DNA from: Negaprion brevirostris
Lineage: Eukaryota
Direction: 5' to 3'
NCBI GenBank assembly: GCA_030324005.1
Contig: JARDVH010000193.1
Span: forward strand, 80,294,837 to 80,358,836
Length of the DNA stretch: 64,000 nucleotides
Under the pieces are notes generated by a model. The model worked only from the letters and a program-made list of their open reading frames with translations. It did no database searches and was not told the origin of the DNA. Position 1 is the first letter of the stretch. The number at the start of each line of letters is the position of its first letter. The translations under genes and the position numbers were made by a program. This document shows, one piece after another, positions 1 to 64,000 of the stretch.

Positions 1-760
1 GTTTAGGGCACCTTTTCTAGCCCCTTCCTCATTCTACAGAGGTGAGCAGTGCATTCCTGAAGAGGACTGCTCAGTCGCCCAGGTAGACGCTGAGTTTCAC
101 TGCTGCTTCGGTCAGTGGGAAACGACCATTAGACCTGAGCCGCCTGCGTGCAGGTCTGTGACGACAGCTCCCAGTGTATCCACACCTGCTGCTTCGTCAC
201 TCGCCCATCGCCACAGGACTTCAAGGGTTGAACGGGACACTGATGATGATGGTGTTGAAACTAGCGCTTGATTTGGATTAAAGTGAGGGAGAGTTGCGCA
301 GCATCAGCCTCACTCTCTCTTCCCAGTTCCCATCTAAATCCGATGGCAAGACAAGAGTCAAGACGGCTGGAGGTGGGACTCGGCGCAATGGATGACTAGG
401 ACGTCTTCTGTGTCTTGTCCTGCTCTTCGCATTCCACGATGCTTGCAAAGACCGCCTTCTTGACCGTTGGACCTTCCATTGGTCTCTTCTGCTCAATCCA
501 CCACACTCTGTCTTCACATGCTGGGATAGACAACTCCCTATCTCACCGAGTGTTGAGACCCATTGGCTGCCCTCACCTGGTTTAGTCGGCTTGTTGAGGC
601 CGTTGCCCGGGGTGTGGCTGCTGTCGCGTGCAATCAGCTACAGGGAGCCACAGGTGAGGGCTAAGTGCCAGGTGGGGACAAAAGATGGACAAACCACCCT
701 GAAAGGACACGACATGTTCCCCCACCAAAGGTACTACCCCATACACGCCCTTTAACATAT
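1..760 (-). mobile_element. Probable 5' region/UTR of an RTE-like non-LTR retrotransposon (continues left of window)
   Basis: GC-rich, CpG-retaining block with an abrupt switch to AT-rich DNA at ~760. The minus strand starts GGGGTAGTACCTTTGGTGGGGGAACATGTCGTGTCC, recalled as similar to fish RTE 5' ends. No diagnostic ORF. Confidence 0.35.
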
Positions 761-829
761 TAATCAAAAGCTAGGTAGCTGTATTGCATGATTTTTTAAA
801 TTTATCTGAGAAGATTCCTCAGTGTGAAA

Positions 830-1535
830 TGATTCATTCTGGTAGAATGAATGGTGAAAGTGGAAACAAAATGGTACAATTTTAAAAGTGGTTGGGAAAC
901 AGAGAGACCCTGGGGTGTATATGTATTGAAGATGGCAGGAAAAAATTGGAATGTTGTTTAAGAGACATACAGGATCCACGGCCTTATAAGTGAAAGGCAT
1001 AAATGCATAAACAAGGAAATCATATTAAGCCTTAATTTAGGAAACTGATTAGATCCAGACGGAGTCCTGTGGCCAATCATAATTACCTCATTTAAGGATG
1101 AATGTTAAGAAGCTGCAGGGGAGATTTAATGGAAAGCTACCACGAATGAAATATTCCAGTCACAGGGAGAGATGAGAAAAATTGCAGTTGCTTTCCTTAT
1201 ATTAGTGAAGGTTAAGGGGAGTATTAATAGAGATGTTCAAAATCTTGAACAGTTTTGGTAATGCAAATGAAACTGCTTTCAGTGGTGGAAGGGTTAATAA
1301 CCAGTTGACAGAGATTTAAGATAATATGAAAAAAATAGAGGTAATGTGGGTTTTTTTAATGTAGCAAATTATGATCTGGAATGTACTGCTTGAAGGGCTG
1401 GTAGAAGCAGATCACTAATAATTGTCACAGGAAAACTGAAAGGGAAAAAAATTGCAGGGCCGTGGGTCAAGAACAGTGAAGTACCCGCACAGGCATAGTG
1501 AGCCAAAAGGCCTCCTTCTACACAGAATTATTTTA
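830..1535 (+). mobile_element. Degenerate CR1-like LINE 3' fragment
   Basis: Decayed CR1 ORF2 C-terminal pattern (gagagaccctggggtg...gagatgttcaaaatc...) ending in a CR1-type 3' UTR (gggccaaaaggcctccttc-like). Confidence 0.6.
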
Positions 1536-3240
1536 TGAAATTGCAAAATCTGAGCAGCCTCGAATTTTCACTTTGGACTTCATTGCAATCAAATTGGTGC
1601 TGTAGAGGGGGAAGAGAGCAGAAGGTATGTGCTTCAACTTTGTGCCATTGATAGTGAAATTTGACAATCTTGTGAGAATCTCAACCAGTTTATAAAAGCA
1701 TCAATCTTAGCTGGAGTACGAATGTAAGGAGATGGCAACGCTTTGCAGTGAGGAAAGCCCAATTGCACTGACTTTTAACAACACGATCAAAATTCTGATT
1801 TTTGAATGGATACTTGTCCAGGTGCTCTTGTACTTTTGTCAAATCCTGATTTTACAAGTGTCATCAACCCAATAGCAGCAGATTCCCTTTGAAATGAGAG
1901 CAAAGCTTCTTGTCAGGAATACTGGTGAGAAAATAAAAAAGACTTGAACTCAAATCTCAAACACACTTCATAGATATTAACTACTGTAAAGCATAGCTGA
2001 CTTTTTAAAATTAAATTATAGGATTTGGACATCATTGGCTGGACCAGCATTCATTGCCCATCCCTGTTTGCCCTTGAGAAGATGGTAGTGAGCTGCCTTC
2101 CGGAACCGGTGCAGACCTATATGCAGGCAAATACAGTCGTCATTTTTACAAAAGACACAATCAAAAATTAGTTACTTTGCATTTGGTATTGTTGATCTAG
2201 GGAATTTGGAGGATTCCACTCTTTTCCAAATAATGCAATAGAACCTTTAATGTCCACTTGAACAAGAGTGTAGCACTGTCTTACTACTGCAATTGAGTGT
2301 CACCCTGGATTATATATGTATTCATGGTCTGGTATCAGATTTGAACTCATAATCTTTTGACTCAGGGATAGAAGTACAACAACCAACTCAAGGTGAGTAC
2401 AAACTACATACCTGACAATTGTTGCAGCACTTAGTTTTCAGATGATTGCATGTGAATTTCCTCTCCAATATCTATTACCTCCATTTTTCTTGCAACCAAG
2501 GATGAGGTTCCTTATTTAAAATTTAGTTCGCTATTTCTATTCTCTATAAAGTCAAATTATTGTCAGCAGACAGTTTCAAAAATACTACATTAAGTTCATT
2601 TAATCAGAGACACAAAATAGGCACAAGTGGAAGGAAAATAACTTCCTCCTATAATTTCTTCAAATATCAATTTAATGAGCAGTGAACTATCTCTTCAATG
2701 TACTTAACCTAGGCAAACATTGAGCTCCACTACCCGATGTATTATTTAAGATTATATTTTTTGTTCAGAGTTCTGCTTACAATAGGTTTTGAGCACTTGA
2801 TTAAGACTTCTCATGGTCAGAATGAAACTCTTGAAACCCTGATTGCTTTCAGGAGTATCACAGAATTCAATCAGACAATTTTATAACACATCTTACCTGT
2901 GCTTACACATTGAAAGAGCTATCTAATTAGACACACTTCTGTTCTTCCCCAGAGCCCTGCAATTTTATTTCCTTCGAGCGTTCATCCAATTTGCAATTGA
3001 AAGTTACTTCCCCCACCCTTTCAGGCACTGTTTTCCCAATCATAATTATTCAATGCATAAAAACATTTTTCCTCATTCACCTCAATCTTTTGCTAATTAC
3101 CTTAAATTTGAGTCCTCTGGCAACCTCCCCTTCAAGCAGTGGGAACAGTTTCTCCTTATTCGCTCTGTCAAAACCATTCATGGTTTTGGAAAGGAGATTC
3201 CCAGAATTTCATTTTCCCTGAATTGACCTAAGTATGTTTT

Positions 3241-3338
3241 AAAAACACCAGGTTAAAGTCCAAGCTTTTGGAGTGTTGCCCTTCATTGGGTGAGTGAAGA
3301 GTTCAGTTCACAAACAGGGCATATATGGACACAACTCA
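3241..3338 (-). mobile_element. Penelope-like element terminal fragment (inverted relative to 4088-4545)
   Basis: Approximate reverse complement of ~4370-4490 (caccaggttaaagtccaa...cacaaacagggcatatat...acacaactca). Confidence 0.65.
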
Positions 3339-3986
3339 GTTGATGTTGTTTACATGGACTTTAGCAAGACCTTTGACAAGGTACCGCATGGTAGGTTGTT
3401 GTATAAGGTTCAATATCACGGGATAAAGGGTGAGAAATCAAAATGGATACAAAATTGGCTTCTTGACAGAAACCAGAGGGTAGTTGTAGAGGGTTATTTT
3501 TTCAAACTGGAGGCCTGTGACCAGTGGTATGCCTCAGGGGTCAGTGCTGGGTCCACTGTTAATTTGTCATTTATATTAATGATTTGGATGAGAATATAGG
3601 AAGCAATGTTAGTAAGTTGCAGATGATACTAAGATTGGTGGCATAGTGAACAGTGAAGAAAGTTATCTCCAATTGCAACGAGATCTTGATCAATTGGCCA
3701 GTGGGCTGATGAATAGCAGATGGAGTTTAATTTAGAGAAATGCGAGGTGATGCATTTTCGTAGATTGAACCACGGCAGGACTTACTCAGTTAATGGTAGG
3801 GCATGAGGGAGAGTTACAGAACAAAGAGATCTAGGAGTACATATTCATAGCTCCTTGAAAGTGGAGTCACAGGTGAACAGAGTGGTGAAGAAAGCAGTCG
3901 GCATGCTTTGTTTCATTGGTCAGAACATTGAATACAGGAGTTGGGATGTCTTGTTGAAGTTGTGCAAGACATTGGTAAGGCCACAC
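3339..3986 (+). mobile_element. CR1 LINE ORF2 reverse-transcriptase fragment
   Basis: Translates to VDVVYMDFSKTFDKVPHGRL...WIQNWL and VNRVVKKAVGMLCFI...LVRPH, with frameshifts. Confidence 0.9.
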
Positions 3987-4087
3987 NNNNNNNNNNNNNN
4001 NNNNNNNNNNNNNNNNNNNNNNNNNNNNNNNNNNNNNNNNNNNNNNNNNNNNNNNNNNNNNNNNNNNNNNNNNNNNNNNNNNNNNNA

Positions 4088-4545
4088 GCATTCTCCGAGG
4101 CAGCCTTCACGACATACTACAGCGCAGAATCGCTGAGCAGAGACTGATAGCCAAGTTCCGCACACATGAGGACAGCCGCAACTTGGGTTCATGTCACATT
4201 ATTTGTAACCCCCACAACTTGCCTGGGTTTACAAAATCTCGTGAACTGTCCTGGCTGGAGACAATTCACATCTCTTCAACCTGTGCTTAACCCTCTCTCC
4301 AATCACATTGTCTGCATCTGTAAAGACTTGATTACCTGTTAAGACTCACATTCCAACCATTATCTTATAATTGAGTTTGTGTCTATATATGCCCTGTTCG
4401 TGAACTGAAATCTTCACTCACCTGATGAAGGAGCAGTACTCTGAAAGCTTGTGCTACCAAATAATCCTGTTGAACTTTAACTTGGCATTGTAAGACTACT
4501 TACTGTGCCTATCCCAGTCCAACGCTGACAACTCCACATCACGAC
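4088..4545 (+). mobile_element. Penelope-like element 3' end (GIY-YIG C-terminus plus pseudo-LTR)
   Basis: Encodes ...QRRIAEQRLIAKFRTHED..., followed by the ctgatgaagg...gaaagctt...ccaaataa.cctgttg.actttaac terminal motif. Confidence 0.8.
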
Positions 4546-6706
4546 TTTTTTTAAAAACACCTTTTTTGCCTCTCCTAGGATATTTTACCAGTGCTAAGGT
4601 TGGGGATCTTGAAAGCTCATGATGCTTAGTTGTAACATGATTACAAGGGATCGGCTCAGTTGAGCAGCTGGTATTTTGTCAGTTTTGTACGTTTGTATTC
4701 AAGTCAGCTTTGCTAAATTGATAATACTGTTTCCTTTTCGATTAGAAGGTTCTGAGTTTGAGCTCTACACAGGATTTGCAAGCATAAACTGGTAATGTAC
4801 TTCAGAACAGATGTTTAACTCAGGTTTTGTCCAGACAGATGTTAAGATACCATGCCCCTCTTGAAAACAGACTAACATGTTCACCTCGTGACGTAACTAA
4901 CATTATTTGATTAACCAGTATCACAAAACAAAATCCTTTGTTTTTAGATAATGCTGTGTTTGCCAACATGATAGCAGTCACTGTCCTTCAAAACATTAAA
5001 ACATACGTATAAAAAAGGATCCAGAAATTCTAAAAGTACCATTGTGTCATCAGAACTGAGATGCAGTGGGATTGTCACCTACCTTGAGGCGTGTCATCTG
5101 TACTGTAAATTGTGGGATCAGACAATTTAAATATGCATGATAAATATGCTTACTAAATACAGATTGCAACATTTCAATGAATCCAGGAGTTGGAAAACTA
5201 AGCAAGAGGCAGAATTAGGTTCAGAATTCACCATAAAGCTGGAATAATTGTGATGAAGAATGGGGATGGGAGGGAGATGTAGATCAGGAAGATGGTGATT
5301 ACAAAGGGTGATGCAGGGAAGTAGATAACTGATGCACCGACAAGTTATCAAACATGCTGTTGTTTAAGAGTTCTGGCACCACTTGAGAAATCAGGCAACC
5401 TAGGTCACAAACGTGGCAGGGTAGGTCAAAGGAATGAGCATCAAACTTCAGTGAGTTATTGTTCTTCTGACAGAGATGTAGGTGCAAGAGGAATATTTCT
5501 TTATGGACCGGATACTTGGGATATGCGGAGAATGTGGTGCACATTTTGTGAAGAGATGGCTGTAACTGTGAATGCCACCTCTTTGAATCCTAGGGCTCTT
5601 TTGCAAGTGCACAAAATAGTTGAAGGAACTCAACAGAATGGACAAGAGAAATTGCTTGCTTCCCTAAATTTTCTTTACAGTGTCTTTGTATGTGCCATAC
5701 TCCTTCATACGTTACCCTCACAGTGTCAGAGAAATCAGAAGTGAAGCAAGATTTGATGGTGAGAACGGCAGAGTCTCTGCAGTCACAGGCTTCTGGGTTC
5801 CTAGCACTCCCTATTCTCCAAGATTCAGCTGTAAAAATGTTAAATAAAAGGTGTTCAATAAGTATTGCACCCACACTGAGTCACCGATTACCGTGTTCAA
5901 GGTCCAAAAAAAGGAGCTTGGCACAACATTGCCCAATGTTATCCTCAGTACCAATATTCAGGATGGATCCAACATCATAGAGTTCTCCTGGTAAAAGTCA
6001 TGAAACCACGAATGTGCATGCATGTAACTCCTGAGGTAGAGTTCTTTAGGCTAGTCAGTGAATCAACAATGGATAATTACTGGTCTTCAAGCCTTGAGGA
6101 CCATTTGTAATGATTGATGAAAAGCAGCCCCCAAAACTTCCAGTTGATCATCATTCAGGGTCTTCAGGACTCTGATGCTATCCGGTCTTCTCTGATGGTG
6201 ATCACTGAGCACTCAAAATTCACCTTCATGGTACTGTTCTTGTTCCAAGTGACACCTCCAGTGAGACTCCTTAGATCCTTGCTCATGTACGCGTCAAGAT
6301 TCAAAACAAGCTGTTGATATACCTGCAGTGGTGATGCAGCCTGCTGCAGTGTCCCCATAAATCACAGAAGCTGTGTTTAATTTCTAAAAAATCTTTACTT
6401 TTTCACAAGGCCCATTCCAACATAATGCATCAGGTCATTTTGTACTTATAAATCAGATACAAGCTTTGAATAGAATTTAATAAGAATTTGATACATTCAA
6501 GAGTCTAAAAATGAATAACTGACGTCCATGTTGGTGAAATATCTCAGGCCTCATGTCAAGGCGGTGTTTCATCACGAGGCTTTCCATTTTCATTATTTGT
6601 GGTTCAGTGCACAATCACCACCCTAAAACAGTGATTTACCAGAGGAAAATACCTGTTGATGCTGTGTCTTGGCATGCGCTAGTATATTTTATACCACTTT
6701 ACTATA

Positions 6707-6785
6707 ACTGATGAAGGAGCAGCACTCCAAAAGCTCCAAATAAACCTGTTGGACTTTAACCTGGTGTTGTGAGACTTCTTACTTT
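6707..6785 (+). mobile_element. Penelope pseudo-LTR fragment
   Basis: ctgatgaaggagcagcactccaaaagctccaaataaacctgttggactttaacctggtgttgtgagacttcttact matches 4422-4505. Confidence 0.7.
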
Positions 6786-7566
6786 ACAATGTAACTACAA
6801 TATTGTCAATACACTTACATTTAAGTTCATCTGCTTAAAATGCCAACGGGTATCCATCAATCTCTTGGTCCATTTAATCACATTAGTGATGCCAACTGTG
6901 ATTAAATGCTTCCTGGAAGTTCCATCATCGTGTCTTAATCCCCTTCCCTGCCTCCACTCTCTTGTCACTAGTCAAACAACACACCCATTCTTGTGATGCC
7001 TTCTATGCCAATTGGAAAGCAAAGAGACTCATTACACAATTGGATGATGCACGACTGTAAGCCAAACAGCCTTTCTTCCCATTTTCAATATCTTTATATC
7101 TGGTGGATAAATGGTCAAAGAAAATGGCAAAAAAAACTTTTTTAATGACCCAGTGATTTTTCTACCAGTTTGTGCACAGCAGTATCCTGGAGATTGACCT
7201 TCAAATCTTAGAGACTCCAGACCAGTCTTGAAGGGCTGGTAACCCTGGATCACATTCACCAAGGATGCCAAGCTAAGTCAATATGGTTATATCCTCAACA
7301 AGCCTCAAAGGATTAGCTACCTGGAGATTGATGTAAGGAGTCTTTTGAGGAGCATAAATAGAGGCACCGACCAACCCACTGGCCTGCTTCTGTGAAGTAG
7401 ATGCTATGTAATACCATATAGCCAAGAATATGAATATGACATTTTTGATAACTTTTTACCAGATTCACCTGAGAAAGGCCCTTCCTCCAGACCTTTTTGT
7501 GCGTCCAGAGGAAAAATTTTACCCAGCCCAGCCCAACACTACAGGGTTGTGAATTTCAAATTAGGC

Positions 7567-7641
7567 TGGCATGCTGGCACAGTGCTTAGCACTGCTGCCT
7601 TGCAGCACCAGGGACTTGTGTTCAATTCCAGTCTCAGGTCA
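7567..7641 (+). mobile_element. tRNA-derived V-SINE (HE1-like) 5' head; remainder at 11430-11640
   Basis: ggcacagtgcttagcactgctgcct...ttcaattcc (Pol III A/B-box head), similar to the copy at 26500-26673; stops at TCAGGTCA. Confidence 0.8.
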
Positions 7642-7930
7642 AGTCAAATCAAATCCAATTCAGAGTCCCAACAAGTTGGAACATTCCCGATCCAAGCTGA
7701 CAAGACAGGGCTCTCACCACCCATCTTGGGCTTGATCTACATGATCCAAGCTGATTGGAGTAGGTATAGCTCCTCCTCCAAGGCTTGATCTTATTTGCAT
7801 CTTAGCCAAAAGGCCGAGATACCTCTTTAAAGAATTGCTTCAAATGAAGCTAAAATGTAACCTAATCACTTCAACCAAGCGCAGCATGTCGATACTACAC
7901 TTCATCTTAGCCAAAAGGCTGAGAAGCGAT
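7642..7930 (-). mobile_element. U2 snRNA-headed short retroposon (SINEU-like), copy 1
   Basis: Minus strand 7930-7891 = ATCGCTTCTCAGCCTTTTGGCTAAGATGAAGTGTAGTATC, 38/40 to vertebrate U2 nt 1-40 as recalled. Internal U2 nt 7-27 copy at 7799-7819. Ends in a (GATTT)n-like tail at 7642-7660. Confidence 0.75.
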
Positions 7931-8799
7931 TAGCACATCATTCAGTAGCCTCAATATCCATTGCAGCCAGCCAAAGCTACAGGCAATCTCAAAAGAATTA
8001 AATGCTTTTAAGTTCCTCTTTGTGTAAATATTGTGGTTAGAACAATGGGGTGGCTCAGTGCTTAAGGTTCATTCAAATATGAAGGGAAAAGTAAACAAAC
8101 ACAGCCAACTGGAGGCTGAGTGAAAATGATTAAGCTGTCAGTCAAAGGAGAGATTTTAAGGACTGGAATGAAGGTGAATGGAATCAAAGGTATATAGATG
8201 ATTTGAAGATATTTCAAATGTTCTTAGTTTTCTATGAAGCATCAGTGACTTGAAATAAATGCAGTGTTAAAACAATGGGGCTAAATGTGCCACTGTGGAG
8301 AAGTGGCAAGATCCAATCACGTGATCTTCATCCCAGGGTAGAATGGTGTGGTCAACATTTTGCCCCCAATCCAAGCCCATCAATTTCCCCCAGGACCCGA
8401 AGGGACCCATCATTTGCAGCCTGGCAGCAGCAGACAGGCACGGGACCTATACCTCCTTTTCCCTTCCCTCTTGGGGTCCAAGGCACCAGGTCAGGGCGTT
8501 AGCAAAGAATTTTGGGAGCTCTCTTTCCAAACAGATGGAAATTTTCTAAATGGGAAAGAACAAATAGGAAGGTCTGTGTTTGGGCAGAGGGCAAGAGTGA
8601 TTCAATGACTTATGGAAATACTTCCCCATTTCGTTCCGAATCCATCTGATCAGCACAATTATCAATACAATTAGCAAACAATTCTTTATTGAGGCTTTTT
8701 AATGATTGTGAAGAATAAATTTTCCCTAAAATTTCACTCACTCATACGTTAATTTGAACATTTATAATTCCATAACTTTTATACATGGTGATACTTTAC

Positions 8800-9002
8800 A
8801 TGATTATTTTGTTGTTAGTCATTGAATGGTTTCAAGAAGGAGATAGATATATTTCTATTAAAAAAAGGGATAAGGGGATATGGGGGATAGGTGGGGAGGT
8901 GGATTTGAGACCAGGCAGAGATCAGCCATGATCTGATCGAGTAGCTGAGCAGGGTCCAAGGGCCAAATTTAGGTACTTCTGCTGCTAATTCCTATGTTCC
9001 TA
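8800..9002 (+). mobile_element. CR1 LINE 3' UTR fragment
   Basis: ttcaagaaggagatagat...agatcagccatgatct...cctatgttcct 3' end. Confidence 0.65.
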
Positions 9003-9164
9003 ATTTCTTAGCCACAGTTGGTTATAAACAATTTCTTGTATGAGAGCATGGACACAACCTAATCCTGAGGTTCTACTCTCTCATTGTGTGATCAGGCATT
9101 AGGAGACAAATGGGAGGCACCTATATTTATCAGACTGAATTTCATTGTTTCTCATTTACAGGGA

Positions 9165-9510
9165 CGCAATGGTGTGGTGTTTTTTTGTCACTAGATGAGT
9201 AATTCAGAGACCCAGGGTAATGGACTAGGGACCCATGTTCAAAACCACAATGGTCATGGTGAATTTGTATTCAATAAAAATCTGGAATGGAAAGTCCAAT
9301 GATGACCATGAAACCGTTGTGGTAAAACCCCAGCTGGTTTTCTAATGTAATTTAGGGAAGAAAACCTTCCAGCCTTACCTGGTCTTGACTGCATGTGGCT
9401 CCAGATCCACAGCAATGTTGTTGACTCTTAAATACCCTCTGGAATGGGTGAACCAACCACTCAATTGATGGGCAATAAATGTTGGTTCAGCCAGTAATGC
9501 CCATTTTCCC
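9165..9510 (+). mobile_element. tRNA-derived SINE (second shark SINE family)
   Basis: Head ...gtcactagatgagtaattcagagaccc...gttcaaaaccac and tail gatgggcaataaatgttgg; homologous to 21703-22045 and 12195-12385. Confidence 0.75.
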
Positions 9511-10359
9511 CAAATATACTTTAAAATAAATTGCAGCATCCATAGTACAAATCCACTTTGAAATATTTTCAGATTAGCACACAGTGCATGACTGAGTCAA
9601 TGCCCGTCCCAACCCTTATAAAACTATGACTTCGAAAGTTAGCACTTGCAAATAAAATAAGACACACTGAGGCTAGGAATTATTGAAATTACACCTTGCA
9701 ATATAAACTAATTCAGCTATATAAAAATATCAACACAAGATGTATCCAGAATAAAATCAACTCATGTTTCCAAGTTTACATTGATCATTAGTACAGACAT
9801 GATGGGCCAAAAGATCTGTCATTCATTCCATGATCGTAAATCAGGGTCAGAGTTCAGGGTCTGTATTTGGGCAACTTTTCTATTTCCAGTCACCTGATGT
9901 GGATTTAGTTCTTCAATATCTAACAAGAGACAAAAATTCATGTGAAATAAAATCCTTCAGGAACAAATATTGGATTTAAGTGATGGATAAAGTTGAAATT
10001 GAATAAAGACATTTTTACAAAATGGGCACAGTAACTGAACTTGACCGACAGAAAACTGATTCATCGTTAATGAGATCATTTCAACAGATAAAGGGTCTGT
10101 ACTTTCCCAGGTCTGAAGAGGTGGATTTGGAATAAGTTCAGCAAGGAAAAATGATTCATTCACAAAAACACGTTTGCCGGAATTCTCATGTCCCACACAC
10201 CCTGTTACCACTGCCAGCACAAATGGAGAACTTAGCGCTCAGTCTTATCCTGATTCAGCAGCAGAACAAGAGAATCCCAGCCACGGGTGAGGTTGGAGAA
10301 ACCGGCCCTTTATATTTTAAATATCCGACTCCAAACTCTTCCCATCTCTTCAGTGAAGA

Positions 10360-10431
10360 TTATTTATGTTGTGCTTGTGCTATTTCTGCATAGATGACAG
10401 ATGAAGCATCTTCTTTTAAAGGAACCATTTC
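10360..10431 (-). CDS. Putative terminal coding exon of an ITIM-bearing receptor cytoplasmic tail (EMVPLKEDASSVIYAEIAQAQHK*)
   Basis: Acceptor tctctcttacAG at 10432+, phase 0, stop TAA at 10360-10362; V-I-Y-A-E-I fits the ITIM consensus. Confidence 0.55.
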   Translation of the reverse strand, partial: EMVPLKEDASSVIYAEIAQAQHK

Positions 10432-10560
10432 CTGTAAGAGAGACATTAACTTAAAATAATGGAATTGATTATTGCATCTTATTACATCAGACAATTTTTC
10501 AAATGTTTCAGACATTGATGTTATGGGTGTGATTTCACAACTAGAAATCAAGATACTTAC

Positions 10561-10610
10561 AATATCTGAAGATTGTTTGTTATACTGTCTACTGTCTGCC
10601 TGTCGACTTC
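10561..10610 (-). CDS. Putative penultimate exon (50 bp, SRQADSRQYNKQSSDI) of the same receptor
   Basis: Acceptor ttttgattatcacAG and perfect donor GTAAGT (plus acttac 10555-10560); phase 1 in, phase 0 out; joins in frame to 10360-10431. Confidence 0.55.
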
Positions 10611-10875
10611 CTGTGATAATCAAAAGTATCAAAATTAAAAATAATATTGACTGAAAAATATGACAATTAGCATAATAACATCCTCAACTGACTGCATTCA
10701 CTAATACAGCCAATGGATCAGCATGACATTGATGAACAGTGAAGACAGGTTTGATTTGGAGGACTCACATGCATAATAAGCACAGCATTTACACAATGGG
10801 CCACAAGGAACATCATAGATTAACCAAGACCATTCCACTTTTGTTGGGAGATTGCATGAGCCAGTGGTGGCTCAC

Positions 10876-10968
10876 TCAGGATGCTGCTGAAAGTGGGTGT
10901 TTTGTATGAATTGTTGGAAGAAAGTGAATCTGGAGGTAGTGGGAGCTGCTCCTTCAGCCTTATTTCCT
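10876..10968 (-). CDS. Possible further upstream exon (93 bp, phase 1-1; EIRLKEQLPLPPDSLSSNNSYKTPTFSSIL)
   Basis: Acceptor gattcAG after a pyrimidine tract, donor GTGAG; frame compatible with 10561-10610; weaker signals. Confidence 0.3.
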
Positions 10969-11290
10969 CTGAATCAACTCGGGCACAATAAAAGGAATGA
11001 AAATCAAGTGTCAAAGATTGCCACCCCTTTCCCCATCATGAATGCCAAGTAACAGGTGTCACCTACATCCCCAGAGGAAACTTAACTTTACTAAGATCAA
11101 TTTGGGATGAATCTTCATAGTGTCTTTACATCTTTATGACATGCAAAGGAAATTAATACTTTTAAAGTTTAATCCCTGTGCGAGTAACATNNNNNNNNNN
11201 NNNNNNNNNNNNNNNNNNNNNNNNNNNNNNNNNNNNNNNNNNNNNNNNNNNNNNNNNNNNNNNNNNNNNNNNNNNNNNNNNNNNNNNNNN

Positions 11291-11429
11291 AATTGCTTCA
11301 AATGAAGCTGAAATGTAACCTAATGACTTCAACCAAGTGCAGCATGTCGATACTACACTTGATCTTAAACAAAAGGCTGAGAAGTGCCAAGCAATTTCAT
11401 GGTAAGCAAGTCTGGTAAATTTTCCAGAA
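11291..11429 (-). mobile_element. U2 snRNA-headed retroposon, copy 2 (3' part lost in N gap)
   Basis: 11291-11384 aligns without gaps to 7833-7926 with 6 differences; U2-like segment at 11349-11386. Confidence 0.7.
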
Positions 11430-11640
11430 TCAGGTCACTGTCTGTGTGGAATTTGCACATTCTCCCCATGTCCGCATGGGTTTCCTCCAGGTGCTCAGGT
11501 TCCCTCCCACAGTCCAAAGGTGTGCAGGTTAGGTTGATTGGCCATGCTAAATTGCCTCTTTGTGTGAGGGAGACTAGCAGGATAAATAATTGGGGTCATG
11601 GGGATAGGGCTTGGGCGGGATTGTTGGCAGGGCAAACTTG
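11430..11640 (+). mobile_element. V-SINE body and tail (continuation of 7567-7641)
   Basis: TCAGGTCActgtctgtgtggaatttgcacattctcccc...cccacagtccaaagg...ggccatgctaaattgcc. Confidence 0.85.
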
Positions 11641-11644
11641 ATCC

Positions 11645-11875
11645 CTCCCTTTGCAGTGTAGGGATTCCAAAATTTTTACCAATTTTTATACATGCACCAT
11701 AGAAAGCATCCTTTCTGGATGTATCACAGCTTGGGGTGGCTTCTGCTGTGACCAAGACTGCAAGAAATTACAAAGTGTTGTGAGCTTAGCCCAGTCCTTC
11801 ATGCAAACCAGCCTCCCATCAATGCCTCTGTCTATGCTTCCCACTACTTTGGAAAAGCAACCAGCAGGATACTAG
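11645..11875 (+). mobile_element. Rex1/Babar-type LINE 3' fragment
   Basis: FTNFYTCTIESILSGCITAW...DCKKLQSVVSLAQ. Confidence 0.75.
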
Positions 11876-11879
11876 CAGG

Positions 11880-12192
11880 GTAGAATCATTGAAGTGCGGA
11901 AAGAGGCAATTTGGCCCATTGAGTCTGCACTGACAACAATTCCACCCAGGCCCTATCCCTGTACTACACATATTTACCCTGCTAGTTCCCCTGACACTAA
12001 GGGGCAATTTAGCATGGTCAATCAACGTAACTCATCTTTGGACTGGGGGAGGAAACCGGAAAACCCAGAGGAAACCCATTGAGACATGGGGAGGACATGC
12101 AAACTTCATGAAGACAGCCACCTGAGGCAGGAACTGAACCTGCGTCCCTGGAGCTGTGAGGCAGCATTGATAACCACTGTGCCACCATGCTG
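11880..12192 (-). mobile_element. V-SINE copy
   Basis: Reverse complement of the V-SINE head and body with a CR1-like tail. Confidence 0.85.
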
Positions 12193-12194
12193 CC

Positions 12195-12385
12195 CTTAAA
12201 GGACATGAGTGAACTAGATGGATTTTTATCACAATCAACAATGGTTTCATGGTCATCAGTAGATTAATTCCAGATTTTAACTGAATTCAAATTTCACCAT
12301 TTGCCTTGGTGGGATTCAAGCTCAGGTCCCAAGAGCATATTCTTGGGTCTCTGGATTCTAGTCTAGTGACAATACGAATAAACCT
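12195..12385 (-). mobile_element. tRNA-SINE fragment (family of 9165-9510)
   Basis: atggtttcatggtcatc...attccagattt...gaattcaaatttcaccat...ggtctctggatt. Confidence 0.65.
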
Positions 12386-12654
12386 CCCCTAAATACCACC
12401 TGACCCTATCCCCTAAATCCCAGGTGCGATTGTGGTGGTCACAGGCTCAAAGAGCCAGACAGCCTCCTGCACTGTGGAGATTCTATGACTCTAATACGGT
12501 GACACCTTCAATGTTGTGATATGTTGGGAGCAAGCTGTATGAATCATGTCTGAGGTGAAACAGTGGTCAGTGTTCCCAAAGGTGCCAATGGTCCTTGAGC
12601 AACACCTGACTGACAAGGCCTGGAGGGTGGGAATTTTGAGGGCAAGAGAGGCCC

Positions 12655-12856
12655 CCTACAGTGACGTCAGAGGACTTGACGCCTCCCGGCATGCAACGGG
12701 GCGCCGGAAGTGCCGCCATTTTACTCTATTGACAAAACAAGTGACCGAAATTTTGCGGAGGGTTTTGAAGTCGGTTCTAATTTTGTTTTTTTTTCCCCCA
12801 TCCCCCCGCCCCCATTTGTTTTNNNNNNNNNNGGACGGCGTCGGCTTTAAGTTTTC
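12655..12856 (+). promoter_or_regulatory. CUL4B TATA-less CpG promoter / 5' UTR
   Basis: CRE TGACGTCA 12662-12669; ZNF143/Staf-like CTCCCGGCATGCAACGGG 12683-12700; ETS/GABP CCGGAAGTG 12704-12712; YY1 CCGCCATTTT 12713-12722; CpG-rich from ~12650 to 13345. Confidence 0.7.
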
Positions 12857-13373
12857 ATGTTTCGAACGGGCCTCTCTTCACAAAATTCACCGCAGGAGGT
12901 GCGACAACAGGCTGATGTTAGTCCGAGGAAGCGAAAGTTAGCCGAGGCCGGCGAGTTCGAGCACCAGCACCAGACACCTCAGCAAACCCAGCTCTTCCCC
13001 TCCGCCGCCCCCAAGTCTTCCTCCACCTCCTCCTCCTCCTCCTCGTCCTCTGCCTGCTGTAATCACCAGCCTCAGAAGAGAGTCAAGTTCGAGGACTCAC
13101 TGGACTTTGTTGGACTCGATGTGATGATGGCGGAGGAGCAGAGGAAAAACAGCGGCTGCTCCGTGCTCACGGGGCATGCCAACGGCCTGACCAAGTCGAC
13201 CACCTTCGCCAACAGCAAGCCGGNNNNNNNNNNNNNNNNNNNNNNNNNNNNNNNNNNNNNNNNNNNNNNNNNNNNNNNNNNNNNNNNNNNNNNNNNNNNN
13301 NNNNNNNNNNNNNNNNNNNNNNNCAACAGCAAGCCGGGAACGGCTAAAAAATTAGTTATTAAAAATTTCAAAG
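12857..13373 (+). CDS. CUL4B: Cullin-4B coding exon 1 (contains false 100-N gap)
   Basis: MFRTGLSS...QEVR...RKRKL...QKRVKFEDSLDFVG...[28 protein letters not shown] matches the CUL4B-specific N-terminal extension; donor AAG|GT at 13374. Confidence 0.95.
13013..13051 (+). repeat. (TCC)n trinucleotide repeat encoding poly-Ser in CUL4B
   Basis: aagtcttcctccacctcctcctcctcctcctcgtcctct. Confidence 0.85.
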
Positions 13374-16300
13374 GTACAATAGAGTAATAAGAGATCTTAA
13401 TGTTTTAACATGAAGTGTGACATTTGGAAAATTCACTTTCTGTAATGTTGGAATTCTGTTTCTAAAGCATTTTCCATGACCTTTTCCAACTGCTTCTTCC
13501 AAATCATAAAGCCCACGTACATTTCTTTTCAATCTCGACACTTATAAGAGGAGACACCAAAGCCTGGAAAGCAGTTTAGTTATTTTGTTTTCCACTTTAA
13601 TTATTTTAAGTCGGTTTTCCCTTTGGCCTACAAATTTCCTAAAGACAAGGTGAACATTTTCATCACATTACAGGCAGTGACCAAACTGTTTCATTACAAT
13701 CTCTGTTTTGTTAAAAGTTTCCTTCTGTTAAACTTTACTTCCATGTGTGGTAAATCTAACATGATTTTAAACATTCTGATTGACAATTCAAATGAAAAAC
13801 ACCTCCACTTGGAACCCAAGGTTGTTTTCCTTGGTTATGTTTTAAACACCTTTACCATCCTGATAAAATATGTGTTCGATGCCTGAACCATTCAACTTAA
13901 TGTAGTCTTACTGTTTATAGTTCACTAAATTTGCTTGTGCTGCTGCTAGAATTATTTAAATATATGTTTAGGATAAGTATTTTATTTAAAGAGGTTTGCT
14001 GATTATTCACTTTATAAATGAAAATAGCATGTGTTATGAAGGGAGCTGTGTGATTATAGATTGTTTTATAAAATCTGGTATTTTGCAATGGGCCAGTAGT
14101 TACACTTAAATCTGTTTCTTAATCTGAATGCAGGACGTGATGGATTTTAGACTAGATTTTTTTGCTTGTCTTTCTGCTATTGTTGAGTTAAACGTATGTC
14201 ATTTGTACATGTTAAACACAATTGGCCAATACATAATGGAGTGTGGATCAGATCTGCAATGTTTTGGCCATCATGGCTGAATTGGAATGGCATCCTTGGA
14301 TGCAATTGTAGCACTCAAACTGGAGGGTTGGTTCAGATTAGTTTATTTTGAAATGAGATGAATATTGAAGTTGTGATCATACTGGCTTGTGGTTTTGCAT
14401 TTTTACGAAGTGTATATTCTGATCTCAGTTTGGCACATAAGGGCAATAATAATTGGAGAGTAAAGGCAGCACGTTACGGAAACATTAAAATGTTCCCAGG
14501 TTTTATTCCAACTGCAGTAACCTGCAAAGGCTCAATTTATATGCATACGTGAGGAACCATTAGACCTATATTCTAAGACTTGTGCCTCTTGCAAGAGTTG
14601 GAAGAGAAGAAAAAATGGCAAGTAATAAGTAAAGTATAAATATTATGTATACAGGCAAGGGACAGTAGTTTCTGTGAATAGTTAATCTCTATTTTAGTTC
14701 TTGACTTTTAGTCAAAATGAAGTTGCTCAACTTGGGTGCTGTGTAATATATGGAAGGAGAGTACAGCATTTAACATTGAGAATCTATTGTGGAAAGAAAA
14801 TGCAGTTTATGGTGCCATGTCTAATTTGTCTCATGTATTAGCTACATGTAATTATTTGGAAATCTAGATATGGCTAATTGTATTTTTAATTAGTAAATAA
14901 AGAAAGCGTAATTGACACCCTCTGGAAGTCTATAATCTCAATACTGTCACACTTCTATCCATATGGTGAAATGGTAGTACAAAAGGCAGAGTGCACAAGT
15001 TTTTGTTTCCATTCTTTACAATCTTAGTTATTGAATGGTGCACATGTTAAGTATATATACACATCAATTAAATTCGCCTCTTTCGGCATTTGCAGGCATT
15101 TCCTTCTGAAATTTCTGGATGTTGCTAAAAGTGTCACTGTAGTGACACCTGTAGTTAACCAGCTATTTGTATTAGACAATACTGCCTTGTCCTAGGTACA
15201 TAAATGATAAATATAGTACCGCAGAAGAGAATTGCCCCATTTAGTGCATTGAAGTAGAGTACTGAAGGTGTCATGTCAGGTATCTCGGTTACAAAAATAA
15301 TTTTAGTGGATACCTTTGAAATGTTGAGATAGGATTGGCATCCCTGCTTGATCCTGGATATCAAACGCAGAGCACTAATTCAATTTGAAAATATTTTGCA
15401 GCAAGTGAAATGTGAGACCGAATGGTGATCATTTCTGTTATGCCACGATTAGTACTCCTACAAAGGAATGAATGTTGATTCCTGCTCCAACTGAGGAGTT
15501 GTCTGCAATGTCAATTGCTGAGTGGTCTTCGCAAAATGACTGTTAAGTGCACCCCCTAGTGTGGGACTGAACTACAGGGTCAGGTGTTTCTCAGTTTGTG
15601 CTGATTGGGAGAAAGAACAACTAAATTGATATTGGAATTTTATTTGGTGCGGATGGAAATCAACTTGCATTCAGAATTTGATTGTACATTTTGTAGAAAC
15701 AGATATGAGCTTTTATTTTCGACATGTTCGCAGATTCCCCCCTCTCTCTTGATAAGTAGCCTGATAAATTATGGCTACTTGAGCAAAATATTGGTGTGTG
15801 TAGAATTGTATTCCAGCATGATTCAGAACCTTGTGGGTAATGGAAAAGGGCAGCCTATGAAAGCAATTAATTGAATATGTTGCTGTTGTTTTGGGATCCA
15901 CTTTGGTCTCCTATTGACTGCATTCTCACTGTAGAGATTAGGAAATTCCTTTGAGGAGAAATGTTTTGAGCCACGTATATAATACTTGGATGAGTAGTAC
16001 TGGTGGAAGCAGTTTAAGATTGTGAAGTAAGAATATCAGTCTGTAATTTGAATATGATTTTGTATTCTAAATGAAAAGTACACTGAAGCAAGTAGCAGCC
16101 TATATCAGTGTTGCATCTTTCTCTCTTCTGTACCTTGGCTGATTCAATGTAAATTTGTGTTCCCATCTGTTAAGTGTGTGCAGAATAAGACAATTGTGAT
16201 TAGTATGGATGTTGAAACTCTTCAGGTAGGGAACTACAAGTTTAAAATTGTTAACAGTAATTCCTTTTGCACTTCATAGAGAACTGCCTTTACAATTTTA

Positions 16301-16959
16301 GTCAACAGTTAAGGCAGATCGGCATGACTTGCAATTTGAATGAAATTCTACCTTTAACTTTTACTTCCTTGGGTGGTGAGATTTTTCTCAGGGGATCAGT
16401 GGAAAGTACAGGATCGGAGTAGACCCTGCAGTTTGGTAAACTCTGCTTCCAAGAACAACTCAAACACTCACTGCTTCCAATATCTAACCAATTCATCATG
16501 TTCATGAATTTTTCAACATGAATTACTGTGTCTGTAATATCTCCATTCTACATAAGGAAAGTGGAAGATAAAGGCAGAATTTGTCTTGAGATAATAACCT
16601 AGTACATGTTTGGCTGTGAAGCACCTTTGATGCCCTAAGTTTGTGAACGGTTCCACCGGCCCCATTGATAGGAGCAGAGTATTTGTGCAAACAAGATTTG
16701 TTCATATATCTGGCCAATGTATGATGTAAGGATTTTTAATCATAAAAAGCTTCTTTTAAACTAAAGGAGCAGTTCTTACAGAATAGCACCTCAAATCTGT
16801 GGTATTGATTCCTGTCCCTTCCCGGAGTAACATGAGAGAAATGTTGAGATATCTGACTTTCCCTTAAATCTTTTTTTTCCTTAAATAAGGTGACCAATAC
16901 TGTACACAGTACTCCAGATGTGATTCCACAAATGCCCTGTACAGCTGAAGCATATCCTC

Positions 16960-19400
16960 AGAATCATAGAAACGTTTTGGCACAGCAGGAGGCCATTTGT
17001 TCCATCATGCCTGCCGGTTCTCCAAATGAGCTTTATGGCTTAATGCCACCCCCTGCCTTTTCTCCATATTCCTGCACATTATATTTGTTTAAGTAATTAT
17101 CTAACGTCCTCTTGAATACCTTGATTGAATCAATGTCCACCACACTTCCACACAGTGCTTTCCAGATCCAAGCCACTCGTTGTGTGGAGCCAATTTTCTC
17201 TCGTATCACGTTTGCTTCTTTTGCAACTCACCTTAAATCTGTGCCCTCTTGTTCTTGAGGCTTTTACGAGCGGGAACAGTTTCTCTACTCTGTCTCGCCC
17301 CATTGTGATTTGAACACATATCAAATCTCCTCTTAGCGTTTGCCTCTCCAATCTATCCTGATAAATGGAGCTTCTCATCTCTGCGACCATTCTTGTGCGC
17401 CTCTTTTGCATGCTCCAATGTGTTTGCACTTTGCTATAGTGTGGCACCCAGAACTGTGTACACAGGTCTCACTAGTTTCTTCTGTAAGTTCAACATAACC
17501 TCCTTGCTATTCTACTCTATGCCTCTATTAATAAAGCACAGAACATTATATGCTTTATTAAATGCTCTCTCCACCTGTCCTGCCACTTTGTGATTTATGC
17601 ACATGCAGATGTACATCCTCTCTGCTCCTGCACCCTTTTCAGAATTTTTCCATTGACTATATATTGTCTCTCGTGTTCTCCCAAGAGAAATGCCTCAACT
17701 CTCACTTCTCTGCATCAAACTTCATCTGCCACCTATCTGCCCACGCCACCAACTTGCCTACGCCCTTCTGAAATTTTACACTGTGCTCTTGACAGCTTAC
17801 AATACTTGCAAGTTTTGTATCATCTGCACACTTTAAAATGGTCCCCTGCATAGCAAGGTCTGTATCNNNNNNNNNNNNNNNNNNNNNNNNNNNNNNNNNN
17901 NNNNNNNNNNNNNNNNNNNNNNNNNNNNNNNNNNNNNNNNNNNNNNNNNNNNNNNNNNNNNNNNNNGATATATCTGAGGAAAAGCAAAGATCCCAATACC
18001 AATCAATAGGGAACACCACGACAAACTTTACTGTAGCCTGAAAATTTTCCCCTTCCACAACCTGATGCTGCTACGCCAGGGACCCAAAATCTACTGCATG
18101 TTGTGAACGGGAATTTCTGATCTACAAAAACTGTTGCCAACAGCATGCAGAAACCGTCTAAAATCTTTGGATCAATAGGTAGAGTTAAAGGGATTCTTGA
18201 AGAACAATACAACTGAATTTGTAGTGGGCGGGGGGAATCAGAACAGTGCATTCAATGTGATGTGGAAAGGTAAATTAATAGTGTTATTAACTTAGGGATT
18301 TCCATTTCAAGATACGTTCCCTTAAAGAGGAAATGTAAGGCAAACAAATCCGGAGCTCCCTGGATGAAAAATGAGATAGAAATTAAGATAAGGAAGAAAA
18401 AATGTGCTTATGACAGGTATATGATAGAAAATACAGATGACAAGCACTGACCATTACCCTCTACTTCCCATTATTCACAAATTTTGTATTCATATTGCTT
18501 TGTCCCTTTTATCCCATGAGCTATAACTTTTCACGTCTGTGTCGCACTGTATTGAATGCCTTCTAAAATTTCAAGTACGCCACATCAACTGAATTACCTG
18601 CATCAACCCTTTCTATTACCTCTTCAAAAAAAGTTAGTTAAACACTATTTCCACTTTAGAAATCCATGCTGGCTCTTAATCATCCCACATTCTTCCATGC
18701 GAGACTACTATCCTGAATAATTGTTTCAAGAAGCTTGCCCATTAATGATGTTAAACAGACTGACCTGTAACTGCTGGGGCTAGTCTTAGAATCTTTTTTG
18801 AACAACGATGTGACTCTTGTGTTCTCCAGATCTTTGGCACCACACCTTAATTTAGAGTGGATTACTGTCATCACCCATGCAATTCTCATTCTCACTTCCT
18901 TCAGTATCCTAGGGTGAATCCCATTGGTCCCAGTGCCTTGTCACCTTTCAATAGCGACAGTCTATTCCACACTTAATTAATTTTGAACCCTTCTAGGGTC
19001 AGAATTTTTTCGACTGTCAATATATCCTGGTTAGCATCTACTTGCTTGGTACGGATGGATACTAAGTATTAATTTACTACTTCAGGCATGCTTCTTATGT
19101 GAATTCTCTTTTAGGTCCCTTGTCGACCCAACTTGTTTTATCACCCTTTTGCTACTTAAATGCTGATGGAGTACTTCGGGATTCCTCTTTGTTGGCTGCA
19201 AATCTTTCCCCATAATGCCTGTTCCTCTAATTTTCACCTCCCCTATGAACCTTTTGGATTGCTCTTGCTTTTCATCTTTTTTCTATCTGATATCTGTTAT
19301 AAGCACATTTTTTTTCTTCCTTATTTCAATTTCAATCTCCTTTTTCATTCAGGGAGTTCAGGATTTGCTTGGCTTACATTTCCTTGTTAAAGGAACATAC
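16960..19400 (-). mobile_element. 5'-truncated CR1 LINE, interrupted by an inverted duplication at ~18043-18446
   Basis: Minus-strand ORF fragments: VTSLFKK...YRSVCLTSLMGKLLETII, CADDTKL...WQMKFDAEK, LRGDLI...TRGHRFKV. Confidence 0.85.
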
Positions 19401-20469
19401 CTTGAAATGGAAATCCCTAAGTTAATAGCACCATTAATTTAGCTTTCCACATCACACAGTGCACTGTTCTGATTCTCCAACCACCAACCCCCCTCGCCAA
19501 ATTCATAGTCGATTTTTTTCTTCAAAAATCCCTTTACCTCTATCTGTTGCTCCAGAGATTTTAGACTGTTTCTGCATGCTGTCGGCAACAGTTTTTGTAG
19601 ATCAGAAATTCCTGTTCACAACATGGAGTAGCAGACTTTGGATCCCTGGAGTAGCAGCATCAGATAGTGGAAGGGGAAAATTGAAGAGCCTCATTGATTT
19701 TTAGAGTGTAGACAGACATTACATTTGAAATATAGGTAGCTACAATGAATACAGAACTGGATGTAAGTGCATTGGTCACTTTGCATCTCTGTAAGGTCTT
19801 TGTTAACGTTAATAAATGTTAACATTTATTAAATCAAAGTTAGACGGAATAAACGAGAAGACTAAACTTCAGTTTATGTACAGTTCACTTAAAACATCCA
19901 TGTTAACAAAGGGACAATTGCTTAGATGAGTCAAAATAGTATAGCTATTTCTGTGCATCAATGTCTCTTTCAAAGTTACCAGTTATGTCTGGAGAGCGCA
20001 CTTGAAGCTGTATAATGTGCATTGCTCATTCTTACAGTTAACTACAGGAATGATTTAAGGTGAAAAGTTAATTATTATGCAACATTCTTTATATACAACA
20101 TTAAAACATTATAGTGTTATTTAAATCCTGTAATTAATCTAAATTAGGAAATACTACAACATCACTTATAAAACTTCACCTATTAGATATTTTCCTAATA
20201 AGTATATTAAACTTTTCAAATTACTTTGCCATTAAATTATTTTGAATGCAGCCATGGGAAGAACATTTAAAATAGTTTTGTTGTTTGTTGGAGAAAGCAA
20301 AATACAAGTTTGAAATAGTGTTGCATGAATCATTTGCTTTTGAGACTGTAGATTTGTCCAACTGTACAGCTGTAACTTTTTTACAAAACCATTGACCTTT
20401 ATGACATTTATGTAATGCTATAAACCATAAGGAAGGTACTGGCAGAACTCACTCAGATATCAAGATTGG

Positions 20470-21510
20470 TGAAATGGCCCAACAAGTAGCAGAAGAAATT
20501 TGATACAGAGGTGTAAAGTGATATATTTTGATAGAAAGAACGCGAAGAGGTAATTTACATCAAATGTTAAAATTTTAGAGGGAATGCAGAAAGGCAGGTC
20601 AAACTCAGTGAGAAAAGCATGGATTGATCAGGGGTAGTCAGCACATGGCTGGTCAGAAAAGTAAACTATCTAATACTGGGGAAGGTGGCAAGTTGGCTTA
20701 GCACAAGGAAACGGGTAGTGATCAATGGATGTTTTTATGAATAGAAAGTGGGTTCTCCTGCCATCCCACAGGGCTCAATGTTGGCCCTTAATGTTTGTTG
20801 TATATGTTAAGGATTCGTACTTAAGTGTGGGGTTGTATATATTAGCAATTTGGATTTAAATGTGGGGAGCACAAACAGGAAATTTTCAAATGATACAGAA
20901 ATTGGCCATCTAGTTGATTGTGATGGGGTAGCTATTGTCTTCAGAATTATATCAATAGTTTGGTTGAGTGGGTGGAAGAGTGACACATGGAATTCAATCT
21001 GGAGATGTGTGATGTAATGCATTTAGGGAGGGCAAAGACAGCAAGGGAACATTTAATAAACTGGATGATATTGAATGGAATTGGGTAAGTGAGAGATGTT
21101 GGCATGCATGACCACAGGACCCTGACGGTAGTGGGGCAGGGGGATAAGGTGGTAAAGAAAGCACAGAAAATGCTGTCCTTTATCAGATGAAGTGTTGAAT
21201 ACAAAAGCACGGCTGTAATGATGGAATTGTATAAAATGCTGGTTGGGCCAAGACTGGAATCATGTGTACTGTTCTCGTCATCACATTTTGGGAAAGACAC
21301 AATTGTTCTGGAGAGATTGCAGCAATTTAGAAAAATGTCGCTAGCTTTTGAAAATTGCAGCTAGAAAGAAAAAATAGACCCAGGTTATTTTGTTTTCCTT
21401 AGAAGAAACTGAGGAGTGATCTATTTGAGGTGTACAAAGTTGAGGAGGTGGACAGCAATTACCTGTTTCCCCTAGCTGAGGGGTCAGTTACCAGAAGGCA
21501 CAGACTGGGT
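20470..21510 (+). mobile_element. CR1 LINE fragments
   Basis: Decayed RT C-terminal half (gatacagaaattggc...atggaattcaatctggagatgtgtgatgtaatgcattt). Confidence 0.75.
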
Positions 21511-21702
21511 GCTCAACATTCAAGGTATATAATATTCCAGAAAAACAGGCGAATCAGAATCGGTTTGAGCTGAAATCATGAATAACCGGGAAAGGAAGAT
21601 AAGGATGGGAGTTGTCTATAGACCCAGAAAATGTTGAGCATAAATCAGGAAATATGAAGGGCATGTTTGAAGGAACTGCAGTTATCATGGGTGATTTTGG
21701 GG

Positions 21703-22045
21703 GGAGATGATGACCTAGTGATATTATTCCTAGACTATTAATGCAGAAATTCAGCTAATGCTCTGGGAAGCCTGGTTCAAATCCCACCATGGCAGATGGA
21801 ATTTGAATTCAATAAAAAAAGTCTGGAATTCACAAACTACTGATGACTCTGAAATCATTGTCGATTGTCAAAAAAGCCCATCTGGTTCACCAATGTCCTC
21901 CAAGGAAGGAAATCTCATCCTTACCTGGCCTGGCCCATCCAACTCCAGAGCCACAGCAATGTGGTTGACTCTTAATTGCCCTCTGAAGCGGCTGAGGATA
22001 GGTAATAAATGCTGGCCAGCCAGTGATGCCCATGGCCCACAAAGA
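21703..22045 (+). mobile_element. tRNA-SINE inserted into a CR1
   Basis: Homologous to 9165-9510; ends aataaatgctggccagccagtgatgccca. Confidence 0.75.
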
Positions 22046-22049
22046 ATTT

Positions 22050-23400
22050 TTTGAAAATCTGCATATTGATTGGACTAACCAGACTGGCAGTGGTACTGTC
22101 GAATAATGTTAAATTGAAAAGCAGGATGTACAAAATGGCAAAGGATAGTGATAGACCAAAGCACTGGCAAGTTTTTAGGATCCAGCAGCAAAAGAGGGAG
22201 AAAATAAATTTTGAGAAAATTTGCATGCAGCGTCAGAACAAACAGTAAGAGTTTCTATGGATATTTAAATAGGAAATGGGCGGCTACAGTTAAATGTGGG
22301 ATCTCAGCTAGGTTGGTGAATTGATAAAAGCAAACAAAAAAATGTTGGATATGCTCAGTAAATTATTTGCATCAGTCTTCACTATGGAAAACATTGTCAA
22401 TATNNNNNNNNNNCCTTAAGATATCAAATGAGCTAACTTCAAATAACATAGTAGAACTTAGAAAAATCCCAGTCACATGGGATAGAATATTAGAAAAACT
22501 CAAGGGGCTAAAGGTGGACATGTCACTAGGACCCAATGAACTGCATGCCAGAGTTTTAATGGAAATGGCTGCAGAGGTAGCAGACCCATTGGTTGAAATT
22601 TTTTGTAACTCACCAAATTCAGAGAAGGTACTAGAAGATTGGAAAGTTGTCAATGTGACTCCCTTGTTCAAAAAGGGGAGAAAGACAGAGGCAGGGAATG
22701 ATAGACCAGTTAGTTTAACATCTATTATTGGCAAGACTCCAGAATCAATAATAAAAAGAGAAATATCTAATCATTTAGGAAAGCTGAATATAATCAAATT
22801 TGGTCAACATGAACATTGTTTGAAAGGTAAATCATGTTTGACAAATTTTCTCAATTTCTTTGAGAATGTAACAGAGAGTAGATAAAGAGGAACCTGTAGA
22901 TGTGTAGTTATTTAGATTTCCAGAAAGCATTTGACAAGATGCTGCATAGGAGGTTGGTGCATAAAGTAAAAGCCCATGGAATTGCAAGTGTTTGCATTGA
23001 TTTAAAACTGGCCATCACACAGAAAACAGAGTTGGAATAAATGGTTCCTTTTCAGAGTGGAAAGATTTGACTAATGGTATATCGCATGGATTAGTTCTTG
23101 GCCCACAACTGTTCACTATTTACATTCTTTTCCTTCCTCCAGGTTATGAATGTAAGGGTTCCAAATTTGCCAATGATATAAAGATAGATGGGAGGGCATG
23201 TAATGATAAGGAAACAGTGATTGTGAACAGGATGTAGATAAATTGGGTGACTGGACGAAAAGCTGGCAAATGGAGTTTAATGTGGGGAAGTTTAAGATTG
23301 TGCACTTTGGGGGAATCAAAAGGCAGATCATTATCCAAATGATAGACTGCTGGTGAGCAAAATACAGAGGGATTTAGGTGTCCTGTTGCATGAATCAAAA
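22050..23400 (+). mobile_element. CR1 LINE ORF2 fragment
   Basis: ORF 22367-22885: GPNELHARVL...EDWKVVNVTPLFKKG...RPVSLTSIIGK...GKSCLTNFLNFFE. Confidence 0.9.
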
Positions 23401-23499
23401 AACAAAGATATAGCACAGGAACAGGCCCTTCGGTCCTCCAAGCCTGCGCTGATCATGTGTTCCTATCCGTTTATGTCCCTTTATTCCCAATCTGTTCAT

Positions 23500-23700
23500 G
23501 TGGCGAACACTGCTGTCTCACAGTGCCAGGGACCCAGGCGGGTTCAATTCCTGGCTTGGGTCACTGTCTGTGTGGAGTCTGCATGTTCTCTTCGTGTCTG
23601 TGTGGGCTTCCTCCAGGTGTTCCAGTTCCCCCCTCAGTCTAAAAGACGTGTTGGTTAGGTGCATTGGCCATGCCAAATTCTCTCTGTGTACCTGAACAGG
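23500..23700 (+). mobile_element. V-SINE copy
   Basis: cactgctgtctcacagtgccagggaccc...gggtcactgtctgtgtggag. Confidence 0.8.
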
Positions 23701-23701
23701 T

Positions 23702-24140
23702 CATGATGTGGAGATGAGTCTGGACTGGCGTAAACATGGTAAGAAGTCTCTCAACACCAGGTTAAAATCCAACAGGTTTATTTGGTAGCAAAAGCCACTA
23801 GCTTTCAGAGGGCTGCCGCTTCGTCAGGTAAGTGGGAGTTCTATTCACGAACAGGGCGTATAAAGACACAAACTCAATTTACAAAATAATGGTTGGAATT
23901 GGAGTCTTTACAGGTAATCAAGTCTTCAAGGTACAGATAATGTCAGTGGAGAGAGCGTTAAGCACTGGATTAAAGAGATGTGTATTGTCTCCAGCCAGGA
24001 CAGTTAGTGAGATTTTGCAGGCCCAGGCAAGCTGTAGGGGTTACAGATGCTGTGACATGACCCCAAGATCTTGACTGAGGCCGTCTTCGTGTGCGGAACT
24101 TGGCCATCAGTTTCTGTTCAGCGATTCTGCGTTGGTGTGA
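23702..24140 (-). mobile_element. Penelope-like element 3' end
   Basis: Minus-strand HQRRIAEQKLMAKFRT; homologous to 4088-4545. Confidence 0.8.
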
Positions 24141-24789
24141 ACATCGGATGTCAAAAGTGGCAATCTGTTTTGCATTTTTCACCTTGATCCCAAGAACTGT
24201 TTTAATAAAAAAGGGAAAATAAAATGGTTGTTACAACTGTTTCCTTATATATTGTAAAGCAGTCTATATGTTCTTGTTATTCTATGATATTGCTATACAT
24301 TCAAAGTCAATGGAAGAACCTCTTGGTTATAATTTGACTGATGTACACTCAGCGAACCTCCAAGTTTTGATCCACTTTGTCTTTTGGTGCAGTAGATGTA
24401 AACTGATTCAGCTACAGATAGCCAAGTATTTGGAGAGAATGTTAAAGGAAAGACAAGATGCAAGATATCAGAATTCATTTATTGTGACTGTACCTCAAAT
24501 TCAAACTTATTACCTGGGTTATTCGTGTAACTGTTGTGTGTTAAGTGTAAAGTGACTCATTAACTATAACAACAATTCAAAGCTCGTATTCCAGTTTAGA
24601 ACCTTACTTCCTACCAGCTGGTACCTTTTTTAGAATTATGTGAAATAGAGAGTGGAAGAGAAACAAAAAAGCCAAGGCAATGGGAAGAACAAATTGGAGA
24701 GTGGGAGGCTGGTAGACAGCCATTGGCCTGAGAAAGAAGCAATTTACACAAAAAATAAGTATTTAATTTCATGACAAATCAACTGTCTA

Positions 24790-24945
24790 GGGTAGATTTT
24801 TTGAGTGTTCATCTGAGGAATGATGGATGATGTACTCCTGAGCACGGATTGGAAAATTGCGGCTGCTATTGCCTGTAATTTTCCAATCTGTTCTTGTTGT
24901 GGGGCAGCTATCCCACCGTGGGTGCGCAATCTGAAAATCCACCCC
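24790..24945. mobile_element. Possible small non-autonomous DNA transposon (MITE)
   Basis: Terminal inverted ends GGGTAGATTTT ... AAAATCCACCC. Confidence 0.3.
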
Positions 24946-26499
24946 ACTATGTGTACTTGGTGTGTGATCATACAAGGGCATTGACAGTTTGTTATGTTGT
25001 ATTAGATTTAACAAGCAGTAATGTTCAGTTGATTACAAGGTGATTCCATACTCGGTATAAATTAGGTGTGGTCTGCAGCTCAGAACTGCCCCTTTCTTTA
25101 AACGTTTTGGATGACTAAAGATTGAAAGTATTTCAGAACAGGACAGAGAAAAAACATCATGAAACGGTGGGATAGATCGTCGGTAATTATTGAGAAAAAT
25201 GAAACCCATGAAGCAGATGGATTAACTATAAATTTTTAAATTCAAAATACAGAATTTTTTGATGTCAGTTCTTATATATTCATCTCTTGGACTCATGCAG
25301 TTCCAGACTCAGAGCTTAAATTTATTTAAAAAAAAGAAACAGCAATAATCGTTTCCCTTTTTACACAAATTGACCTTGAAGGAGATTCTAATTGGACTAA
25401 AGGAAAATAATGGAATGAGTCACATTTGTTGAGGTAGTGGAGGCACTGCATGATGCATGGTGGAAATGTTATTGAGAAAGCACTGAATGATGGTGCAAAG
25501 GAAGCAAAGTATCTTGAATAGAATGGGATGTACTGTAGAGAAATTTACTGGATTTGTACGAGGAATCAAGCAGGCTTTCGAACACAGTTGCATTTGGCAA
25601 GGTTGTATTTAGCTGATAAGGGAGGTACTGCATTTTGTCCAACCCCTGCCCCACAGTCTGTGGTTCTCTGAAAAGTGAACATTCTGAATAAGCGTACTCT
25701 GCTTGTGAACCCAAAGAATCTGCAGCAATATTTTTTCTTCCTAGCACAGCTGACTATGAATAAATGATGCAGGCTTGAAGCAAGCATAGAATTCCAATGT
25801 ACCAAGCCACTTCTTCCCACTTGAATGTAGAAATTCTGATCAAGCATAACCTTTGAATGAATTATGATTTTTCAATCATAAAATGTTTCCCAATTGCCTG
25901 ATTTGTAATGCTAAACACACTAAATACAGTAGTGGTACTGCCAAATTTTCACTTAAATGCAGCCATAATGAAAGTTAAAAATCTAATCAGATTAGTGTGG
26001 AATATATTCTTGAAACAAGTTTTCAGAGTTTTTTTAAAGATCATTGATTGACTTCATGGATGAATCATTAGGAAATCTGTGCCATTAATATACTGTTTGC
26101 TTTTATCAGTAGTTTATTGAAATCATGATTTAAACGGCATTTATTCAAAATTGTTCATTTTCAGGTGTGATTAATTGCAATTTTAATGACTTGCTGGAAA
26201 AAAACCCGATTTATTTTGGTAATTAATAGGTTATATAATAGTATTTGATTTCAGACATATTGTTTCAAATTTCATTGGAGAAGGTGCTTAATTATAACCA
26301 GTGCGTAGCATGTGGTGTCAAATTCTAGTACTGTGGATAGTATCAGCTTCTGTTGTAGTAATGAAGTTGAACCTATGGTTATTTTGGTGATATTGGTTAA
26401 GTTTGCTACTTTTTTTTAGCCTTCCAAGGTGTTAAGTTGAGAAATATTTTACAGAAAATGCTTATTTTAAGAATTTTGCATAAGCCATACCCAGAATGG

Positions 26500-26673
26500 G
26501 AAGCGTGGTGACACAGTGGTTAGCACTGCTGCCCCTCAGCGCCAGGAACCTAGGTTTGATTCCCGGCTTCAGTCACTCTGTGTGGAGTTTGCACATTCTC
26601 CCCGTGTCTGTGTGGGTTTCCTTCAGGCGTTCTGGTTTTTTCCACAGTCCAAAGATGTGCGGGTTAAGTTGAT
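26500..26673 (+). mobile_element. V-SINE copy (truncated by gap)
   Basis: cacagtggttagcactgctgcc...cagtcactctgtgtggagtttgcacattctcccc. Confidence 0.85.
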
Positions 26674-29619
26674 NNNNNNNNNNNNNNNNNNNNNNNNNNN
26701 NNNNNNNNNNNNNNNNNNNNNNNNNNNNNNNNNNNNNNNNNNNNNNNNNNNNNNNNNNNNNNNNNNNNNNNNNGGACATGAGTAAAAGTTTTTCACCACG
26801 AGTAATGGGTATCTGGAATTGGTGGTTGAGACTGAAAAGTAATGTAATGCTCAGTTTGTTACAAGGTGTTTGGATTTGCATCTGAATTGCTGTAACCTGT
26901 AAGGCTACAGGCTAGGTGTTGGAAAGTGGGATTAAAATAAGCAGCTAGTTTTTGTTTCTTTTTGACTGGCACAGCAATTATGGGTTTAATGGCCTCTTTG
27001 TTCTATGAGCATTTTATGGTTTAAAAAACACATTTGGGGATGTGTGTATGCATCTTTGAATGTGACATGACAAGATGAGAAGGCTATCAAAAAGGCATAT
27101 GTGATCCTGATGCTAAACATTTTATAAAACACTTGTTCAACCTCAGAATTGAACAGAACACCGAATCTGGGTACCACAAGTTACAAAGGGTGTCAAGGCC
27201 TTGGAGAGGATGCAGAAGAGGCTTGGAATGGTACCATGAATGAGGGACTTAAGTTACATGGAAAGACTGGCGAAGCTGGGATTCTTCTGAGAGCAGAGAA
27301 TGTTAAGGGGAGTTAACAATTATAAAGGATTTTGATAAAAGAGAAACTGCTTCTGGTAACCAACGGGAACTGACTTAAGATGATTGATAAATTCAGAAGC
27401 AACATGAAAAGTTTTTGTGATCTCGAATGTACTGCCTGGAAGGTTGGTCAAAGCAGGTTCTATAATTCTGCAAAAGGAAATTAGACACATAGATGAAGGG
27501 AAGAAAAATAAGGGCTATGGGAAATGAATTAGAGAGCTCTACTGGAATTGGCACAGGCTTAGTGGGCTAAATGGTCCCACTGTGTGCTCAATCATTCCAT
27601 GATTTTAGAGCCCGAGAACAATGTAGTTTTGAATAAACACCTCGAGTTGTTCTGTGGTATAGACATTTGCTTGAAAAACCAACCTCCTGTGCTGTAAAGT
27701 TTTTTTCTACCTCAAAATGTATTGACTTTTGCTGCATCCCGCAAAGTATGTCGCACAAATCAGTTCATGAATGAATTGTAGCTGTTTTTGACTTTGTGGG
27801 ATCTTGCAACACTTATGTAGATATTTAAAGCTTATATTGAGCATCTGTTGTCCTTCACTTTCAAGGAACCAGAGTGCCTTGCCAAAGTATTACTTCGCTT
27901 GAGTGAAAATATAAATCAGTAATCACGTGAACGTTGCACTTTTTTTAACGATGTGAAGAATACATGTATAATACTTACATGTATTATAAATACATGTTAT
28001 TTATTCCAGTGAATTTTGTTCCTGACTTGCAACTGATTGCTGGGGCTTTAGGGTAATCTGGCGATCTTTATCTTATCTTAAGCGGCTGTACTTCATTTGA
28101 GTTTATGTAAATTAATGCTAGTGCATTTGTTCCAAAGCATCTCAGCTAACCATGATCCTGTCCTCTCCGGAACATATTACAGGAGAGCTCATTGAATAGC
28201 ATTACCTGAGAATTCTCTTGCTTCTTTGTGCTAATAAAAAGTAAACTAAGAAGAATGGCATGCTAGAGATGACTTAATGTAGCACTTACCTTTTTTGCAG
28301 CAAAAAAGACATAATTTTATTGTATTTGCTGTGGTAATGGAATATGATTTGTTGTGCTCATGTTTCTTTGAGTCTATGTCTCTGTTCCTTTCAGCAGTTG
28401 CCTCCACACTCTCATATAATTTAGGCTACAAAGTCACATTTCCTTTGGTTTATCATAGCCCATGCATGGCTGAATGGCTAAGTTTGAAGCAGGAGCTTAA
28501 TTTACAGTCATCAATGCTTATCCCAGGAGACAAAAGGTTCATTTAGAGCATACCTCATTGAGATCAAGACTGAATAGCGCTAACATATCGGAGACAGCTC
28601 TTCAGTATTGAAAAGGCAATGAAAAAATCTTGTATAGAAAAATGTCAGTTTTGTCTCCAGCCACTTGATCCATTTATTGATATTTTGATTACTCCTCTGA
28701 ATCATTCCTGTCATACATTGTAAGTGCCAAAATGATATCCCAATATGCTATACTCCTTTCATCTTCCAAGTTGAAATCAAGTCTTGCCATACCATCTGTT
28801 ATTGTCACTGTTCTTCCCAAATTTCTAAAATATTCCTTTTTACCACCTTCCCTCTTCTAACAGTTTTCTGGCTTGTAAAATCCAAAGCTTGAGATCCTGC
28901 AATTATTTTTTCTTGGTTTTTTTTTGTTGCTATTTTCTCTTTTGAGCTTTGCTGCTATATTGCAGTACGAGAAATCATTTTCATTGGTTGGGGAATTGAA
29001 AATGTGGGCACAGTCTCAGGATAAGGGGCTAATCACTTAGGACTGAGATGAGGCCAAATTCACTACTATAGTTTTGAATCTTTTTGATTCTCTATCCCAG
29101 AGGGTTATAATGTTCCATCATTGAGTACATTTAAGACTGACACAGATTTTCGGACTTTCTGGGAATCAAGGAATCATGGTATTTGGAAAGTCGAGTTGAA
29201 GCTCAAGATCAGCCATTATTATATTGAGTGAAGGAGCAGACTTAGCAGGCCAGATGGTTTTCTACTCCTGTTTCTTGTGGAAGAATGGTTATTTCACTAA
29301 GACATTCGAAGTTTGTGTATGCCGAGAAGCTGTCCCTTAACAAAAGTCAATGTTTTCCAGATGGTTGGAAATGCAAGGACAGCAGATTAGATAGGGAGGG
29401 AGAAGGGAAATTACCTCATCATGGTGATTGAATTTTGAGCACTCTGTTCAATGACTGAAAAGGAATAACCGTTCATCATAGAAGGCCCCATTTGTTTTGC
29501 TTCTTAGTTGACAATATTTTCAGCATGGCTAAGTTTTGTTATATGTCAAAACTTGCACATTTATTTGTTTAATCTCTTTTCAAGCATGAATGTATTTTTG
29601 AGAAAATATGCCAAACTCT

Positions 29620-30545
29620 CCAGAGGCTTCAGGGTGACTTAGACAAGTTCAGTAAATGGGCACATACATGGCCAACACAGTATAATGTAGATAAGTCTGA
29701 AATTGTCTGCTTTGGTAGGTAAAATGCAATGGTAGAATATTATTTAAATGTTGATAGATTTTATATACAGACCTGGGTGTCCTTGAACACCAGCCAGCAA
29801 ATTGCAGGTATTAATTCGTTTAAGCCTAGATGAAGTATGAGGCATACCTTAAGATTGAGGTTATCCTCAAGCCTCAGCAATCAGTTGCAAGTCAGGAAAA
29901 GGAGTTAATTGGAAAAAAGTATGTGCTCGTATTTTTCATCAGGCATCAGGAGGTAAGTTTAGACAAAAAACTGCAGGTGCAGCAAGCAGTTTGGAAGGCC
30001 TTCATTGCCAGGGGACTTGTATAGGAGCAAGGATATCTTGCTGTAGCTGTCTAGGGCCTTCATGAGATTGCATCTGAAGTATTGTGTTGGAGTTTTGTTT
30101 TCCATATCTAAGGGTAGACTTGCCATTGAGCAAGTGCAGTGAATGTTCATCAGACTGATTGTTGGGGTGACGAGATTGTCGTGTGAGGAGAGATTGGGTC
30201 AACTAGGCCTGTATTCACTGGAGTCTGGAAGATTGTGAGGGGATCTCATTGAAATATATAGAATTCTGACAGGGTCAGACAGATTTGACGAACGGAAATG
30301 TTTCCTCTGGCTGAGAGTCTGATGCAAGGGCTTACAGTCTGAGGATACAGGGTGGGCCATTTAGAACTGAGATGCAGAGAAACTTCTTCACTGAAAGGGT
30401 GAACCTGTGGAATTCTCTACCACAGAAGGCTGTGGAGAACAAGTCACTGAACATATTTAAGAAATAGATTTCTTGAGGATCAGCCATGATCACATGGAAT
30501 GGCAGAGCAGGCAACAGAGCTGAATGACCTAGTCCTATTTTCTGT
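29620..30545 (+). mobile_element. CR1 LINE 3' fragment
   Basis: Decayed ORF2 C-terminus and 3' UTR (gatcagccatgatcacatggaatggc). Confidence 0.8.
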
Positions 30546-30616
30546 CTTTATACATTAGCTTTGTCTGACTTATTATCCCAGTGAACTGTGATACAGTGCA
30601 GCGTTTTCTGTTGCAG

Positions 30617-30732
30617 ATAAGCCTAAATTACCTGATAATTACACCAATGAAACTTGGCAAAAACTGAAAGAAGCAGTAGAAGCAATTCAGAAGAGCACCT
30701 CAATCAAATACAATTTGGAGGAACTTTATCAG
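30617..30732 (+). CDS. CUL4B: Cullin-4B coding exon 2 (116 bp)
   Basis: ttgcAG|...[39 protein letters not shown]|GTaatg. Confidence 0.97.
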
Positions 30733-31221
30733 GTAATGGAATTGTGTATGTTTTTGTTTTCTATGTATTGGGGTTACATTGTTTTGTAAATAGTAGCACA
30801 GAAAGTGATATGTCAGCCACGTTTTGCTGTCAATTTTGTGTCATCTTATATGTATTATTACCGCCATCTCCCAAAAGGAAACAAAGGGTTTTTATTCTCA
30901 AATTTTCTCCTTTTCTGAAGGTATAGACTATTGGTAAAATATAATTTTATCCATGTAAATACCCTTCGGGCTAAAATTGAAGCCTATAAGACAATGAATT
31001 TGGTTGAAAATTAACCAAAGCCCCTTCTGATTACTAGTGAAAATTGTGTGTGAAAGCATAAATTAACTCATATTATACCCTCAATAGTCAAGAGTAGCCT
31101 GTTAATCTGTGTTGGTCTTGGCCTATGTCAGAAAGATAGATTCTAATCCAGTGAGCCTGTAAATTCTAAACTACTAACATAAAGAAATAATCTATGAACT
31201 GATTTTATTTGGCCTACAGAT

Positions 31222-31630
31222 TAGAACATAGAACATTACAGCGCAGTACACGCCCTTCGGCCCTCGATGTTGCACCGACCAGTGGAACCAATCTAATGAC
31301 CCACTAACCTAAACTATTCCAATATTATCCATATGCCTATCCACTGACCATTTGAAAGCCCTTAAAGTTGGCGAGCCCACAACTGCTGCAGGCAGGGCAT
31401 TCCACACCCTTACTACCCTCTGAGTAAAGAACCTACCTCTGACATCCATCCTANNNNNNNNNNNNNNNNNNNNNNNNNNNNNNNNNNNNNNNNNNNNNNN
31501 NNNNNNNNNNNNNNNNNNNNNNNNNNNNNNNNNNNNNNNNNNNNNNNNNNNNNTCATAAGACCTTCCCACCATACCAGGCAACATCCTGGTAAACCTCCT
31601 CTGCACCCTTTCCAATGCCTCCACATCCTA
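31222..31630 (-). mobile_element. CR1 LINE 3' fragment
   Basis: (agaacat)n tail; RGRFFTQRVVRVWNALPAAVV. Confidence 0.85.
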
Positions 31631-32147
31631 AAGATTAGTCATTATTTTAAATGAGTTGGAGTGAATTTGATGGAAATTATGACAGACTGAGCAATATGAC
31701 ATAAGAGTATAGTTAGGAAAAATACTTTGTGTCTTCTATTGACTGTGATGATCAAAGGTGGTAATTTGTGGATTGCTACCTGAGCCATGACAAACTGGCA
31801 TAGGGTCAATAAGGTCAGAGTTGAATGCGTAGCTGAAAGATTAGTGTGGGAGAAACAGATTTCAATTCATGGGAAAAACACCACAAATGCTGGAAAACTG
31901 AAATGAAGGACCATCATTGACCTAAAAGATTAACCCTGTTTCCCTCCTGGCTGATCCCTTAATATTTATAGCATTTTCTGTTTTTATTGCTATTCGTGGG
32001 GCATTGGCACTATAACTGGGGAACACAGGAGCTGTTCTGCTGGGATAGGCTTCTATTTGCTGGAACAAGTGTTCAAGTGAATTTAATAACTGAAGCTGTA
32101 AATGAGGCTTCAAAATGCACTGGGGAACTGCTCAAGTGTGGAAATTT

Positions 32148-32737
32148 TGAGTTTATTTATTAGTGTCACAAGTAAGCTCACATGAACATTGCAACAAAGT
32201 TACTGTTAAAATTCCCGAGTCATACTCTGGCACCTGTTTGGGTACACTGAGGGAGAATTTAGCATGGTGAATGCACCTAACCAGTACATCTTTCAGACTC
32301 TGCGAGGAAATTCACACAGATACTGGTAGAACGTGCAGACTCTGCACAGACTGTGACCCAAGTCAGGGATCAAACCCGGATCCCTGGAGCTGCAAGGCAT
32401 CAGTGCTAACTACTGTATTACCCATCTCCTAAATTTAAGTTTGTTTATTAGTGTCACAAGAAGGCTTACATTAACACTGCAATGAGGTGACTGAAAATTA
32501 CCTAAGCACCACATTCCATCGTCTATTTGGGTATACTGAGGGAGAATTTGACATAGTCAATGCATCTTGCCAGCATGTTTTTCAGATTATGGAAGAAACC
32601 GGAGCACTGGAGGAAATCCATCCGGACACAGGGAGAATGTGCTGACTCCACACAAACAGTAACCCTAACTGGGAATCAAACCAAGGGACCCTGGTGCTGT
32701 GAGACAGCTGTGCTAACCACTGTGCCACGGTGCTGCC
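32148..32737 (-). mobile_element. Two tandem V-SINE-family copies
   Basis: Two units starting tttatttattagtgtcacaag (~32150, ~32440) and ending in reverse-complement tRNA heads. Confidence 0.8.
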
Positions 32738-32790
32738 TTTTCCTTTCCCTTTAACTTTTCATATAGTTAAAGGGAAAGGGCAAGGCAATA

Positions 32791-32888
32791 GTGCGGGCGA
32801 GTGACGTGGGCGATGAGAGTGCGGGCGAGTGACGTGGGCGATGAGAGTGCGGGCGAGTGACGTGGGCGATGAGAGTGCGGGTGAGTGA
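32791..32888 (+). repeat. 28-bp minisatellite, 3 perfect copies plus a partial copy
   Basis: GTGCGGGCGAGTGACGTGGGCGATGAGA at 32791, 32819 and 32847; partial copy at 32875. Confidence 0.95.
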
Positions 32889-33684
32889 GACAGAAAGAGA
32901 CAGAGTATGCAAACATGAGAGTGCACCAGTAAACAGGGCCAGAATAAAAGATATCAGAAGTCAAGGCACACAACACGTTTGTAATAAAATCGATAAATTG
33001 TTAGCACAAATGGAAATAAATAGGTCTGAATTGATAGAGGACATTGCTGCAAGATGACTAAGGCTGTAAACTGAATATTCAGAGGTGCTTGACATTTTGA
33101 AATGATTGGCTTAAAGGAAAATAGTAAACATAATGTAAGAAATAGGAGCAGGAGTAGGCCATATGACTTTCATACCTGCTCAGCTATTCAATATGATCTT
33201 GCATAATCTGTCTTTGACTACAACTCCCCTTTCCCTTCCTGCTCCTCATAAACTTGGACATCCATATAGATCAAGAAACTGTCTTATCCCTTGATGTATT
33301 CAGTGACTCAACCTAGTTGCTCTCTGGGGTAACGAATTCCAAAGATTCATAATGCTTTAAAAGAAGAAATTCCTTATCATCTGTCTTAAATGGATGCTCA
33401 CTTATTCTAAAACCATGTCCACCAGTTTGAGTCTTCACAAAGAGAAGCAGCCTCTCAGCATCAACCCTGCCAAACTCCCACAGTATCTTGTACATTTAAT
33501 TAGATACCCGATCATTCTTCTGAACTCCAATCATTATAGGCCAACCGATTTAACCTATCCTTAAGATAACTGCTTCATTCCAGGGTTCAACTTGGTGAAC
33601 TTCTTCTGATCTGAACCATGCAAATATATCTCTCCCTAAATATAGAGACTAAAATTGTTTGTAATACTTGTCAGACTGGTACAA

Positions 33685-34755
33685 AAATTAAAATCACATG
33701 GGATTCAGGGTGGCTAGCTAGATGGACACAGAACTGGCTTGCTTATAGAAGAGAGAATAGCAATGAAAGAGTGTTTTTCAGAATGGATATCTGTAGCTAG
33801 TATTGTTCTGCAGGGATCAATGCTGGGACCTCTGTTGCTTGTAGTGTATATATAAATGATCTAGATGAAAATGTGGGTGATCTGATTAATAAATTCGCGG
33901 ATGACATGAAGATCGGTGGAGTTGCTGATAGTGCCGGGGATTGTCAGGGGATACAACAAGAAATAGATTGGGAACTTGGGCACGGAAATGGTTGATGGAG
34001 TTTAATCCAGATAAATGCGAGATGATGCATTTTGGAGGATCAAATTTAGGTATGAGTTATACTGTAAATGGCCTTGGGAAAATTAGCACAGTGATCTGGG
34101 TATCAGGTCCACAGTTCCCCAAAGTGGCAACACAGGTGGCCAAGGTGATTAAGAAGGCGTATAGCATGCTTGCCTTTATCAGCTGGGGCATTGAGTTATA
34201 AGAATTGGGCAGTCAAGTTGCAGCTATATAAAATGTTGGTTACACTGTATTTGGAGTATTGCCACACTACCAGAAGGACGTGAAAGTTTTAGAGAGAGTG
34301 CAAAGAAGGTTCACCAGGATGTTGCCTGGTCTCAAGGGTTTTGGCTATGATGAGAGATTGAATAAACTTGGATCGTTTTCACTGGAAAAATGGAGGCCGA
34401 GGGAAGACCTGATAGAGGCCCACGGAATTGAGAGGCACAGACAGGATGGATAGAGGCTTTTTCCAAGGGTGAAAGTGTCAATTAAAAGGGGGCACAAATT
34501 CAGGGTGAGAGGGGGAAAGTTTAAGGGAGATCTGCTGGTTAAGTTTTTCATTGAGTGGTGGGTGCCTGAGACAAGATGCCAAAGCAGGTGGTGGAAGCAG
34601 GCACATTAGCAACATTTAAGGGGAATCTGGATGGCTCCATGAATAGGGAGAGAATAGAGGGCAGAGGTTTCTTCTTAGTTTAGTTCGGGCATCGTGATCA
34701 GCACAAGCTTGAAGGGCTGAAGGGCCTCTTCCTATTCTATACTGTTCTTTGTTTG
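33685..34755 (+). mobile_element. CR1 LINE fragment nested in an older minus-strand CR1 (33130-33665, 34757-34870)
   Basis: KFADDMKIG, WLMEFNPDKCEMMHFG, PHYQKDVKVLERVQRRFTRMLPG. Confidence 0.85.
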
Positions 34756-35227
34756 TTATACTCCAGTACTAAACACTGTAGCACCCATGAGTTAGTTTGT
34801 CATGTTGGAAATGATCCATTTATTCCAAATCTCTTTCCTGTTAGTTAGCCAATTCTTTATTCATATTACCGTCAAGACTTTTGAATAGATTCAAGGCTGA
34901 GTTAGACATACCCTTGCACATCTGGAGAGTTAAAGATTATGGGGAAAACTTGAGTTGAGGCCAAGGTCTGACCAACCATCATATTGAATGATGAACTGCA
35001 CTTATTTCTTATGTTATATTGTTGTCTTGATGGTTAAGTAACCTGTTGACACCTGCCTCCCTATTTCAGGGCTTGCTTCTGGTTGCATCCCTGGGAGAGG
35101 ACATGGGATGAAAATTCACCTTGCCTAAAATTCATGTAGCTGCAAGGGGTGTGTTTTGTTAGCTTGCGCTATTAACTGTAATTATTGTTCAAATTTTCTT
35201 CGTGACATTTATCTTTTTTTGTTTTAG

Positions 35228-38313
<3,086 letters not shown>

Positions 38314-38383
38314 AGATTCCTTAGATAGTGTCCTGTTTCTAAAGAAAATAGATAAATGCTGGCAGGACCATTGCAGACAAATG
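38314..38383 (+). CDS. CUL4B: Cullin-4B coding exon 4 (70 bp)
   Basis: (E)DSLDSVLFLKKIDKCWQDHCRQM|GTAAGT. Confidence 0.95.
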
Positions 38384-40303
38384 GTAAGTATGGTTGCAGT
38401 TAACTGGGGGTATATATTTGAGCAAAATTAGGTTGCAAGAATACACGTGGCAGAACTGTTTGTTTCCAAAGATTTATCTATTTATTGTGTAGAAATTCAT
38501 CTTGAAGGGATAACAACTCTGTTGGTACATCAATTTTTGTCTCATTTCACCCGTCATGAAGGTAATTAGTTCTTGAATCCCTGGGATGAAATCTGGTATC
38601 TTCCTGGTTGTCTCGGACTGCGTTCGTGGTTCTGAAGCTTAAACTGAGCCATTCAGAAACGAATGGTTGTGAGCATTTTTCTGTCAACTTCTGATTGATG
38701 CTGTGCACTTCAAAACAAATTAGAAAGGCAGCTTAATTTGAAAATCAGTAGGGACAATGAACATTTCTTATTGCAGTTCTGGAGAGGAATCAAAGGCATA
38801 TCAGAGCATTTGTAGAAGAATCTTTTCCCCACTGCTACCCAATGTTTTACCTTATGTGGCCGATCTGAAAATCGATTTGGAAAGGTAGGACCATGTTCCA
38901 TTCCCCAGTGCCAAGTTTAACACACAGTAGTTTCACAAACAATTTCCAATTTTTGGCCAGCAGATTTGAGACTGCAGTGGTAGCTCCTGAACCAAGTGGC
39001 AGGTTCGGTATGTTGACTGTATTTTAAGTACAAAATTCGGAGGTTAGCTTTAACGAGCTGCTTTAATTTCCCAGTTGGGTAGTGCCTAATCCATGCCCTC
39101 CTTCAGACGAGTGTTGATAAATATCTCTTGCAGAACCCACCACAAATTTTTGATTCCGAGCACCTAAAGCACCTTAATGCCAGTCAAATGATCGACAAGA
39201 TTATCAATATATATTTCCTCCCAAATCATCCCTATGTTTTGTAAAACTGTTGTCATCACTGCTTTCATCATAAAGATAGTCTTTCATATATTGAAACCAA
39301 AATTTCCAGCAGTTTGATATCAAATCTAAGCTGTTTCTTACAGTTGCTGCAAATGACTGTGTGCATCCGGCCTAAGTTTTCACCAGGTTTGATTGGCCTA
39401 GTGGAAGTTTGACCTCAAACTCAGGTTCTAACACTAGACTCAATCTGTCACCAAGGTCACTTTTGTCTACTTCTGATAGATCTCCCCCTTTTCTGCAGCT
39501 GAGATTCTGATGCGTGTATTTTAAAACCTTGTAGCTGACTTCTCCATTGGTCTCATGGCTGATTTGTACATCTACAGCATTTGTAATCTCAAATCATCCA
39601 GTATGTCGTAACTTCTACCCCATAAACTTAAAATCCAAAATTTTCATCATTCCAAGCGTTTCCGAGTGCTCTCGCTTCCTGCAGCCCACAGCACTTTCAA
39701 GTTTTTCAATGGCTTTGAGTCTTTATGGTTTTGACTAATCCTGTGTCTCCATTCTGTCAGAAGGAGCTATGTTTGCCTTGCCATTGGCAATGCTTCATCA
39801 GCTACCAGTCTTCACTGTCACTTTCCCTGTGCAATTCTGTCTTGCTGACCTGACTTTATAAACCTGTTTAATGATCCCCTTCAGCAGCTTTTGTGCACTT
39901 CTGTCTTTCCTTCTTTGCCTGATAGACAAATACCATAAAAACTTGTTTTATGGAAAATGATCATCTATTATTTACTTTGCACATGGAGAGCATCAACTGT
40001 CCTCAGTGCCTGTGTAAATTTGTGTCTGACAATACGTCACATGATAACGTCAGATATATGAATCCTGACTGTCTATTTTTCCTCGGATTCAATCTGAAAA
40101 TATGTGTTTTGTACATCTGTGCATCATCAGGGGCAGCCTCTTTTACCACTAGATCTTTGGAAAAACGCCAGATGTTTAATTTTAAAGAAACTAGCCATCA
40201 GTTGTGGCATAGTAAATGGGTCCCTCTGTTTTAGTTTGATGTTTGCTGCATATAGATTACTGAAAATGTTGTGATTTATTCAAATACTTTACAAAGGCTT
40301 TAA

Positions 40304-40414
<111 letters not shown>

Positions 40415-41609
40415 TAAGTTGAAAGAATTAATGACCTTAATTTAGCTAGGACAGCAGTAAGAACACTACCGCTGATCTTACCACCTCTAAATTAGGAAAG
40501 AGACAGTGAGTTTGGCTTCCAGCTCCGAATCAATATGCTGATGAAATTGTATTCATGTGCATATAGTTGAGGGCAGGTTTAGGTTTGATTAATCTCTTAA
40601 ATATTCTTTAAGTGCATTTGAGATGCTCTGTGGATTTGACTGAGTAATGGAAGATAAGATTTGGAATGCTGACTACAACTTGTTTGGGAGTCATTGGTCC
40701 ACATCTTCCTAAAAACAGAAGTCTCAGGAAGGTTATTGCATTATTTCATCCGTTTTAATTCATCTGTCTGAAAAGCTTAGTTGCACATTCACAGTTTAGA
40801 ATTATATAAAACCTCGACAATGTGGCCTCTTTGTGCTTTTTTCCTTTGTAAATTGGTTCACCCTATTTGAATTTTGTGATTAAGCTCTCCGATATTAANN
40901 NNNNNNNNTAAGCTTGAAAAAGGCTGTTTTTTGGTGGATGGTAATACCAGTTAACATAGAATATATGCAAATCAATAAACTTATGGGACCAAAAATAATG
41001 TTTAAATCCAAGACTCCATGTTCTGCAGCTCATCTCTGTTTTAAATAATTGCAAGATTTCTGACTGTACTAGATTAGTCTAGGTGTACTAGGTGAAAAGT
41101 TTCACCTCATCTTGTCTTGTTTTGTTTCAATTCTAATTTTGTCTTGTGCCACTTTGGACCTATGCTATTCATTGGATTAATACCCGTCACTATGATCTTC
41201 TTTGATATTGACTTAACTAAATTCATGTATGTCTCTTAGTTTTCATTTTGAATAGTACCCATTTACTCTAAGGGTAGCTGTGTTTTATAGAATTGTTAAA
41301 CATGAGTTTGCAATTCACACGTTTCAAGGATGGTGATTCTTATAGATAATCCGTTGAAGGAAGAAAATGCTGCAGGGAATTGTGATTAGTTGCAGTGAAG
41401 CATTGGACCATTCTGTCAGTTTTGACAGAAGAGGGGGAAAAATATTTGGAGGAAACTTCTGTTCAGCATTACACCAATGGAATGCAGCATCTGGGAAGTA
41501 AATTGTAATAGATGAACTCTACTTGTATAAAATTTGCGTCCTAACAATGCACTCACCATGCCTTTTATCACTGTGGCTAGTGTAACTGGCACTAAAGCTG
41601 ATGGCTATT

Positions 41610-42003
41610 TTGGCTAAAGTTTGGAAGATTGAAGTGTAATGTGGGAAAGTGAGTTTATCTACTTTGGGAAGAATAGAAAAGCAAATATTTATATTGAGAA
41701 AGAATGCTGCCGTACACATGGATCTGGGTTTCCTTGCACATGGAACCAAGCAGATAAAACAATTATGAAGGCAAATGAAATGTTAGACTATTACAAGGGA
41801 GATGGGCTATCATAATAGGGAAGTCTTGCTATGGCTGTACAGGCATTGGTGAGAGCACTTAGAATCCTGTGTTCAGTTTGGTCCCCTTATTTAAGGAGCA
41901 TTGACATGTATTTGAGGCAGTTCAGAAGATGTTCATTAAATTAATTGCTGGACTGAAGGGATTGTTGTTTTATGAGGAAAGATTGAGTGGTTTGGACCTA
42001 TAC
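41610..42003 (+). mobile_element. CR1 LINE fragment
   Basis: Decayed ORF2 C-terminus (FIKLIAGLKGLLFYEERLSGLDLY). Confidence 0.7.
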
Positions 42004-42228
42004 NNNNNNNNNNNNNNNNNNNNNNNNNNNNNNNNNNNNNNNNNNNNNNNNNNNNNNNNNNNNNNNNNNNNNNNNNNNNNNNNNNNNNNNNNNNNNNNNN
42101 NNNNNNNNNNNNNNNNNNNNNNNNNNNNNNNNNNNNNNNNNNNNNNNNNNNNNNNNNNNNNNNNNNNNNNNNNNNNNNNNNNNNNNNNNNNCAATTTTAC
42201 ACCCAGAAATCACCGGTGGCGGCTGAGT

Positions 42229-44720
42229 TAAAGAACAAAGAAAATTACAGCACAGGAACAGGCCTTGTGGCCCTGCAAGCCTGAAACCAACCATGCTGTC
42301 CAACTGAGCTAAAACCCCCTACCCTTCCGGAGACCATATTCCTCTATTCCCATCCTATATGTGTATTTGTCTAGATACCCAAAACTCATTACCGTATCAG
42401 CTTTCGCTACCTCCCTTGGCAACGAGTCCCAAGCACCCACCATCCTCTGTGTAANNNNNNNNNNCACCTTCAACCTATGCCCCCTAATAATTGACTCTTT
42501 CACCCTGGGAAAAAGCTTCTGACTCTCTACTCTGTTCATGCCCTTCATAATCTTGTAGACTTCTAACAGGTCGCCCCTCAACGTCCATCGTTCCAATGAG
42601 AACAAACCAAGTTTCTCCAACCTCTTTCCATAGCTAATGCCCTCCATGCCAGGCAACATCCTGGTAAATCTTTTCTGTACCCTCTCCAAAGCCTCCTCAT
42701 CCTTTTGGTAGTGTGGCACCAGAATNNNNNNNNNNNNNNNNNNNNNNNNNNNNNNNNNNNNNNNNNNNNNNNNNNNNNNNNNNNNNNNNNNNNNNNNNNN
42801 NNNNNNNNNNNNNNNNNNNNNNNNNNNNNNNNNNNNNNNNNNNNNNNNNNNNNNNNNNNNNNNNNNNNNNNNNNNNNNNNNNNNNNNNNNNNNNNNNNNN
42901 NNNNNNNNNNNNNNNNNNNNNNNNNNNNNNNNNNNNNNNNNNNNNNNNNNNNNNNNNNNNNNNNNNNNNNNNNNNNNNNNNNNNNNNNNNNNNNNNNNNN
43001 NNNNNNNNNNNNNNNNNNNNNNNNNNNNNNNNNNNNNNNNNNNNNNNNNNNNNNNNNNNNNNNNNNNNNNNNNNNNNNNNNNNNNNNNNNNNNNNNNNNN
43101 NNNNNNNNNNNNNNNNNNNNNNNNNNNNNNNNNNNNNNNNNNNNNNNNNNNNNNNNNNNNNNNNNNNNNNNNNNNNNNNNNNNNNNNNNNNNNNNNNNNN
43201 NNNNNNNNNNGTGCCAATTCTGTATCCACTTTACCAGCTCACCTCTGATCCCTTGTGACTTCACCAACATCAGTCTGCCATGAGGGACCTTGTCAGATGC
43301 CTTACTGAAGTCCATGTAGACAACGTCCACTGCCCTACCCTCATCAATCATCTTCATCACTTGCTCAAAAAACTCGATCAAGTTAGTGAGACATGACCTC
43401 TGCTTCACAAAACCATGTTGTCTCTTGCTAATATGCCCACTTATTTCCAAGTGGGAATAAATCCTGTCTCGACGGATCCTCTCCAATAATTTCCCTACCA
43501 CTGATGTAAGGCTCACTGGCCTGTAATTATCTGGATTATTCTTGATACCCTTCTTAAATAAAGGAACAACATTGGCTATTCTCCAATCCTCTGGGACCTC
43601 CCATGTAGCCAGTGAGAATACAAAGATTCTTCTCTCGTGGCTCCAGTAATTTCCTCGCCTCTCAGTATTTTGGGGTATATCCCATCAGGCCCTGGGGACT
43701 TGTCTATCTTAATGTTTCTCAGGAAACCCAATACCAATTCTTTCTTGATCTCAACATGCCTCAAACTATCTACACCCTTTCCCAGATTCATCATCCACCA
43801 AGTCCTCTTCGGTGAGTACTGACGCAAAGTACCCATTTAATACCTCGCCCATTTCCTCTGCCTCCGTGCATAAATTCCCTCACCTGTCCTTGATTGGGCA
43901 ACCCTCTCCCTGGCTACCCTCTTGCTCTTTACATATAGAAAGCCTTGGGATTTTCCTTAATCCTGCTGGCCAATGATTTTTCATGATTCCTTTTAGCCCT
44001 TCTTACTCCTTGCTTAAGTTTCTTTCTACTTTCTTTGTATTCCACACTTGCTTCACGTGNNNNNNNNNNNNNNNNNNNNNNNNNNNNNNNNNNNNNNNNN
44101 NNNNNNNNNNNNNNNNNNNNNNNNNNNNNNNNNNNNNNNNNNNNNNNNNNNNNNNNNNNGTTTCTTTCTACTTTCTTTGTATTCCACACTTGCTTCACGT
44201 GTTCCCAGCCTCCTAGCCTTGACAAATGCTTCCTTTTTCTCTTTGATTAGGCTCACAATATCTCTAGTTATCCAAGGTTGACAAAACTTGCCATACTTAT
44301 CCTTCATCCTTACAGGAATATGCCGGTCCTGAATCCCCATTAGCTTAGGTTTGAAAGCCTCCCACACGCCAGATGTTGATTTGCCCTGGAACATCTGNNN
44401 NNNNNNNCAGTTCCTGTCTAATATTGTTGTAATTAGCCTTCCCTCAGTTCACCTCAACTTGAGGACTTCACTTTTCCTTATCCAGCAGAACCTTAAAGCT
44501 GACTGAATTGTGGTTACTGTTCCCAAACTGCTCCCCAACTGAAACATCGACCACGTGGCGGGCTCATTCCCCAGTACCAGGTCCCGTGCGACTCCTTTCC
44601 TAGTTGGACTATCTACATACTGTTTCAAGAAGCCCTCTTGGATGCTCATTACAAACTCTACCCCATCCATCCCCTAGCACTAAGTGAGTCCCAGTCTATA
44701 TAGGGGAAGTTAAAATCTCC
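42229..44720 (-). mobile_element. Relatively young CR1 LINE, ~2.5 kb 3' portion
   Basis: SLTSVVGKLLERI...QHGFVKQRSCLTNLIEFF...VDVVYMDFSKASDKVPHGRL; KSPGPDGIYPKIL; (aaagaac)n tail. Confidence 0.92.
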
Positions 44721-46436
44721 GCTTCTCATTGAAAGTTAAATTATTGGGGAGTAGGTGTTAGGGGAAATAGATAATAAGATGAGGCCAAGGTCACATCAAT
44801 CGTGATCTTCTTGAATGTTGGAGTAGGCTCCAGGAGCCCTAAAGCGTACTGCTTCTCCCCTATCATATTCTTAGTAAAACTCACTTCTGCAGTTGTAATA
44901 TGCAAATTTTGAGTCTCCTCTTTACAATATTTCCTTTCCCTTCCCACCCAGCACCCTTTGCTAGAGGTGTTCTCTCTCAGGCACCTGCAGCAGTTTAAGA
45001 ATTTATCCAAGAAACCAATTTTTAATTTAAACCTTGGCAGTGAGTTGTGCAGTGAAAGTTGTTAATTACAGACCAGTACAGTCAAGCTATATGCTATCGT
45101 CAGCCAGTACACTCATGCCTACATGGATGACTAAGCAACAGTGTGGTGTATTGACCCTGGTTGATTTTTCTGTCACTTTTTAACTGCAGACCCACCATCA
45201 GCCCATGTCTCAGCCTGGGGCAATTGAAGCTCCTTGTAGCATACCTATTGCCAAGTGAGCTTTAAGTCAGTTAATATGGTGCAGGCTCATGTCGAACTTT
45301 TCCTCTTCTACTGTGGTTTAGCTACTCATGGAGCAATTGGGGAAATAGATCTGTCTATAATATAGTGTATGTTTAAACTTAACAAATACCACTGGATNNN
45401 NNNNNNNNNNNNNNNNNNNNNNNNNNNNNNNNNNNNNNNNNNNNNNNNNNNNNNNNNNNNNNNNNNNNNNNNNNNNNNNNNNNNNNNNNNNNNNNNNNNN
45501 NNNNNNNNNNNNNNNNNNNNNNNNNNNNNNNNNNNNNNNNNNNNNNNNNNNNNNNNNNNNNNNNNNNNNNNNNNNNNNNNNNNNNNNNNNNNNNNNNNNN
45601 NNNNNNNNNNNNNNNNNNNNNNNNNNTTTTTTCCTCTGAACATTGCTATTTAAACATGTTTAGATGTGCTTTTACTCCAGTCTGTTCTGTAGTCATTTCT
45701 TGTTTTTATTCTCAAATGCATAAGGAACTGCTTGTATGATGAATATGAGATGCATATCAGATGAGTAATTTTCCTCATCCCTTCTTGTGGCACAGTTTCT
45801 GCCTTATGTTCAGTATCATGTTCAACAGCATAATAACATTGATAATTCTGTCCAAGAAAGTTTGGTAATGTTAACGTAATCAGTTCTCTGAAATAACCTC
45901 CACCTGATGGGAAACATAGTCAAAATAGCAGATTTTAAATATAATTTATTATAGAAGGAGAAGTTGTCAGTTTGAGGTGTATGCACTTTTTTGTATTCTT
46001 AAAAGGAAATAGCAATGCTGTTTTAAATTTGGCCCTCCTAATTTTCTAAAACAAGTCTAAGTTTTAAAAGGTAACTTTATTTGGAAACTATTTGGAAATG
46101 GGGTAATAATGTCATGAATCTCCCTGTGAGCCCTGCAGACACTTACTCCCTGTTTAAGTATGCCGTAACAGTTTCGCAAGAGGTTAATATGATAATTGTC
46201 AGAACTTCTTTTCTTCCACTCTGTTCACCTTCAATTGTTAATGTAAAACTTTTGGTTTTCCTTGGAATCTGCTTATGACAGTTTCAGACTCCAAATTTTA
46301 CTTGAAATAAAGGTGGTTATTTTGGTCACCATATGTCTTCAGCATTTCCTGCTTGACCATAACATTTGTCCACTGCAAATTCTGACAATACTTCTTGGCG
46401 TAATGAAAAGATTTAGATTAAAGCAGTTCTAACAGT

Positions 46437-47781
46437 CCAGATTTGATTTATTATTGTCACATATGTTAGTATACAGTGAAAAGCATTTTTTTTGCATGCT
46501 ATATAGACAAAGCATACCCTCCGTGAAGAAGGAAATGAGAGAGTGCACAGCGTAATATTACAGTCTTAGCTAGGGTGTAGAGAAAGGTAAACCTAATGCA
46601 AGGTCAGTCCATTCAGAAGTCTAATGGCAGCAGGGAAGAAGTTGTTCCTGTGTTGGTTGGTACATGACTTCTCAGACTTTGGTATCTTTTCCCTGGATGG
46701 AAAAGTTCAAGTTGATTTATTAGTCACAAATAAGGCTGACATTAATACTGCAATGAAGTTATTGTGAAATTTCCTTAGTCACCATACTCTGGTGCCTGTT
46801 CGGGTCAATGCATTGAACCAACACGCCTTTCAGACTGTGGGAGAAAATCGCAGCACCCAGAGGAAACCCATGCAGACATGGGGAGGATGTGCAAACTCCA
46901 CACAGACAGTGACCCAAGCCAGGAATCAAACCCGAGTCTCTGACACTGTGAGGCAGTAGTACTAACCACTGAGCCACTGTGCTACCCAGAAGAAGGTGAA
47001 AGAGAATGTCCTGGGTGCGTGGGGTCCTTAATTACGCTGGCTGCTTTGCCGTGGCAGCAGGTAGAGTAGACAGTCAGTAGATGGNNNNNNNNNNNNNNNN
47101 NNNNNNNNNNNNNNNNNNNNNNNNNNNNNNNNNNNNNNNNNNNNNNNNNNNNNNNNNNNNNNNNNNNNNNNNNNNNNNNNNNNNNNNNNNGATACAACTA
47201 TGGTGCAACTGTAAAAGTTGGAGAGAGTCGCAGCTGACGTACCAAATTTCCTCAGTCTTCTGAGAAATTAGAGGCGTTGGTGGGCTTTCTTACTATAGTG
47301 TCGGCATGGGAGGACCAAGCAGGTTGTTGGTGATCTGGACACTCAAACTTGAAGCTTTCGACCTTTTCTACTTAGTCCCTGTTGATGTAGACAGGGGCAT
47401 GTTCTCCACTACGCCCCCTGAATTCGATGACAGCGTCCTTTGTTTTGTTGACATTGAGGGAGAGATTATTGTCGCCACACCAGTTCACCAGATTCTCTAC
47501 CTTATGTCTTGTCATTGTTTGAGATCTGACTCACTACGGTGGTGTTGTCAGCAAACTTGAAAATTGAGTTGGAAGTGAATTTGGCCACACAATCATAGGT
47601 GTATAAGAAGTATAGTAGGGGACTTGTACGGCATCGGTGTTGAGGATGGTCATGGAGTTTTGGCAGAGCAGGAGCCATAGGTGTTGTTGCCTATCCTTAT
47701 TGATTATGGTCTGAGTTATGAAGTTCAGGATCCAGTCGCAGAGGCAGAAGCCGAGGCCCAGGCCACGGAGTTTGGAGATGT
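46437..47781 (-). mobile_element. Rex1/Babar-type LINE fragment with a V-SINE inserted at ~46705-46985
   Basis: Reverse-complement 3' end atttgatttattattgtcaca; homologous to 11645-11875 and 61605-62700. Confidence 0.75.
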
Positions 47782-49644
47782 TTGAAGCAAAGTGCTGCTT
47801 CCACTGTGTTTCAATGGGTCAAGGTTCTGAGGCTGATTGAAGTTTCCTTGCTGGCATTTGTTTCTGTCGAGGGTGTGCGATATTGGGCCTTTTTGATATC
47901 GGCTAGATTTCCAAGGCAGCCCTTGATGTTGGCAGATACTAGTTCATTCTTATCTGAAGAATCTATGATCTGTGACCTATCTTTCTTCTTCACCATCTGT
48001 ATGATCTTGCAATGAGTTTTCCTTTAGAGCTAATGAGCCCCTGTTTTGGTGTGCCTTTATTCTGAGGTTCTGACATCAGATTATGGGGTGTCCACCAGGA
48101 TCTAAATCCCAGGACAGGTATTACTCAGTTCTTTCAGTGCAAAAATGACTTCCATTTGAACATCAGCATCCTTGGATCCCAAGTGTGCAGAGGGAAGCCT
48201 GTAAATGAAGTCAGGTATATTGCTCCCCTTTAAAGGAGGTAGTCCTTTCCCAGTAAGGTATACCCCGTGGACAGTATATTCTGCCTGCAATACCTAACAG
48301 GGACTAATTTATGGTCCTAGTTCTGGGTTGACAAAGTTTTTAATATTTTCTGTGTTTTATAAGATTTTTGTCCTTGAATGTAAAAGTTTTAAATGTAATA
48401 CTAAACCATACAGACCAGAATGACACAAGTTTTATTCAGAGTCTGCAATCTCTTGGATTGTCTTGTTTGGGCTCCACAATTGATCTCCACATATGAACTA
48501 ATGTGTATGTTGGTCACTGCTTCTGCCCTTGTTTGATTTAGAACATGGAACATAGAACACTACAGCACAAACAGGCCCTTCGGCCCACAAGTTGCGCCGA
48601 TCATATCCATACCTACCAGGCCATNNNNNNNNNNNNNNNNNNNNNNNNNNNNNNNNNNNNNNNNNNNNNNNNNNNNNNNNNNNNNNNNNNNNNNNNNNNN
48701 NNNNNNNNNNNNNNNNNNNNNNNNNNNNNNNNNNNNNNNNNNNNNNNNNNNNNNNNNNNNNNNNNNNNNNNNNNNNNNNNNNNNNNNNNNNNNNNNNNNN
48801 NNNNNNNNNNNNNNNNNNNNNNNNNNNNNNNNNNNNNNNNNNNNNNNNNNNNNNNNNNNNNNNNNNNNNNNNNNNNNNNNNNNNNNNNNNNNNNNNNNNN
48901 NNNNNNNNNNNNNNNNNNNNNNNNNNNNNNNNNNNNNNNNNNNNNNNNNNNNNNNNNNNNNNNNNNNNNNNNNNNNNNNNNNNNNNNNNNNNNNNNNNNN
49001 NNNNNNNNNNNNNNNNNNNNNNNNNNNNNNNNNNNNNNNNNNNNNNNNNNNNNNNNNNNNNNNNNNNNNNNNNNNNNNNNNNNNNNNNNNNNNNNNNNNN
49101 NNNNNNNNNNNNNNNNNNNNNNNNNNNNNNNNNNNNNNNNNNNNNNNNNNNNNNNNNNNNNNNNNNNNNNNNNNNNNNNNNNNNNNNNNNNNNNNNNNNN
49201 NNNNNNNNNNNNNNNNNNNNNNNNNNNNNNNNNNNNNNNNNNNNNNNNNNNNNNNNNNNNNNNNNNNNNNNNNNNNNNNNNNNNNNNNNNNNNNNNNNNN
49301 NNNNNNNNNNNNNNNNNNNNNNNNNNNNNNNNNNNNNNNNNNNNNNNNNNNNNNNNNNNNNNNNNNNNNNNNNNNNNNNNNNNNNNNNNNNNNNNNNNNN
49401 NNNNNNNNNNNNNNNNNNNNNNNNNNNNNNNNNNNNNNNNNNNNNNNNNNNNNNNNNNNNNNNNNNNNNNNNNNNNNNNNNNNNNNNNNNNNNNNNNNNN
49501 NNNNNNNNNNNNNNNNNNNCCATTAGTAGACACGTAGGGTAGGATAGGGTGGGGTGATGGCGGCGCGGGCTCGTTGGGCCGAAGGGCCTGTTTCCTATGC
49601 TGGGTTGTTCTTTGTTTGTTCTTTGTAAGACCAAACAAAAAAGT

Positions 49645-49810
49645 CTGACAGCATCTGTGGAGAGAGAATAGACCCAATGTTTCAAGTCAGGACCAGTCTG
49701 ACTTGAAATGTTAGCTCTATTTTCCCTCCACAGATGCTGTCAAATCTGCTGAGATTTTCCAGCCTTTTCTGGTTTTGGTTCAGATTCCAGCATCTGCAGT
49801 GTTTTGCCTT
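49645..49810. mobile_element. Hairpin-forming short repeat (probably Penelope-derived); related copies at ~52607, ~53157, ~53880, ~57177
   Basis: ctgacagcatctgtggagagagaatag...tttcaagtcag / ctgacttgaaa...ctccacagatgctgtca inverted arms. Confidence 0.6.
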
Positions 49811-51463
49811 TATAATTAAAAAATAGTTTTTTTTGAAAAAGTGACTACTCAAATCAGATTTCCCAGCATTTCTTGATTTCTATGCATCACTTTGCAGAAA
49901 ATGTCTATTTGTGGGCTTCTTACTTGAGATTATACAAATGCATGCTTTGACAAATTTAAGAACAGTAGTTGTCATTTCCCACTGCAAAATTACTGGTTGC
50001 GCAGAAGATGTTGACACATTTACTGACAATGCGTACTCAGTGTTTCCTAATAGCAGTTGTTGTTTAATGATTTATTTTTGTCTTTTAATTTTTGACAACG
50101 TGAAGTTTCAAGTTTATGTTGAAAATCTGCCTGAAATGTTTCTTGTTTTCTGTTAAGGTGCTGGCTCCCTACAGGGGTGCAGATCTACAGATATCAATTG
50201 TTCTAGGTTGCAGTACCTTGGACAAAGTGCTTATTCTCATGTGCGCCCATATAGAGTTTTGATAGGTTGTTTGTAGGGTGGCATCTCTCAGATTTGATTG
50301 TTTTATTACCTGATGTCCCCACACACAGACTTTTCCAGCAGGTGGTCACTGAATAATGATCAGAAACAAAATGTCTCATAGCCTTTTTCCCTTCCCTAAC
50401 CCTTTTCAGGTGGTCAGATAAATTGTAATGCACCAGTATTTGTTTTTATATTGCACTTTGTGTGAAGAGATGCAAACTTGTAAGTTTATTTGGGAAATCT
50501 ACCTGGAGTTTTTCAAATACATATTTGTGATGGAAACATTTTTGCTTTTTCTTAACATATTTTTGAATGTCTACATGTGGGGTAGGCTTTTGTCTTCATA
50601 CTGTGTGCATGCATGTTTGCTTTTATGTACCTGCACTTTTTTGATGACTGGTGTGGTAAATTGAAGATGAAGTAATAGGCTGCGTATTTGCATGTTATTG
50701 CTTTGAATGTGTTAATGGAGACACTTGATTTTGAGCCATGAATCAGAATCTATGATGTATTTAATTGAAGTGATGTCATGATATGACATTAAAATATGGC
50801 AAGTTTTAAAGTTAAGGTATTGTAAATTTTTTTTCCAAGTTTGCAGTAATTCCATTTGCTCCCAAGGTCCATAAAATGAAGATATGACTCTGTTTACTCA
50901 GTATTTCATTAAACCAATTAGACCAGAAGTTTCCAAGATTATTTTGTAACCTATGTAATTAATACTACGATGTACAACAGGAGGAGTGCCACATTGGCTC
51001 TGCACCCTTGAGTTGGGAAGAAGATCAGCCCAAGTTTCTGCTCCTGATTACTATCAGCTGCAAAGAAGGTTGCATGGATAGTTTTTGGATGAGATCATCT
51101 ATGATTTTCTCTCTGATCATAATAGATCAGTGATCACTGTATAAGTTCGCACGTGAAAAATATTATTTAGGAAAGCTACTTGAGGGCTGCCAGTACCTGT
51201 GGAAATGAACTGACATGAAAGTCACATCTTTGGGAGTGAGAAATTTGCAACAAATAAAACAATGTAAAATGCATAAGTTTACTGAAATTTTCAACTACTT
51301 TAACTTTGCAAAGCAAGATGATTGAATAAAAATATCTGGAAAGAACAGGTTTGAGATTAACTTTGACCTTAAAACAAAATGGTATTTGAATGCACCAGAT
51401 TTGTTAATAGTCTCATTGTGATCTTTAACAATCCTTATTCATTTGAGCTGTTTTCATTTATAG

Positions 51464-51626
51464 GGATATGGGCCTTGAATTATTCAGATCCCACGTAATA
51501 AGTGATCGCAAAGTTCAAAATAAAACTATTGATGGCATTCTTCTGTTAATTGAGAGAGAAAGAAATGGTGAAGCAATTGATCGTAGTTTGCTTCGAAGTC
51601 TCTTAAGTATGCTATCAGATTTGCAG
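51464..51626 (+). CDS. CUL4B: Cullin-4B coding exon 6 (163 bp)
   Basis: tatAG|(W)[54 protein letters not shown]|GTAAG. Confidence 0.97.
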
Positions 51627-51704
51627 GTAAGATTTGATTTTTTTCAGATGTAGCTCATTCAGTTGTTTTCATTTATAATAGTTAAATGTATTTTTTTCTT
51701 TTAG

Positions 51705-51842
<138 letters not shown>

Positions 51843-53321
51843 TGATGAACAAACACACTATGTCAAGGAGCTGTGGAACCTGGCATAAATTGGGCGATTA
51901 CCAATACACCAGGGGCATATTTTTAGGGTCAGGGGCCTAGAATTGGTCATATCTTAATTACTGAATGAAAAAATCCAAATAAAACTTGAAGGGATTCTTC
52001 CATTCACTTAGTGAAAAAATGTTGATTGTAGTTTGCAAAATATTAAATTTTCCCAATTGATAAATTGGTACTTAACTGAATGAAGATTTTCCAAAAATGT
52101 CCTGGTGAAGAAAGTTTTCATTGCTTGATGTCAAGTTCCTAAATTAATTCAGTTTAGTTCCTATCAGTTAAAATCCTGGTTTACTTGGAATGCAAAACTG
52201 CCTGTAATCTGGCAATGTTGATAGTTACATTTGGAGATGTTATGGAAAGGTGTGTGGCAAAAGGAAGAAATATCTAAATCTTCTAAGCAGTATCGTAATT
52301 CCTCAAATTATGAAGGGAGGTTATATGATCAAGGCTTGTATTCTTAAAATTGGAAGGTTAAGCAATGATTTCATTGATTTTTAAAATAAATTGATAGGGC
52401 AAATAAAAATAAACTTTTCTTCTAGTAGGGGATACTAAAATCCGAGCCAGATCTTTCAGAAGAAAAGCCAGAAAACACATCTCATGCACTGTTCAAATAG
52501 GAAACTGCCTCCCAGAAGGATTAGTAGGTGCTAGTTTAGTTACTAATTTAAAACCCAAGGTTGATAGATTCTTCAGATAAAAGGAAAATATTGTGAATGC
52601 TGGAAGCAGAAATTGCTGGAAAAACTCAGCAATTCTGACAGCATCTTTGGGGTTAGAATAGAGCCAACGATTCCAGTGTTGGCCATGAACCCATGCTCTC
52701 TTATATTGCTATCCCAGTGCAGCTTGTCCTCACATGTCTGATGCTCTCCACTGCCCAAAGATATACTTATTCCATTATAATGCATACAACAACTGAGCGG
52801 AAACTAGTCTCTAGGACAGAGAATTTCAAAAGGTTACAGTTTTTAAGTTAAGAAATTCCTCCTTATCTCATTTCCAAATGGCTAACCAATTGTTCTGAAA
52901 TTGTAACCCCTAGCTCTGGACTCGCCAACCAAGGAAACATCTTCCCAGAATCTACCCCATCAGTCATCTTGTGAAATTAATATATTTCACTGAGATCACT
53001 ACTCATTATTCTTTAAGAAAATGTATAATCATTGCAAATTAAGAATTCATTCTTTAAATGTCACATTGCTTATTCACCATATCTTGATTTCTTCTGATCT
53101 TTAATCTACTTCTGAATTCACTTTAACTAACTTGACCATCATCCCTACATATGGACACAGAAAATGCTGGAAAATCTCAGCAAGTCTGGGGATGTCTGTG
53201 GCGAGAGAATAGAGCCAACGTTTCAAGTTGGAATGACCCTTTATCAGAGCTCAGACTTGCATAGTCTGGTTCAAGAAATATTCAAAGTTATTTAGTTAAT
53301 TTATACCTTTATTCTATTTAG

Positions 53322-53404
53322 GTTCCAGAGTATTTGCACCATGTTAATAAGCGTTTAGAGGAAGAAGCAGATCGGGTTATCACTTACTTGGATCAGAGCA
53401 CACA
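53322..53404 (+). CDS. CUL4B: Cullin-4B coding exon 8 (83 bp)
   Basis: tttAG|VPEYLHHVNKRLEEEADRVITYLDQST(Q)|GTAAGT. Confidence 0.97.
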
Positions 53405-55039
53405 GTAAGTATAGATTTTGAAGAATTTTGTGTAGTCTTGCACTTTACGATGTACTGTCTAGCCAACACATTACAGCTTCCAACTGTATCATGCACAAAT
53501 ACAGTATTTGGTTTCAAGTACCCTTGCTGTAACTTGCTACAACTGTGCAGACAGCATCTGTCCTGAACATAACTTCTGGAGCACTGAACATATGTTTGTG
53601 GTATTGTGCATATTTGAAAATAAAAGTATATTAATTATTGCTTTAATCTCTATGCAACCTGTGATTTGGGTGGTGACGTGTGGGCAGAAAGACTTTAACT
53701 CTGGGCTGGTACAAATTTGTCATTCGACGCAGCCACTATATACTTCAATCTGAAGTTTGGCTGAAAGGTGCTTGAATGCAATTACTAATGTTTGATATTT
53801 GCTGTGACAGTGACTGGTTGACCGTCAGGATTATTTTTCTACTTTATATCCATCTAATGTGAGCGATTGAGAAAAGTGAAATACAAACAGAAAATGCTGG
53901 AAGTCAGGAGGTCTGGCAACATCTGTGAAGAGAGAAACAAAGTTGAAGTTTCAGGTCTTTGACATTTCATCAGAATTGGGGAAAAACTAGTAATTAGGTT
54001 GTGAACAAGTGAAAGTCGGGAGGGTGAGAAGAACAAAGTGGCTGTTTGGCCTGTGACAGGATTGGGGCGCAATAAAGTTGTGTTGTTTACTGAAAAAGTA
54101 ATAATTTAGTCTGCTTGAGATCTTTTAATCGCATTACATCTTAACCAGTTCATAATCTTGGTTATGGCTTGAGTTTGGCAATACCAGTGTTTTGAAGGAA
54201 TTTGTCATATGTTTCTTCTATATTTTACCAGTCTGTGTACTTAATAGAAATAAGAGTAGGGGTGAGCATTTGGTGCCTCGAGTCTGCTTGCCCATTGAGC
54301 AAGATCATTGCTAATCCACCTCAAATACACCTTTCAGCATTATCCTGATACCTCTCAATTCCTTTAATATCCAAAAATCTGTCAAACTCTGACTTGCATA
54401 TGCTCTCTGGGACAGAAAATTCCCAAAAGTTCACAATTTTTGATTGAAGAAATTTGCCCTTGTCTTGCAAATTGTTCACCTTTTAGCCTGAAGCTGTGAC
54501 CCCTAATTCTAGACTCTCCAGCCAGGGAAACATCTTTCCAGCATTTACCTTGTCAGTGTTCTGAAGAAATTAATATATCTCAATGAGAGCATCTCTTATT
54601 TCTTAAGGGGATGTATAATCCTGGAAAATTATGAATTAATTTTTTAAATGTTACATTGCTTATCCACTATATCTTTATATCTGCAGATCTTTAATCAGAT
54701 CCGTCTCGACTAACTTGACTCCTGTACCGAAGTAGCCTGTGTTGTCCAGATTTAAGACTCTAGTTTTGTATTTAACTAAAACGCACAAACTTAATATAAA
54801 ATTAATCAAATAATCACTCTTTGCCAGAAGCTATTTATGCGCTAGTTATTATATCATTGTTTAATTTCATAATAAATTACTCCCACTTTGTTTTGTGCTC
54901 TTGTTTCTTCGTTCCAGCTGGTTCTGTGTCTTGATTTTATGAGCTCTGAACTTTTGTCTTAACTCTCATTTTATCCTATTATTAATTATCGCGACAGTCC
55001 TCCTCCTTTTCCATTTTAACAATCTGCTGGAAATTCAAT

Positions 55040-55397
55040 TTTCTAACAGGACTAGACAGGGTAGATGCAGGGAGGATGTTCTTGATGGTGGGCGAGTTCG
55101 GAACCAGGGGTCACAGTCTGACGATTCAGGGTATTTAGGTCAGAGGTGCGGTGCGGAGACATTTCTTGAACCAAAGAGAGGTGAGCCTGTGGAATTAATT
55201 ACCACAGGAAGGATGCCAAAACATTGAATTTATTCAGAAGGTGGCTGGATATAGCACTGGGGCAAATGGGACCAAGGATATAGAGAAGAAGCAGGATTAG
55301 GCTATTGAGTTGGATGATCAGCCATGATCATAATGAATAGTGGAACGTGCTCACGCAGGCCAAATGGCCGCCTCCTGCTCCTATCTCCTATGTTTCC
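55040..55397 (+). mobile_element. CR1 LINE 3' fragment
   Basis: gactagacagggtagatgcagggaggatgtt...gatcagccatgatcataatgaat...cctatgtttc. Confidence 0.85.
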
Positions 55398-56566
55398 AAA
55401 GGCTAAGGATCTTGGAATATTTAATTCCCAATCTTGGTCACTCTGCAATCATGCCTTTGTAATGGCCATTAGATCAAATGCATTAATTTCTGTCTGTGTC
55501 ACAGTTTCACTTATTTTGTTGTGAATGCTTTGTGCATTCAGATGTAGTACCTGTAGCTTAATAATTCTTCTTTTTCCTTCATCACTTCTTGCCTGTTTTT
55601 GTTATGCTTGCTATTCCTCCCAGAAACTTCTTCCTTACCATTCTTTCTGCTGTGCATTTAACCTTCTAATCTTTGTCCCTATGCCTTTATGCATGTGGTT
55701 CAAACAATAATCCAGAGTTTAGTATCTAAGACTTTGCATTTCAATTTGGATTCTAGCTTCTCATGCTGTCTCAGCAGAACCTCATTCCTTGTTCTACCTT
55801 TGTTATTGGTTCCTTCATGTACCTTAAGATCAGGATTCTCCCCCTCTCAATGCAAGTTCTTCTTGAGGTGCAAGGAGGTGTCTTTAAACCCTGGCATCAG
55901 AGACAAGCAACAACGAAGCATCAGAAATCCTGGTTGAGGCTGCAGAGAATGGTTTTCACCCCTCTGATCTGACTGTCCTGTTTCACTACTACATTCCTAT
56001 ACCCTTTCTAAAAATTTGACTGTCTACATATCCAGCCTACAAAATGCCCATATCTGTGTAGGCAGAAGAACCTCATATCTGTTAGGTAAGAAGCTGAGGT
56101 TGCTCCTGCTAGTATCTGGGATATCCTCAACTACCTGACTTGCAGTCACATGTGTCCGTGACCATGAACCAGACCTGTGCAACTATCTAACCCAAGGAGT
56201 ATGACCACTTCCTGGATATAAATTTCCAGGTAATAATCCCTCTTGATGACCTGCAATACCTGCACCTTGAACACCAGTTCAACAAATCTGAGCTGCAGAG
56301 TTAGATGCAGACAATTACTACAGATGTGGTTGGCCAGAATCAGAGTGATCTTCAAGCCCCACATTGTGTGGCTGTGGCGTACTGCTACATTGCCATCTCC
56401 ATCTAACTTTGTTTTATCTATTTAATTAAGGTTTGTATATCTAATCAATTTGACTTTTTTATTCATCTTGTTCAAAATTATAGGTTTGTTAAGTGTTTCC
56501 TGTACACTTAATCCCTTCAAATGCTATAATGTTACTTCATGCTTTCTTTGATCGTTTTATTTTTAG

Positions 56567-56634
56567 GAAGCCTCTAATAGCTACAGTGGAAAAACAACTT
56601 TTAGGTGAACATTTACCAGCCATTCTTCAGAAAG
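56567..56634 (+). CDS. CUL4B: Cullin-4B coding exon 9 (68 bp)
   Basis: tttAG|(Q)KPLIATVEKQLLGEHLPAILQK(G)|GTAAC. Confidence 0.96.
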
Positions 56635-56885
56635 GTAACCTGGATTTTTATGCACTAATTAAAATTGGCGTATGTGTTTGTAACCATGTCATTCCATATC
56701 CGTGAGCTATAATTAAAATCATCTGTTCATTCATTCCCTAAAGCTTAACAACAAAATATCAATAATGAGTTGGGACTTAGATTTGCACAAGCTACTTTAT
56801 TCCATGATGGGATTTTGGATTTTGCGATACTTCTGTATTTTGGTCCCACCCCAAAGCAAACAAAATTATTCTTAAAACCTTGCAG

Positions 56886-57004
56886 GTTTAAACAGTCTTC
56901 TGGATGAAAACAGGATACAAGATCTTTGTCTTCTTTACCAGCTTTTTAGTCGAGTTCGAGGTGGAGTACAGGTTCTTCTGCAACATTGGATTGAATATAT
57001 AAAG
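56886..57004 (+). CDS. CUL4B: Cullin-4B coding exon 10 (119 bp)
   Basis: tgcAG|(G)[39 protein letters not shown]|GTATA. Confidence 0.97.
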
Positions 57005-57356
57005 GTATATCAAGTTTGTTTCTTAATTTAGCAATAACTGTAGTAACTGAATTAAAAATACAAGTTGCCTACACTTTTTTTCAAAAAGTTACGTGTTTCA
57101 CAAGGTCTGTTTTTAACTTCTAATTAATTAATTTGTTGACTAAAGATTGCAGTGCTAAACTTGATTTTTCTGAAATAAATGAAAATCCTGGAAATACTTG
57201 GCAGGTCCAGTAGCATCTGGGGAGGGAAACAGTCAGTGTTTCAGATTGTGGCATTCCAGAATGATTTCCAGTCATATGTGATAGTTGATTTTAACCATGT
57301 CAATTGGCTACAGTATAAAGAAATGCTTCCTGTTTATTGACTACTTGGTCCTCCAC

Positions 57357-57660
57357 ATCATAGAATCTGTACAGTGCAGAAAGCGGCCATTTGGTCCACC
57401 CAGCCTGCACTGTCAACATTCCCACCCAGGCCCTATTCCCGTAACCCTATATATTTACCCTGCTAGTCTCCCTGACACTAAGCGTCAATTTAGCATAGCC
57501 AATCAACCTAACCCACACATCCTTGGACTGTGGGAGGAAACTGGAGCACCAGGAGGAAATGCACACAGACATGGGGAGAACATGCAAACTCCACCCAGAC
57601 AGTGACTCCAGGCTGGAATTGAATCCGGGTCCCTGGTGATGAGGTGGCAGTGCCATGTGC
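57357..57660 (-). mobile_element. V-SINE copy
   Basis: Homologous to 11880-12192. Confidence 0.85.
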
Positions 57661-60600
57661 CAACTTCCATATCTTGCTTTCCAGCATGTTCACATGTCAT
57701 TACTGCAAGTTTGCATTCTCTATGCTGACAAGTATCTTGCAGATGCCTGAAGTTTTTTTTCAACTGAAGTCCCTTGAGACACGAGATCTGACTCATGAAG
57801 TTTGTACCTCATATCTGGTTAGTCTGCCACCAGGATTCCGTCTGTTTGCTTAACTTTACAGTGTCCCAAGGATTTGAAAAGCCAAATGCAGTTTAAATGA
57901 CCATTAAGGTGCCTTAGTAAGATTTCTGGAGATTTGAACTCCATATAACCCAGCCCGCTAATTACTTTNNNNNNNNNNATTGGGATATCACTATTTAGAC
58001 GCAATGAAAGAGAAGTCAACTTCCACATGATAAGTATCTTTCAATGGGTCACTTCTTCCCTGTCTTGCATCAGTTTCCTGAGGGAAAAGTTCTAACCCAT
58101 CCATGGAATACATGAGCCTTCTGTTTCTTCTTACACGGTGCAATTTCTTGCACTTTCTGCTATTAACTGCACTTGTAGGTGAAAATTCTGTCAATCTTGC
58201 TCTGAACTTTTAGTTTGCTCTGAGCCCTCAAAACCACCAGCTTTTTATCTTCTGTAGATCTTTCATAGGTTTTGCACTGAAATTGTATTTAGAGGGCGTA
58301 TATGTGTACCACAAAAAAGTAAATCCTGGGACTGCCACTCAGTTATTCTTGTCCACCTAGTTTCCTTTATGGCTGGTGTAATCCAGCTGTACTCTCAAAA
58401 TGTTTTGTACACCAGCACAAAGGCCCACTTTCTCAGTCAAATGAACAGAGATTTAATCTCTGAGATGAAATATGATCTTGTGTTCATCATATGGGGAGTA
58501 ATGTTCACTGAATGAACAGTAATGCTACTTTTCTGACTTGAGTAAAAATACTTTGACAGGGATATCTCAGACTAAAGTTTAAACCAGGCTCAGTAAGAAA
58601 CTAAATTGGGAAAACAAAAGTTTAAAAGGTTTAATAGCAGATAGATAAGTTGATTTTTTCCTCAGTGTTGTCAGCTGTGTAGATGAGCTCTTTGCTTTAG
58701 GTAAAAGGAGTGATAAGTTTGTACATGGGGAGAGAGAGCATGAGTTTTGGATTGCTGTAGCAAAAATGGGCGCATGTATGATGGGTCGAATAGCCTTTTT
58801 GCAGTAACCTCTGATTCTAAATTGGACTTCTGAAATCCAGCTTGAGAGTTGGCTTGGCAAACAAAATTCACCATATTTTTTAAAAAAACATTTACTATTG
58901 GTAGACAGTTATTCTTCCCTTTGCTTTGAAACTTTGACAGAGATCATGAATGACCAAAAAACTATCTCACAATTTGGTAAACCTAAATCTCAAATTTTGA
59001 AGGCAGTTATGGTGTTTTTTTAATCATGTGCAACAGTAAACATCAAATAATTCCATTTCCTTGCTTACTGGCTCCAACCCACCATGGTGAGCTGGTCAGT
59101 GTCACTTTTACTGGACAATTGAAAAGCCCATCGATGTAACTAATTGTTGGTGAGAAATAGTAATTATCTGTAACAGGAGTGAATTTTACACCTGACACTC
59201 ACCCACCCCATCTTGACAAATGTGACTTGTCTTTTGAAGTAGCATTGTAAATGACACATTTTTATTTCATGCACATGCAGAAGGCTTTTGGTAACCTTTT
59301 CAGCTCACAGCACCAGTTAATAAAATCCCACAAAGAACTATTAAAAAGGCAGTCTTCTATGATTTGAAATACTTAGCCACTGAGATCATGGTTGTACTTA
59401 TTTCTTACGGTAGTTACTAACTCATATTTTAGTGTTGGTGCCCACTGACATTTAGTTTGTATAAGAGTTTCTTGAGCAGTATCAAAGGTCTCTTGGCAGC
59501 AGAGATATACTTCCATGTTGTGACCCTCGCCCATTACCAATAATTTGGGTTTTAATCTTTTCAACACTAATGCATCTGGTCCAGTGTAACCTTGTTAAAA
59601 CCATTTTTTACACTTGGTGCATGTATTATATTTTGCTTCCAATTTTTGATTTTGTTGGCATTTTGATAACTGAGGTCAGATCACAGGTTCAGTAATTGTC
59701 GGTTGCCATTTTTAATAATAACTATATTTCAATATTTCCAGTTTATTGGAACATCCTCTTTAACTCTCAATGGCAGATAAGAATATGAAAATAGATACAG
59801 TACCCTGGAGTACATAGGGTTCACGCAAATATTCATCCACTTAAGCCTTAGGCATTCATTCACTTCAGCTTTTCTAAAATATCTAATTCTCAGACTTCAG
59901 TATGTAAGATTCTGCATGTTAAGTGTTGGATGTTATGTTTGTTCATGGCCTTCTTGACAAAAGTGTCTGAAGTAGTTATGTAGGTGATAGCCAAAATAAA
60001 AATTGATTTTTGCAGCATTTTAATGTAGACAAACATTTCAGGGCATTTCAGAGAGGCATAATCAAAAAGTGGACCGTCAGCCAAAGAAAGCGCATCAAAA
60101 TGTTTTGTCACTGATTATTGGAAGCAGCAGACCCCAGCCAGGGAATCTTGGTGTACTTGGATCTGGAGGTGGAGAAGACACTCATGAGGTTTTTAGCAGC
60201 AGTTAACTTAAAGGAGAAACACTGGTGAATGATGTTGTGGAGGTTGGTGGGGCGCAGATTGGATTCAGCACTCACCCAGGGATTCAGTGGGATGTTTAAG
60301 TTGAGAGTAGGCTCAAATAACCAGAGAACATGGCTGGGAGGAGAATGGAATTGGTGTATGTCTTAATCATTCTTTCCTTCCACTATCCTCCCCTTGTCCT
60401 ATCCCCTTTCCGGAATGGTCTGCGTTCTTGTAAGTTATATTCATTTCCATCAGCCAAGCTTAGTTGCCTCCATAATTTTTCATGACGTTGTAATTACTAT
60501 TTATCATTAATGGCTACAGTTCATCCACTTAATTTCTGAATGCTTACTGCCTGTGCAGTGCCTCTGAAGTAGATCCCTAACCATTGTCTGCTTAATGTTA

Positions 60601-60784
60601 TAAAGTCTGTGGTGCTATATTTTGGGTTTCTTTTGGTTGTTCTCCAGACTCCACCTTGCCCCATCTAATTTAAACCTGAGGTAACTTTTGTTTGTTACAG
60701 GTCTGCTTTTGCCAGTCCTTTAAGAATGGAGCCATTGCTGCTGTAACAGTTTATTTTGCACCATTCAATTAGTCAGTTATTTAC

Positions 60785-61030
60785 ATAGAACATAGAACAT
60801 AGAACATTACAGCGCAGAACAGGCCCTTCGGCCCACGATGTTGCGCCGACCAGCTTTTNNNNNNNNNNNNNNNNNNNNNNNNNNNNNNNNNNNNNNNNNN
60901 NNNNNNNNNNNNNNNNNNNNNNNNNNNNNNNNNNNNNNNNNNNNNNNNNNNNNNNNNNCTTTTGTTCTTGACATACCTATAGAACGCCTTAGGATTCTCC
61001 TTAATCCTATCAGCCAAAGCCATCTCATGT
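60785..61030 (-). mobile_element. CR1 LINE pieces spanning a gap
   Basis: (atagaac)n tail; ALADRIKENPKAFYRYVKNK. Confidence 0.8.
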
Positions 61031-61604
61031 CCTCTGTTAAACTTCCCTGTTTATCTCAACTTGTTTAACAGAGCTTCAGATACTGTCTCATTTCATCTAT
61101 CGATGGAATAATTCTCCAAATTAATTGATTCCAGATCCAGCTGTTTGCGTAGACGGGATAATATTTTTCTCTGCATCAGTAAAGACTAAGATGAAACCTG
61201 ATGATGTTCAGACTTGTAAAAGGTTTTGATAAAGCCTGTAAACTAAGTCTACTTGTTTGTGATTTGGTAACTGGAGGACGTAAACGTTAAGATTATTAAA
61301 AGAATGAAGGGAGAGGTTAGGAATTCTGAGTGTATGGATATCTTACTAGAAACAGCTATGACATCAGAATTATAGCAACTTTCAGAATGAATGTTGGTAA
61401 TTATTTGGAGAATATATATTTTTAAAAGATAATTTAGTGGCATGCTCACCCAATCCTGTCTGTGTGGATTTGTACTGATAACAGTCATGGATAAACATGA
61501 AACTTTTTGTCCTGACTAAAAGAGATCAGTGCAGGGTGCGTTATGATGTGACTTAGTCATGGAGAGGTACAGCTCCAATGGCCTTGTTAGAAGAGCTGAG
61601 CATT

Positions 61605-62700
61605 TGCTTTGTTATTGTCACACGTATTAGTATATTGTAAAAAGTATTGTTTCTTACATGCTATACAAAGCATATCGTACGTGGGGAAGAAAAAGAGAGT
61701 GTAGAATGTAGTGTTACAGTCATAGCTAGAAAAAGCAACTTAATGCGAGGCAGGTCCATTCAAAAGTTTAATGGCAGCATGGAGGAAGCTGTTTTTGAGT
61801 CAGTTGGTATTGTCCTCAATTTTTTGTATCTTTTACCCAACAGAAGAAGATGGATGAGAGTATGTCCTGGTGCATAGGGTCCTTGTTTCTGCTGGCTGCT
61901 TTTCTGAGGCAGCGAGAAGTATAGACAGTGTCACAGGCTGGTTTGAGCGATGGACTGGGCTTCATTTGCGACTCTTTTTAGTTTATTGCTGTCTGGGACA
62001 GAGCAGGAGCCATACTAAGTTGTGATACAACCAGAAAGAATGCTTGCTATGGTGCATCTGTAGAAGTTGGTGACAGTTGTAGTGGACGTACCAAATTTCC
62101 TCAGTCTCCTGCAAAAGTTGGTAGGCTTTCTTAACTATAGTATCTGCATGGAGGGTCCAGGACAGGTGGTTGGTGATCTACAAATCTAAACACTTGAAGC
62201 TCTTGACCATTTGTACTTCATCCCCATTGATGCAGACGGGGTATGCCCTCCACTATGCTTCCTGAAGTCATTGACTATTTCCTTTTTGTTGACATTGAGG
62301 GAGAGATTATTATTGTTGCAGCAGTTCACCAGATTCTGTCTCTTTCCTGTACCGTGTCTTGTCGTTGTTTGACATCTGAAACAGCGGTGGTGTCATCATA
62401 AGCTTGAAAATTGAGTTGGAGGGGAATTTGGCCACATTGTCAGAAGTGTATAAGGAGTATGGTAAGGGGCTGAGGACACAGCCTTGCAGAGCACCAGTGT
62501 TGAGAATGACCGTGGAGGTGTTGTTGTTGCCTGTCCTTACTGACTGCAGTCTGTGGGTTAGAAAATCTAGGATCCAGTTGCAGAGGGAGGAGTCAAATCC
62601 CGGGCTATGAAGTTTGGAGATGACTCTCAGGAATCATGGTGTTGAACGCTGACCTGTATTAGGTGTTTCAAGTTATGTAAGGCCAGGGAGATGGTGTCTG
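61605..62700 (-). mobile_element. Rex1/Babar-type LINE fragment
   Basis: Homologous to 46437-47781. Confidence 0.75.
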
Positions 62701-63076
62701 TTGTTCTTGGAGTGCTTTACGTGTTACCTTGGGGCCCTGCTATTTATTGCTATTCACTGATTCGTGCTGAAAAGAGCACATCAATGAACATTTGGAGGTA
62801 ACGGGATTTAATTTGCACATTTCAACAGATTTGACGTTTGACGTTGTCTGAAGAATGGTCACTTCAGTAAAGCATTGAAGGGATGCAAGGGATGTGATAC
62901 TCTGGCAAGAATTTACATGTTGAAGCAAGGAAAGTGGGAGGGACACTGTTTAATTCCTGATGGCTGCAGCCAGATGTTTTTCACTCTTAAATGGTGTAGT
63001 CATGTAAGTATTTCCTGTTACAGTTAGTCTTACTCAGAAATTTGATTAAAGTTGGTTAATTTTTTTTATTCCTCAG

Positions 63077-63269
63077 ACCTTTGGCAGTACAATAGTAATT
63101 AATCCCGAAAAAGATAAAACGATGGTTCAAGAGCTGTTAGATTTCAAGGACAAAGTGGATCACGTAGTAGATGTCTGCTTCCTGAAGAATGAAAAATTTG
63201 TCAATGCAATGAAAGAAGCCTTTGAAACCTTCATAAACAAACGACCTAATAAGCCAGCTGAACTAATAG
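63077..63269 (+). CDS. CUL4B: Cullin-4B coding exon 11 (193 bp); gene continues beyond window
   Basis: ctcAG|[64 protein letters not shown]|GTATG. Confidence 0.97.
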
Positions 63270-63727
63270 GTATGGATAACAAATTGAAAAGTTTTAACAA
63301 ACAATTGTCAAACTGCTACCCTGACTTTATTTTATAATAGTTAATAATCTTTAGCTTAGAAGATGTGCATGTAACTGCACCGTAGCAGAGTAGTAGATTA
63401 TGCAATGCGATAAGAATTCCTGTCCTTCTCAGACAGCGTCCCAGAGATCATAAGCAACATAAACTTGACACATCTAGTATGAAATTCCTGGTTTGCACTT
63501 TGACATAATTAACGTTAAGCTCGAAAAGAAGCTTAAAGAAACAAAGGCACTCATTTGACACAGGTGTCTCTGTATACATATCCTCTGATGCAAGAACAGT
63601 AAAACTCTGATCTCATCCAATGAGATGTCAGATATTGTAGTCTTAAATCTTTAGCTTAATAAAAGAATATCATGTAAATCATTTGAGCTGGAAGATGCAT
63701 TGTTTTGTAATCTTCAATATGTTACAT

Positions 63728-63885
63728 TTTCTCCGGGTGCTCCGGTTTCGTCCCACAGTCTGAAAGACCTGCTGGTTAGGTACGTTGACCCGAACGGGCG
63801 CTGGAGTGCGGCGACTAGGGGAATTTCACAGTAACTTCTTTGCAGCGTTGATGTAGGCCTTAACTTGTGACTAATAAATAAACTT
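63728..63885 (+). mobile_element. 5'-truncated V-SINE-family copy
   Basis: tctccgggtgctccggtttcgtcccacagtc...gtgactaataaataaac. Confidence 0.75.
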
Positions 63886-64000
63886 TTAAAAAAAAACTTT
63901 AGATGAGCAGAGTAATTGAATAAGTCATTCATGCGTCAGTGGATTTTGCATTTTGCAGATTGTTGAATTAGAGGCTCCGAACTGTGCCTGATCTGTCTAC

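Follow-up and report, generated by a model that had tools for sequence, protein, structure and literature searches.

The closest described systems to the element reported here are the SINEU retroposons. All their groups end in poly(A), and Kojima (2015) found none outside crocodilians, according to the accessible text of that study (PMC4494074); a 2017 review, in the portion available, repeats the restriction to this clade (PMC5381603). The same text on SINEU describes U2-headed subfamilies of SINEU-1 (C, E, F, H, and J) with repeated U2 pieces, a 32-bp piece of the U2 5' end in SINEU-3, and extensions of 31 and 42 nt in subfamilies of SINEU-2. These elements occur in hundreds to thousands of copies with a common structure and have a target preference in common with their Tx1-Mar partner. 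Their T4 runs were taken as an argument against Pol III, and template switching onto snRNA was proposed as a route (PMC4494074). A second point of comparison is provided by Keno (Tx1 clade) and Utopia (RLE), LINEs that target U2 genes and whose 3' flank starts at U2 nt 39, as given in the available parts of the sources (PMC4640811, PMC6136364).

In the 64-kb stretch of shark DNA that we analyzed as a whole (the window), Rfam, alignment, and folding delineate a U2-headed element of 289 nt on the minus strand (7642-7930, copy 1). It consists of U2 nt 1-40, a non-U2 body with extra U2 pieces and twin hairpins, and a (GATTT)-type tail. The head (7891-7930, minus) includes stem-loop I and the branch-point recognition sequence. 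The Rfam model of U2 snRNA (RF00004) places the U2 start at 7930 on the minus strand, with 47 bits and an E value of 3e-06 in a search of the whole window. Its well-aligned part is restricted to positions 1-40, where 37/40 correspond to the consensus and the mismatches are at nt 3, 11, and 28. The initial annotation had given 38/40, and this value holds against vertebrate U2. A variant U2 gene was ruled out, since only U2 positions 1-40 align and both the Sm site and the 3' stem-loops are missing. The 3' half of U2 is likewise absent from copy 1, and a pattern scan found an Sm-like pattern solely within the tail repeat.

The body opens with a 70-nt non-U2 stretch, after which a second U2 piece of about nt 7-27 is found (7798-7819, minus; 21/22 identical to the head), and a third piece, nt 22-31, lies at 7784-7793. 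Copy 1 thus carries a series of snRNA pieces, namely U2 nt 1-40, about 7-27, and 22-31. An exact 12-nt repeat occurs at 7689 and 7743, and an equal length was reached in 3/2000 shuffles of the body. The 3' end (7642-7690, minus) has a weak hairpin (z -2.0, 9/200 shuffles), not significant over a longer stretch, and a tail in which imperfect GATTT units extend for about 20 nt to 7642. Copy 1 has this GATTT-type tail instead of a poly(A) tail. The two internal U2 pieces, the repeat, the (GATTT)n-like tail, and the total of about 290 bp had all been noticed beforehand and were recovered in our analysis, with the second piece at 7798-7819 rather than 7799-7819.

The existence of a second, diverged copy with the same U2/body junction was also confirmed. 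Copy 2 (11291-11386, minus) covers U2 from about nt 3 to 40 and 58 nt of the common body (alignment; Rfam U2 E value of 5e-04 on the local stretch). Over 11291-11384 it is identical to copy 1 at 88/94 positions, 55/58 in the body part, and the junction is the same in both. It then runs into a gap of 100 N (11191-11290), of nominal size, which hides its remainder, and the visible part amounts to the first 98 positions. On its other side, an extension of 33-35 nt (11387-11421, minus) separates the U2 head from the target site duplication (TSD) described below. No Rfam family matched this extension, and Rfam lends no support to a U1 origin. The 5' ends of the copies are thus different: in copy 1, unrelated DNA gives way directly to U2 nt 1, and in copy 2, the extension is followed by U2 from about nt 3. 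Since these unlike flanks break at the U2 start, a U2-headed RNA was likely retroposed at least twice, and at least two separate insertions are needed whatever the origin of the DNA lying between the copies.

These observations bear on the possibility that the element is a one-off chimeric retrocopy, made by a template switch between U2 snRNA and another RNA and copied once or twice without founding a family. Such products have precedents in the U2 retrocopies with truncated 3' ends and the snRNA chimeras already described (PMC5322556 and PMC4494074, in their accessible parts), and only two copies are seen in the window. Yet each copy stops at the U2 5' end, beyond which the flanks are unrelated, unlike in a DNA duplication, 6/94 sites differ, and the body structure is ordered and repeated, so that we regard this explanation as improbable. 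The mammalian tailless or chimeric U2 retropseudogenes, as described in the available text of PMC5322556, resemble the shark element in having a U2 piece that is 5'-complete and 3'-truncated, but the shark piece has a tail and a common structured body in two copies. The earlier conclusion that this is a family and not a one-off is therefore upheld in part: the two copies do have unrelated 5' flanks, but a high-copy family is not what we see, since the two in 64 kb sit at both ends of one tRNA-SINE interruption. They are joined as the two ends of one composite and are not independent neighbors.

The interrupted element is a tRNA-derived SINE that we take to be V-SINE/HE1-like. When aligned with an intact copy from the window, its head half (7569-7641, plus) covers positions 11-81 and its body half (11422-11638, plus) positions 68-279. 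HE1 is a tRNA-headed SINE of sharks and rays (PMC3747384, available text), and the likeness noted here is one of type. The two halves overlap by 16 nt, of which 14 are identical, and these form the TSD, with one side at 7626-7641 (plus) next to the tail of copy 1 and the other at 11422-11437 (plus) next to the 5' end of the insert on the side of copy 2, in both cases with zero offset. The 16-nt match is unique at 13/16 or better in a scan of the minus strand upstream of copy 1 and of the whole plus strand. In six other SINE copies, 9-12 of the 16 columns agree with the head half; when these copies are compared with one another, in 15 pairs, one pair reaches 16/16 and the rest 8-13. As assembled, the interruption spans 3780 nt, with the 33-35-nt extension and copy 2 first and the tail of copy 1 last. 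A search for TSDs had been suggested as a check on the element. It did reveal a duplication of 16 bp, but one that pairs the tail of copy 1 with the 5' end of copy 2 and not with the start of copy 1 itself, whose own flanks give no TSD (best 5/7). The tail and the 16-bp TSD fix the 3' end of the element and mark a retro-insertion. Elsewhere in the window, two adjoining and partly similar tRNA-SINE pieces (32143-32740; 69 percent over 295 nt) lie beside a 28-nt tandem repeat (32790-32888).

The reading that we prefer, with a probability of roughly 60 percent, is that the 289-nt insert is a non-autonomous retroposon, SINEU-like in the way it works and spread by the enzymes of a LINE, with two copies in the window. 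The similarities with SINEU are numerous: the element is short (below 500 bp, 289 nt for copy 1) and non-coding, has a U2 5' piece followed by serial U2 pieces, contains T4 runs, lacks an evident internal promoter, and, in copy 2, has a 5' extension of 33-35 nt, within the 30-40 nt of SINEU extensions. It differs in its shark host, in its GATTT-type tail as opposed to poly(A), and in its target, a tRNA-SINE as opposed to Mariner-N4_AMi. The shark element thus works like SINEU but is not a member of it, having no poly(A) and belonging to another clade. Insertion would have occurred by target-primed reverse transcription carried out by a LINE of the kind that leaves long TSDs, for which a U2-headed one of the Keno/Tx1 type is the most likely candidate, though the tail is not poly(A). 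The element itself may have grown as U2 pieces were repeatedly added or duplicated.

The birth of the element could be related to the LINEs that target U2 genes. The U2 match ends at nt 40 in both shark copies, within 2 nt of the Keno/Utopia site. This fits a birth from such an insertion, as had been proposed, but template switching onto U2 fits equally. The position of the junction is no proof, given what the accessible text of two studies reports: the breakpoints of U2 pieces found in retrocopies often fall in single-stranded regions (PMC5322556), and the U2 5' piece of SINEU-3 is 32 bp long (PMC4494074). The shark element is in any case neither Keno nor Utopia, as it has no ORF, is not followed by U2 from nt 39 onward, and lies outside a U2 gene. 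Nothing elsewhere in the window, where a partner LINE was sought, shares its 3' 99 nt beyond matches of 12-14 nt. Decayed LINE reverse transcriptase (RT) pieces, presumably CR1-like and Rex-like, are found at 42578-43684 (minus), 22328-22885 (plus), and 62310-62633 (minus), and none has the 3' end of the element.

Alternatively, the two copies could be ends of a longer U2-headed LINE of the Keno/Tx1 type, copy 2 being its 5' end hidden by the gap and copy 1 a rare product of internal deletion or template switching rather than a member of a separate SINE family. The crocodilian Tx1-11_Crp does carry a U2 head (PMC4494074, accessible text), the gap after copy 2 has a nominal size only, and the internal U2 piece could mark the joint of a deletion between 5' and 3' ends. 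Against this, no RT or endonuclease is found in six frames of the sequenced interior, and the 3' flank is a tRNA-SINE and not U2 from nt 39. Tx1-Mar LINEs with U1 or U2 heads (Tx1-11_Crp and others) share with the shark copies a U2-derived 5' end located outside U2 genes, as far as the available text of PMC4494074 goes. They are, however, long and coding, and no such sequence is visible here, although the gap could hide one. We consider this explanation unlikely and retain that of a non-autonomous retroposon.

The fold of the whole element is better than those of 200/200 shuffles (z -3.8). An antisense arm that opens the body (7873-7887, and 11331-11345 in copy 2, minus; fold and shuffles) is predicted to pair with U2 nt 25-39. 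In copy 2, this masking helix has 15 uninterrupted pairs, four of them G-U, which 1/2000 shuffles reach. In copy 1, it is broken at nt 28 and its longest run of 11 pairs is not significant (119/2000 shuffles), but the predicted fold still pairs the arm. The head folds well on the U2-sense strand only (z -4.5 and -5.7 versus -1.4 and -0.9), a bias that is partly due to the stem-loop of U2 itself. Downstream lie the twin hairpins, the first at 7743-7793 (minus; z -2.8, 1/200 shuffles), starting with the third U2 piece (nt 22-31) and ending with its complement, and the second at 7689-7738 (minus; z -2.2, 7/200 shuffles). They have in common the base stem, a bulge, an internal loop, and the exact 12-mer, and they differ in their upper stems. 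Each has U2 nt 24-31 at the start and the complement at the end, as in the head hairpin. The twin hairpins show no strand bias, folding equally on both strands. This comparison of folds involves two copies and thus provides no covariation. The accessible text of PMC4494074 does not mention an antisense mask or twin hairpins of the kind predicted here. If formed, the hairpin would hide U2 nt 25-39, and the RNA would then not compete in splicing. The arm could also be a fossil of a fold-back during reverse transcription rather than a selected feature.

How would this RNA be made? A classical Pol III SINE was rejected: the head is U2 and not tRNA, 5S, or 7SL, ARAGORN finds no tRNA, and there are T4 runs inside it, which argue against Pol III. 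B-box-like 9-mers, consisting mostly of U2 letters, open both twin hairpins (7784-7790 and 7729-7737, minus), probably by coincidence. A Pol III promoter built from the U2 pieces seems unlikely, as the T4 runs come ahead of the B-box-like motifs and an A-box-like match is weaker by one base in copy 2. Pol II transcription would then start from outside the element, most simply from a master copy at nt 38-40 of a U2 gene, using the upstream U2 promoter. Such a master copy would account for a start at U2 nt 1. Because the promoter of a U2 gene is situated upstream of it (PMC4494074, accessible text), copies dispersed elsewhere are probably silent except where transcription reads into them. No master copy, promoter, or transcript of the element came to light. 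Searches for ribozymes gave no hammerhead core on either strand, no Rfam ribozyme match, and nothing that fits a rough HDV-like descriptor of our own design. A Penelope-like or retrozyme element with terminal repeats was discarded, as the repeat contains no hammerhead.

The two copies enclose an interior of 3.26 kb (7931-11190, minus), which we studied by translation searches and exon inspection. Nine read-through translations in six frames gave 0 Pfam families and no RT or endonuclease; the three minus frames leave out about 9181-9503, occupied by an older SINE. One frame had no match among 1.84 billion representatives, a 68-aa piece retained none of 15 candidates at E values up to 1, and the best value in the Atlas, 0.87, was under the lead threshold. 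The idea of a decayed LINE was dropped for lack of a Pfam match and of any homolog in the three further searches. The older SINE (9185-9504) has 69-75 percent identity with its relatives elsewhere in the window and thus looks older than the divergence between the two U2 copies. What the sequence does contain is three likely terminal exons of a candidate gene, with introns kept (10968-10876, 10610-10561, and 10431-10360, minus; AG/GT boundaries; phases 1, 1, and 0). Their reading frame stays open up to the last codon and has a tyrosine motif, VIYAEI, at its C-terminal end, which we presume to resemble receptor inhibitory motifs, and there is an AATAAA at 8690. Their acceptors are moderately pyrimidine-rich (0.60-0.65 against a cut of 0.7). 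No upstream exons are visible for 10968-10360, and no homolog was found. The interior thus looks like foreign gene DNA with introns, and the predicted gene is best treated as a lead. Given the retained introns and the location of copy 1 some 750 nt beyond the AATAAA, an origin at the DNA level is likelier than one from processed RNA. The interior is likely not part of the U2-headed element.

Three processes could have placed the interior there. An assembly misjoin through the repeat is a serious possibility, short of even odds, and repeat-mediated DNA copying and read-through transduction are each somewhat less probable. The misjoin concerns the composite only and is compatible with our preferred reading: the true locus would be an insert of about 325 nt with its 16-bp TSD, and the interior would come from another locus with another copy. 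The interior does have a 100-N gap on one side and the repeat itself on the other. At 2/9 of the gaps of 100 N in the window, the flanking sequence is duplicated (14 and 42 nt), implying that gaps can hide overlaps, and the upstream exons of the candidate gene would not fit ahead of the CUL4B CpG island except with a large gap. However, a difference of about 6 percent between the copies leaves short identical runs, which would usually be spanned by reads, and the scaffolder still had to put the interior here. The assembly of the window has 20 N gaps in 64 kb. One 100-N gap (13224-13323), inside the cullin-4B CpG region, has 14 duplicated flank bases that represent an assembly overlap, as do the 42 identical bases (44018-44059 and 44160-44201) flanking another.

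At the other extreme, the whole 3.78-kb composite of copy 2, captured gene end, and copy 1 could be the actual mobile unit, moved as a single read-through RNA or as an element with terminal direct repeats. The two sides of the TSD adjoin the ends of the composite exactly, neither being offset, and the copies and the likely exons are in one orientation. However, the two retained introns and the position of copy 1, about 750 nt past the AATAAA, fit DNA better than processed RNA. Neither a hammerhead core nor an HDV-like pattern is present, LTR-type ends and a short TSD are lacking, and no second composite is seen in the window. This makes the composite a very doubtful unit of mobility, and we keep to the 289-nt retroposon as the element.

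That the host is a shark is apparent from the locus itself. The element lies about 5 kb upstream of an exon (12899-13222) of cullin-4B, whose identity is 90 percent with basking shark, 89 with catshark, 83 with whale shark, 75-77 with skates, and 57 with elephant shark, in a comparison where 6/185 candidates passed. The first coding exon region of this gene extends over 12851-13387 (plus), with a CpG island at about 12500-13500. Farther away, an 89-nt near-perfect hairpin (49650-49738) is MITE-like and has two related copies (52601-52677 and 53152-53228); its Rfam match to mir-3202 is far under threshold. The proposal of an independent chondrichthyan U2-SINE is strengthened by the shark DNA, the two copies, and the 3' end of a retro-insertion, but not as regards a high-copy family.

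Data from outside the window give some indication of spread. In a run index, 24 listed runs from 14 studies hold part of 7560-8000. Thirteen of these (7 studies; coded organisms A-E and rows without organism) hold 0.27-0.57 of the words, to be compared with roughly 0.22 obtainable from the flanks by themselves on the assumption of an even spread of the 44 words; six run rows with small shares (0.07-0.16) were left out. These shares weakly suggest that the stretch of the element is likely present in several species. They fit one orthologous locus as well as many copies, and the runs with the highest shares may come from the source sample itself. No RNA runs were among those listed as holding the stretch. 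Exact scans for the junction motif were negative in both viral and metagenome contigs. Those for the twin-hairpin motif gave six metagenome and two viral loci, which we attribute to chance in all eight cases (no match past the motif, GC 0.47-0.64). We found no shark U2-headed SINE in the literature searched, a scope that leaves outside most subscription papers, Repbase Reports, and the SINEU and Utopia supplements. If the family is already in Repbase or Dfam, the novelty lies in its structure and in the composite only.

A broader scenario can be drawn from these elements, and we offer it as tentative and, taken as a whole, less likely than the retroposon itself. Sharks may have evolved their own snRNA-headed SINE independently of crocodilians, with a body of U2 pieces that would each fold on a complementary arm, hiding the part of U2 that reads the branch point, and with pairs of copies that could bracket and move kilobases of host gene DNA. 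SINEU is in print from one clade, and an origin in sharks, if independent, would mean that snRNA-headed retroposons recur. The transcription of SINEU is stated as an open question in the accessible text of PMC4494074. Here, the start at U2 nt 1 and the junction at the Keno/Utopia site would fit a master copy located inside a U2 gene whose own promoter is intact. The masking arm, if it forms as predicted, may in turn be an answer to how an RNA with the splicing-active 5' end of U2 is tolerated.
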